From contig NC_043006.1 in NCBI RefSeq assembly GCF_006345805.1, positions 65,162,001-65,226,000 on the forward strand: 64,000 bases of DNA. Direction: 5' to 3'. Shown here piece after piece: positions 1 to 64,000 of the stretch (positions are counted from its first letter, which is position 1; each line of letters opens with the position of its first letter). Below the pieces are notes generated by a model. It saw nothing but the letters and a program-made list of their open reading frames with translations. It did not search any database and had not been told where the DNA came from. The translations under genes were made by a program, and so were the position numbers. Origin of the DNA: Octopus sinensis (Eukaryota).

Positions 1-118
1 CAATTGAAACTTCTCAAGTTCTGATAGTGACTCAGCAATTAGAGCAAGGTCATCAGCATAGAGGAGCTCCCAGGAGCATCCTGTCTTGAATTCCTCCATA
101 TTGCCTGGAGGACTATGA
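1..118 (-). mobile_element. RTE-clade LINE reverse transcriptase fragment (decayed)
   Basis: Minus strand reads, with a frameshift, IIVLQAI..EEFKTGCSWELLYADDLALIAESLSELEKFQ (YADD motif); similar to the RTE copy at about 40860-40990. Confidence 0.8.
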
Positions 119-164
119 TATATATATATACACATACATACATTCATATATATATACACATATA

Positions 165-3100
165 TATTTGATAAAATGAGTAGAGATAGTTTTTGTGGGG
201 TATAATTTTTATTTCAATCTTAATAATGTTTACAATGAGTTACTTTGATATGAGTTTTGAGCTTCAAGTAGCTGTTTTCAAACTGAAAATTGTTTTACTG
301 GTTGCTTAAATAGCAAAAGATTGTTTTCTTACAAGTATACATACAAAATAAAATATACACAAAAAAGGAAAAAATATATATATACAAAAAATATAAAAGC
401 ATGTGTGAAGAACAACAACAAAAGGAAGGAAGAAAGAATGTAAAAGAAGAAAGAAGGTTAGAGAGAAGAGGAAAAAAGTAAATGAAATCAAGAAAAAGTA
501 AGAATAAAGATGAATGGTAATTGAGAACAGTGGGAAGGAGAGTTAAGTCCATCAAGAATAAAGAAATGGAATATTTTGGAGTGGTCAATATTGTTGTGTT
601 TTGTCAAATGATGACCTGTGTGGTACCTATTGATCTGTGGTCACCTATTCAGTTCTCACAGAATAGAATGAACTCAACTTGGAAAAGGAGGCATACAAAA
701 AGAAAAGCCAGATGAGAAACATCTAGAATAACATATTAAATAAAAGAAAACAAGCATATTGGAGACCCTAAAAAGTGAAAACCTAGCCAACAACATATGA
801 GCAGTGGAGGAGCAGAGAAGAAGTAATACTCCCAAGAAAATTTCATAGCAAAGAAATAACATTGGAACCAAATGAAGAAACAAAGATTTGCCTCAATTTA
901 GCACTACAGAGATCTGAGGCTGAAATCACATCTTTGCCTTAGAGTAACAAACTTCCAAAAGAAATTTGAAAAATATAACACCTATATACATGAAAAAATT
1001 AACAAAAGAAGCAGTGGAAGTATCGAAAAAAAATCTTCTAGACATGTGGAAAACCAATACCATCAGAGAGGAGATGAAGTCTAAGAAAATCTTGGAATCA
1101 AAAATCCTCTGGCTACAGGAATATGAAAACACCTATGGGAAAAAAACAGACAAAACCTAAACACCAACCTACTACAACAACCTTCAGACCTCAAAACAAC
1201 ATCAAAAGAAAGGAAATTTTCCTGCACAATAGACAAAGAAACACAAATTTGTGATCATACGCAGATATAATAAGAAACAAGAGAACACACAACCCCAACC
1301 AAAGAACAGATAGAACTCTCCAGAAACCAAATCATAGACCCAAATGAAAAACATGGAACAACAATAGAATGAGTCGACTCCCAATCCAACAACCAACAAT
1401 ATACACACCCATGAATAACCAACCTAAAATATTAGCATACAAGAAAAGGAAACAATTCAACATATGTTGAAATTCCAAAACCCAGAGACCTGAAACTATG
1501 TCCAATCATTGCAGGACCAGCATCCAGTACACAACACTTAAGCAACTTAATAGATATAGTTCTAAAACCTTTATGCAAAATGATACCAAGCTTTGTCCAG
1601 GATGATATAGACTTCTTAAACTACCTAAAAGTGTCCACTAGGAGACAATTCTTGTTTGTTTCAATGTAACTAGTCTATACACCAATATCCCACACAATTT
1701 GGGAATTGAAGCTATAAATTTCTGGTTAACAAAACACCTGAATCATATCATGAAAAGATTCTCAAAAACCTTCATTTCAGAAGGATTAAAATTAATACTG
1801 GAAAATAATCAATTCTTCAACAACTATTTACAAATAAAAGGAATGGCAAAGGGGACAAAAGTAGCCTCCACCTATGCAACACTCATAATGGGCTTCTTAG
1901 TGGTCAAACTCTATTCCCAACTAACAGAAACATTTAACAAACAATTCTCCAGTTATTAAAAAAAAAAAAAAATTGAAAACAGTATTTGGATGACTGCTTT
2001 ATATTCTGGACCTAAAAACCAAGAATACTTAGGTATCTTTCAGTCACTAATTAACATATCTCAATAAAATTCACCATGGAATAACATGGAACATGGAATT
2101 TTTAGACATACTTCTAATTGAAGAAAATACCATAAAAACAGATTTCTTCAACAAACCTACAGATACACACCAATATTTGAACTTTCATTCCTCCCATCCC
2201 TCACAAACCAAAAGAAACATACCCTTTAAAATGTCAAAATGAATTTGCACTATAGTAATAGATGCAGGATTAAGGGATAAAAGATTGCAGGAATTAAAAA
2301 TATTTCTAAAAGAACAAAAATATCCAACTTGTTTAATTGACACAGTAATCACCAAAGTAAAAAACATCCCAACTACAAACCTCGGAGGAAAACAAACAGA
2401 AAACTATAAATGAATTCATAAGCGTTCCTTTTTGTCATCACCCACAACCCAAGAAATCACAACATCATCAATACTGCAAAAAAGATACCTCCCAATTCTT
2501 CAACAAGCATCAAGAATGAACAAATTAATAACAGATTCAAAAATAATTTACAGCAATATGTATACATATATAGATAGATATGTGTGTGTGTGTGCATGTG
2601 TGTATATATATGTGTGGTTGTATGTATGGGTATGTATACATACATGTACATATGAGGTTAGTAGTTATGTAGGTGTGTATGCACATGTATTGAGATATGT
2701 CGATACATATGTGTGTGTGTATGTATATATATATATACATACACGTGTGTGTATGTATGTATAAGTGTATATGTGCTTGCGTATGTCTCTGTGTATGTTT
2801 GTATGCAGATATGTGTACATTCAAAGGTATAAAGGTTAAGGAGCATGTACGTATATTGATATATGCATGTGTGTGTATGTAGGTTTGGCTATATGTAGTG
2901 TAGATCTATGTGTGTATATGTACATGTGTATGTATGCGTGTATACATGTGTGTGTGTGTATATACATGTATATATGGATATGTGTATCCATATATAGATA
3001 GGCACCACACAAGAACACAATATTGACCACTCCAAAATATTCCATTTCTTTATTCTTGATAGACTTAGCCCTCCTCCCCAATGTTCTCAATTACCATTAG

Positions 3101-3475
3101 TCTTATCTTTATTTTCATTGTTTTTTATTTTTTCTTGATGTCACTTTTTCTCCTGTTCTCTTTCTTCTTCGCCTTCTTTCTTCCTCCCATTCATTGTTGC
3201 TGTTCTTCACACATGCTTTTGTATTTTTATATCATTATCATCATTTAATATCTGTATATATTCCCTCTTTCCTGTATTTTTTTTTCTTTTTGTATGTATA
3301 CTTGTAAGAACAATCTTTTGTTATTCAAGCAAACATATATTTTTCAGTTTACAAATGGCTACTTGAAGCTCGAAACTCATATCAGAGTAACTCACTGTAA
3401 ACATTATTATTAAGAATAAAATATAAATTAACCCCACCCCCCAAAAAGTCATCTCTACTCATTTTTTCAAATATA
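165..3475 (+). mobile_element. Decayed Penelope-like element: RT remnant flanked by inverted pseudo-LTR copies
   Basis: About 165-600 is the reverse complement of about 3010-3475 (both give the peptide RRxKSIKNKEMEYFGVVNIV). Between them are broken RT motifs: [69 protein letters not shown]. Confidence 0.8.
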
Positions 3476-3511
3476 TATAATACTCTACCAAGAACTTTCT
3501 TTTTATTATTC

Positions 3512-3567
<56 letters not shown>

Positions 3568-4322
3568 TATACCAAGGACTGCTTATTTGGTACCACTGAT
3601 TCATTGACTTATCTATTTATGTTTATATTTGCCAAGATGGATTTTCGATGGAGCAGATTGCAATTATGATTATTTTTGCAGAATATTGGGAATGAATGAC
3701 ACTACTTGTATAACAGTGACACTTTTTTTACAACTATTGTGAATGTAAAAATGAGGAAACACACAAACATACATGCACTTACACATGTACATACACACAC
3801 ACCTTTTTAAATACACAAGTATGTATATATTTATGTATATTTATGTGTGGGAGTGTGTATATGTGTCTCCCTGATTTAACACTGCATGATGTAAATGATT
3901 GTCACTGTCATACAGAGTCACATTCATTTCCATTCTTCAACAAAAACATGTCTGGCCAAGGGGAAATATTGCTTAACTTGGAAATGGGTGAATAAGCAGC
4001 TGGAAAGGCTTCTAGCAACAGAAAATCTACCTCAATAAACTTTGTCTAACCCATGCAAGCATAGAAAAGCAGGCATTAAAATGATGATGACATATCGTCA
4101 TCAACATTTCATATCTGCTTTCTCTGCTGGCATGGGTTGTACAGGGTATCACCTTTCAAATCAGCTCATTTCTATCGGACACAGAAAATCCAGCTCAACA
4201 ACTTAACAATAGAAATAATCTGGTAGACCTTTACATATGCAAGCAAGCAATATGCACACCACTTACTGAAACTCATCTCACGACAAACATAGCTGATACA
4301 GAGATACACCTACCAAAATATA

Positions 4323-5021
4323 TTAACCCTTTCATTACCGTATTTATTCTGAGATGCTGTGTTTCTTTCAATTGATTTTAAATATAACAATAAAGAATCT
4401 AGTAAAATAACTAAGTTATCATTCAGCTAATGCTAGGAACATAAATTGTGACTGTTTGCTGGAAGATTTTAATTCAGAACTTTCGAAAACAAGACATTTG
4501 TGCTACAGAGCCAGAGCTGGTTTCAGTCAGGTTAAATTAAGCATTTGTTAACCCTTTTGTTACCATATTTCTGTTGAGATGCTGTGTGTTTCAACTGATT
4601 TAAAATATAACAAAAGAATTTAGTAAAATAACTTATCATTAAGCTAGTGTTAGGAACATAAATTGTGACTAAGGTTTGGTGGAAAATTTTAATTCAATTC
4701 TTATGAAAACAAGAACCAGGGGTAGTTTCAGGTGGGTCGGTATCAAAAGGATTAAGTTAATCATTTGTTAACCCTTTTGTTACCATAGTTCTGTTGAGAC
4801 AAGGGTGGTTTCAGCCGGGTTGGTATCGTATCGAAAGGGTTAAATTAAGCATTTGTTAACCTTTTTGTTACCATATTTCTGTTGAGATATTCTGTGTGTC
4901 TTTCAATTGATTTTAAATATAACAAAGAATTTAGTGAAATAACTTAGTTATCATTAAGCTAGTGTTAGGAACATAAATTGTGACTAAGGTTTGGTGTACG
5001 GATTGGTAACAAAAGGGTTAA
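4323..5021. repeat. Tandem array of four piggyBac-like (TTAA) MITE copies
   Basis: Units start TTAACCCTTT(c/t)(a/g)TTACC at 4323, 4548, 4768 and 4856 and mostly end GGTA(a/t)C(a/g)AAAGGGTTAA; they are separated by a 12-nt ATTAAGCATTTG-like spacer. Confidence 0.75.
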
Positions 5022-6049
5022 GGTTCATGCTGATAGGACAGAAATCACAGTGGAGTCACCATACACATTTGTGAAGGTGTCATGCTCTTATTCTTCTGTC
5101 ATACTCAAACTCGGATTCTGACATGCTAACAGTGCATATGAAGCCATGTTTTCCATTTAATGCCACAAATCAAGATTGTAAATTTGAAGACAACATTAAA
5201 AGGACATATTGATAGAACTGGACCAACATATCAATTTACTTCTCTTGGAGGACTTCCCTCAACATCAAACTACATGAAGACAATGAAGACATATACTCCT
5301 AGGAACATCACACCATTCACAAAGAGAAGTAGAAAATGAAATTCATGCCACAACAAAGTTTCATCTGACATTCTGAAAACTCTATCAATGAATGTGTGTG
5401 TGTATGCAAGCACGTGTAAGTGAGAGTGAGTGTATGTAAATGACTGTACTTGTGTGTATAACAAAGGGAAGGAGAAAAAATAATTCAACTATAATGTGAT
5501 GGTAATACCAACAATTTCCTTAGGCCATAACATAATAAAACTAACAATGTATGATCCAAAAGCAATTGTAGATATACACCCTACAAGAAGCAACCAAACT
5601 CTATCAGCCTGAACTTGGACACTTACAAGCTCCTTGACATTATAGCTCCACACAGGGACATGGTAACCATCAATTACATTGGCATAAAGGAGGGAGATAC
5701 AATATCAACCATAGATGGTCCAACTCATGTCAGTATAGAAAACAGATGTTAAATGATGACGAGGATGAGACAAAATTAATTTAAACACAGCAACATGCCC
5801 TGATGCCTTCACAGAAAATCTCTCAGGGTTATGTAAAGAGGCTAGTGCTACATAAAAAGCACTTGTACTGGTGCCATGTAAAAAGCATAAGGGCTGTCTC
5901 TAAAGTGGTTGATATTAGGAAGGGTATCCAGATGTAGAAACCATGCCAAGACAGACAACTGGAGCCTGATGCAACTCACTAGTTTGCCAGCTCCTGTCAA
6001 ACAGCCAACCCATACCAATGCTGGAAAACAAATGTGTGATAATGATGAT

Positions 6050-6400
6050 AATCTAGCATCATATTTTACCAGTTTCCTTGCAAGTGGTAAACTCCCCACA
6101 AAATTAAAAGAATTCATAATATACTTCATCCAAAGAAAACAGAGCAGAAGCTAAAAATTATAGGCCTATCTTTCTGATTTCACACATCAGTAAAATCATG
6201 GAATGAATTATCAAGGGAAGCTGATTTCTCAGAAGAAATTATTTATTCACTAACATACAACAGAGCTTCTATCCAGGTAGGAGCTGCCTAAACATCTCCT
6301 GCAGCTCAATCAAATACAAATGTGATATATGTCAACTTTGAGAAGGCCTTCAATAAAGTTGAAGAAATGTCACAAAATGAAACTACAGGAGAGGCTTCAA
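6050..6400 (+). mobile_element. CR1/L2-like LINE RT fragment (decayed)
   Basis: Degenerate ENYRPIsl.SHISKIME and DFEKAFNKV-like motifs with many stops and frameshifts. Confidence 0.5.
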
Positions 6401-6529
6401 GACTATTGAAAAGGTAGATGTTAGGTAGCTGTGGAAAATGTTACTCTGTCAGAAGAGATATTAATTACATTAATTGTGAATCCATTGGGGAATTGTACTA
6501 GAACTATTTTTCTTTGTGGCAGCTCTCCT

Positions 6530-7080
6530 GGATAACACCTTCAGATCAAATTTCACCACTTTGTTCCAAGTATTCCTCAGTCTCCTTCTTCCACAGATTC
6601 CATTCACTTTGAGCATTCGGTAATTCTTTGTGCAGCAGTTGTCTTCCACACACATCACATGCCCATATCAATGCAGCCTTCTCTCTTACAGATTACATCT
6701 GATTCCTCTTTTACCCAGTTTTTCTCTCAGTTCATTTGCACTTCAACATTCATGCACACTAACATTACACATTCAACAGAGGATGCTTCCTTCGTATCTT
6801 TCTCATTTTCACAAGTCCTCTGCTTGTATAATGCAAGACCACACCTCACTATCATGCAGCATCACAGGTTGAACACAAAGACACAGTTTGCTCTTCACAT
6901 TCAGAGAAAACTTTGTTACCAGCAGAGGTAATAACTCTCTGAATCCCACCCAACCAATTGTTACACGGACTACTATGCTTTTGCAACACCCACCTCCATT
7001 GCTAGTTATGCCACCTAAGTACCAGAAGCTATGAACTATTTCTAGAGTCTTAAGACACAAGTACCTTGGCTTTAGAATAG
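6530..7080 (-). mobile_element. RTE LINE ORF2 C-terminal fragment
   Basis: ORFs 6809-7117 (SFWYLGGITSNGGGC..GWVGFRELLPLLVTK) and 6470-6658 (GRRRLRNTWNKVVK) match the RTE copy at 45590-46050. Confidence 0.75.
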
Positions 7081-9129
7081 GTACACAGTAAAAAAAAACT
7101 GCTTTGAAAAGTTTCATCTAACTAATATCAGTATGTGGATGTGGATGCAAAAGGAGATGTATCATTATCATCACTCAGCATCTATTTTTCCATGCTTGCA
7201 TGAGTCAGATGGAATTTTGTTAAGGCAGACTTTCTACAGCCATATGCTCTTCCTGTCACCAACCCTCACCTGATTCCAAGTAAGGTAATATTTCCCCATA
7301 GCCAAATGTTTTTCATGGAAGACAAGAAATGAACAACATTGCTTGTTTACAACCACCACATAATATTAAGACAAAGATACACACACACATGTATACACGT
7401 ATGTGCGTGTGTATATATATAATCATCATCATTAAACATCCGTTTTCCAAGATGGAATGGATTGGATGGTTTGACAGAAGCTAGCAAGCTAGAGGTCTGC
7501 ACCAAGCTCCATTTGTGTTTTGGCATGGTTTCTATGGCTGGATGTCCTTCTTAATGCCAACCACTTAACAGAGTGTACAGGGTGCTTCTTATGTGGCACC
7601 AGCACCAATGCTATTATGTAGCACCAACACAGACCCATTATATGTGGTACCAGCACAGGTACATTTAACATGGCACCAGTATAGATGCTTTGTACATACC
7701 AAATCCACTCACAAGGCTTTGGTTAGCTCAGGGATATAGTAAAAGATGCTTGCACTAGGTACCACTAAATGAGACTGAACCGGAGACCAGATAGTTGGGA
7801 AGCAAACCACTCAACCACATCGCCACACCTGCATGAACTTAATATCTTTTATACAGGTATCATAGCAACAACAGTTAAATTACCTTAGACAAGAACCTTG
7901 TACCACACCACATCATTTTTCAATAACCATATTTTGAACCTGATGTTATTTCTCAAATTTCCTTCCATAGAAAGAGTACATGTTTTAACTATATAATTAT
8001 ATCGATCGTTTGTTTTGTAGTTTTTTTTTTGTCCATTTTCCCATGTAGCATGGGATAGATGAATATGAATTGCCTGATGCCCTTCTTGTCATTAACACTC
8101 ACAGGATTTATTTCCCACTCATCTTCAAAAAAATATTTCCTGTTACAATTTGAAAGGAAAAGTCAACATGGTGCAGGAGTGACTGTGTGGTAAGAAGCTT
8201 GCTTCCCAACCACATGTTTGTTATTTGTGTCTGTGTTTGTCCCCACCAACCATCACTTGACAACCAATGTTGGTGTATTTACGTCCCCATCACTTGGCAA
8301 AAGAGGCCAATAGAATAAGTACTAGGCTTACAAAGAATAAGACCTGGGGTCGATTTGTTCAACTAAAGGCGATGCTCCAGCATGGCTGCAGTCAAATGAC
8401 TGAAACAAATAAAAGAATGTTACTGTTTTTTGCTAAACACTTTCATATTGAAACACAGAAGGTAAACATTCACATGGCCATTCAAACATGTGACATACAC
8501 ACAATTCCATTTGCCAAATTCCACACACAAGCTATTAGTTGACCCCAGGTTAGACAACTCCCCAATGTGCTCTGTAGTGAGCTAGAACTCAAAACCATAT
8601 GATGACAAAATAACAACGGCAAAGTGTGCTGCCCATGTAAATCAACTTGCCCAATATTTTGAAGTTCTGTCTCTCCAACTAAGATACATGGTTTCATTTA
8701 TTTCTTGGAACATTACAACAATCTTGTCCAAGCTAATGCCAAATCCCAAATACTTTACAAGACATGAAATGATCTGCGAGACAATGCCTATCTTGAGCAG
8801 CAAGTGCAACTAAGTTGCAACTACAGTCTATGTGGTTAAGAAGCTTGCTTTGCAACCATGTGGTTTCAGATTCAATACCACTGCACTGCACCATGGGCAA
8901 GTATTTTCTACTATAGCCTTAGGCCAACCAATGCCATGTGAGTGAATGGAGATTGTGTGGAAGCCTATTGCAAATAAGTGTGTGTCTGTGTAAGAGACCT
9001 TGTTTGTTTGTTTGTCACCTGCCCAGATTGTATGATACTTGAGTACAAAATACAATGCTGCATATAGTGATATATGGGCCTTGAAAACAACACAGGGTTG
9101 CAAAGACTAGAAATTAAACAATAAATAGT

Positions 9130-9340
9130 AATTTGCTGGATGTGTAATGTTTGTGAATGGAGCACATGAGCAGAGAAGAAAACTAGATGTAAGAAATATC
9201 AGCTGTGTGCAAGAAAGAAGACGGCATTTGTACGAGAATGTCATGGATGACAGATGTATTAAGAGCTGCAGGGCACTCGGAGTAGATAGACTCTTTGGAA
9301 GAAGGAGACTGAGGAAGCCATGGGATGAAGTTGAAACAGC
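9130..9340 (+). mobile_element. RTE LINE 3' fragment
   Basis: ISCVQERRRHLYENVMDDRCIKSC..GRRRLRKPWDEV matches the 37049-37450 ORF. Confidence 0.65.
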
Positions 9341-10344
9341 TGACAAAAGGACCACAATGGATTGGCAACATGTGGATGTAGATAAAACCTGTCCACTAGT
9401 GCAAGCAGGACAAAACAGATACTGAAACAGTAGAAGTACTGGGATTAATTTAACCAAAGTCCATTCCCAAAAAATTACTGGCTTTGTGCCTAAATTAGAA
9501 ACCATTATTATTATTTTTGGTTTCATAAGGCAGCAAGCAGGTAGAATCATTAGTACATGCAACAAAATGCTTAACAACCATAGTTTCGGATTCCTTTATG
9601 TTCTAACTGTTGAGGTTGGCTTTGTTTGTCATCCATTTGGAGTTGATGAAATAAGTATCAGTGAGGCACTGAGGTTGATAGAATTGACTTCCTCTTCCCC
9701 TGACAAATGCTTGCCTTGTTCCAAAATTACCAAGAATTGTTAGTTGGGTCTCTTGTTGGTTAAGCCCTCTATCTGTTACCCCATGCCTCTCTTATCTCTC
9801 ATCTCCATTATTCACAGCACCATGCAACCTGTGTAACCAGGAATGGTTCTAGATGTCTGATCATCTTTTCTGATACCCTCTCTTCTCTTCACTACACCAT
9901 ACCACCTTTCTAGCAAAGGATAGTATTCCACCTCTACCTGGTTCACTCTATCTCCCTCTCCCATCACAATAACTGTATATGAGGAAGAGCATATCCAATA
10001 AACTCTGCTATCACACTTTCTGAGCTGACAGCCATCACTCACTTTCACGCGGATCATTCGTTACTGACATCTATCACTCTCACTTAGCATTCCTTATTTC
10101 TAATACCAACCATCGCTTCCCTGCCCCTGCATCAAAATAACTATATGTGAGGGATAACCTATCCAATATATCCTATCACACTTTCTGGGCTGCCAGCCAT
10201 CACTACCTCTCACTTAGGTCAACTGTCACTCAATCTCTCACACACCAGCAAGCACATGATTGCTATTACTGTCTTGCTCCCTTAGGAACTGTCTTTTTCA
10301 ACACCTTGATCCTTTAGTCATTTCCTATTCACCCATTCTTCATC

Positions 10345-10760
10345 ATGCTCCATCATCATCATCGTTTAACATCCATTTTCCATGCTGGCATGGGTTGGAC
10401 AGTTCGACTGGAGTCTGGAAAGCCAGGAGGCTGTACCAGGCACCAGTCTGATCTGCCAATGTTTCTACAGCTGGATGCCCTTCTTAACACCAACCACTCC
10501 GAGAGTGTAGTAGGTGCTTTTGACTTGCCACCGGCACAGAGGCCAGGGGTGGCTGGCATTGACCACGATCAGATGGTGCTTTTTATGTGCCACCAGCACG
10601 GGAGCCAGTCAAGGAAGTGCTGGCATCGGCCACGTTCGAATGGTGCTTTTTACATGCCACTGGCACAGAAACCAGTCGGGGCAAGGGGGCTGGCATTGAC
10701 CACGTTCGGATGGTGCTTTTTTACATGCCACTGGCACAGGCACCACAACTACAATTTCTA
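10345..10760 (-). mobile_element. RTE 3'-UTR-derived repeat with (GAT)n tail; one of many copies (about 11300, 14215, 30610, 32000, 52020 on -; about 29140, 38100, 46670, 56070 on +)
   Basis: Shared core GTGGTTGGCGTTAGGAAGGGCATCCAGCTGTAGAAAC..CCATGCCAGCATGGAAAAtGGAtGTTAAAcGATGATGAT; the same core ends the RTE copy at 37030-38280. Confidence 0.75.
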
Positions 10761-11009
10761 TTTGAACAGAAAGCAATACTTTACAATCAGTTACCAACTC
10801 CTCAGAATCCTGTCTATAAAACATTTGATAAATCAATTATAAACAGGATTCTAGTGAGCTGACATTTAATTGGATCAATATAATGATACACCACGAGTTT
10901 ATAGTTGCATATATTATATAAAGTAGCAATAATTTTGAGATTGAATGCCAGTGAAACAACTGTAAATTGTGTAATAAAACAATTTGCTCACTCTACTTTC
11001 GTTGTTTAC

Positions 11010-11051
<42 letters not shown>

Positions 11052-14000
11052 TATATATATATAAATAAAAAAATAAGTCTGATTTGGCATTGTTTTCTAT
11101 GGTTGGATGCCCTTCCTAATGTCAACCACTGCAAGAGTGTAATGGGTGCTTTTATATGCCTCCAGCATGGGTGCAACTTGCATGACAATGGTATCTGCCG
11201 CAACTACAATTTTGCTCAGCTTGATGGGTCTTCTTCTCAAGTATAACATAATGCCAAAGGTCTTAGTCATTGCTTCCGAAAGGCCCCAACATATATCATC
11301 ATCATCATCGTTTAACGTCCGCTCTCCATGCTAGCTTGGGTTGGATGATTTGACTGAGGACTGGCGAACCAGATGGCTGCACAAGGCTCCAATCTAGATC
11401 TGGTAGTGTTTCTACAGCTGGATGCCCTTCCTAACGCCAACCACTCCGAGAGTGTAGTGGGTGCTTTTATGTGCCAGTGGCATGGGGGCCAGTCAGGTGG
11501 GACTGGCAACGACTTCGCTAGAATGTTTTTATATATGCCACCGGCATAAGTGCCAGTAAGGCGAATACAGGATAGCCCCTACAGTTATTCAACTATCTCT
11601 TTCGCATTCATATATTAACAGTTTCGATCTTAATTATTAAAAAATGTATGACACCATTATTCTATGCTAATTTAGTTAAGTGTAAGATAGAAATTTAAAT
11701 GTAATAAAATGTTTTAAAAGACATTCATTTTAAAAGAAATTTAAAGAGCCTACATGGTAACTGTAAACCTTCTTTTGGGCCACCCTATATATATAGATAG
11801 ATATATATACACATACATATATACCTATATATGTATATTTGCATGTCTGTGAGTGTGTATGTTGATAGTTGTAAGCGAGTGTCACCATCATACAAGTGGT
11901 GTCCATCTCCCACCTTTCATGAAAACATGTTTGATTATAGGGACATATTGCCTCACTTGAAAATAGGAGAGGACTGGCGACACGAGAAAGGCATTCAGCT
12001 ATAAAAAAAAATGACATGACAAAAATTTCACCTGACCCATGCAGGCATAGAAAAGTGGGTGTTAAGATGATGATGATGATATATAAAGATATATAAATTG
12101 ACTTCCTGGTTTTATTTGCTCACACACACACATTTATGTCATACAAATAGATATATATATATGGTATATATCACATATATATATATATATATATCATATA
12201 CACACATAAACATATATACACACATACACACACACATACATTTATACATATATATATACACACATATATATATACATATATATATATATAGATAGATAGA
12301 TAAATATATACATAAATATATATACACACACATACACACATATATATGTTGACATTTGTAAGCAATATGTATATATAAACTCGAATATATATATACAGGC
12401 ATTTACCACTAGACATATCTATGTACTTATGTGCACATGTGTTTGCATAACTATCTCTCTACCAACTGCCTAGTCTATGATGACCTCTTGATAGCCTCTC
12501 ACCGTTCTATCACTTGTTCCTAGCAACACACATACATACCCCACCCTGTCTGTATATTACTCATCCCTGTCATACATGTCCTCTCCATCCATGCCTTTTC
12601 TTGCTCTTCATTCCTGCACCCATGCCACCCCCCTATTACTCATCTCTCACTCTTTCCTTTTATCAATTACATTGTATATTGCTGTCAGTAAGATTAAAGA
12701 TGGCAATGGTTCTCATTTTTGTTCCCCATACATTGCACTCACTTGCCAGTGACCTTATTATTACACATTGGCCATTCACCAGGACCTTCATTCCTTGTCT
12801 ACTGCACACTCTACTTATGGTGCATCTCTCAATCACTCCATTCTCTTCTTAAATCTCACACTACCAAGCTCCAGTATGACTGCAGAATGTGGTGAATCTC
12901 TTCTACATTGCTTCCAATCAGAATGCCACTGCACTTGGTCTGACTTCCTCCTCATCACTCCTTTATGCTATTCTCTGGTCCAGGATCTACAAGGTCCACC
13001 TACTTGGCATTCACCATACCACCACTCTCATCACTCAAACCCTGCTCTGGCCCATCATCATTATCATTTAACATCCATTTTCCATGCTAGCATGGGTTGA
13101 ACTGTTTGACAGGAGCTGGTAAGGCTGGGGGCTGTTCTAGCATGGTTTCTACAGCTGAATGCCCTTCCTTAAGCCAACCACTTTATAAAGTCAACTGGGT
13201 TCTTTTTACGTGCTTTATATGTGGAATTAGCACCAGTGCCCATCTCATTGCCAATACATAGGTAACCATTCAGAACCACTTTGTGCCCAGTTCACTCTAC
13301 CTTCATGCCTCCTACCTGTACTACCTATCATCACTCCATATCAGCATATTCTTATTCTATTTCTCTCACACATCTTGGGCCTCTGCCATTCTTCTGTCAC
13401 TGCCCTATCCCATGCATTGGCAACCTTTTCAAGAAGTGAACCATGTGAAGCATGTCTCATCACCAAGTGGGCAGCACTATTTAAAAAATTCAAAGTAATT
13501 TTTCATCGGCATACAATTCAGAAAGTCCATGGTACGCAGTTTGCCCATGACAGTTCTATCCCAGATTCACAATCTTTTGGCACCTCCCTACCATTTAAGT
13601 CAGACTGACCTTAAATATACATATCTATCTCAGAATACTGAGTACACTTACCACTGCTCTCCCTATCACATAACCCTCTAATCATGTCATTCATGCTTTT
13701 CGCGCTATAAAGAGGCAGATGAGAGAGCAGAGCTGTAGGATTGTGAGAACCCTTTGTGATGAGATTATGATGCTACTTTAGTGCTGGCTGCATGGAAAAA
13801 GCACCCAATATGATCAGTAAAGTGACTGGTGTTAGGAAGGGCATCCAGTTATAGAAACCAAGCCAAAATGAAATGTGAAAGATGAGAGGTTTTTCAAATT
13901 CCAACACATAAAGATAAGCAAATCCATCAAACCCATTCCAACATAGCAGATGTAAAACAGAATGATTTACATATATATATATATATATTTACATATCTAT

Positions 14001-14181
14001 ATCTATACATATAAAGTGAGTGGACAAATGAAAGAATGAGACACTCAGGAAATTCAGTAGAAGTTATATATATATATTATTACTTAAAACAGCCCAATGA
14101 GCTAGGTTCCTGTAATAAGCCTACGAAACTTTAAGTTGCCAGAGGCTGAATCAAACTGTTTTAGATATTAGTAATAAACAC

Positions 14182-14218
<37 letters not shown>

Positions 14219-15682
14219 TCATCGTTTAACGTCCATTTTCCATGCTGGTGTGGGTTGGACAGTTCAACTGGGGTCTGGGAAGCCAGGAGGCTGCACCAGG
14301 ACCTAATCTGATCTGGCAGTGTTTCTACAGCTGGATGCCCTTCCTAACACCAATCACTCCAAGAGTGTAGTGGGTGCTTTTTATGTGCCACCAGCACAGG
14401 GGCCAGAGGAGCTGGTATCGACCACAATCAGATGGTGCTTTTTACGTGCTACTGGCACAGGGCTCACAACTACAATTTCCATTTGATTTGATTTTGATAT
14501 TGCTGTTGATGTTAATGTACTTGACTCAATAGGTCTTCTCAAGCATGGCATTACGACCTTGATTCAAGGTACTTTTGAGTGGGCTGGTTATGCAACACTG
14601 GTGTAGGTTACAGCTGTGGACTCTATAAATATATATATATATATAACACCAGTATGGAAGATGGATATTATAAAAAGATCTTTATATAAACTGAGAATGT
14701 AAGGAATAGTAAAGGTAAAAACTACAAATGTTTCATACCTAAAACAATGTTTGTTACATGACTTGTAACACACATAAAACCTGCTTAGTTAATCTTCAGG
14801 TCATATTAAGTCAAGCAACAATGCTTTAGCTATGAAACATGTGTAGTTCTTATTTATTTCTCCCATTCGTTAAACTGTTGGATTTTCATTTGCTTTTTTA
14901 GCAATTTTACTTGCTAAACTCTGAGTTGTATGGTTACTGTCAGCTCATCGAAATTTCCATTGATTTCAAAATGAGGCAAAGTGTGTAACTTACAAAGGTT
15001 AACAAATACTTTTTCTCATATACTGCCCACCTTTTTTCATCTATACTAGCAGCAGACAGGCTTGAAGCTCACCATCTTCCTTCACCAGGATCTTTGAATC
15101 ATACTAACCTATTAATATATATGTACATAAATATACATATATATGTGCATAAATATATGTGTGTGTGTGTGTATATATACGTGTATGTATGTGTGTGTAC
15201 GTGTGTATATATATATATATAATTCATAGGAAGTATTTCCTTATGGCTTGTACATATAAGTAGGTAGTATATATAGTACATATATATGCGTAGTAATTTC
15301 TTATGGCTCGTACAAGTTTTCAGCCTTTCCCATATTTTTCATTCTTGAACCACAAATTGCTAACTTTTTGTTTCGCAAAGGGAAAAAAAATTGAACTGAT
15401 ATTATTCACTGAATTAATTTATTTCTTATATAATAGAGTTAATGTCAAATAAAAATTCACTTTTATATTACTCACAATAATTGGGCAACGTTAAGACAAA
15501 GAGATACAAAAACAAGCTTCTCTCAATTTCAATGTATGAAATCTATTCACAAAGCTTTATTAAGCCTGCAACTACTGCAGAAAACAATTGCCCATTCTGT
15601 CGCACGGGGAGATCGAGCCCAAAACCACATGGCTGAGAAGCAAACTTTTAACCATACAGCCACACATATAAAAAATATATAT

Positions 15683-15726
<44 letters not shown>

Positions 15727-16801
15727 CGCATAAATATACATACATTTTTTCTGTATATCTGCATATATATTTATATAAATATATATAATATATACACATT
15801 TATATAACATGCACTTATTATTTTATTTATATATATATATATATAAGCACATACAAATATATGTATATATAATTTTCAACCTTTTTCATTCGACAGTACG
15901 ATTATTAAAGGCGCTAATTGCGTTACGACATAGCAGCAATTTTTTTAAAGTTTCATTATATAACCAAGTATTAATATTGTTTTAAGAAACTGGCGCTGAC
16001 ATTAGACTTTGCAGCAAAGAAACATATACACACCAGTAAAGTGCATTAAGAACACTTCTATTTTCTCAATATCCTAGTAATTTACTCGCTTTATTAAAAA
16101 TACGCGGCGCGCGGTGATTAAAAAAAAAACACCACTTAAACACACATACAATTACACTTACATTCAAATACAGGGAGACATATATTCGTACTCATACACA
16201 ACACATTTATTTATGCATAAAAAGGAAAAACTAAGAGGACTGTGTTGAGTGATAATTAAGTAATTAACTTATTTCGTTTGTGTTTTGCTAATAATTTTAA
16301 AGCTTTTCAACATTTGACTATAATAATAATGATGATGATGAGCGTGAAATACATATATTGGAGATGGTTGAAGTTAACATATAATATATATGTATGCCTG
16401 TATACGTGTGTGTACTTCTTCAAGAACTAGGCTAAAAACGCATTAAGCTTATTTTGTGGAACGTATGTGTGTATGCACACAGTTAAATATAGTCGATAGT
16501 ATTTGTTAGTATAGATAGTGAGTTAAAAGTTAGATGTTATCAGTAATGTTTGAGACGAAAAACAAAACCGGTATCACTTACAAATGGAGATTAGAGAGAG
16601 AGAGAGAGACAAGGGGAAAAGAAAACCCAGTGGTTTATGTGTGTTATCAAATAATACAGTGCAACTGTTTTGAAATGTTTCAGTAAATAGATGTAGATAT
16701 AATGTAACGACTTGTTTAAAATGTATTTTACTGTGGTGTTTGTGAGAAAGAAGGGGAGGAAAAGAGAAATTTAATAAATAAAAATAGTTAATTAATCTTA
16801 C

Positions 16802-17829
16802 CTTGGAGGTGTATCTTCCCTCCTGGCTCGATGTGGTGGACTAGGTGTTCGAGATCTGTACCGTTTCCGAGCAGGAGAGATGGGGCTATTACCCCTTTGG
16901 TTCCGATAACCGAAAGACTGTGTTCTGTCGTTGTAAGCCCTCGGCGGATCCGGGTAAGCCCTTGGAGTGTCTGTGTAAGCCCTAGGGGCATCCGTATAAC
17001 CACGATTTTCATCGTAAGCCCTCGGAGGAGGTTCCGGAGAGAAAGTTCGACTGTGGTTTCCTTTTCTGTTACGGCTCCGTCGTCGGCTAGAAGACTGGGC
17101 CCCGATAGTATGATCGCGAGTTTCACTGCGATAATGATATTGGGGACTTCGAGTGTAGCCTGCTTCGGGCCTTACTGGAGACTGGATTTCCGCATAAGCC
17201 CTAGGCGTTTCAATGTATGCTTGCCGGGACACTTCAGCATAGGCCTTCGGAATTTCGCAGTACCTCCTCGGCGAAGAAATTGTTTCCACATAGGAAGTTC
17301 TGTCGTGTCGGTCCAGGCGGTCACGATCAGTTGACCGTGACTGGGGTAGCGGTGGAGGTGCTTGGTGGAGCTGTGGATGTGATTCTGTCGGCGAGTAGCG
17401 ACGGCTCTTTTTGCTCTTCTTGCGGTTTTGTGGATGATAAGGGGTTGGACTTCTACTTCGGCTCCTTCTACTATCCAGCATTGCAGGCGAGTTGCTGTGA
17501 CTTCTCTCAGTCAAGTACATCTTGATAGCTGTCGCCGGAGATTGTCCCCGCTTGTCTCGTTCCCGGTTTGACGCAACCCTGCTGCTCGGGTGACCAGAAG
17601 CCGGCCCACAATCAATGGGCGACTCTAGGTTGGAATCCGAAGACAATTCATCATAGTCTACTAATGGTTTAGTCGACGAACTAGATTTTTCTCTTTCACG
17701 TATCCGCTTTTTTTTCGATTTGTGTTTTTGTTTCTTGTGCTTCTTTAAACTTGATGGCACCAAATGGGCGTAGGCCCGTGCATCAAACTCATCAAACACG
17801 AGGCCTCTGTGGCTTCGTGTGCCAGGCAT
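16802..17829 (-). CDS. CDK12: Cyclin-dependent kinase 12/13 (Pol II CTD kinase), first coding exon, RS/SP-rich N-terminus
   Basis: ATG at 17829. The basic KKHKKQKHKSKKK stretch followed by KPLVDYDELSSDS matches human CDK12 KHKRHKSKH..KPLVEYDDISSDS, and RS/SP dipeptides follow. The exon ends at a strong AAG|GTAAG donor (GT at 16801-16800), 1028 nt, phase 2. The kinase domain is not in the window. Confidence 0.85.
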
Positions 17830-18400
17830 CGTCCACTACAAACCACACTGTGGCTGTTTCTATTGTTGGTTTAAGCCGAACTTGTTGCACATGACGCTGT
17901 CGCAAGATGGCTCGATAGCCCTGTTTAAAAAAATACCTCAATTAAACCGTCTGTTTGTTTAAGAATGAAAGTTATTCCTGAATGTAAGCAAATGAAATAA
18001 GGATAATGGTTAAAAAATATAATAAAGGAAGCTGTTTTATACTATTTAAATATAATAATTGAGGGAACTGTTATAATTTCATAAGGAAGAGAAAGCACAA
18101 CAACGGGGGGGAATGATCTCATTAAATTTTCACCGGTATTGAGATAACCACACCGTATTTACTAAAAATATCTTTGTCATCAGATTTAGTAATCCATATT
18201 CTAACAAAAACATAAGCTGATGACTAAAATAAAAGCATATCTATTAGAATTTTATCCGATTATGTTTTCTATAGTTAACACTATATACATTAGTCGCCAT
18301 TTTACTTTGATTCTTCTACAACTCTAGAACGCAATGGATTCTGGGAAAGACCTCACAAAACAATGACGTATTGCACATATTGAAATTATATTCTTTTCAG
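17830..18400. promoter_or_regulatory. Putative shared (bidirectional) promoter region of CDK12 and INPP1
   Basis: Lies in a TE-free, CpG-retaining zone (about 15900-19900). YY1-like CAAGATGGC on + (17903-17911) and AAAATGGCGAC on - (18303-18293); ZNF143/SBS-like GATTCTGGGAA near 18337; TGACGT near 18364; candidate + donor AAT|GTAAGC at 17984. Confidence 0.5.
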
Positions 18401-20129
18401 TTGGAATTCTATCTTAGTTCTTTTCAAGGCATTTACAAATTACTTGTTGGGAAAAAAAAAAGAAAACAGGTTTGAACCGTTATTTTTTTTTTTTATGTGC
18501 AATAAGAACGTAATAAATGTCTTTTTCTTAAAACCGTATTACAGTACAACATTATGCACTGATAGAATAGTAAAGCGATATTTTTTTGTTTTGTTTTTGT
18601 TGAAATTGCCATATAAGATAGAACTTGAGATTTTGTCCGCAAACGTCAACAAGCTTAATAAACCGAGTTCACTTCCGAATGATTGCGAAAACTTTCATAT
18701 AATTACTGGTTTAATATACTTTTCTTTTTTTTTTAATAGTAATATCTCTTTCGCGATGAAGTTGTCGTTAATTTCTTTGAAAACATACTTTATTATTTAG
18801 AAAGTGGACTTCGTTCTCTAAGCTTGTTCAGATTAACATTTTGACAGGTGCCTAAACCAATATAATACTTCCTCTGGGAAAATTTTAAAATAATGACTTT
18901 CTTCGTTATTCGAATATAAATCTATTATCATGTCATTTGAGATTTGATATCGTAAATTTAAAAACTAAAACACTATGTATTCAATAAGTGTTTTTGTATT
19001 GCTCACAGATACTATATAAAAATATTTATATATTGTCTGTGCTTACACATGCATATACGTATATAACGAAACTAATCAAAATAGGTTTTGTATTTCTATA
19101 TCGAAGGATCAGAATGTGTGAGATTCATATTTCTAGCGCGCGGGCGCTCATGCATTTTTATACATACTTACTACCCCAGATACACCACAAACAATCAAAA
19201 GCTGAAGCACCGCGCGAACATCCACACACATACAGCGGATATAACCGACTTTCCATACATTGCGCTATGTATATGTAATGTGTGTGTGTTCCGCGAAACC
19301 TATACACACACAATCGAGAGGTAAAACACTTCTGTCTCCAGTGATATGCATTAATTGCAGATGTAGAAAGAAATTAGATTTATAGACAGTTGCTATTATT
19401 TTACGACCAAATACATTATAAAAGTGGTGCAAATATTACCTCCAAAAGAATAATAGATTGATAGTAAATTAGCTTTAACGAAATCGTTATGATATATACC
19501 TATAGTTATTATGTAGTATTAAGGTCATTCTGTGTTTATTTAAGCCATGCCGTGAAATATGTAATAATGCACAATGTTTAGTGTGTACAGTTTGGAAAAG
19601 ACAGCTGACATACCCCTCGATACATGGGTGTATGTGTAGTACTTTTCTTTCCGGCTTATTTATTAGGGTGTATGAACCGAAATTGTGAAAAAGTGAAACT
19701 TTAAAAGCCGGAGTATTTGGAAAGACTGCACACTCGCATATATGTGTGTGTGTGTATACATGCAGATACACATACTACGACGAAACTGATTATATCGATA
19801 ACTTTAGCCACTACCCAACTGTAATTAGAAATTTAGTCACAGAGCCTAACAGCTGATTTTTCAATCTTAGGTAGAGAGATCTTCGACACGGCCACACCCC
19901 ATTATAATGTGTTACTGTCGGGAGGCAGCTTTAATAAGTATATATAGAGGTTCTCCCACCCACCTCCATTCAATCTAGATGTTTCCATTAATGTAGCTTG
20001 GAGCTTCCTGATACTTATTCGACTACATATCTCAAGAAACCAGTAATATCAAACTCTAATTACCATAACGTCAAAGTTAGCCATACATGCTTAGATAATA
20101 TCACTTATAACATTGCACTCACACACTCT

Positions 20130-20560
20130 TCACCCCACACTCCAATGTGAAACTACCTAAAATTTCATTTACTGCACACTGAGAAGTGCCCCTCAGAGGG
20201 CATGACATATAGAGCAACCTTCATGTCATCCATCCAAAGGCATCACAGGTCATTACATGAGTATAACAGTCAATGTTTTCAATGGAAGATTTATGCATCA
20301 CATGCACTCTTTTAGTTGTAGGGAAAGGAGAAAACTTCACCTCCTTGACCACTTCTTCTGGAGATTCTAGTATCAAAGAAACGACTTCCCCAACATCACA
20401 TAGAGCATCCTTGACAGGGCCTCTCCTTTATCACATGGATTTTGTATTTGCCAACTCTACTTCCATGAGAAACTATATGTACACCAGCATATCCACTGTA
20501 TCTATCAGTTTGAAAAGCAATATATCCTATTGTCACCAGAAATACACTCCATTATTGAAC
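20130..20560 (+). mobile_element. Penelope-type GIY-YIG endonuclease remnant
   Basis: Frameshifted YMSITVNVFNGRFMHHMHSFS..SILDRASP..CICQLYFHEKL resembles the PLE YIG..F..R..NH..SF..WSIL.RA.PY..C.LC..EK pattern. Confidence 0.5.
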
Positions 20561-20989
20561 GTCAAGCTATGAGACACTAATAACTCAGAAATAACACCCT
20601 AGGCCTAACTAGCTCACACATAGTTGCAAGATGATACAATCCCTGCCATCCATAATAGAATTATTGCCTATTCTGCCCATCGTAACTATGGCCTACAATG
20701 GCTTGTCACACAATTTGATATGTAACCTAACGCTATTATCTCTCCACATAACTGTTGTTACTGTAGTATCATATCTTCAAAATGTCAACTTACTGGTGCC
20801 AGTATCCTGTCTGACTACCACATGGAACTTAATGAAAAAAGTATTGTCACTAACTGAAGCACCCATGTAATCTGAATTGACCAATGGAAGACTAAATATT
20901 CCCACCCAGAAGCCATTTTAAAATTTCTTAAGTTTTCTCTACTCTAACTGTATATCTGATGATGTAGATATGTTCATGTCCACAGAACT

Positions 20990-22640
20990 TTAATGATAAA
21001 GGAATCAAATTGATGGACCAGATCATGAAAGTTAAAAAGAGAGTTACAGCCCAATTAATTAAGAACAGCAGTAGACTAGATGTGATGCAGTTTGGTTTTG
21101 TGAGCAGGAGAAGTATTTAGCTAAGAGCAAATCTTTGTACTTGGCGTTCATTGACCTGAAAAAAGCCTTCAACAAAGTCTCACAACTCTGTGATGTGGTA
21201 GTTTCTGTGAAAGCTGGTGATGGAAGAATGGCTTGTGAAAACCATACAAACTATGTACAGGGTTGTTGTCAGTAAGGTGGAAATTGAGTATGAGTGAGGA
21301 GACCCCATGGGATTGCACCTAGAAAGTTACCCTGCGAGGCACAAGTCTGGGCAAGGTTGTTTATAGAAGACTAGCAGTTGCCCATGCATACCAGCCTCCC
21401 CTTTCCACACCACTGATGTTATCCAAGGGAAAGGCAAAGGGGCCGATACAGCTTGGCACCTGTGATGTCGCAACTCATTTCTACAGCTGAGTGAACTGGA
21501 GCAACATGAAATAAAGTGTCTTGCTCAAGAACACAACATGCAACCCAGTCCAGGAATCAAACTCACAACCTCACGATTGTAAGCTTGACACTCTAACCAC
21601 TGAGCCATGAGTACAACGACTAATTTAAGGTAAATGTAGGAGTTCACTTGGGATCATTTCTCAGTCCCCTCCTATTCATCACTGTCCTCCAGAGCTGTAA
21701 CAGAGGAATGTAAGAGTGGCTGCCCTCGAGAACTACCATATGCTGGTTATCTCATTCTCAAAACAAAATCTGTAATAGGATTAGAAAAGACATTCCAGGT
21801 GTGGAAGCAAAACTAGAATGAAAGGGTCTTAAAGTCAACTTAGCTAAGACCAGAGTTCTAGTAAGCAAGAAAGCAGACAGAACTCTACTTCCTTCAGGTA
21901 AACAGCCCAGCTCAATATGTAGGAAAGGTATAGGCAGGAATACCATATGGTGTACCCAGTGTAAGCAATGGATGCACAAGAAGTGCAGTAATATAACAAG
22001 AAAGTTAACAGAGAAAGTAGTGTTTGTTTGTGGAAGATGTGCAGGAACAATAAGCACTAATGACACATAAGAAATAGATTTTCTCAATTGAACTTGAGGC
22101 CACCTAACAGTCATAGACGGTTTTTGTTACATAGGTGACCTAACTGACTGTGGAGGAGGATGTTCTGAAAGTATAGTTGCCAGAATAAAAATAAGATGGA
22201 GAAATTACAGATAGATACTACTGCTGTTGGATGCAAAATATCTCTCTCTCTCAGAGTAAAAGGCAGATTGTATGATACTTATGTATGAACAGCAATGCTC
22301 CATTGCAGTGAGACGCTTTACCCCGAATGTAGTGGACATGCAAAGACTAAAAGCAAATGCAGGCTGTATGCTTCATTGGATGTGCAATGTCAGTGTGCAT
22401 TGTGACGGTGCTAATGTATTCAGAAAAATAAGGCAGAAGAGGAATCAGATGTGTGCAAGAGGTTAGACTGTGCTGGTATGGTTATGCGATGCGTATGAAT
22501 GAGAACAGCTGCATAAAGTTACTTAAGGTGGATGGATAATGAAGAAGAAGGAGTCCCAAGAAGACCTATGATGAACTAGTGAAGGTTGATGTCCAGATAC
22601 TGAGTCTTACAGAAGAGTTGACTTAGGACTGAATTGATTT
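20990..22640 (+). mobile_element. Decayed RTE LINE (RT, PHD-like finger, C-terminus) interrupted by a SINE
   Basis: LDVMQFGFV, AFIDLKKAFNKV, VGVHLGSFLSPLLFI and CTQCKQWMHKKCS are colinear with 40530-46100. Confidence 0.85.
21296..21606 (-). mobile_element. tRNA-derived SINE inserted in the RTE
   Basis: Head TGGCTCAGTGGTTAG..GAGTTTGATTCC (A/B boxes); flanked by ATGAGT direct repeats at 21290-21295 and 21607-21612. Confidence 0.75.
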
Positions 22641-23045
22641 GCTGTGCTCAAAGACTCTTCTATCACAGATAGGAGGTCCTAAATATATTTTGATTATGCT
22701 TGTATATGCTGGGCCCTGCTCCTCCACTCATTCTACTCTGTCAAACTTTCCCCACATCTCATTTCCCAAATCTCCTCATATGGTGGTGCTACTACTACTT
22801 GTGGAGGCATGTGGCTTAGTGGTTGCACTCATGATCATAAGATTGTAGTTTCAATTCCTGCACTGGGTGGTGCATTGTGTTGTTAAGCAAAACACTTCAT
22901 TTCACATTGCTCCAGTCCACTCAGCTGGCAAAAATGAGTAATCCTGTAACAGACTGGCATCCCATCCAGGGGTGGTGGGGTATATACATCATTGAAACCA
23001 GGAAACTGACCTTATGAGTCTACATGACTTGGGAAAGATCTACAG

Positions 23046-23396
23046 TAGTGGTTCCCAAAGTGGGCAGCATTGTCCCCCCACCCCTGGTGGGATGGAAAGT
23101 TCCAAGGGGGTATTGAAGAAAAGTGGGGTGATAATGGGGTAGCGATTCATGTAAAAAGTGGAGCAATAATGGGGTAATGATTCTTGTAAAAAGTGGGGTG
23201 ATCATGGGATAGCAGTTCATGTAAAAATAACAAAATAAAAAAGTTTTATTTGTGAAATACAGTTGCTCTGAATTTGCTTCAGAAAAAAAATCTATGTTTG
23301 TGATGGGGGTGGGGGCGCTAGGAATGTGGGCTGGGTGTCAAAGGGGTGGCCTGGGTGTCAAGGGGGTGGCAGCCTGAAAAAGTTTGGGAACCACTG
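23046..23396. mobile_element. hAT (Charlie-like) MITE
   Basis: TIRs tAGTGGTTCCCAAA / TTTGGGAACCACTG; 8-bp TSD ATCTACAG (23038-23045) / ACCTACAG (23397-23404); internal about 34-bp tandem x3. Confidence 0.85.
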
Positions 23397-25225
23397 ACCT
23401 ACAGCATTACTCAGCTCCAATCACTTGAGCGTAGAACCAGCACATATTACATTGCCCTTATTCATTCTGTTTGTGCTACCAGTTACACCTTTGCCACCCT
23501 CCTCTAACTCTTTCACCCCTTATTCTTATCATCATTTGTTCCCACCCTATTTTCATCAATCACCTTTCTTCTGTGCCTTCAGTTATCTCTCCCTCTTCTC
23601 TGCCATGTTTTTGTCTTATCTGCTCTTGTTCTTGACACCCTCTCATATCTACCATCATACCCCACTCCTTTTAACTACCCTTATGTACCTTTACATCACC
23701 CTCCTCACCACTCCTACACTATCAGCTACTCCTCCTCCACCTTTGTTCATTGCTTAATACATTCTTCTCTCCCTCCATCTCCAACCATGTCACTCTCCCC
23801 TCACACTTTTTTAAAACTCCCCCTGTCCCCACCCTGCAATCCACTGTCTGTTTCCTTTCTTATGCTCACCTGTTTGTCACTTTAGGGTTTGTTCAGGCAC
23901 CCCATCACTACTATCTTTTCTTCTTTTCAGCTACTCCCATCCATAGGTGCAGGCATGGCTGTGTAGCAAGAAGTTTGCTTCCCAACCACATGGTTCTGGG
24001 TTCAGTCCCACTGCATAGCACCTTGGGCAAGTGTCTTCTACTATAGCTTCAGGTCAACCAAAGACCAAAGCCTTGTGAGTGGATTTGGTTGATGGAAACT
24101 GAAAGAAGCCTGTTGTATATATATATATATATATATATGTATGCTTGTGTGTGTGTGTCTGCTTGTGTTTATGGTGTGTTTATGTCCCCATAACTTAACG
24201 ATTCAGCAAAAGAGACTGATAAAATAAGTATCACACTTAAAAAACAATAAGCACTAATGTTGATACATTCAACTAAAAATTCTTCGGGGCACTGCCCCAG
24301 CATGGCCACAGTCTAATACTTGAAACCAGTAAAAGATAAAAAGATCCACCCTTATAAAATGCAGGATAGTCAAGTCATCTTCTCCATATGAAGACCCTTG
24401 TGTCTGTCCATCGTTCATACTTTTGCCTCTCGACACGGCAAATAATCAACCCCTGGCTTCTCTCAAATAATCTCACACTCACACTGTCAAAGGCACTTTT
24501 TCTTTTTCCCTTCTGTCTTGCGAATTACTCATCAACCTCACTAGCACCATTTGCATGGGAAAAGCACTAAATGCATATTGTCAAGCAGTTGGCATTAGGA
24601 AGGATAGTTTCTGTCTACCAAATGCACTTACTCACACCCAAGGTGCTTCACAGTGGAGCTGAACCTGAGACCACGTAGTTGCAAAATGCACTTTTTAGTC
24701 ATATAGCCATACTGCACCTATACAACAGCAAAAGAGAGAGGGGGAGGTAATTGCAGTTGGAATACCTTTAATTAGGGTGAACCTGAATGAGGCTAAACAC
24801 CACGAATGCAATCTAGACATGATCGCCTCACATTCTAGAAATAACAGGTGAGGGGATTTCATAGAAGCAAACTGAAAAAACCCCCATTATATATATACAC
24901 ATGCATATATCTGTGTGTATCTTTGTCACCCACCACCACTTGACATCCTGTGTTGGTGTGTTTGTGTCCCTGTAACTTAGCACTTCAGTAAAAGAGACTG
25001 ATAGAATAAGTACCAGGCTTTGAAAAACTTTTCTGGAGTTGATTCATTTGACTAAAAGTTTTTCAAGGTGGTGCCCCAACATGGCCACGGTCTAACAGAT
25101 AAGAGATTACTGTCATTCAGATTTGACCACTTTTCACCCTAAAGTATTTCCCTATGTCACCAATCTTGGGATGGTTTCCAATATTAGATTTTTCTCATTG
25201 AGATATTTTAAAAAAGGTTAACTAT

Positions 25226-25620
25226 AGGCACAGGAGTGGCTGTGTGATAGGTAGCTTGTTTACCAACCACATGGTTATGGGTTCAGTCCCACTACGTGGC
25301 ACCTTGGGCAAGTGTCTTCTACTATAGTCTCGGGCTGACCAAAGCCTTGTGAGTGGATTTGGTAGACGGAAGCTGAAAGAAGCCCGTCATACATATGTAT
25401 ATATATTTGTGTGTATGTTTGTGTTTCTGTGTTTGTCCCCCCAACATCTCTTGACAACCGATGCTGGTATGTTTATGTCCCCGTGACTTAGCAGTTCGGC
25501 AAAAGGGATGGGTAGAATAAGTACTAGGCTTACAAAGAATAAGTCCTGGGGTCGATTTGCTCAACTAAAGGCGGTGCTCCAGCATGGCTACAGTCAAATG
25601 ACTGAAACAAGTAAAGAAAA
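25226..25620 (+). mobile_element. Abundant tRNA-derived SINE with central (TA/TG)n; other copies about 23945, 36850 and 50713 (+), 30150, 52530 and 58355 (-)
   Basis: Head AGGCACAGGAGTGGCTGTGTG..GGTTCAGTCCCAC, CORE-like GGCACCTTGGGCAAGTGTCTT, central microsatellite, tail CAGCATGGC..CAGTCAAATGACTGAAACAAGTAAA. Confidence 0.8.
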
Positions 25621-26229
25621 GAATACTCAGATGTCCTTTAAAATAACTAAGGTTTGAATATTTAAAACAATGCAGTCATGGCTGTGTGGGGTTAAGAAAC
25701 TTGCTTCCCAACAACATGGTCTTGGGTATTGACAATTAGTGAGAGTAAACAAATGAGAAGTGAAAGAAATTGGAGCTGATGTTGAATATAAGTTATCAAT
25801 GAACAGGAAATGTTGCCTGAATTCTTAAAAAGAGAGTAAACTCTGCTAAAGGTAACCAGGGCAAAATGAGGTGTTAACCAAATTGACAGTTTAAGTCTAC
25901 AAGAATTCGCACTTGGTTTAGCTTACTTAATCATTCACAAATGTCACCTGTTTACAGTAGCATGGTTGCTCTGTGAACTGCACATCAATCCAAGATGAAG
26001 ATAATACAACATTGATTAAAGATTAAAGGTACCAAGCCCTGATTGTTTAAACCAAGCATAAACTCATAACAAAGTAAGGAAGAAATCTATAGGGAACTGC
26101 TGCAAGGTATAGCCTTAGAACCACTACTGTTTATTACAACACTTGCAAACAGCTATACGCACCATCCAGTATTCCTTTAAAAAGGAATGATATATTTGGT
26201 AATGTAGTCCTAGCTACCCTGTGTCTGAA

Positions 26230-26457
26230 TTAACCCTTTGGCAGTTAAACCAGCCATATCTGGCCTAAATATACTACCTGATTTTTGTTCAAACAAACCA
26301 GATTTGGCTTCTTACACCTATCCTACAACATCATGCTAAAAATACACAATCACATCATCAAAATCTCAAAGCTACAAATTAATACACGGTTAATTGAAAA
26401 CAATGTGAATCAATAAGGGTTACATTTGGCAGAGTCATCTGAATGCTGAAGGGTTAA
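26230..26457. mobile_element. piggyBac-like (TTAA) MITE
   Basis: TTAACCCTTTGGCAGT ... AATGCTGAAGGGTTAA imperfect TIRs with TTAA ends. Confidence 0.6.
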
Positions 26458-28769
26458 AGATGGTTTTATCGTGCTGAAAAGCTTTTGATCAGCACTGGTT
26501 AGAAAATAGTTGTTGCTCAGTTTAGTACATGAGCTAACCTTCCTACTAAGCAAGGAAGTCTTTACATGGTCACCCAACCTACTAGATATAGCAGTTAAAT
26601 CTTCCTCAAATTACATCCTAGTATCTTTAAAAAGGCAACATTAGAAGATGTAGTTTGAGATACACTAGGCCAGACTTAAATGCCTTGGTTAAGGCTGCAT
26701 ATGTGTCAATAACAGAAACACTTTACTCTTTTTTTTTCTTTTCTACTCTAGGCACAAGGCCTAAAATTTTGGGGGAGGGGACCAGTCAATTAGATCGACC
26801 CCAGTATGCAACTGGTACTTAATTTATTGACCATTAAAGGATGAAAGGCAAAGTCGACCTCAGTGGAATCAGAACATAAAGACAGACGAAATACTGCTAA
26901 GCATTTCACCCAGTGTGCTAATGTTTCTGCCAGCCCGCTGCCTTAGAAACATTCTACTCTACCATCGTGGTCTTTTAGGTTGGTGGCTCCCAAACTAGTT
27001 ACAAAACCTTTGTATGATTTTTCAAAAATCCAGAACCCATACATATATTTAACAAACAATTCTGCTAAGACATTAAATGAAACAAAAATTGTTTTAGAGA
27101 AAGAATTTATTCATCATCATTTAACGCTCACTTTTCCATACTTGCATGGGTCAAATGGAATTTATTGAGCAATTTTCTGCAGCCTGGTACTCTTCCTGTT
27201 GTTGATTCTCACCTGCTTCTAAACATATTTCCTAAAATTAGAGATGTTTTTCATGGAAGATGAGAAATGAACAACACTGCTTGTATGATGGTGATGTTCA
27301 TCACATGCTGCCAAGACAAGACATCCACTTGATGTCCAAGGATACTAAGGACTGTACAGTAATCATCCCAGGAAATACGGATTATCATCATAAGAAACAT
27401 TGGATTTGTGGAAACATGCGTAGTGATGAATTAAAATGTTTATAGATTTCATTCATAGATTATTATTATTACTATATTTATCCTACATTATATCGGCACA
27501 GCTCAGTGTAACCCAAAAAAACTGGTATTGGTAATTGGTATCTTCAGGCTGTAGCCAGCATAATAAAATAGGAGCTTTGATACACATATTCAAAAACATT
27601 TCCCGTAAAGAATATACAGGGTTATTCAAAGAGAAAGAGCAGATTTAAAATTTATTTTTAAAACAAACAGTAAGAGACACAAACACATTCTACATATTTC
27701 TTGATAGGGGAGGGTTTAAAGTTTATTTTAAAGTAGTATGCACTCAACAAGAGCACCATGTGTTGCTCAACAAACATCGAAACCTTTTTCTGTGAAATTT
27801 TTTATGCCTTTCGTAAAGATGGTCCTGAGTTGAAAACAGTAGAAAAATGTCAATGGTCTATGCTCCATTGGGAGGGAAGGGATTAAAAAGAAAAAGGATA
27901 TCACTTTCCATTAAAATCATCATACATCCATTTTCCATGCTGTCATGTGTTGAATGGTTTGACAGGAGCTGGCAAGGCCAGGAACAGCACTAGCTTCCAT
28001 TGTCTGTTTTGGTATGGTTTCTACAACTGCAGGCCCTTCCTAATGCCAACCCTTTTTCAGAGTGTACTGGGTACTTTTTACATGGTACCATCACCAGTTA
28101 AAACAGTTAGTTCATAAGTAGACAAGGGATTATATTTATTCCCTAGAAAATACTCCTCAGCACTGGATTGTTTTCCTCCCACCTTTGCCACTCCAACCCT
28201 CTAATGCTAAATATGTCAGGGAGCCAGAAGTAATCCAGCAGACACCAAAAGCATCTCTGAGTTGATGGGTCTCGGCCTTTTCTCGCTCAGTACATCTTTT
28301 CACTGAAAGGCATTTTACAAACACCTAATTTATTTTATAAACAAAAAAAAAACCACTGCACAACACCTTGGCCAAGTACCTTCTACTGATGACCTGGACC
28401 AACCAATGCCTTGCAAGGGAATTTGATTGATGGAAACTCTAAAACGCAAGCATATATGTACATATAAATATATATGTGTGTGTATGTTGGTTTGTTTGTA
28501 TCCTTGTAGCTTAGTGGTTTTAGAAAAGAGACTGATAGAATAAGTACTGAACTTAAAAGAGTAAATAGTGAGGTCAAATTGTTCAACTAAATCCTTGAAG
28601 GTGATGCCCCAGCATGGCCACGGCCCAGTGACTGAAATGAATAAAAAAGAAAAGATATGACAATTTAATTTGTGTTCAGTGGTTTGCTATCTCAATCTGT
28701 ACCCCACCCTTTTTTCCTCTCTCTATTCCAAGGTTTCAGTTAAAGAAAGGTGTGAGAGCTGTAGCCCCT

Positions 28770-29315
28770 TATTGCGCTGGCATGGTCATTTGTTGCATAT
28801 GGATGAGGACAGCTGTGTGAAAAAGTGTCACACCCTAGCAGTAGAGGGAACCTGTGGGAGAGGTCGACGCAGGAAAACCTGGGATGAGGTGGTGAAACAC
28901 AACCTTCAAACGTTGGGTCTCACGGAGGCCAATGACAAGTGACCAAGACCTTTGGAGATATGCTGTGCTTAAGAAGACCCAGCAAGCCAAGTGAGACTGT
29001 AACTGTGGCCTATGTCAGTGCAACATAACCAGCCCATTTAAGAGTACCCTTCAATCATTGGACAATAAACTGTGCTTGTGAAGACCTGTTGAGTCAACTG
29101 GTCATTATCATGGCTGATGCCAGTAGCGCCTGACTAGCATGTAAAAAGCACCCACTACACTCTCAAAGTGGTTGGCGTTAGGAAGGGTACCCAGCTGTAG
29201 AAACTTTGCCAGATCAGATTGGAGCCTGGTACAGCCTTCTGGCTTGCCAGTTCTCAGTCAAACCGTCCAACCCATGGAAAGTGGACATTAAACAACGACA
29301 GTGACGATGATGATG
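28770..29315 (+). mobile_element. RTE LINE 3' end (ORF2 C-terminus, 3' UTR and GAT tail)
   Basis: LRWHGHLLHMDEDSCVKKC..GRGRRRKTWDEVVKHNL followed by the shared tail. Confidence 0.8.
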
Positions 29316-31782
29316 GATGCTGGGTAGGGGGATATCAAGAGGGAACTAGGGGAAATACTGGAGTTTTAGGGGTGTTATGATTTTCCCAGGGAAAATAAAA
29401 CTTAAACGCAGTACTATGTGCAATGTCACACAGTTACAATGCACATTGTAGTCCAGCATTCTTAGTTAAAGACATTTCAGACAGGAGCATCCCTGCCCAT
29501 ATTTTATTCAGACACTGTATCTAGGCCCAAACCACAGATGTGTATGTGTGTGTGTGTATGGTTGTAAATAACTATCACCTTCATACAAGTGATTCTGTCT
29601 GTTTCCAGTTTTGGGGGAAAAACAAGTCTGGCTATGAGGAAATGTCACCTTACCTAGAAATAGGTGAAGGTTGGTGACAGAAAGGGCATCCCGCTACAAA
29701 AAATCTACCTCAACAAATTCTTCCTAACCCATACCAGCATGGAAAAGTGGACGTTGAATGATGATGAGGTCAAACCTAGTACTTGCCCGGTACTTACTGT
29801 ATCAAAATCGGAAGTGTGAAAGCAAAGTAACACCCAAGGGTATTGAAAGTCAGAACATTAAGATCAACACTGGATTAACCATTAAGCAAAATGAGCACAT
29901 GTTTAGGACATCAAGGGAAGTGGAGGGGCACCACAAAAATGGTAAATAGTTTATGGTACAAAAGAAATCACTTTAAACATGGTAAAATAATATTCAAAGT
30001 GGTTTATATAATTGGAAATATAATTTCAAAGTTCATGGATCTGATCAAAGACTTTGCAATTAAAATAAGTCAGAGAAAATTTTTCAAATATAAATAATAA
30101 AGAGGAAATATACAAAAATAAATATTATTTTCCATCTTACTGTTAGTTTTATTCTTTTACCTGTTTCAGTCACTTGACTGTGGCCATGCTGGAGCACCAC
30201 CTTTAATAGAGCAAATCGCCCCCAGGACTTATTCTTTTTAAGCCCAGTACTTATTCTTTTGCTGAACTGCTAAGTTACGGAGACATAAACACACCAACAC
30301 TGGTTGTCAAGCGATGGTGGGGAACAAACATACAAATATACATACACACACACACACATATATATATGTATGTTTATATATATGACAGGCTTCTTTCAAT
30401 TTTCGTCTACCAAATCCACTCAGAAGGCTTTGGTCATCCTGAGGCAGAAGACACTTCTGCCTGAGGTAGAAGACACTTGTCTAAGGTATCACGCAGTGGG
30501 ACTGAACCTGGAACATTGTGGTTGAGAAGCAAGATTCTTGCCACACAGCCACTCATGTTTTGTTTCATTTTGAAAAATAAAAATTTATTTTATGGTTTAT
30601 TCGTCTTCATTGTCATTTAACGTCCGCTTTCCATGCTGGCATGGGTTGGACAGTTTGACTGAGGTCTGGCAAGCCAGAAGGCCGTACCAGACTCAAATCT
30701 AATCTGGCAAAGTTTCTACTGCTGGATGCCCTTCCTAACACCAACCATTCCAAGAATGAAGTGGGTGCTTTTTACATGCCACTGGCACAAGGGCCAGTAA
30801 GGCAGTACTGGTATCAACCAAGCTTGAATGGTGCTTTTTACATACCATTGGCACAGGAGCCAGTCAGGCAGCACTAGCAACAACCCATGCTCGAATGGTG
30901 CTTTTTACGTGCCAGTAATTGTTTATATTTTGCATTACATATATACGAGGATACCAAATGCTTTTAAGTGCTTAGTATCTCTATGGGTATTAATCCACCC
31001 CTGATAAAGATATGCAGCTAAATACCACAAGATTTTTGTCTGTCACTCTACTAATTATGCAGTTCTATGTAAATTTTGGCAATTCTGTGTTTTAAAAAAT
31101 GCCATTCTTCAACAGAAAATATTTTAAATAATGGATTGTATGCTCTAATAAACAAGAAATAAAACACAAAGAAAATATTTTTAATAATGGTTCCTCCTAG
31201 TTTGATCAGCTTCCAAAAACTAGTCCTCATTCAAAGAATTTGTTTAGCTGTTGGTCAGTATGAATAGAATAGACCTATGATCAAAGATGTTCCAGTTGTG
31301 ATCATTTCTTTTTTCATGTCACATAATAATGTACCTAGAACACCTTTATCCTATGTATCTCACCTTTTCTTTAAGGTTGTAGGATGTGTCTGCTTTGAGA
31401 GAGATTTGGCTTCTATTTCTAGTAAGTTAAGCAACCACATAGTTGCAACTCCCTTATGACTCAGACAAGTTATTAATTGTCTGGTTTTTTAAGATTCTGA
31501 AATTATGATTGATCACACTACTCTTTGCTTGTTTTCCTTTTACTCTTTTATTATTCTTTCTTTTTTTTAATGTTGACATCATTCCCCAAAGCAGAATGAT
31601 ACGGTTCATAGACCTTGAATCAGATTGATGGTGTATGGTAACGGTGGTGGTGGTTTCACTTCATTTCAAAACATCCATCATCAGTGGTGTTCTGCCATCA
31701 TCTTGTCCTCTTTTTTTCTTTCTTCTTTTTTGCAAACATAATTAGGACTAATTTTTCTTCTCCTTTTCTCTTTATTAAAGAA

Positions 31783-31992
31783 ATGAAGATATCAGAGTTA
31801 ACGCTTGCAATGATACATGCAGCCAAGAAAGGATCAAACATTGCCATGATTATCCGTTCCAAAGATGCCCTGCTACGTTTATTGGTTGAAGAGAAAACTG
31901 GTAACCAGAAAAATGTAAGATTTGTTCAAGACTTCAAAACACTGGCAGATGTCTTGATTCAGGAGACTGTTCGCTATGATCTGGATCAAAAG
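31783..31992 (+). CDS. INPP1: Inositol polyphosphate 1-phosphatase, coding exon 1
   Basis: Acceptor AG at 31779-31780, ATG at 31783. LLVEEKTGNQKNVRFVQDFKTLADVLIQE matches INPP1 LLIEEK..KNKKFAVDFKTLADVLVQE. Donor AAG|GTAGGA, phase 0. Confidence 0.93.
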
Positions 31993-33320
31993 GTAGGATC
32001 ATCATCATCATCATTCTTTAACATCCGTTTTCCATGCTAGCATGGGTTGGACGGTTCAACTGGAATCTGGGAAGCCAGGAGGCTGCACCAGGCTCCTGTC
32101 TGATCTGGCAGTGTTCCTACAGCTTGATGCTTTTCCTAACGCCAACCACTCCATGACTGTAGTGAGTGCTTTTTACTTGCCACTGGCACGGGGGCCAGAG
32201 GAGGCTGGCAACGACCACGATTAGTTGGTGCTTTTTACATGCCACCGGCATGGCAGCCAGTCAACTCAGCACTAACAATTTATCCTCAATAGTTATCACT
32301 TGTTTGATCAAGTTCACTGAAGCAGTGTATTAAGTAGCTGAGTATTCCAAATACACACACATACATGTGATTTTAATGTAATCCTTAAGTGGAATCAGCA
32401 TGGGACAGTTTAACAAGGCTGGACTATTTAATTACATGGACAATCCATTCTCTAGGCTTCTGCATAGTTTCCATCTACACAGTTGCACTCAGAGGTCTGT
32501 GTTGACCCAAGGTTATAGAAAATGACTCTTTCCTTAGTTGCTACTCTGTAGAATCGAATGTTTGAACACCTGTAAGATAAATAGTGGTAATGTGTTGTGG
32601 GGTGTGTTTGTATGTATATGTAATTACTGGTATTATTATAGAGAGTTGGCCCAAAAGCTTGCCATAGTGTGAAATCCATCAAATAGGTCATGATAGGGTT
32701 TGAACTCAGAATGCAAAGAGCTAGATTTTATATCACAAGCATTCTTACAGTTCTACAAATCCACCGCCCTGGATTGATCCTTTTTCATTAACTCCAAAAG
32801 GATGAAACCACCATAAAGTTCAGTTCTTGTTGTGCTGTGGTGGCTTACATGCCTCAATGATTCTGAGAAATAGGCCAGAGTGTAAACCCCTGGTAGAGCC
32901 TCCCATGCTAGACTAATATGAGCCACCTCTTCCCAAAGGTAAAAAATTAGACTCAACACTCTTCCTCCTCCTCATTATTATTATTTTCCATGCCGGCATG
33001 GGTTGGATGGTTTGACAGGAGCTGGCAAGACTGGAGAGCTGCACCAGGCTCCAATTGTCTATTTTGGTATGGTTTCTATGGTTGGATGCCCTTCCTAATG
33101 CCAACCACTTTAGAGAGTGTACTGGGTGCTTTTTATGTAGCACCAGCATCAGGGCTTTTTATGTGGAACCAACATGAGTGTTTTTTTATGTGGCACCAAC
33201 ACCAATGTTTTTTTATGTGGCTCACAGCACCAGTGCTTTTACTTGTTGAATCTACTTATTGTTTTCTTGAAGCATGTGGTGATCAATGTAATATCTAAAT
33301 ATATATATATTTCTCTCTAG

Positions 33321-33438
33321 TTTCCTGGACTTGGTAAGAACCTGTATGGTGAGGAAAGCAATAAATTTACAAATGCCCTAGGTGAAACAATCTGTGTGAC
33401 TATTGAGCCAGACCAGGAGAAAAATGTGGAATTGCTAG
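33321..33438 (+). CDS. INPP1: INPP1 coding exon 2 (absent from the ORF track)
   Basis: ctctctAG|FPGLGKNLYGEESNKFTNALGETICVTIEPDQEKNVELL, G|GTAAGT; GEESN metal-binding motif; 118 nt. Confidence 0.92.
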
Positions 33439-34894
33439 GTAAGTGAAATATGGCAGCAGACACAGTGTTGTGAAGAGGGTTAATTCATAGAAACAGGTTG
33501 AAGACAGAGATTTGAGCTGGTAAGAGTCAGGTCTTCACACTGGTTATTTATTGACTTATTCACACAGGTGTGGTTGTGTGATTAAGAAGTTTGCTTCCCA
33601 ACCACATGGTTTTAAGTTCAGTCCCACTGCATGGCACCTTAAGCAAGTGTCTTCTACTGTAGCCCTAGTTTGAACAAAGCCTTGTAAATGGATTTAGTAT
33701 ATATAAACTGAAAGAAACCCTTACCATGGATTTCTGTCAAATCATTTATTATAACCAATATATGTAACATACCTTTCAAAATAATTGGACCTTTAATGAA
33801 ATACTCAACAAAGTAGAGGTATTGTCAAGCCATCAGGCTTCCCCTCAGTTTCCTTCAGCATAAAGTTACTCATAAACTTTGGGTTAACCCTAGGCTTTGT
33901 TAAAAGATGTGCTCAAGATATCACATATTGGGTTTGAACTCATGATTGCAAAGTAAATTTCCTAAATACTGAGCCATGCCTTCATAATTGGCACATAATA
34001 GCCACCTTAATGTAGAAATAATCAACTTTGTCTTTCCTCTTTTCAGGGTCAATAAAATAAGTACCAGCTGAGTACTGGGGTTGATGTAATCAAGAAGTCC
34101 TTTCCCCCAAATATCAGGCCTGTACCTGTGGTAGAATGGATTATTATTGTAAGTGAGAAAGTAGCACTTGCAATCAAAGTGACACTGGGGTACAAATATA
34201 TGAAACCCAGTATACCCATCATGACTATCCATCTGATAAGAGTACACCAAGCACATGCATCACAACCATACGTGCACAACATGGTGATCTCATATTAAGA
34301 TAAACAGCACATGACCTTGCAGATGGGGCCCAGTTACAATTTTCTTCGGGTCGAGTAGCCCATCCCACTCAAAAAGTCCCTGAAGAAGGGTTGTTTGAGG
34401 ATGTTGAATGAAACTCTCGTGATTCCAAAGGTGAATTATTCAAACCGCAAAGAATTGCTCTCAACACATAGCTATGACGCTCCCCCACTACTTCTGCTCA
34501 TAATCAGGGATACACATATTGTCAACCACTAAGGGACATGCTCAACTGGTTATGGTCAAGCAACTGACAAGCAAATCTCTGGTATTGAGCAGAATATTTA
34601 TTATTATTATTATTATTATCATTATTAAAACGGCAAGCTGGCAGAATCATTAACACATCAGGTGTATTTTGTCTGTTGCTATGTTCTGGGTTCAAATTCT
34701 GCCACGGTCAGCTTTGCCTTTCATCCTTTCGAGGTCAATAAATTAAGTACCAGTTATGCACTGGGGTTGATGTAATCGACTAGTCCCCTCCCCAAAAATT
34801 TCAGGCCTTGTGCCTTTAGTAGAAAGGATTATTATTATTACTATTATTATTGCTGTTGTTATTATTATTATTTCTGCTACTTTCTCTTTTTTAG

Positions 34895-35041
34895 GCCAAG
34901 TCCTTCATGGAAACCATGAAGCAGCCCATCTTTTGGCACAAGCTATCAGTTCCCAGCCAGAAAGTGCAAATAATCCTCTCCTGGATCAAGTGCTTGATGA
35001 AATTGAACTGGATAAAGTTCGAATCTGGATTGACCCAATTG
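34895..35041 (+). CDS. INPP1: INPP1 coding exon 3
   Basis: ttttAG|..QVLHGNHEAAHLLAQAI..VRIWIDPI, G|GTAAC; 147 nt, phase 1 to phase 1. Confidence 0.92.
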
Positions 35042-35332
35042 GTAACACTTGAATCATTTCGCCTTAGAATGTGGAAAATTGTTTTCTTAGTTTTAGGTTT
35101 CATCTTTTGGCTGCATTAAGGTTTGATGAAGCGATTGAAAATTTGATGTAGAGACATCAAAAATTGAATCCATCACAAAGTCCGGTCCTTATGGTGGTAT
35201 GTGTGTCTCAATGGCAAGCTCCTTGTAGGGTGTCCCATGCTAGACAAGTCAAAGGTCAAACTAATATGGGTCACCTCTGATGTCTTTAAAAGTAAAAAAA
35301 GAAACCTGAAATCTCTGGTATTGAGCAGAATA

Positions 35333-35370
<38 letters not shown>

Positions 35371-36981
35371 CATTATTAAAACGGCAAGCTGGCAGAATCA
35401 TTAGATGGAGAAGAATTTACATAGAATATGTGAGGTACCCACAAGTACGATCTTTTGTAATTGGAACTGTCAGAGATTTGTTCTATGTACATGTTTGTTC
35501 CTTTTCATATCATTCCAATTGCCCAATAATATTTGGTACTGTTTTACAGTGCCATATTCTTCTAATTTCAATCTGCAGATCCTTATACTTGCTCAGTTTT
35601 TCAAACATTTTCAGAGATAACTGGTTAAGGTCAAGCAACTAACTAGAAAATCTGCACTTATGAGCAGAATATTTGCTTTATAGCCTATCTTTTATACCAA
35701 GACAAAACATCAGTTAAGATTGAAAGCCATGGGAGCTACTGCTTTGTATTGCATCTGGGCATTTATTATTATTAATATTGAGTAAGAGAACAATGCATGG
35801 TATCAAAGTGACACTGGAGTACAAATATACAAAGCCCATTATACCCATCATGACCACTCATCTGATAAGGGTACACCAGGCACATGCATCACAACCATAT
35901 GTGCATGACAGGGTGATCTCATATCAAAATAAACAGTGCATGACCTTGTAGGTGAGGCCCAGTTAGAATTTTCTTCAGGTTCAGTGTCTCATCCCACTCA
36001 AAAGGTCCCTGAATAAGGGTTGTTTAAGGGTGTTGGATGAAACAACCATATTTCCAGAGGTGAACTATTCATGCCCCAAAGAATTACTCTCAACACATGG
36101 CTGTCATGTGTCCCACTACTCCTGCTCATGATCAGAGATGCACATATCATCCACCACTAAGGGACATGCTTACTTTGTTTGCAGACTTTCCAGATAACTT
36201 TTGCTGAACCAAATGGTTGTTGTTATTGTTGTTGTGGTTTGATGGTGGTGGACAAAGACATGAACACACACATATAGAACATGCCTCCACACAGTTTCCA
36301 TCAACCAGATTAAATCACAAGGCAATGGTCGGCCTATGACTATAGAAGAAGATATTTACCCAAGGTGCTGTGCAGTGGAACTGAACCCAAAACCTTGTGG
36401 TTGCAAACTGGGCTTCTTAACCACAGAGCATGCCTGCACCTTTATAGACAGATGCACAAAGTAGCAACTGTCATTATGTAATTTTGAAACATTTCCAGTT
36501 TCATAATTAGTGTTTTAGTATAATGAAGTAATCCCACAACGAAAGTCTCTCACTTGTTGTATAGTCTACCAGGTGATATAGTCTTTAGCGCTTATTCTAT
36601 TTTATATTTTATTTTGTAATATATTATTGGTACAAACTATCGACCTTGGAGGAATGGGAGGCAAAAATTGACTGACTTGGATATGAACTCAGAAAATAAA
36701 GGGACTTAACTTAATACCACAAGGTATTTTGACTGGCAGTCTATTGGTTCTATCATTCACTATGATGATGTGTGTATATGCATATATGTATGTGTATATA
36801 TATATATATGTGTGTGTGTGTACATGTATGCAATAAATTTAATAATATGAAGATTGCTTACCAACCACATGGTTCTGGGTTCAGTCCCACTGTGTGGCAC
36901 CCTGGGTAAGTGTCTTCTACTATAGCCTCTGGCCGTCCAAAGCCTTGTGAGTGGATTTGGTAGATGAAACTGAAAGAAACC

Positions 36982-37029
<48 letters not shown>

Positions 37030-37031
<2 letters not shown>

Positions 37032-38280
37032 CGTGTGTACGAACAGCCATGCTACATGGCAGCGAAACATGGGCCGTGACTGCTGAGGACATGCGTAAGC
37101 TCGTGAGGAATGAAGCCAGTATGCTCCGATGGATGTGTAATGTCAGTGTACATACTCGACAGAGCGTTAGCACCTTGAGAGAAATGTTGTACCTAAGAAG
37201 CATCAGTTGTGGTGTGCAAGAGAGACGATTGCGCTGGTATGGTCATGTGGCGAGAATGGATGAAGATAGGTGTGTGAGAAAGTGCCAATCCCTAACAGTT
37301 GAGGGAACCCATGGAAGAGGTAGACCCAGGAAAACCTGGGACGAGGTGGTGAAGCACGACCTTCGAACTTTAGGCCTCACTGAGGAAATGACCAGAGACC
37401 GAGACCTTTGGAAATATTCTGTACGTGAGAAGACCAGGCAGGACAAGTGAGCCCAGCCCACTTATGAATGCCTTTCCTCCCTTGGACACAAAGACCGGTT
37501 GAGGCAAGCGAAGTCGATATAGAACCTCATCCGACGACAGACACCCATGCCAACCCCCCATGCTTGCGAAGACATGTTGGGGCAAGCGAAATCGAAATTG
37601 AAATCGAAACCGAATTGAACCAGCCAGGATCCCTGGCCTGGTGGTACGTAAAAAGCACTATCCGACTCGTGGCCGTGGCACGTAAAATACTCCAATGCGA
37701 CCGTACGACAGGCACCCATGCCAACCCCCTTTGCTTGTGAAGACATGTTGGGGCAAGCGAAATCGAAATCGAATTGAACCAGCCAGGATCCCTGGTCTGG
37801 TGGTACGTAAAAAGCACTATCCGACTCGTGGCCGTGGCATGTAAAATACTCCAATGCGACCGTACGACAGGCACCCTTGCCAACCCCCTTTGCTTGTGAA
37901 GACATGTTGGGGCAAGCGAAATCGAAATCGAATTGAACCAGCCAGGATCCCTGGTCTGGTGGTACGTAAAAAGCACTATCCGACTCGTGGCCGATGCCAG
38001 CACCGCCTCGATTGGCTTCCGTGCCGGTGGCACATAAAATACACCAATCTGACCGTGTCCGTTGCCAGCCCCGCCTGGCACCTGTGCAGGTGGCACGTAA
38101 AAAGCACCCACTACACTCACGGAGTGGTTGGCGTTAGGAAGGGCATCCAGCTGTAGAAACATTGCCAAATTAGACTGGAGCCTGGTGCAGCCTTCTGGCT
38201 TCCCAGAACCCCGGTCGAACCGTCCAACCCATGCTAGCATGGAGAACGGACGTTAAACGACGATGATGATGATGATGATG
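37030..38280 (+). mobile_element. Young 5'-truncated RTE LINE with expanded 3' UTR, inserted in the (TA)n of a SINE
   Basis: Open ORF2 C-terminus 37049-37450 (MLHGSETWA..RRLRWYGHVARM..GRGRPRKTW), CpGs retained, (GAT)n tail; the host SINE resumes at about 38290. Confidence 0.88.
37536..37993 (+). repeat. Tandem repeat, about 159-171-bp unit x about 2.8
   Basis: GACAG(g/a)CACCC(a/t)TGCCAACCCCC..GATCCCTGG..GTGGCCG units start at 37536, 37707 and 37866. Confidence 0.9.
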
Positions 38281-41200
38281 TATGTATGTATTTGTGTCTG
38301 TTTGTCTCCCAACCATCGCTTGACAACTGATGTTGGTGTGTTTACATCCCTGTCACTTAGCGGTTTGGCAAAAAGAGACCGATAGAATAAGTACTAGGCT
38401 TACAAAGAATAAGTCCTGGGGGTCAATTTGTGGTGCTCCAGCATGGCTGCAGTCAAATGGTTGAAGCAAGTAAATGAATAAAAGAAAAGAATGTATATTA
38501 ATTTAGTATTAATATTTTAATGATAATGATAATAATTATTAAATACTATGGCTTCTCTTCTGAGCCTGTCTAGCTGTGTGATGTGTAAACTTGGTTTGCA
38601 CAAGGCCTGTACTCAGTGTCCGTTTTGTACACCCGTTATGCCCCCCCCCCATTTTAATTCATACATTAACATTTTCACTTGGCGACTCATACGCTTCCCA
38701 TGCTGTGTGTGTGAATACATATTTTGATTATAGCCTTATACCCCCTTATACTCCTCATACAGGAGTATACAGTTAAAGGTACCACATATATAAATATAAA
38801 TATTTAGGCATATAATACTTGGCAGGAAGGATAGAGTAGGTGGGTAGATAAAGTAAGAGCATGTGGTAGGGTAAGAGTTGCTGAAGTATGGAACAAACTG
38901 CTGGCATCAGTTGTTGGTTGTCGGAGCACTGCATCCTTCAAAATTTCCATGCTTCCTGAGATTCACCAACACTACACCTGATTTTCTCCTCTCCATACAC
39001 ACGCAAGCATGTATCTGACACATACACTGTTCACTTCCCAGATATTTGTACATTACTGCATATGCTTTATATGCACTTTTGACAAGTTGTGGTGCACCTG
39101 AGCACTGCATACAATAATTTCATTATTATTATTTTTTTTAAGATGGGACTTGTAATAGATAAATTAACAGTTACATTTATCTCTGCCTATGCTCCTCAGT
39201 CTGAGCAGAAGGACCAATTCTATGAGATCCTTTTGCAGACCGCCTCAACAGCAAATGATAGAGTCTTCGTTAATGTGGCTGAGGACTTCAGTGGACATGT
39301 TGGACATCATCCCCATAGATTCCAGGGAGTGCATGGGGGCTATGGTTTTGGACCTAGAAATGAGGAGGGAACAAGACTACTGGAGTTCTGTGAGGCAAAT
39401 GATCTCATGATCTGCAACACTAACTTCAAAAAACCAGCCAGCCACCTAATCACTTATCAGTCTGGTGAGTACATAAGCCAAATTGACTACCTCCTCCCCA
39501 GGTAACGAGACAGATTGATGCTTAAAAATGCAAAGTCTTTCCCAGGTGAAGAGTGTACAATCCAATATAGGTTACTAGTTAGTGACTTCAGAATTAGAGT
39601 TAGAAAGGCTTGGAGAAATAAACCAATCTGGAAAAGAAGACTATGGAAGCTCAAAGACCCAGCAAATAGACAAAAATTTAGAGGTTTACTAATGGAAGCT
39701 TCTGATGAAAGAGAGGAAGAGTTGGGGACATATAGCTTAGAGGATAACTGGAAGTTCCTGTGGGTCAATTTACTGAGGACTATGGATGGAATCTGTGGTT
39801 GGTGCAGTGTCCCAGATAGACCAAGTGTGGCATGATAGTGGAGCATGGAGGTTGAGAATGCTATAAAAGCAAAATGACAAGCCTGGAAAGACTGGAAAAA
39901 TGGTGGATGCAGAAAATTATATCAGGCAGCTAAGCATCAGGTATACATAGCAAAAGGAGTAGCTGAAGGTAAGAGATTTGCAAATGTTCTACAGCATGAG
40001 GATCAGAGATGTGAGGTGTTCAGGATTGCAAAGCGGTGTATCAGAGAAAATAAGGATGTGGTAGGTGAGAAATGTGTGCGAATGGATAATGATATGCTTG
40101 CACTTAGTGACTCAAAGAAGAAAGATGCAAGGAAGTGTCCCTATGAAGGGTTACAAAATATGGAAAATGAATGGAAGACGGAAAGTCTACTAAATATTGA
40201 ACCAATTGAGGGACCAGCCATTAGAGTTGACAACAGCATAAGAGATAAAGCAATTAAGGACAGGAAGACAGAGAAAGCCCCTGGGCCATCAGGAATCACA
40301 GCTGAGATGATTAAAATCTCTGGTGGTGTAGGATACAGCTTAGTTATCCGTATAGTTAATCAGGTTATTCAAGAGGGCACCATCCCCAATGACTGGTGTA
40401 GAAGTATTATAGGTAGCTACTACAAGAGTAAAGGTGATGCTTTAGACAGAAACAATTACAGAGGCATTAAATTGCGAGACCAAGTCATAAAAGTTATTGA
40501 TAAGGTTATAGCTCAATTGATTAGAAATAGAATTAAACTAGATGAGATGCAGTTTGGTTTTGTACCTGGGAAGAGTACCACAGGTGCCATTTTCCTAGTG
40601 AGATAGCTGCAGGAAAAGTACTTGGCCAAAAATAAGCCATTGTACTTAGCCTTCGTTGACCTGGAGAAAGCTTTTGACAGAGTTCCCCACTTTGTTATAT
40701 GGTGGTCTCTAAGGAAGTTAAGAGTAGAGGAGTGACTTGTTAGAACTGTACAAGTTATGTACAGTGGTGCTGTCAGTAAGGTGAGAGTCGGACATGAATG
40801 CAGTGATGAATTCAGCATACAGGTAGGGGTTCACCAGGGCTCAGTTCTCGGCCCACTCTTATTTATTATAGTCCCCCTGACCATAACAGAGGAATTCAAA
40901 ACTGGATACCCTGGGAACTGCTATATGCTGATAACTTTGCTCTTATTGCAGAATCTTTAGCAGAATTGGAGAAGAAATTCCAGGTATGGAAACAAAACCT
41001 GGAATCAAAGGGCCTTAAAGTTAACCAAAGACCAAAGTTGTTGTTAGTAAGAAAAAAGATAAAACTTTCTTTCTGTCAGGTAAATAGCCCTGCTCAATAT
41101 GTAAGAAAGTAGTTGGAAGAAATTTCATTTGCTGCACCCAGTGTAAACTATGGACACATAAGAGGTGCAGTGGAATCACAGGTATATTAACAGATAAAGT

Positions 41201-41321
41201 CGTCTTTGTATGTGGCAGATTTACCAGAGCAGTAAGCACTAAGAGCACACAGGACTTAGATTCCCTCAAATGCCCAGGAGGCTTTCTTGAGGTTGTAGAT
41301 AATTTCTGTTGCCTATATGAC

Positions 41322-41598
41322 TGTGATAAGTGTGGTGAAAAGGAGCGTAACAGAACAAGGAAAAGAATTAGAAGTGTAATTTGGTCTTACCTGTAGAGAT
41401 GAAGCCGGATTCGCCTTGAGCCAACTTGCTAGCGTCTTGTCGTCTTGGCGTCGTTCTCGAGTCTGACTGCCCTGGTTGATGCCGCACGTGCGTTCTGTCT
41501 CTCACTTCCGCTTCCGCCGGCGCATGCGCCCTGCGAGACCTGCAAGACCCACTTCCGCTCCCTCCATCTCTGTCACACTCCCTCATCACCACACCACA
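41322..41598 (-). repeat. 3' LTR
   Basis: Preceded on the - strand by the polypurine tract AGGGGGGCG (41607-41599). Confidence 0.95.
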
Positions 41599-41634
41599 CG
41601 CCCCCCTGATCTATAGATCACTGAACCGGCTTCC

Positions 41635-44547
41635 TCACTCGCTCCCGCACCTGAGACTGGTTTCGTAGTCAGCCAACCAGGGAGGAGGGTGCCGCTCCCT
41701 CTGTGGTCGCAGTGCGACCCTAGGACTTGTTTCTGGCGTGTTGCTGCCGACCTCGTCATCCTGTCTGTTGTTATCGTCTTGCCCACTGTTGCTTGTCCCA
41801 TCCTCCGGGGCATGGACAATCCTCCGTATGTCCAAAACGTGGCGTGGCATACCATCTACCGAGATGTTATTCTTTGAATTTACGGAGGTTATAGTCCCCT
41901 TTCCCCATTGCGATGTACACCGTGCGTTCGGAGGTTTCACCCAGACTTCCTCCCCGACCTGTACGAAGGCGTGCTCTTCCTCTGCCCCGGGTCGCATTGA
42001 TGTAGTACACGGATGCCTCCACTCGTACCTGAATATTGCCTTGTGTGGCACCGACTCCTCGGCCTGTCCTGATCTGGGCGACATGTTGTACCAAAACACG
42101 GCCTCGACTGGTGAAATGTGACCCCTCTCAGCCATGGCCTTGATGGTACGATGATGCCTTTCCACCACCCCGTTTCCACTTGGCCGGTATGCCGCCCTGA
42201 AGAAGCGGTTGACCTTCCACTCATCAAGCATTTCTCTCAGCGCCTCCGAGCGAAATGCAGTGCCGTTGTCCAGAAGCAGTTCATCCACGGGGCCTCGTTC
42301 CAGGAATATCTCGTTCAGCACTTTCGCAATTTCTTCTGCGGTTCCTGACCTCATCTCCCTCCATATGGCGAACCGCCCCGGTCCGCAGTCAACCATTGAG
42401 AGGTATGTCCCCTGCCGGTAGTGTGTTATGTCCACCGCCAGTCGTCTCCAGTCCTGGTCCACTGGAATACTTCCCGCTTCATGCACGACCGGAGCAGGGT
42501 CGATGGACTGGCACCTGTCACAACTGCTAACCACTCTCCGCACGCTCTGTCTTGTTACGTCGGAGTCGACTTTTCTGGCCAGGAACAACGTCCTGTCCAC
42601 ACCCATGTGATGCATGGTGTGCAGTCTCCGCAACTCCGAGTCGCTCAGATGGCATACTGCAGCTACATCCTGCTTCGCGTCCTCTGGCACTTGCAACCAG
42701 GCTCGCTTAACCCTGGTCAGGACGTCTGCCCTGTTCTTCTCGGAAGGCACAAAGATCACGCTCAGCTTCAGATTGAACTCAGTGGTCAGTTCACGCAGTA
42801 TCCCCAATCGACGCTTTACCAGCATCTCTGCAGCCCCTTTGGTCCGCACCCTCCGCTCATCGGTGATGACTGCCGTCGCCCAACCAAGTACAGTGGCTGA
42901 ATCAGTCCTGATTTCTATGGTGTGCAACCCCCACTTCAAGGCTAGGTTCACCCCCTTCAGCACGGCTTCCAACTCCGCCACGTTGATGTGACTGCAGTCA
43001 TCCATCTTCCTGAGCCAGGCTGCATCTTCCACCGTGACACCTCCCACTTCCAAGACAATCCCTATTGCGATGCTACTGGCGTCACACCATACGATCCCGC
43101 TCTTTGATTTGGGAACGTACCAGCTGCCCCTCACCGGGTCCTCTGTTCTTACTCTGACCAGGACTTCCTGCATCATGTCGATCGTCCTCTCCCCCACTTT
43201 ATCATTCCACTTCACTCCTTCGGCTCGTCTCTTGATGAAGCTGCATGCTGTCCGGAGCCAGCCTGCAATCGGGTAGTGTCCCACCAGCTTCCCACACACA
43301 GAGAACAGCTCCCGTCTACTCATGCTGGCGCCCAGTTCAGGGATCTCATTCCCTCGCCGGAACACCAAGGCGCCGGCTTTGTCTCTCCATAGCTTGAGGC
43401 CCAGTGCAGCACCTCCCTCCATAGCCTCTGGCGGCTTGGCGATCAGTCCAAAACTCTTCAGGTGGCCTATGACCTCCGTTGCTGGTATCACGGTTTCATC
43501 CACCAGAATGTCGTCGATGTATGAATTGGTGGCCCTTTTTACTCTGTCCACCTTCCCCAGGACGGCCTTGAGAATTGTTGCCATAATCTTTGGAGCTGAA
43601 TTCAGCCCGAATCCCAACCTGGTCAGACAGTACGTCCGGCCCCTATACCTGACGAGCTGGTACCTCCATAGTTTCTCAGCCACATGAACCTGAAGGTATG
43701 CCGACTTCAAATCGACAATCGTGGAGGCCCCCGCCGTCTGCCTCCACTCTCGCAAGGTGTCTCCGCAGACATCCGTGGCCTCGCCGCCTGTATGACACGA
43801 CACGTGGTCATTCAGCTCTCGGAAGTCGAGCACTGGCCTGACCTTACGTTTTGTGGGCTGTATCACCGCCATCAGTGGCAGGACTCCGCTCTCTTCTTTT
43901 TCCCAGGGGATCAGTATGCCCTCCTTAATCCACCGCTCCACCTCCCCCTCGAACTCACTTCTGGCATCTCCTTTTAGAGTATGCTGATAGCAGCCCACTT
44001 TGTTCTTTAACATCGGGGGCTCTCCCTTCCAGTGCCACTCCACTGTCCACCTCTCGCCATCAAAGACAGCCCGAAAATCCTGGTCTTCAATGGTGTGCGC
44101 CGCATCCATTTCCTCACGGTTGTCGTCGGTGCGTGGTGTCGCCCTACACGGCTTCCCTGCTAGCCCAAACGTTACGCCAGCCTCGTTGACGGTAACACCT
44201 CCCAGACGGGTGATCGCATCCATCCCCATCACCACGTCGATCTCGTCCACCAAGTGACCGACCACAATCGCTCGCAACGTCAGCTGAAGTCCCTGCACCA
44301 CGATCTGCGCATCCGTAACCCCTTCGCAGTGCACTTCTCTTCCGTCGACTGCCCTGACACTGCTTCCTCCACTCCACGTCTCTGCCACTTCTGTGGTCAT
44401 CAGGGTCGTCGTACAGCCCGTGTCCACCAGGGCTCGCGACATCTTCCCCTTCACCAGAATGTCGACCACAGGTAACGATGAGAAACGCGCCGCTACTAAT
44501 CCAAAGGGACAACTACCGGCGCAGTAGTCTCCCGCGGTCCGTTTCCC
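41635..44547 (-). CDS. pol: Pol polyprotein (protease, RT, RNase H, integrase), likely expressed by -1 frameshift from gag
   Basis: LVDTGC (PR); RPVLDFRELN, DLKSAY, FGLNSAP, YIDDILV (RT); WCDASS, AELEA, TDS, ADVLTR (RH); H..H..CDRC, VDITH, LDNG, VERHHRTIK (IN). The frame is uninterrupted. Confidence 0.95.
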   Translation of the reverse strand, partial: GKRTAGDYCAGSCPFGLVAARFSSLPVVDILVKGKMSRALVDTGCTTTLMTTEVAETWSGGSSVRAVDGREVHCEGVTDAQIVVQGLQLTLRAIVVGHLVDEIDVVMGMDAITRLGGVTVNEAGVTFGLAGKPCRATPRTDDNREEMDAAHTIEDQDFRAVFDGERWTVEWHWKGEPPMLKNKVGCYQHTLKGDARSEFEGEVERWIKEGILIPWEKEESGVLPLMAVIQPTKRKVRPVLDFRELNDHVSCHTGGEATDVCGDTLREWRQTAGASTIVDLKSAYLQVHVAEKLWRYQLVRYRGRTYCLTRLGFGLNSAPKIMATILKAVLGKVDRVKRATNSYIDDILVDETVIPATEVIGHLKSFGLIAKPPEAMEGGAALGLKLWRDKAGALVFRRGNEIPELGASMSRRELFSVCGKLVGHYPIAGWLRTACSFIKRRAEGVKWNDKVGERTIDMMQEVLVRVRTEDPVRGSWYVPKSKSGIVWCDASSIAIGIVLEVGGVTVEDAAWLRKMDDCSHINVAELEAVLKGVNLALKWGLHTIEIRTDSATVLGWATAVITDERRVRTKGAAEMLVKRRLGILRELTTEFNLKLSVIFVPSEKNRADVLTRVKRAWLQVPEDAKQDVAAVCHLSDSELRRLHTMHHMGVDRTLFLARKVDSDVTRQSVRRVVSSCDRCQSIDPAPVVHEAGSIPVDQDWRRLAVDITHYRQGTYLSMVDCGPGRFAIWREMRSGTAEEIAKVLNEIFLERGPVDELLLDNGTAFRSEALREMLDEWKVNRFFRAAYRPSGNGVVERHHRTIKAMAERGHISPVEAVFWYNMSPRSGQAEESVPHKAIFRYEWRHPCTTSMRPGAEEEHAFVQVGEEVWVKPPNARCTSQWGKGTITSVNSKNNISVDGMPRHVLDIRRIVHAPEDGTSNSGQDDNNRQDDEVGSNTPETSPRVALRPQRERHPPPWLADYETSLRCGSE
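44487..44547 (-). promoter_or_regulatory. -1 programmed ribosomal frameshift signal (G GGA AAC plus H-type pseudoknot)
   Basis: Slippery heptamer 44547-44541 in the gag frame; 7-nt spacer; stem GGGAGACUAC/GUAGUUGUCCC; loop GCGCCG complementary to downstream CGGCGC. Confidence 0.8.
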
Positions 44548-45251
44548 CGCAGACACTCGCTGGCCACATGCCCCGGCTCTCGGCACCGGTAGCAAATCAC
44601 CTCGGGCTTGGGCGACGCGCAGTCACGGACCATGTGTGGGCCCTGGCACCGGAAACACTGTCCCTTAAACGACCGCACGCGTTCTTTCCCCAGCCCCTCT
44701 CCGTTGCTCCTAGCTGGGCCACTTTTCGACGTTGCAGTCGCTGCTACCGACGTCGACCTGCTGCACGACACCAGTACACGTGCCCGCGATATAATCTCGG
44801 CCATCGGCATCGAACGCACGTTCGGGAGCTTCTGTAGCTCGACCGACATGATGTCGGGAAAGCCGGTCACGAACGCTAACCTGACCGTGCGTTCTAGCGA
44901 CTCTCCCTCATATCCCGCAAGTTTTGCCAACCTTCTAAGCTCGCCGGCGAACACGTCCACCTGCTGTCCTGTCCACCTCATCCTACCCAGTCGAGTGTAC
45001 GCTTCGAACATTCCTTCCGCGAAGGCCTCCATAAGTCGGATCTCCACCTTGTCCGCGCTGCGTTGGTCCGCTTCCTCCATCTCCAGATATAACGCCAACG
45101 CCGGGCCATCCAAATACAACGGCATAAAACTAGCCAGGTCAGCTATGCCGTGTAGCTTCGCCACCAACTTCACCCTCCTCAACCAAGCGACCACGTCGGT
45201 GTCGCCGCAAAACGGTGTTATAGGGTCGCGTGAAATCATAGCAGTCTGCAT
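44496..45251 (-). CDS. gag: Gag (251 aa) with two CCHC zinc knuckles
   Basis: CFRCQGPHMVRDC and CYRCREPGHVASEC; starts 53 nt after the 5' LTR. Confidence 0.92.
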   Translation of the reverse strand: MQTAMISRDPITPFCGDTDVVAWLRRVKLVAKLHGIADLASFMPLYLDGPALALYLEMEEADQRSADKVEIRLMEAFAEGMFEAYTRLGRMRWTGQQVDVFAGELRRLAKLAGYEGESLERTVRLAFVTGFPDIMSVELQKLPNVRSMPMAEIISRARVLVSCSRSTSVAATATSKSGPARSNGEGLGKERVRSFKGQCFRCQGPHMVRDCASPKPEVICYRCREPGHVASECLRGNGPRETTAPVVVPLD

Positions 45252-45292
45252 AATTTTTATTTTTTATTTTCACGAAACCGAGTGATTATTTT

Positions 45293-45304
45293 GCCGAAAT
45301 AGCT
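45293..45304 (-). promoter_or_regulatory. Non-canonical primer-binding site complementary to tRNA-Phe nt 1-12
   Basis: AGCTATTTCGGC directly follows the 5' LTR; its complement GCCGAAATAGCT is the conserved 5' end of animal tRNA-Phe(GAA). Confidence 0.7.
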
Positions 45305-45581
45305 TGTGATAAGTGTGGTGAAAAGGAGCGTAACAGAACAAGGAAAAGAATTAGAAGTGTAATTTGGTCTTACCTGTAGAGATGAAGCCGGATTCGCCTT
45401 GAGCCAACTTGCTAGCGTCTTGTCGTCTTGGCGTCGTTCTCGAGTCTGACTGCCCTGGTTGATGCCGCACGTGCGTTCTGTCTCTCACTTCCGCTTCCGC
45501 CGGCGCATGCGCCCTGCGAGACCTGCAAGACCCACTTCCGCTCCCTCCATCTCTGTCACACTCCCTCATCACCACACCACA
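45305..45581 (-). repeat. 5' LTR
   Basis: TGTGGTGTGG..CTTATCACA on the - strand; identical to 41322-41598 by eye. Confidence 0.95.
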
Positions 45582-47011
45582 ATGACCAAATTAGCAATGG
45601 TGGAGGATGTTCTGAAAGTATTGATTCTAGAATAAAAATTGGGTGGAGGAAGTTCAGAGAGCTATTACCTTTGTTGGCAACAAAAGGACTATCTCTCAGA
45701 GTGAAAGGTGGACTATATGGTGTTTATGTGCCAATGGCTATACTCCATGGTAGTGAGACATGGGCTCTGAATGCTGAAGACATGCATAGACTGGAGAGAA
45801 ATGAAGGTAGTATGTTCCATTGGATGTGCAACATCTGTGAACAGGTACGGCAAAATGCAAATGTATTGAGAGAAAGATTGAGCATAAGAGGAATCAAATG
45901 TAGCATGCAAGAGAGAAGACTATGTTGGTTTGGATATGTGATATGTATGAATGAGGACAGCTGCATAAAGAAGTGCTGATCACTGGAAGTAGATCATACC
46001 CATGGAAGAGGGAGACCCAGGAAGACATGGAATGAAGTGGTAAGGACCAATCTCAGGATGTTGGGCCTCATTGAGGAAATGACAATGGACTGAGATATCT
46101 GGTGATATGAAGTTCTTGAGAAGACCCATCCACGTCAGTGAAACTGAATTCTAGAAGCACTGTGTATCTCACCCACATTTAACAAGAAAATTTCTCACAC
46201 ACCCTACCACAACAAACCAAATTACATCTCTGCCTCTCTTTCTCACTTTTCCACTTCATGCACTAGGCTTACCTCTCACTCCCCAATCCTGTCCTCTTGG
46301 CCCTGTACCACTGTATCTTTGCTCTCTGCTAGCTTCCAACCTGTGTCCCATCCACGCCTTGTCTCACTATATTATTGCTTATGCCTGGCACTTTGCCATC
46401 ATCTAAATCCTGCTGTCTCTCTCTCTCTCCCTCTCTTTCTCCTGCACTTCCCTCAGGTGGATAACTATATATTTCCTTTGTGGCAGCGCACCTGTTTCTG
46501 TCTCTGCCTCACAATAATCTTACATCATCTAGCCTCAAATCGTTTCCTCCTCCAATTCCCCCTCCCCTTTCAAGAGTTTTTTTTCTTTTTTGTCTTGCAA
46601 GTACTTAGTGACCCTGTCAGTGCAGGTGCCACCTAAAAGCACTCAGTCCACACTGTGAAGTGGTTGGCATTTGGAAGGGCATCCAGCTGTAAAAACCTTG
46701 CCAAAACTGGCCTCGCCTGTGCTGGTGCCACATAAAAAGCACTAAATCCACTCTACTGAGTGGTCGGTGTTAGGAAGGGCATTCAGCTGTAAAAATGCTG
46801 CCAAAACAATTACAGAAGTCTGGTGCAAGCTTCTGCCTGGCCAGCACTTGTCAAACTGTCCCACCCATGCCAGCATGGAAGGTGGACATTAAATGATGAT
46901 GATGTATACATATATCTGTATGTTTTCCTGTATACAGACACAGTCATACATAACACATAAATATATATTATACTATATATACAAACGTACATTTATGTCT
47001 CTGTGTGTATG

Positions 47012-47043
<32 letters not shown>

Positions 47044-47179
47044 ATTTAGAGTAAGCAGTAAAAGGTTGTCATTATAGTACTTGGAGTTTTGAATGTCTGA
47101 GCAAAGAGCTATGATACCTTCTTGTCAGCTATTAATCGAGGTCTCATTCTTTTGTGTTTACTTTTTATTATTATTGTTA

Positions 47180-47735
47180 TTGAGTGAGAGAGCAGTTCAT
47201 GCCATCAAAGTGACACTGGGGTAAAATATACGAAGCTCAATATACCCATCATGACTACCCGTCTGATAAGGGTACACCAGGCACATGCATCACAACCATA
47301 TGTGCGCGACATGGTGATTTCATATCAAGATAAACAGCACATGACCTTGCAGGTGGGGCCCAGTTAGAATTTTCTTCAGGTTGAGTAGCCCATCCCGCTC
47401 AAAAGGTCCCTGAATAAGGGTTGTCTAAGGATGTTGAAAGAACCACCCATGTTTCCAGAGGTGAATTATTCAAACCCCAAAGAATCCCTCTCAACACATG
47501 GCTATGATGCTCCCCCACTACTTCTGCTCGTGATCAGAGATGCACATATCGTCAGCCACTAAGGGACATGCTCAACTGGTTACGGTCAAACAACTGACAA
47601 GCAAATCTGTGGTATTGAGCAGAATATTTGCTGTAGCCCATCTTTTATACCAAGACAAAACAATGTACATGATAACACTTCCAATCAGTTAAGATCAGAA
47701 GCCATGAGAACCACTGCCTGGTACTGCATCAGGGC

Positions 47736-47740
<5 letters not shown>
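47180..47740 (-). mobile_element. Unclassified about 560-bp interspersed repeat flanked by (TAA/ATT)n; further copies about 34155-34600 and 35630-36170
   Basis: Shared ATCAAAGTGACACTGGGG..TACCCATCATGAC..CTGATAAGGGTACACCAGGCACATGCATCACAACC..; strand inferred only from the (TAA)n tail. Confidence 0.6.
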
Positions 47741-47768
<28 letters not shown>

Positions 47769-47780
47769 GTATATATATAT

Positions 47781-47822
<42 letters not shown>

Positions 47823-47849
47823 ATTATATATAGAGAGAGCTAGATAGAT

Positions 47850-48212
47850 AGATAGATAAAGAAATGGAGTTAAACGCAGGTGTTATTCAATTCTTTATAC
47901 TTCCGACATATGTTTCGAAGAAATGATGTAAAACAATGCAATCTTCTCACAAGGAAAAAAAAGAGAAATGAAACACATCAATAAGCCATTTTAACCGAGC
48001 ATTCCCTTCATCATATATACAGTAATCACATTCAGTTAAAATGGCTTATTGATGTGTTTTGTTTCTCTTTTTTTCCCCTAATGAGAAGTTCGCATTGTTT
48101 TACATTGTTTGATTCCCTCTGGAATAATACTAAGGTTTTCTTCGAAACATATGTCAGAAGTATAAAGATTTGAATAACACCTGCCTTTAACTCCATTTCT
48201 TTATTTATCTAT
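47850..48212. repeat. Long inverted repeat (about 150-bp arms, short spacer), probable inverted Penelope pLTR pair
   Basis: ATAAAGAAATGGAGTTAAA..AATAAGCCATTTTAAC mirrors GTTAAAATGGCTTATT..TTTAACTCCATTTCTTTAT; each arm has CGAAACATATGTC. Confidence 0.75.
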
Positions 48213-48385
48213 ATTATACTGAAACATTTCACTAAACCCTGGAATGTCTACCTTTATTAATTGGCTGTTACATCCTTGAATTTTTGCTGCCCTGGTAACT
48301 ATTTTTTTTTTCTATGTTAGTTGTACACATTGAAAATACACATACACACGCATGTATGTATATATATAAATGTCGAACAATGAGA

Positions 48386-48771
48386 GAGAGAAGCACTCCG
48401 TCGGTTACGACGATGAGGGTTCCGGTTGATCCGAATCAACGGAACAGCCTGCTCGTGAAATTAACGTGTAAGTGGCTGAGCACTCCACAGACACGTGTAC
48501 CCTTAACGTAATTCTCGGGGATATTCAGTGTGACAGAGAGTGACAAGGCCGGCCCTTTGAAATACAGGTATAACAGAAACAGGAAGTAAGAGTGAGAGAA
48601 AGTTGTGGTGAAAGAGTACAGCAGGGATCACCACCATCCCCTGCCGGAGCCTCGTGGAGCTTTAGGTGTTTTCGCTCAATAAACACTCACAACGCCCGGT
48701 CTGGGAATCGAAACAGCGATCCTATGACCGCAAGTCCGCTGCCCTAACCACTGGGCCATTGCGCCTCCACC
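48386..48771 (-). mobile_element. Young tRNA-derived SINE with 13-bp TSD
   Basis: Head GGTGGAGGCGCAATGGCCCAGTGGTTAGG..TTCGATTCCC; TSD TCGAACAATGAGA at 48373-48385 and 48772-48784; related copies about 56630-56945 and 57140-57440. Confidence 0.85.
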
Positions 48772-48789
48772 TCGAACAATGAGAATTAG

Positions 48790-49390
48790 TGCTTAAGACC
48801 ACATTGGTGGATAGAATTTCCCTTATACCTGGAGGTGGGGGTTAACATCTGTTCTCCAGCCATTAGATGTGTCTCTCAGTAAGCCATTCAAAGACAGCAT
48901 GCATTAAACAAGTGGATGGCTGAGGGTTGTAAGAGATTCACAAAAGGTGGGAGCATGCATGCTGCTTCACTTGATGTTTTGTGTAGCTTTGTTGTAAATG
49001 CATGGGATTCAGTTAAAACAGAAACTGTTATCAAACCATTTAAAATATGTGGGATATCAAATTCAATGGATGGCATGGAAGATCACATGCTGTGGCAGGA
49101 TAATGACGATGATGATGACTCTGCTGATGGTGAAGGTGTTGAATTAAATGAGAATGATCTGTATGATGATACCATGATTGACAAAACACTAATGTTTACG
49201 TGAGGTGGTGATGATAAGGAGGACGAATCTGAAGGCTTTTAAAATCGTAACGTGTTTTAATAATAATAATAAAGATAATAATTTTAGTATCTTTGAAACT
49301 TACAAAATTTTAGAAATTGTATTAATTTCTTCACATGTATTTTATTTTACAACAATTTTGTGCTGCCTTATTTGGTGGGTGGGTTGTCTT
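48790..49390 (+). mobile_element. pogo/Tigger-like transposase C-terminal remnant
   Basis: IPGG..SVLQPLDVSLSKPFKD followed by NAWDSVKTETVIKPFKICGISNSMDGMED and an acidic tail. Confidence 0.75.
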
Positions 49391-49399
49391 ATCTGACAA

Positions 49400-49960
49400 A
49401 TATAAACATAAACCAGAGTGTTTCTCTGACACAGAACATTGACCTCCTGGAAACTGTTCAGTGATGTGCAACCAAGCAGATACGCTCTATCATAGTCTGA
49501 ACGCCTTGCTTCCCAGGGCATATATACATTGAAGCTCCAACGTCTGACAACTGACTTGGTAAACACCCACAAAATTATTAACCATCATGCCAACAACCAC
49601 CTTGAACACCTTTTTGAGCTACATGTGTCTAACACATATGGGCATGGTTACAAAGTCAGAAAACAGCACAGCTCCCATGACTTTCAGAAACAATTTTTCA
49701 CACTCAGAGTTGCTGAAGCATGGAACAAACTACCTGCATCTGTTGTTAGTTGCTGAGACATTGCATCCTTTAAAAGCTCCATGTCTCCTGAAATTCGCCG
49801 ACACTACACCTGATATCCGCCCTCCATACACATGCATACATGTATATCATGACTCATACACTGTCCACTTTCCTGACTTTTGTACATAATTCTATGTACT
49901 GTACATGCACCTTTGATGAGTTGTAGTGCACCTGAGCACTGTACACAATAATTTCATTAC
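49400..49960 (+). mobile_element. CR1/L2-like LINE 3' end (a related tail is at about 38850-39130)
   Basis: LKLQRLTTDLVNTHKII..GHGYKV..FFTLRVAEAWNKLP; tail GCACCTGAGCACTG..CAATAATTTCATTA is shared. Confidence 0.7.
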
Positions 49961-52772
49961 CATCTTTTTTTATTATACCTCAGAATTTTAGAGGCTGACT
50001 AATGTGTGGGATTGATTTATACGCTGGCATATGATGTATACACACAGACACACACACATATATATTCATACATACATATATATATGTATATATGTTATTG
50101 TTTAACCCCAGAATCTGATCTAGCAGAATTATGATTGCAGAAGTTCCAGCAGTGGTAACTATCCTGTATTTTGTTGAGATTACCCTCATCCAAAATTTTT
50201 AACCATAAACATTGCCATAGGTAGGTTTTAAATGTTTCATAGCTAAATATAGTTACTTATAAACTAATATATTAACGTTACTATAACGTATTAATCTCTT
50301 GATGTTGGAAGGGGAGATAATAATATTGTTTGCTCACAGAAGACATGCCCTGTTTTGGTTCCATAAATTCATTAATGCATTATTGAAATTGTGATTCTTA
50401 CTAATCCTAGTCTGTCTCACTATAGAGATTACTAATGTTATGTATATATATATATATATATATAACTTGCCTTAACTCCATAGAAACATAATCTAATAAT
50501 AATTCTTACTAAACCTTGTTTCTCTCACTACAGAACATAGTAATTAATGATATACATGCGTGTATGTGTATTTATATTTATATGTATGTCTATATAATTA
50601 TATATATATCATCATCATCATTTAACATCTATTTTCCATGCTGGCATGGGTTGAACACGTATTTGTATTTAGATACATGTATATGTTTTGTATGTGTGTG
50701 TGTGTGTGTGTAGGTGCAGGAGTGGCTGTGTAGTAAGTAGCTTGTTTACCAACAATATGGTCCCGGGTTCAGTCCCACTGCATGACACCTTGGGCAAATG
50801 TCTTCTATTATAACCTCGGGCCAACCAAAGCCTTGTGAATGGATTTGGTAGATGGAAACTGAAAGAAGCCTGTCATATATGCATGTGTGTATGTGTTTTT
50901 CCCCACCACCATCACTTGACAACTGATGTTGGTGTGTTTATGTTGTTGTAACTTAGTTGTTCAGCAAAAGAGACCAATAGAATAAGTACTAGGCTTACAA
51001 AAGATAAGTCCTAGGGTTGATTTGTTTGACTGAAAGGTGTACTCCAGCATGGGCGCAGTCAAATGACTGAAACAAATAAAAGAATGAAAGAATAAGAGAA
51101 CATATATGTTTGTCCGCGTCTTGGTGTATGTGAAGTGTCACCATTTTATGCATTGGTTTCTTGTGGCATTATTTTACCATTAGATGACTTTCCTGTGCCA
51201 GTCCTTTTAATCAGCTCCAATGACACACTGGGTCACAGCATACTTTATTCTAAAACTAAGACCCAAGCTATCATATATATCATCATTATCATCATTTTTA
51301 ACTGAATGAATCCCTCTCAGTATTTCACCCATAAAGTGCTGGGATTTGCACTTACATAGCATGGACTGCTGAGCACATTTTATGAAAAGGAGACTATCAT
51401 GCACACATAAAAAAACAAAATATAGTTAAAATATCTTCTTAGTATATAATGGTGGCAAGTTTCACATCATCTGAAAAGTCATTAGTTGGACTATTATGTC
51501 GCCTTGCATTCTGGGAAGTATCGGAGTGTTTGAGTTACATTAGACCCCAACAAACGCCCATAAATTATATGCATCTATCTGGACCTGTCAACCTCTGCCT
51601 GACGGCCACGATCATGCAGTCGTGATTTATGTGATAATTTCTTTTCTTCAGCTTGGTACTTACTCTATTGGTCTCTTTTGCCAAAACACTAAGTTACCGG
51701 TATGTAAACACACCAATGCTGGTGGGGCAGGGAGCCAACACAGACACAACAATACACACACAGTCACACATGCATATGATGGCCTTCTCTCAGTTTCTGT
51801 CTATCAAATCCACTCACAAGGCAATAGTAGAAGATATTTGCCCAAGGTGCCAAACAGTGGGACTGAACCTGGAAACATGTGATATACTGGGTGCTTTTTA
51901 TGTAGCACCAGTATCAGTGCTTTATACATGGCATGAGCACAGGTCCTTTGTAAGTGACACCAACCTGGGTGCTTTTTGTTTGAAACCAGTACAGATGCAT
52001 TTTATGTGACACCTGCACAAATCATCATCATCGTTTAATCTCCACTTTCCATGCTGGCATGGGTTGGATGGTTTGACTCAGGCTCCAATCTGATCTGGCA
52101 AGGTTTCTACAGCTGCATGCCATTCCTAACACCAACCACTCCAAGAGTGTAGTCAGTGCTTTTTACGTGCCACTGATATGGGAGCCAATCAGGTGGCACT
52201 GACATTGACCATGTTCAGATGGTGCTTTTTACATGTCACCAGCACAAGGGGCCAGTCAGGCAGCACTGACATCGACCCACGCTTGAATGGTGCTTATTGC
52301 GTGCAACCAGCACGGATGCCTGTCAGGTGGCACTGGCATCGGCCATAACTACAATTTCCATTTTGATTTTACTTGACTCAATAGGTCTTCTCAAGTGTAG
52401 CATAACACCCAATGATTCAAGGGTACTTTTCAAAGATATCTGGCATATTTTATAACTATGCCTGTTCAAGTATCATAGCAGTATGAAATTATTAGTAGCT
52501 CTTTTGGTTGTGTTTTGAATTTGATACATATTCTTTTATTCTTTTATTTGTTTCAGTCATTTGACAGCAGCCATGTTGGAGCATTGCCTTTAGTCAAATA
52601 AATTGACCCCAGGACTTATTCTTTGTAAGCCTAATACTTACCCTATCAGTCTCTTTTGCCGAACTGCTAAGTTACAGGGATGTAAACACACTAACATTGG
52701 TTGTGAAGCGATGGTGAGGGGACAAACACAGACACACAAACAAATACAAACACACACACTCACACACGCACG

Positions 52773-52810
<38 letters not shown>

Positions 52811-52993
52811 CGGCAGGCTTCTTTCAGTTTCCATCTACCAAATCCACTCATAAGGCCTTGGTTAGTCCAAGGATATAGTAGAAGACACTTGCCCAAAATG
52901 CCACACAGTGGGACTGAACCCAGAACCATTGGGTTGGTAAGCAAGCTACTTACCACACAGCCACCAAAATGGGAGCCAGTCAGGTGGCACTGG

Positions 52994-53024
<31 letters not shown>

Positions 53025-53039
53025 TATATATACACACAA

Positions 53040-53884
53040 GTTCTGATCAATAGGTATCCAGACTGTTGACATAATAACAAAACTAAAGCATGTAGAGTAA
53101 AGCTGCTTGGCACAGATTGACCTTGAACTCATGCACACTAAGTTTTAAAAATTCTAGCTCACTTCAAATGTTTACGGCAGTGCTTGGAAGGAAGGTGTGT
53201 AGCATGTGACCGTCGCATTGACCATGACAGAGAAAGTTGTCATGGGGACACCTGCTCAGAGGCCTATGCAATGTTGCAGAAGTATATAAAGAAGAGTGTA
53301 TGAGTCACACACAAGTGTATGAGTGGTTCAGATGTTTCCAGGATTGCCAAAAAAGTGTCGATATTGACTAATGTTCTGGGAGACCCACAACTTGCTGAAC
53401 TGAGAAAAACATTGCAGATGTGCATGCAGCTATGAGAGGAAATTGTCGAATCACCATCCATGCGTTATCAGAGAATGTACAGCTTAGTTAAGGTTGAGTC
53501 CATTATCACTGAAGATTTGGGTATGAGACCTGTGTCTGTCAAGTTTGTGCCAAAACTGCTTTCAGCTGACCAAAAGGACACTTGAGTTTCAGTTGCACAA
53601 GATCTCTTCAGTTGTGTTAAGAACATTGAAAACTTTGCGAAGGCCTCTGAGCAGGTATACCAAGCTTTTGGCAAAATTTGATGCAAATTCTCATGGTCAA
53701 TGCAATGATTACACGCTATACATCTTCCTTCCAAGCACTGCTGTAAACAGTGAAAGTGAGCTAGAATGCTAAAACTTATTGTGCATGCACAGCAGAGTTC
53801 AAGGTCAATTTGTGCCAAGTAGCTTCACTGTGTGCTTTAGCTTCGTTACTATAGCAACAGTCTGGATACTTATTGATCAGACCA
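53040..53884 (+). mobile_element. Internally deleted mariner element
   Basis: TIRs TCTGATCAATAgGTATCCAGACTGTTG (53042-53068) / 53855-53881; remnant MSHTQVYEWFRCF..SGRP..EDLGMRPVSVKFVPKLLSADQK (HTH plus WVPHEL-like motif). Confidence 0.85.
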
Positions 53885-53893
53885 CTTATACAT

Positions 53894-54061
53894 AGGTGCT
53901 ACTTTGGCATGGAGTCTATTGCAGTATCTGTAGTCTATTTTGTGAAATGACCTGATCTGGGTTAAGATTAGGGTTTAGGATTAGACTTAGTATCAGGGTA
54001 AAGGTTAGACTGCATACTAAATTGTAAATGGTCAGGTAGACTACATGCTAAAGTTACACCT
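53894..54061. mobile_element. Small MITE with degenerate TTAGGG-like interior
   Basis: 25-bp imperfect TIRs AGGTGCTACTTTGGCATGGAGTCTA / TAGACTACATGCTAAAGTTACACCT. Confidence 0.55.
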
Positions 54062-55392
54062 GTATGTGTGCGTGTATGTATGGGTGTATAATTAATTATT
54101 TGAAGAAGGACAGAGTATTTGCTGTAGCAAATTCTCCAACTTAAAGACTTTGCAAAGAGTTCTGTGCAGTTAGTTGTTTATACAAAACTTTCTGTAAATT
54201 TGCTGCACAAAGAAAACAACAACAACAAAAGAATAGCAAGGGAGGGAATTCCAAAGGGTCATAACTCTCAGAAGAATAGGGTCTGGAAAATGTTTAATGC
54301 AGGGTGGATGATCATGACTGGAAGCCATCTTTTATCTGCTGAATCAGAGCTGTCTTGGTTCAAAATAAATTGCTTTTTTAGTTCTCAACTGGGCTAGAAC
54401 TAAACACCATCAACAACTGCAAGTTGCTGATGGAGGTCAGCTGTAGTGAAGATTACCTAGGGTTAAACAACTTATTTCAACATTTGTTGGTGTTGCTTTG
54501 GCTCTAAGTCAAAGCCTTGATTGAGCAGACCTATGATCAAAGTCATTCGTGCCAAGATCATTTCAATTCTCGGTTTAAAGGTCACTTTATCCGGTCCTAT
54601 ATTATTCTGAATTCTTATGTCACCTTCCCTTTATATGAAGGTTAGGGTGAGATGAGAGAGATTTGGCTGCTATTTCTAGCTAGCTTGAATCATGAACTCT
54701 AACGATTTTAATTGTTGAGTGTGCCTGAAATTAGTACCATTGGCCATTTTCGCAAACTTATCTATTCACTCTTCCACTCCTCTGGATCACATCACTTATG
54801 TTCACCTTCCTGTAACTCAAAGATTACACCCTAACACCTCTTCACCATTATCTTCTCTCCTTTTATAGCTGAGGTCACCCACCTCTTCCACTACAAAACA
54901 ACTGTTTCTGTTCCTTTGTCATACTTCAGCTTTCCATCACCTGGCAAAAAGCTGCCCCTCCCTCTTCAATACTACTACCTCCCAATTGAGGGGTCCTGCC
55001 TTACAAGTTACTTGGTGACCTCGCTGATGCTGGTGCCACATAAAAAGCACCCAGTACACTCTGTAAAGTGGTTGCCATTAGGAAGGGCATCCAGCTTTAA
55101 ATATAATGCCAAAGCTGAGATGAGAGCTGGATGCAGTTCTCTGGCTTGTCAGGTCCTGTTGAACTGTCCAACCCATGCCAGTGCAAAACATGTATGTTAA
55201 ATGATGATGACGATGACGATGATGATAATGACAACAATGATGCTGATTAACATAATGATGATAATGGCATTGATGATGATATCCATTTGTTCAACACAAT
55301 ATGATGTGATGTAAAGGTATAAGAGGTCTAAAGAGGAAATCTTAAACCATTTGTGATGCTTCTTTAAATCTGTAATCTTCTTTTTTCCATAG

Positions 55393-55561
55393 ATTCCACT
55401 GCCCAATATATCCAAGCAGCTGAAAGTAAAGCAGATGAACATAACGTTATTTCTGAAGGACTGCAATGTGTCTCTGTGTTGATTGGAGTCTATGATGTAC
55501 AAACCGGTCTGCCAATTATTGGTGTTGCTTACCAACCATTCCATCACCAGGAAGACGATGG
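55393..55561 (+). CDS. INPP1: INPP1 coding exon 4 (absent from the ORF track)
   Basis: ttccatAG|(D)STAQYIQAAESK..GLQCVSVLIGVYDVQTGLPIIGVAYQPFH completes the DPIDST motif; 169 nt, donor GG|GTAGGT. Confidence 0.93.
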
Positions 55562-57989
55562 GTAGGTGATTGTTCTTTCTTGTCAGATTCACATAGTGGT
55601 AGTGAAAGGATTGGTGAGGCCATGATATCAAATGTTCCTTTTTGGACTCCATTGCTTAGCTGATTTTGAGAGGGAGGTAGGGAGGGGGCAAGTAGGTGAA
55701 ACCCACCGCCACTACCACCACCATCACCCAAATATTTGAATGGGACTCTGTTGTTCCCAGAGGGTTGAAAGACAATAATCACTTTGACAGTATTTGAACT
55801 CTGATCACAGAGAACCAAAACAAATACCACTGTACCCTAAAAACCCTGCCAGTTTTCCCCCTTTGGTCAGTGATAATCAAATCAGAACAACTACAGAATG
55901 ATGACATTAATCAAATCAGTGGCGTCCCCTGGTGGTCAGTTACTGTAAGGGAGATAATCATGTCTAGATAGTATTCGGTGGGATTAGAAGTTTGAATTTT
56001 AAATGAAAGAATAAGGAAGAAAATGCATAGAATATACATGTTTGATATTTTTTTCTTTGCTTACTCACTATCCTGGCTGGCTCCCATGCTGGTGGCACAT
56101 AAAAAACACCATTCAAGCATGGTCGATGCCAGTGCCGCTTGACTGGCCCATCTGCCGGTGGCATGTAAAAGGCACTCACTACACTCTCGGAGTGGTTGGT
56201 GTTAGGAAGGGCATCCAGCTGTAGAAACCTTGCCAAATCAGATTGGAGCCTGGTGCAGCCTTCTGGCTTGCCAGTCTTCAGTCAAGCCATCGAACCCATG
56301 CCAGCATGGAAAACGGATGTTAATACAACACATTTATGAATTTGTTTTGCAAGAGTCCTGATATGAAATCATGTTTTGGAACAAATATTTTTACCTTTTG
56401 GATGGTCATTTTCATTTTTCTTGCCAAATAAACACATGCCTTATATGTTCGTTCTTCACTCGTCTCTGCACACCATAGAAAGACAGAATGGACTAAACAA
56501 AACAAGAGGAAACATGGGATGGAAGAGTCGCTGAAGAGGTCACAGATATATAACGAAAGATTTTTAGACAATGGCAATAAGATAAATTAAGAACAATAAT
56601 AAACAAGTGAAGAATGAATTTATGTGAAGTTGTATGGCTTAGTGGTTAGGGCATTCAGCTCATGAGTGTAAGGTCATGAGTTCAATTCCCGGTGACACAT
56701 TGCGTCCTTGAGCAAGACACTTGATTTCACATTGCTCCAGTCCACTCAGCTAGCAAAAATGAGTAGTAACTATATTTCAAAGGACCGGCCTTGTCACACT
56801 TTGTGTCACGCTGAATCTCCCTGAGAACTACATTCAGGGTACACATGTCTGTGGAGTGCTCAGCCATTTGTGCATTAATTTCACGAGCAAGCTGTTTGTT
56901 GATCGTATCAGCTGTGACCCTCGTCGTCGTAACTAACGGAGTGCTCCTATTTAACAAGAAGTAAAAAAATGACCATCTCAAAATAGAACAATATAATGAT
57001 GTAACAGTTGTTAAATTATAATAATTTGTGATGAAACAATCAAAGGACTTTTATTATTGTATTATGATTTCTAAAGTAAGCACAAAGTTCTGATTTCAGA
57101 CAGCTAAAGGGGATTAGATCAATCCCAGTACTCAGCTAGTGGAGGCACATAGCCCAGTAGTTAGAGTAGCAGATTTGTGATCAAGGGATCATGGGTTCAA
57201 ATCTCAGACTGGGCGATGTGTGTGTTTATGAGTAAAACACCTAAGCTCCATGCAGCTCTGGCAGAAGGTCCTGGCGAACTTCTTACTCTTTTGCTGCAAC
57301 TTTCTCTCACTCTTTCCTCCTTCATCTAGCAGCTCATCTGCGACACACTGGCGTCCTGTCCAGGTGGGGAACCTATATGCAATGAAACCAGGAAACTGGC
57401 CCTTATGAGCCAGGCATGGCTGAAAAAGGAATAAACAACAACAACAGTACTCAGCTGGTACTTAATTTATCGACCCCACGAAGGATGGAAGACAAAGTTA
57501 ACCTTGGTGGTGTTTGAACTTAGAACTTAAAGGTATACAAGGCCTTTTTACTGTCATTTCATTGATTCTGTCAGTCCACCACTCTATATTTTAAGTTACT
57601 AATAACATTAGTAATCATTTTACAATAAAACAAGCACAGAAATGGCTGTGTGGTTAAATAGTTTGCTTCTAGACACTGTGGTCTTGAGTTCAGTCACTCT
57701 ACACAGCACCTTGCGCAAGTATCTTCTATAGCCCCTGGTTGACCAAAGCCTGGTGAATGGATTTGGCAGTAATTGACAGTAGCTTCATTGAAAGCACTAT
57801 AGATATATTGCTCTTTTCTATCTCAAGTTGGTATTTGAGAGAAAGGAGTAACTTTGTTATATAGCGTATAATGTGCTCGCTTGGCAAACCTTGAATATCT
57901 GGTTCAAGTCCCACGAATGGTCCTGGTGCTCTTTTCTGTTTTAAATTGGTTTTTGTTAATGTACTTTTTTATATTTCTATTTTACTTAG

Positions 57990-58344
57990 GTGGAAAAGCC
58001 GTTACATCTGGGGAATATGCTACGGAGACACGAAAGTCCATTTCTTTAGTGATAAGGAAGATTCTAAAGAATCAGGGAACAATGTTATTGTCACTAGTTC
58101 AAGTGAAGACCAGCGTATTCAGGAAAAGCTTAAAGAAATGTTTAGTTTGTGTTATGCTGCTGGTGCTGGATATAAGGCCTTGTGTGTATTGGACGACAAA
58201 GTTGATGCTTACCTTGTGTCTAAAGGCAGTACTTACCACTGGGATACCTGTGGTCTCCATGCCATTCTCATGGCAATGGGTGGTGGAATTGCAAGCTACA
58301 AGGATTGTGTGACAGATTTGAATCGAGATCCTGACCTTCAACAG
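57990..58344 (+). CDS. INPP1: INPP1 coding exon 5
   Basis: tacttAG|(G)WKSRYIWG..AAGAGYKALCV..STYHWDTCGLHAILMAMGGGI; donor CAG|GTAAAA; 355 nt. Confidence 0.93.
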
Positions 58345-58603
58345 GTAAAAGTTATTCTTTTATTTTTTTACTTGTTTCAGTCATTTGACTATGGCCATGC
58401 TGGAACACCCCTTTAGTTGAACAAATCGATCCCCAGGACTTATTCTTTGTTAGCCTAGTACTTATTCAATCAGTCTCTTTTGCCGAACAACTAAGTAAAC
58501 ACACCAGCATCGGTTGTCAAGCGATGTTGAGGGGACAAACACACACACACACCCATATATATATATGAACGTAGAATTTTTGATGTAATACATGTCCTTG
58601 AGG

Positions 58604-58686
58604 TAGTAGCTGAAGAAGGCCATAGACACACATTATGCATTGTTATAAATCCGTCTAATAAAGGCCCGAAACATACGTACCGCTGA
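58604..58686 (+). ncRNA. Minimal type I hammerhead ribozyme-like motif (probably a Penelope pLTR relic)
   Basis: CTGAAGA-aGGCC..TAGAC..GTCTA..GGCCc-GAAAC-ATAC-GTA; stem I TAGTAG/CCGCTG is imperfect. Confidence 0.6.
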
Positions 58687-58788
58687 ATCCTTGGCATCAT
58701 GTTTTTATTTTGATTAATTTACTCCACCACCTACACCACGAAACGGGATATACAGGTGCTTACAATTATCAAGTACTCACCCTGAATT

Positions 58789-58822
<34 letters not shown>

Positions 58823-59448
58823 GACGGGCTTCTTTCAGTTTCCGACTACCAAATCCACTCACAAGGCTTTGGTCAGCCCAAGGCTATAGTAGAAGACACT
58901 TTCCCAAGGTGCCACGCAATGAGACTGAACTCAGAAACATGTGGTTGGTAAGCAAGCTACTTACCACACAGACACTACTGGGTTTTTAACCCCAAAAGAG
59001 TTGAAAGAATATGATAAGTGGATTCCATTGAGACACCAGGTCTTCAATGCAGCAAATCTACAGAAGTTATATATGCATGACTCATTAGACAGGGAAGAAT
59101 ATTTTGAACGAAAGGTGGAGTACAAATCATTTGCTAGGGGATTGAATGGAAATGTAGAGGAGAGACATCTGCACAAGCACTTTGGATGACCCCCCCCCCT
59201 CCTCATAGCTGGACCCCTGTCTGGTTCATAAGTACCTCAAGTAGAGTTCATATGTTTGGATATTTTTTTCATTTTCACCTTCAGTTTACATTCCCATCTA
59301 TGTTTTTCCTGCAGCCATTAGGCTGTAGATCCCTCAACTATATCCAGCTGACTCAGGAGGGCCTGAAAAGTCACTCCACCAATGACTACCTTCTCCCAGC
59401 CTCCACTATCCATGCATCATGTGTAACCGTTATTTCTTCTTCTTGCAG

Positions 59449-59592
59449 ATACGATACAACATTTCAACAGAAGTGCCCACATCAGGAATTGACCAGTGGT
59501 GTAATTCCAATGGCGTCATAGTCTATAAGGAACCCAGAATCCTTCAGAAGCTACAGAAGCTTCTGGCAACAACAGGGCCAATGCAACTGTAG
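59449..59592 (+). CDS. INPP1: INPP1 last coding exon
   Basis: tcttgcAG|IRYNISTEVPTSGIDQWCNSNGVIVYKEPRILQKLQKLLATTGPMQL* (compare INPP1 GVDRWANKGGLIAY). The six exons sum to 1143 nt, in frame. Confidence 0.88.
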   Translation: MRYNISTEVPTSGIDQWCNSNGVIVYKEPRILQKLQKLLATTGPMQL

Positions 59593-60048
59593 CCGTTTTT
59601 TTTAGGTCATCTTGGTGCTAGAACCAATCAGGAACTATCCTGTTGGATAGAACACACCGTAAGAAACTTAGAAGGGAACCAAATGCACCTTTTATTGTTA
59701 GTCCTTTTTTCTATAGCACCTATTTATATATACACACATACATTTTTAAATATATATATATATTCATACATACATATATACATTTTTAAATATATATGTA
59801 TTTATGTATGTGTATAAAAGATGATATACACATACAAGTGTGTGTATGCGTATATATCACACGCACACATGCACATATATGTGTGTATACATATGTGCAT
59901 GTATGTGTGTATACACATACACACATGTATTTGTATAAGACTTTATTACTTCATTTTTATGGGTGGTGTAGAAAAACTTGTTTCCTTTATATATTTTACT
60001 ACTGTTTTACTTGGTTTTTCTATACAGCCTTTCATATATGTCTGTGTA

Positions 60049-60097
<49 letters not shown>

Positions 60098-61029
60098 TTC
60101 TCTCTCTTTATATGTATCTGTATCTATTATTTTTGTTGTTTGGATTGGGACGCTTCACGTTCTGCTCGATGGCTCATTGAACCAATCTGGTTGAATAAAT
60201 CTTCAAGCTGGGTATCGGACAAAGCTTGGAATCCTAGTCAAAATGGCTTCTATAAACTTGACTCTACTTTTAGTAACAAGTTTCTCTATTGGTAAATTTT
60301 CTGTTGTTATTCTTAAAGTTGTTTTGATTTAATAACTTTAAATATACATACATATACACATGTCTATATGTGTATGTATTGTGTGTGTGTATTTTTTTTT
60401 TATGTTTGTGTATTTAATTATATATCTGTGTGTATGTGTTTGTGTGTGTATATTTATTATACTTTTACAAGAAATGGCATTAACTGGTCACTCCTGTTTT
60501 TGTAAAAGTGTAATAAATATATGCTCTATAAAAAGTATTGCATGTGTTAACTTGTTTTTATTATGACATAAAAACAAACATTAATTTCTCTTTCCCTCTA
60601 TATAAATATTTGAATATAATTACTCATACATACATGCATATATATCTGTGTATGTGTGTGTGTTTGTGTGAATATATGTTTGTGTAAATGTGCGATTGCA
60701 TTTGATTTTTAAAATAATTATGTAAATAAGGAAGAAATATTTTAGATCTAAAAGTGTGTATCTGCGTGCTTGTGCTAAAAAAAAAAAATATTTGATCATT
60801 CCGAGCTGTGCACCATGTGTTAATGAAGCATGGGATTTCTAACGATCCGTTTACATTAAATTAAACATAATTATAGCCAACAACGCAATTAACATATTAT
60901 TTCATGTCATGATGAGATGCAGCAATTTCATAATTGTTATAGATGTGCGGGAGGAATGTAGCAGAATTTTTTAAGGGTAAATTATTGTTGCTGTTGTTGT
61001 TGTTATCAGCGGTGCCACCGCCGTTGTCG

Positions 61030-61455
61030 TTGTTAAGGCAGCGAGCACGCTGGACGAAATGCTTAGCTGTATTTTGCCCGTTGCTACATTCTGAGTTCAA
61101 ATTCTGCTGAGGTTAACTTTGCCTTTCATTCTTTCGGGGTCAATAAAATGAACACTGGGGTCAATGTAATCAACACATCCTCACCTCCCCCAAGCTACCC
61201 TTGTGGCAAAAATTAAAAATAATAATAATTATTATTATTATTAAGGTAGTGAGCTAGTGGAATCGTTAGCATGCCGGACAAAATGCTTAGCGGTATTTCA
61301 TTTGCCACTATGTTCTGAGTTCAAATTCCACCGAGGTCAGTTTTGCCCTTCATCATTTCAGGGTCAATAAAACAAGTACCAGTCTGTTACTAGGATTGAT
61401 GTGATCGACTAATCCCTTCCCCAAAATTTCAGACCTTGTGCCTATAGTAGAAAAG

Positions 61456-61496
<41 letters not shown>

Positions 61497-61706
61497 GATG
61501 GTGAGCTGGCAGAATCATTAGCATACTGGATGAAATGCTTAGCAGTATTTTGTCTGCTGTTAGGTCTGAGTTCAAATTCCACCAAGGTTGACTTTGCTTT
61601 TCATCCTTTCTGGGTCGATAAAATAAGTACCAGTTGAGCACTGGGGTCAACGGAATCGACTCATCCCCTCACCCAAAATTGCTGTCTTTGTGGCAAAATT
61701 TGAAAC

Positions 61707-61757
<51 letters not shown>

Positions 61758-63990
61758 GTGGTGAGCTGGCCGAATCATTAGAACACTGAATAAAATATTT
61801 ATTGGCATTTCTTTCATCTTTACTATTGCATAATCCATCAATGGGCCACCAGTGAAACACTGGGCTTAATATAATCGACTCATCCCATACCCTAAAATAG
61901 TTGCCCTTTTGGCAAAGGTTGACTTTGCCTTTCATCTTTTCAGGGGCTGAAGTAATTGATTTCCCAATCCCTCAAAATTGCTGGCCTTGTGCCAAAATAA
62001 TTAATTCAAATTCTGGAGTTGATAAAATACTATCAGTTATATATACTGTGATTGATTCAATTAACCATTCCATCCTCCCAGAAATTTGTGGTCTTTTACC
62101 TATGCTGGAAACCATCTATGTTGTTCGTGTTGTTAACACAATCATGTGACCCAAAACCCAGTTTTTCAGTCTTGTCTTAGGTCCTCACTCTTGTGAAATT
62201 AATAAACTTTGTCCATTCCCTCCAAACTTCCTCTACTTGGGGCTCATACAAGTAAAACATTTCTGTGTGAGTGATGTCTTTATACATATAATGAGATGAA
62301 ATCATTGTTGCATTTTCAACTCCAGTGCTGTTGTGTTTTGTCTGGGCAAAACCCTTTGAACCCTTATTACCTCAGTTTACATTTTGCTGTCTCTTGAAAT
62401 AGGTACAAGATCTCTTGGGTATGTTGCCTATGAAAGATTGGTCTCTATTGAATGTTAATGTCTTGTGTTTTGTGTTTAATACTACAAAACCACAGCTTAA
62501 CAACTGACTCTTAAAAGACCATCATCATCACCATTTAACATCTGTTTTTCATGCTGGCATGAGTTGGATGGTTCGACCCAAGACAGGTAGCTGGTAGAAA
62601 CGTTAGCACGTGGGCGAAATGCTCAGCAGTATTTCATCTGTCTTTACGTTCTGAGTTCAAATTCCGCCGAGGTCGACTTTGCCTTTCATCCTTTCGGGGT
62701 CGATAAATTAAGTACCAGTTACGCACTGGGGTCGATGTAATCGACTTAATACCTATGTCTGTCCTTGTTTGTCCACTCTATGTTTAGCCCCTTGTGGGTA
62801 ATAAAGAAATAGGTTCGACAGGAGCCAGTACACCAGTAGATTGCAGCATGCTCCAATGTTTGCTTTTGGCATGGAAGAGCATCCAGCTGTGTTCTACAGC
62901 TTGATGCCTTTCCTAATGTCATTATATTTAAGCATATCAAGGTATATCACTATGGGCAGGGGTCGGGGTCCAGTTTGAAAGTCTCCTCCTATTTTTGTTC
63001 TTGTCCTTAGTAAACTAAACATAACGATAGTTAATGGACCAAATCATTAGAGCATCAATCAATGCTTTGTGATATTTGTTTTGGGTTTTTACATTCTAAG
63101 TTCAAATCCTGGTGAGGGCAATTTTGTCTTTCATCCTGCTGGGGTCAGTAAAACAAAATGCAAGTCATGTACTGGGGTCAAATTAACTGACTTAATCTCC
63201 AGCTCCTGAATTAGAAATCATTATGTAGCAAAAGATAAGACAGTGACTTGGTAGAATTATTTATGTCAGTGAACAAGCTTTGTGGTTTTTGTTTCATCTC
63301 TATATTCTGAGTTCAAATCCTGCCACGGTCAGCTTTTCCTGTTATCCTTCCAGGACAAAAAAATAAAGTGCTACTCAAGTATTGGAGTTGATTTAATTGT
63401 CTAACACCTGCCCTTACATTGCTGGCCTTATCTCTCAATTCTAGAAATTGAGAGATAAAATATTTATCTTGGTTTGTTTATGTCCCTGTAACTAAGCAGT
63501 TCAGCAAAATAGACTAATAGAATAAGTACCAGAATTAATAGAAAGAAAAACACAAAGTACTGGTCAATTTCTTTGACTAAAACTCTTGAAGACAGTGTCC
63601 CTGCATGGCCAGTGACTGCAACAAATAAAAGATAAGGGATGGTGTTGATTTGTTCCCCTAAAATCTTTCAAATCAGTGCCCCAGTATGGCCACAGTCCAA
63701 CGATTTGGACAGAATCAAAGATAAAAGATGAGGTTTTCTTCAACTAAAACCCTTTGAGGTGGTGCCCCAGTATCGCCACAGTCCAATAACTAAAACAAGT
63801 AAATGATAAAAGATTCATCCACCACCCCCCACTTGATAATTATTTGCCCCACCTTTTCTATTTCATAATCAAAGGTATCCATCAATGGGCCACCAGTGAA
63901 ACACTGGGCTTAATATAACTGACTCATCCCCTACCCCAAAATGGCTGCCCTTTTGGCAAGATTTGAAACCATTATTTTATCATTATTTTA
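61030..63990 (+). repeat. Cluster of same-orientation SINE copies and tails linked by (ATT)n
   Basis: Recurrent TTCTGAGTTCAAATTC..GAGGTcgACTTTGCCTTTCATCCTTTCGGGGTCgATAAA at about 61090, 61310, 61565, 62650, 63095 and 63305; three tandem SINE tails at 63480-63815. Confidence 0.75.
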
Positions 63991-64000
63991 ATGTCCATGT

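Follow-up and report, generated by a model that had tools for sequence, protein, structure and literature searches.

Which RNA primes reverse transcription in an LTR retrotransposon whose 5' LTR is not followed by TGG? The question is raised by an intact element in a 64,000-nucleotide stretch of the Octopus sinensis genome (assembly GCF_006345805.1, contig NC_043006.1, positions 65,162,001 to 65,226,000 of the forward strand), referred to here as the window. A sequence-only reading of this DNA had proposed a Gypsy element with a primer-binding site (PBS) complementary to the 5' end of tRNA-Phe, rather than to a tRNA 3' end, and a 12-nt 5' tRNA fragment as its primer. The features of the element are listed in Table 1.

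Table 1. Features of the LTR retrotransposon, in window coordinates.
Feature	Position	Strand	Remarks
LTR retrotransposon, intact, 4,260 bp	41322-45581	-	LTRs, target-site duplication (TSD), open gag and pol
5' LTR, 277 bp, TG...CA	45305-45581	-	exact repeat of 41322-41598
3' LTR, 277 bp	41322-41598	-	identical to 5' LTR
PBS, complement of tRNA-Phe(GAA) nt 1-12, flush on LTR	45293-45304	-	
gag, 251 aa, CCHC zinc knuckle	44496-45251	-	
pol frame, 995 aa: protease, RT (YIDD), thumb region = DUF7047, RNase H, integrase	41635-44622	-	
RNase H domain	42688-43098	-	
Polypurine tract (AGGGGGG) and 2-nt CG spacer, then 3' LTR	41599-41607	-	
Target-site duplication, left copy ATGAC	41317-41321	+	
Target-site duplication, right copy ATGAC	45582-45586	+	
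Slippery heptamer GGGAAAC, gag/pol overlap	44541-44547	-	-26.7 kcal/mol hairpin downstream

The identity of the two LTRs and the open gag and pol frames, which had been put forward against a decayed PBS, were found as described. Pol lies in the -1 frame relative to gag, and the position of the slippery heptamer in their overlap indicates that pol is probably expressed by -1 frameshifting; similar heptamers close to the start of pol were seen in several relatives. Pfam models place the domains in the order protease (PR), RT, RNase H (RH), integrase (IN), with the integrase not upstream of RT. The acidic residues of the RNase H (D514, E550, D574 and D633) are invariant in 22 of 22 aligned proteins. 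Both in the window element and in its relatives, two variable bases separate the polypurine tract from the TG of the LTR, a spacer that suggests processing of the cDNA ends by two nucleotides. Four contig sets from sequencing runs cover the element, which sits inside another repeat (window 41250-41321 and 45582-45650); contigs show the empty site. The U5-leader region gave no stable fold (z 0.18), and a search of positions 41000-46000 with Rfam returned a chance match only, outside the element. A splice-donor-like AGGTAAG is present at window 45369-45375 (minus strand) and at the same place in the 3' LTR, and three of five host LTR types have it, 61-71 nt short of the LTR end. An RNA spliced from this position would be without the PBS; no such spliced joint was seen in the contigs from sequencing runs. 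Elsewhere in the window there is an open frame of 345 codons (16798-17835, minus strand).

The assignment to Gypsy holds for layout and domain order. Two LTRs, a polypurine tract (PPT), gag and pol, a target duplication and the PR-RT-RH-IN order are all present, and the arrangement LTR-PBS-gag-pol(PR-RT-RH-IN)-PPT-LTR, without env and at about 4.3 kb, is that of the Metaviridae (Ty3/Gypsy) (PMC7879559). The ICTV profile of this family describes a PBS with complementarity to a host tRNA 3' end (PMC7879559), and here the element departs from it, as its PBS has no such complementarity. The RT need not be of the Ty3/Gypsy type. The predicted RT-RH structure (pLDDT 95) scores Ty3 level with the RTs of MLV, XMRV, CaMV and foamy virus (Z 21.4-22.3, 14-18% identity); the superposition with Ty3 gave Z 21.7 and an rmsd of 3.5 (354 aligned, 18% identity). 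Judged from this model, the RT is equally far from Ty3 and from retroviruses, and the element may represent a separate deep lineage. The Pfam RT_RNaseH model has no match in its pol at E<=0.001, and the RNase H alone has none among PDB sequences. The top matches in the ESM Atlas are clusters without names and serve as a lead only. The lineage may already carry a name among the MolGy, MolAn and PolGy clades of molluscs and annelids; the accessible text of the papers on these clades holds no PBS data and no occurrence of "PBS" (PMC6238403, PMC8556966).

On the minus strand, positions 45293-45304 read AGCTATTTCGGC and follow the terminal CA of the 5' LTR with zero gap; TGG is absent after the LTR, as the sequence-only reading had noticed. 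This 12-mer is an exact complement (12/12) of nt 1-12 of the host tRNA-Phe(GAA), with U12 opposite the first base past the LTR. The pairing is limited to G1-U12, with U12 towards the LTR, and does not extend into the LTR. The predicted start of the host tRNA-Phe was correct: its 5' 15-mer has 129 matches in the 2.7 Gb host genome, compared with 0 for the reversed control, and eight of ten fetched loci are tRNA-Phe(GAA) genes according to ARAGORN, starting at that base. The 12-bp duplex between PBS and tRNA has a calculated energy of -18.7 kcal/mol, versus -8.8 kcal/mol for the acceptor stem that it displaces. Assuming about 60 tRNA types, the chance that a fixed 12-mer matches the first 12 nt of any tRNA 5' end is ~4e-6, and that of a match to a tRNA in any register ~2e-4. 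A better match to the 3' end of another RNA, which would have spoken against the proposal, did not appear in 51 host tRNA genes (9 ARAGORN types, an incomplete set): their 3' ends find runs of at most 2 nt in the leader, and tRNAs other than tRNA-Phe form at most 7 consecutive pairs with it. The host genome also holds a second tRNA-Phe(GAA)-like sequence of 72 nt (7 copies, among L248-L277) with another 5' end and no match to the PBS, and an array in which tRNA-Phe 5' motifs are repeated in tandem every 200 bp (G000:C15:43562502-43577294).

The site is kept throughout the host genome, as had been predicted for the family. The LTR end followed by the 12-mer occurs 271 times, the reversed control once. 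The 81 PBS variants without T at the four variable positions gave 65 matches in total, versus 94 for the control. Among 30 family loci, which include the window's own copy and several duplicates of one insertion, the 12-mer is exact in 29 and carries a C>T change in the remaining one. Twenty further copies were picked for long ORFs out of 150 protein matches; they come from three or more families, in which RT-RH shares 77-78% identity with that of the window element. Fifteen of them have the exact 12-mer, three have one CpG-type transition and two lack the 5' end. CpG-type transitions were the only PBS variants in the host genome. At 80 sites fetched from the first 100 among the 271 matches listed, gag lies directly downstream in 74, and any base can follow the PBS (A 39, G 15, T 14, C 12), as expected if the primer ends at G1. 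This base does not track the 5' leader of the tRNA.

The site reads AGCTA-NNNN-GGC in 18 representatives of the family, whose RT-RH, as far as measured, is 49-78% identical to that of the window element. Positions 1-5 are invariant in 18/18, positions 10-12 are kept in 18, 17 and 17 representatives, respectively, and positions 7-8 are variable, while the flanks are unconserved from +13 onward and from -4 backward. Its complement consists of G1-C2-C3, a variable stretch of acceptor stem and U8-A9-G10-C11-U12; by established tRNA anatomy this is how a tRNA 5' end is built, and the pattern varies only opposite the acceptor stem. Conservation in relatives, another expectation of the earlier reading, thus takes the form of a tRNA-shaped pattern. 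The pattern lies flush on the LTR end in 17 of 25 metagenome loci with related pol, the remaining eight being without the region upstream of gag; it is also present in two of four genome contigs with relatives, the other two of which have no leader. Seven regular PBS variants are seen, and one deviant site (L053) is likely the result of a one-base deletion. The LTR edge was placed independently of the motif by TSD-flanked copies, by comparison of L051 with L047 and by a terminal inverted repeat of 7 bp in L281; in L051 a 3' LTR continues into flanking DNA, which shows that in this family the site directly adjoins the LTR edge.

A tree of RT-RH sequences (35 rows; L059 and L064, too short, were left out) groups elements carrying the host version of the PBS with proteins of Argonauta, Petrolisthes and Oratosquilla (100/99). 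Elements with other variants stand beside proteins of Nymphon (95/89) or Trichuris (98/87), or beside other sequences; the sister of L046 (variant TCCC) is a protein from a sea spider, that of L281 (TTCC) a protein from Trichuris. For these two variants, either tRNA-Phe of the hosts differs or another isotype is used. The covariation of PBS and tRNA in relatives is accordingly a pattern in the sequences, not a host-by-host match. The closest named homologue comes from Argonauta hians, and the lineage comprises at least 836 proteins, with 1,291 representatives at E<=1e-30. Its DUF7047-bearing members come from molluscs, crustaceans, sea spiders, nematodes and further eukaryotes. A sister group (P0220, P0221, P0227, P0228 and P0234) shares the DUF7047 RT-RH and has a longer single-ORF gag-pol and a different integrase.

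Two variant PBS 15-mers were searched in viral contigs, where tRNAs starting at that point account for 23 of 104 and 40 of 120 loci, mostly tRNA-Thr with five tRNA-Phe; the patterns carried a tRNA-like tail and the contigs are not hosts of the elements, which makes this a weak test. No relative of pol was found in the viral contigs, and 58 viral matches of the LTR end with the PBS (15-mer) have no gag or pol nearby. Eukaryotic-type LTR elements were also seen within two bacterial genome bins (L278-L281). The tRNA starts from the bins holding L279 and L281 do not match the PBS of these elements (30 of 73 loci read), so those contigs are probably eukaryotic strays, i.e. contamination. Many relatives (L043-L058, L279, L281) occur as contigs about as long as one element that are circularly permuted and contain only one LTR; they may be repeats that were collapsed, or circles with one LTR.

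If the primer is a 5' piece of a tRNA, plus-strand strong-stop DNA must end at nt 12 of the PBS, and eight rearranged copies break exactly there. In one of them (L452), LTR and 12-mer lead into inverted gag sequence, which is entered at a look-alike (7 of 8 positions); the end of pol and the 3' LTR come next, and a 5-bp TSD encloses the whole. Five copies pass from LTR and 12-mer into inverted pol at one and the same cryptic look-alike, with 9 of 10 matches to the tRNA 5' end, and keep the PBS base at the mismatch position; their LTRs are only about 70-90% alike, so that they do not derive from one event. In the last two, LTR and 12-mer are followed by an LTR in inverted orientation that retains four PBS bases, and one of these copies has a 5-bp duplication. 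The breaks are most simply read as mis-transfers of strong-stop DNA that would have ended at the copy of tRNA G1. Six of the eight copies were found with PBS-anchored patterns in a search aimed at that site; among the first 100 sites listed without PBS bias, two break at nt 12 versus roughly ten elsewhere within 420 nt. Inverted junctions of like quality are available at 240-267 places per element. Every break junction lies inside microhomology, so that the end can be placed no more closely than nt 7-12, and repair after integration could give joins of this kind as well. A search for LTR-LTR circle junctions gave background only (0 of 10 candidates are LTR joins). Integrated tail-to-tail LTR pairs were seen at three loci (L548, G000:C11:64402800-64404000; L549; L550), one with a 5-bp duplication. 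The inverted arm extends as far as the palindromic AGCT of the PBS, a hint that a few bases derived from the primer may be retained at the ends of the cDNA.

Based on the match, its conservation and the break points, the 12-mer is very probably a working PBS whose primer would be a 5'-terminal piece of a mature host tRNA, here tRNA-Phe(GAA), and we propose the following mechanism. Nucleotides 1-12 of the tRNA pair with the PBS, a pairing seen in the sequence, and the rest of the molecule would form an unpaired 3' flap. This flap would be cut at the edge of the duplex, after nt 12 or nt 10, to leave a 3'-OH, and the likeliest cutter would be the RNase H of the element, since the arrangement mirrors Tf1 self-priming, except that the 5' end of a tRNA takes the place of that of the mRNA. 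By this analogy, and provided that a 5' tRNA fragment is the primer, we put the chance that the RNase H makes the cut somewhat above even. RT would then extend the primer to minus strong-stop DNA. Plus-strand synthesis would copy the LTR and the primer and run off at tRNA G1, giving an end at PBS nt 12, the footprint of which is seen in the rearranged copies; a run-off of this kind needs no modified base as a stop. A normal second transfer and integration with a 5-bp duplication would follow. Of the 12-nt fragment first suggested, the 5' origin is supported, but the length may be 10, since two nucleotides separate the polypurine tract from the LTR at the opposite end of the element. By symmetry, the primer may stop at G10, in which case the dinucleotide trimmed away would be the invariant AG; or it may reach U12, so that ribonucleotides would stay on the cDNA.

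Several known systems resemble this scheme in part. The RNase H of Tf1 cuts an RNA:RNA duplex between bases 11 and 12, as described in the accessible part of PMC7175516. Tf1 and Tj1 use an 11-nt 5'-terminal RNA that lies flush on the LTR and is released by a cut at the duplex edge, according to the text available from two sources (PMC7175516, PMC4600332), compared with 10-12 nt in the present element. In contrast to Tf1 and sushi elements, the primer piece would come from a tRNA in trans, and the LTR is without a complement. With its catalytic residues intact, the RNase H is a putative enzyme for Tf1-like RNA:RNA cutting. A 3'-truncated tRNA primer, as proposed here, is also used in half-molecule priming (Drosophila copia, yeast Ty5, plant Osser, Bryco and Bianca, fungal Copia and Helenus); in the portions of the surveys at hand, these elements pair with the anticodon stem-loop of iMet, Ile, Tyr or Asp tRNAs and belong to Copia lineages only (PMC6317226, PMC10886601). 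The octopus element differs in pairing with nt 1-12, from the 5' strand of the acceptor stem to the D-stem, and in its PR-RT-RH-IN order. Skipper of Dictyostelium and Tcn2-5 of Cryptococcus are likewise LTR elements without the TGG signature for which novel priming was proposed; the accessible text reports a polypyrimidine tract for Skipper and names no primer (PMC5006619, PMC7175516), whereas the element described here offers an explicit candidate.

The alternative that survives best concerns the cutter. A ready-made 5' tRNA fragment of 10-12 nt, cut by a host nuclease and packaged, might simply be captured by the element. This is a sub-case of priming by a tRNA 5' piece, ranked second to cutting by the element's RNase H, and we regard it as rather unlikely, though well ahead of the readings discussed below. 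5' tRNA fragments are a known class (PMC7472051, from the part available), and the acceptor stem need not open. However, the sizes catalogued in the accessible text of PMC7515703 are 16-35 nt and exceed the site, the pairing does not continue past U12 into the LTR, and the same end point in elements whose RT-RH are only ~50% alike is simpler with an element-encoded cutter.

The tRNA 5' strand might instead be an anchor only, serving packaging, dimerisation or opening of the acceptor stem, with DNA synthesis primed at a separate site by a different 3' end, for example the CCA tail once it is released. By the logic of the sequence, the 3' acceptor strand would indeed come free when nt 1-12 pair, and the bipartite tRNA contacts known from Ty3 are a precedent. 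Yet the best complement of the tRNA-Phe 3' end is 6 nt in the whole element (nt 1282) and 2 nt in the leader, and the breaks at nt 12 imply that the complement of the site was attached to the minus strand. We consider an anchor role improbable. Even less probable is a site without relation to a tRNA, either a decayed PBS or a motif recognized by protein, for instance an extension of the integrase attachment site. The invariant AGCTA does stand beside the terminal CA, where an integrase contact or a leftover on the cDNA end is conceivable, but this leaves the 12/12 match to tRNA-Phe (p about 4e-6) and the GGC opposite G1-C3 unaccounted for, as well as the sharp loss of conservation at +13 and the restriction of host-genome variants to CpG-type transitions. 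Self-priming of the Tf1 type, in which the element's transcript would supply the primer with its own 5' end and the tRNA match would be coincidental, shares the short flush geometry of Tf1 and Tj1 (PMC4600332, as far as accessible) but is hardly credible: in the 36 site-bearing sequences among 46, the best complement of the site in the 300 nt upstream never exceeds 9 Watson-Crick pairs, and 18-100 of 100 shuffles match or beat it in all 36. Priming from a 3'-CCA end was rejected, as no complement of the tRNA-Phe 3' end longer than 6 nt occurs anywhere in the element.

In the literature covered, which did not extend to Repbase Reports, GyDB or subscription journals, no PBS that pairs with a tRNA 5' end turned up, and we think it unlikely that an annotation of such a site already exists. 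A plant-wide survey lists, in its accessible text, three primer types, namely whole tRNA, half tRNA cut at the anticodon, and self-primer (PMC6317226). The available part of a second study describes 3'-truncated tRNA primers with cuts in the anticodon loop only and in Copia only (PMC10886601). PBS pipelines look at tRNA 3' ends only, as stated in the accessible part of PMC13524379; a site for the 5' tip would therefore be scored as "no PBS".

Returning to priming by a 5' tRNA piece, our tentative overall reading, with a chance a little short of even for all its parts jointly, is that the DUF7047 lineage, as distant from Ty3 as from retroviruses, clips nt 1-10 or 1-12 off a tRNA with its own RNase H. 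This would be a fourth class of primer, halfway between Tf1 self-priming and tRNA priming, would generate a new class of 5'-truncated tRNA and would escape control by 3' tRNA fragments. Lineage-wide priming from the tRNA 5' tip would add a fourth type to the primers of LTR elements and would provide a concrete substrate for RNA:RNA cleavage in trans by a retroelement RNase H. It bears on the evolutionary relation of tRNA priming and self-priming. It also suggests a route around silencing by 3' tRNA fragments (3'-tRFs) and a possible role of 5'-tRFs in the control of such elements, and the site itself is a sequence marker for a large, poorly classified group of elements.
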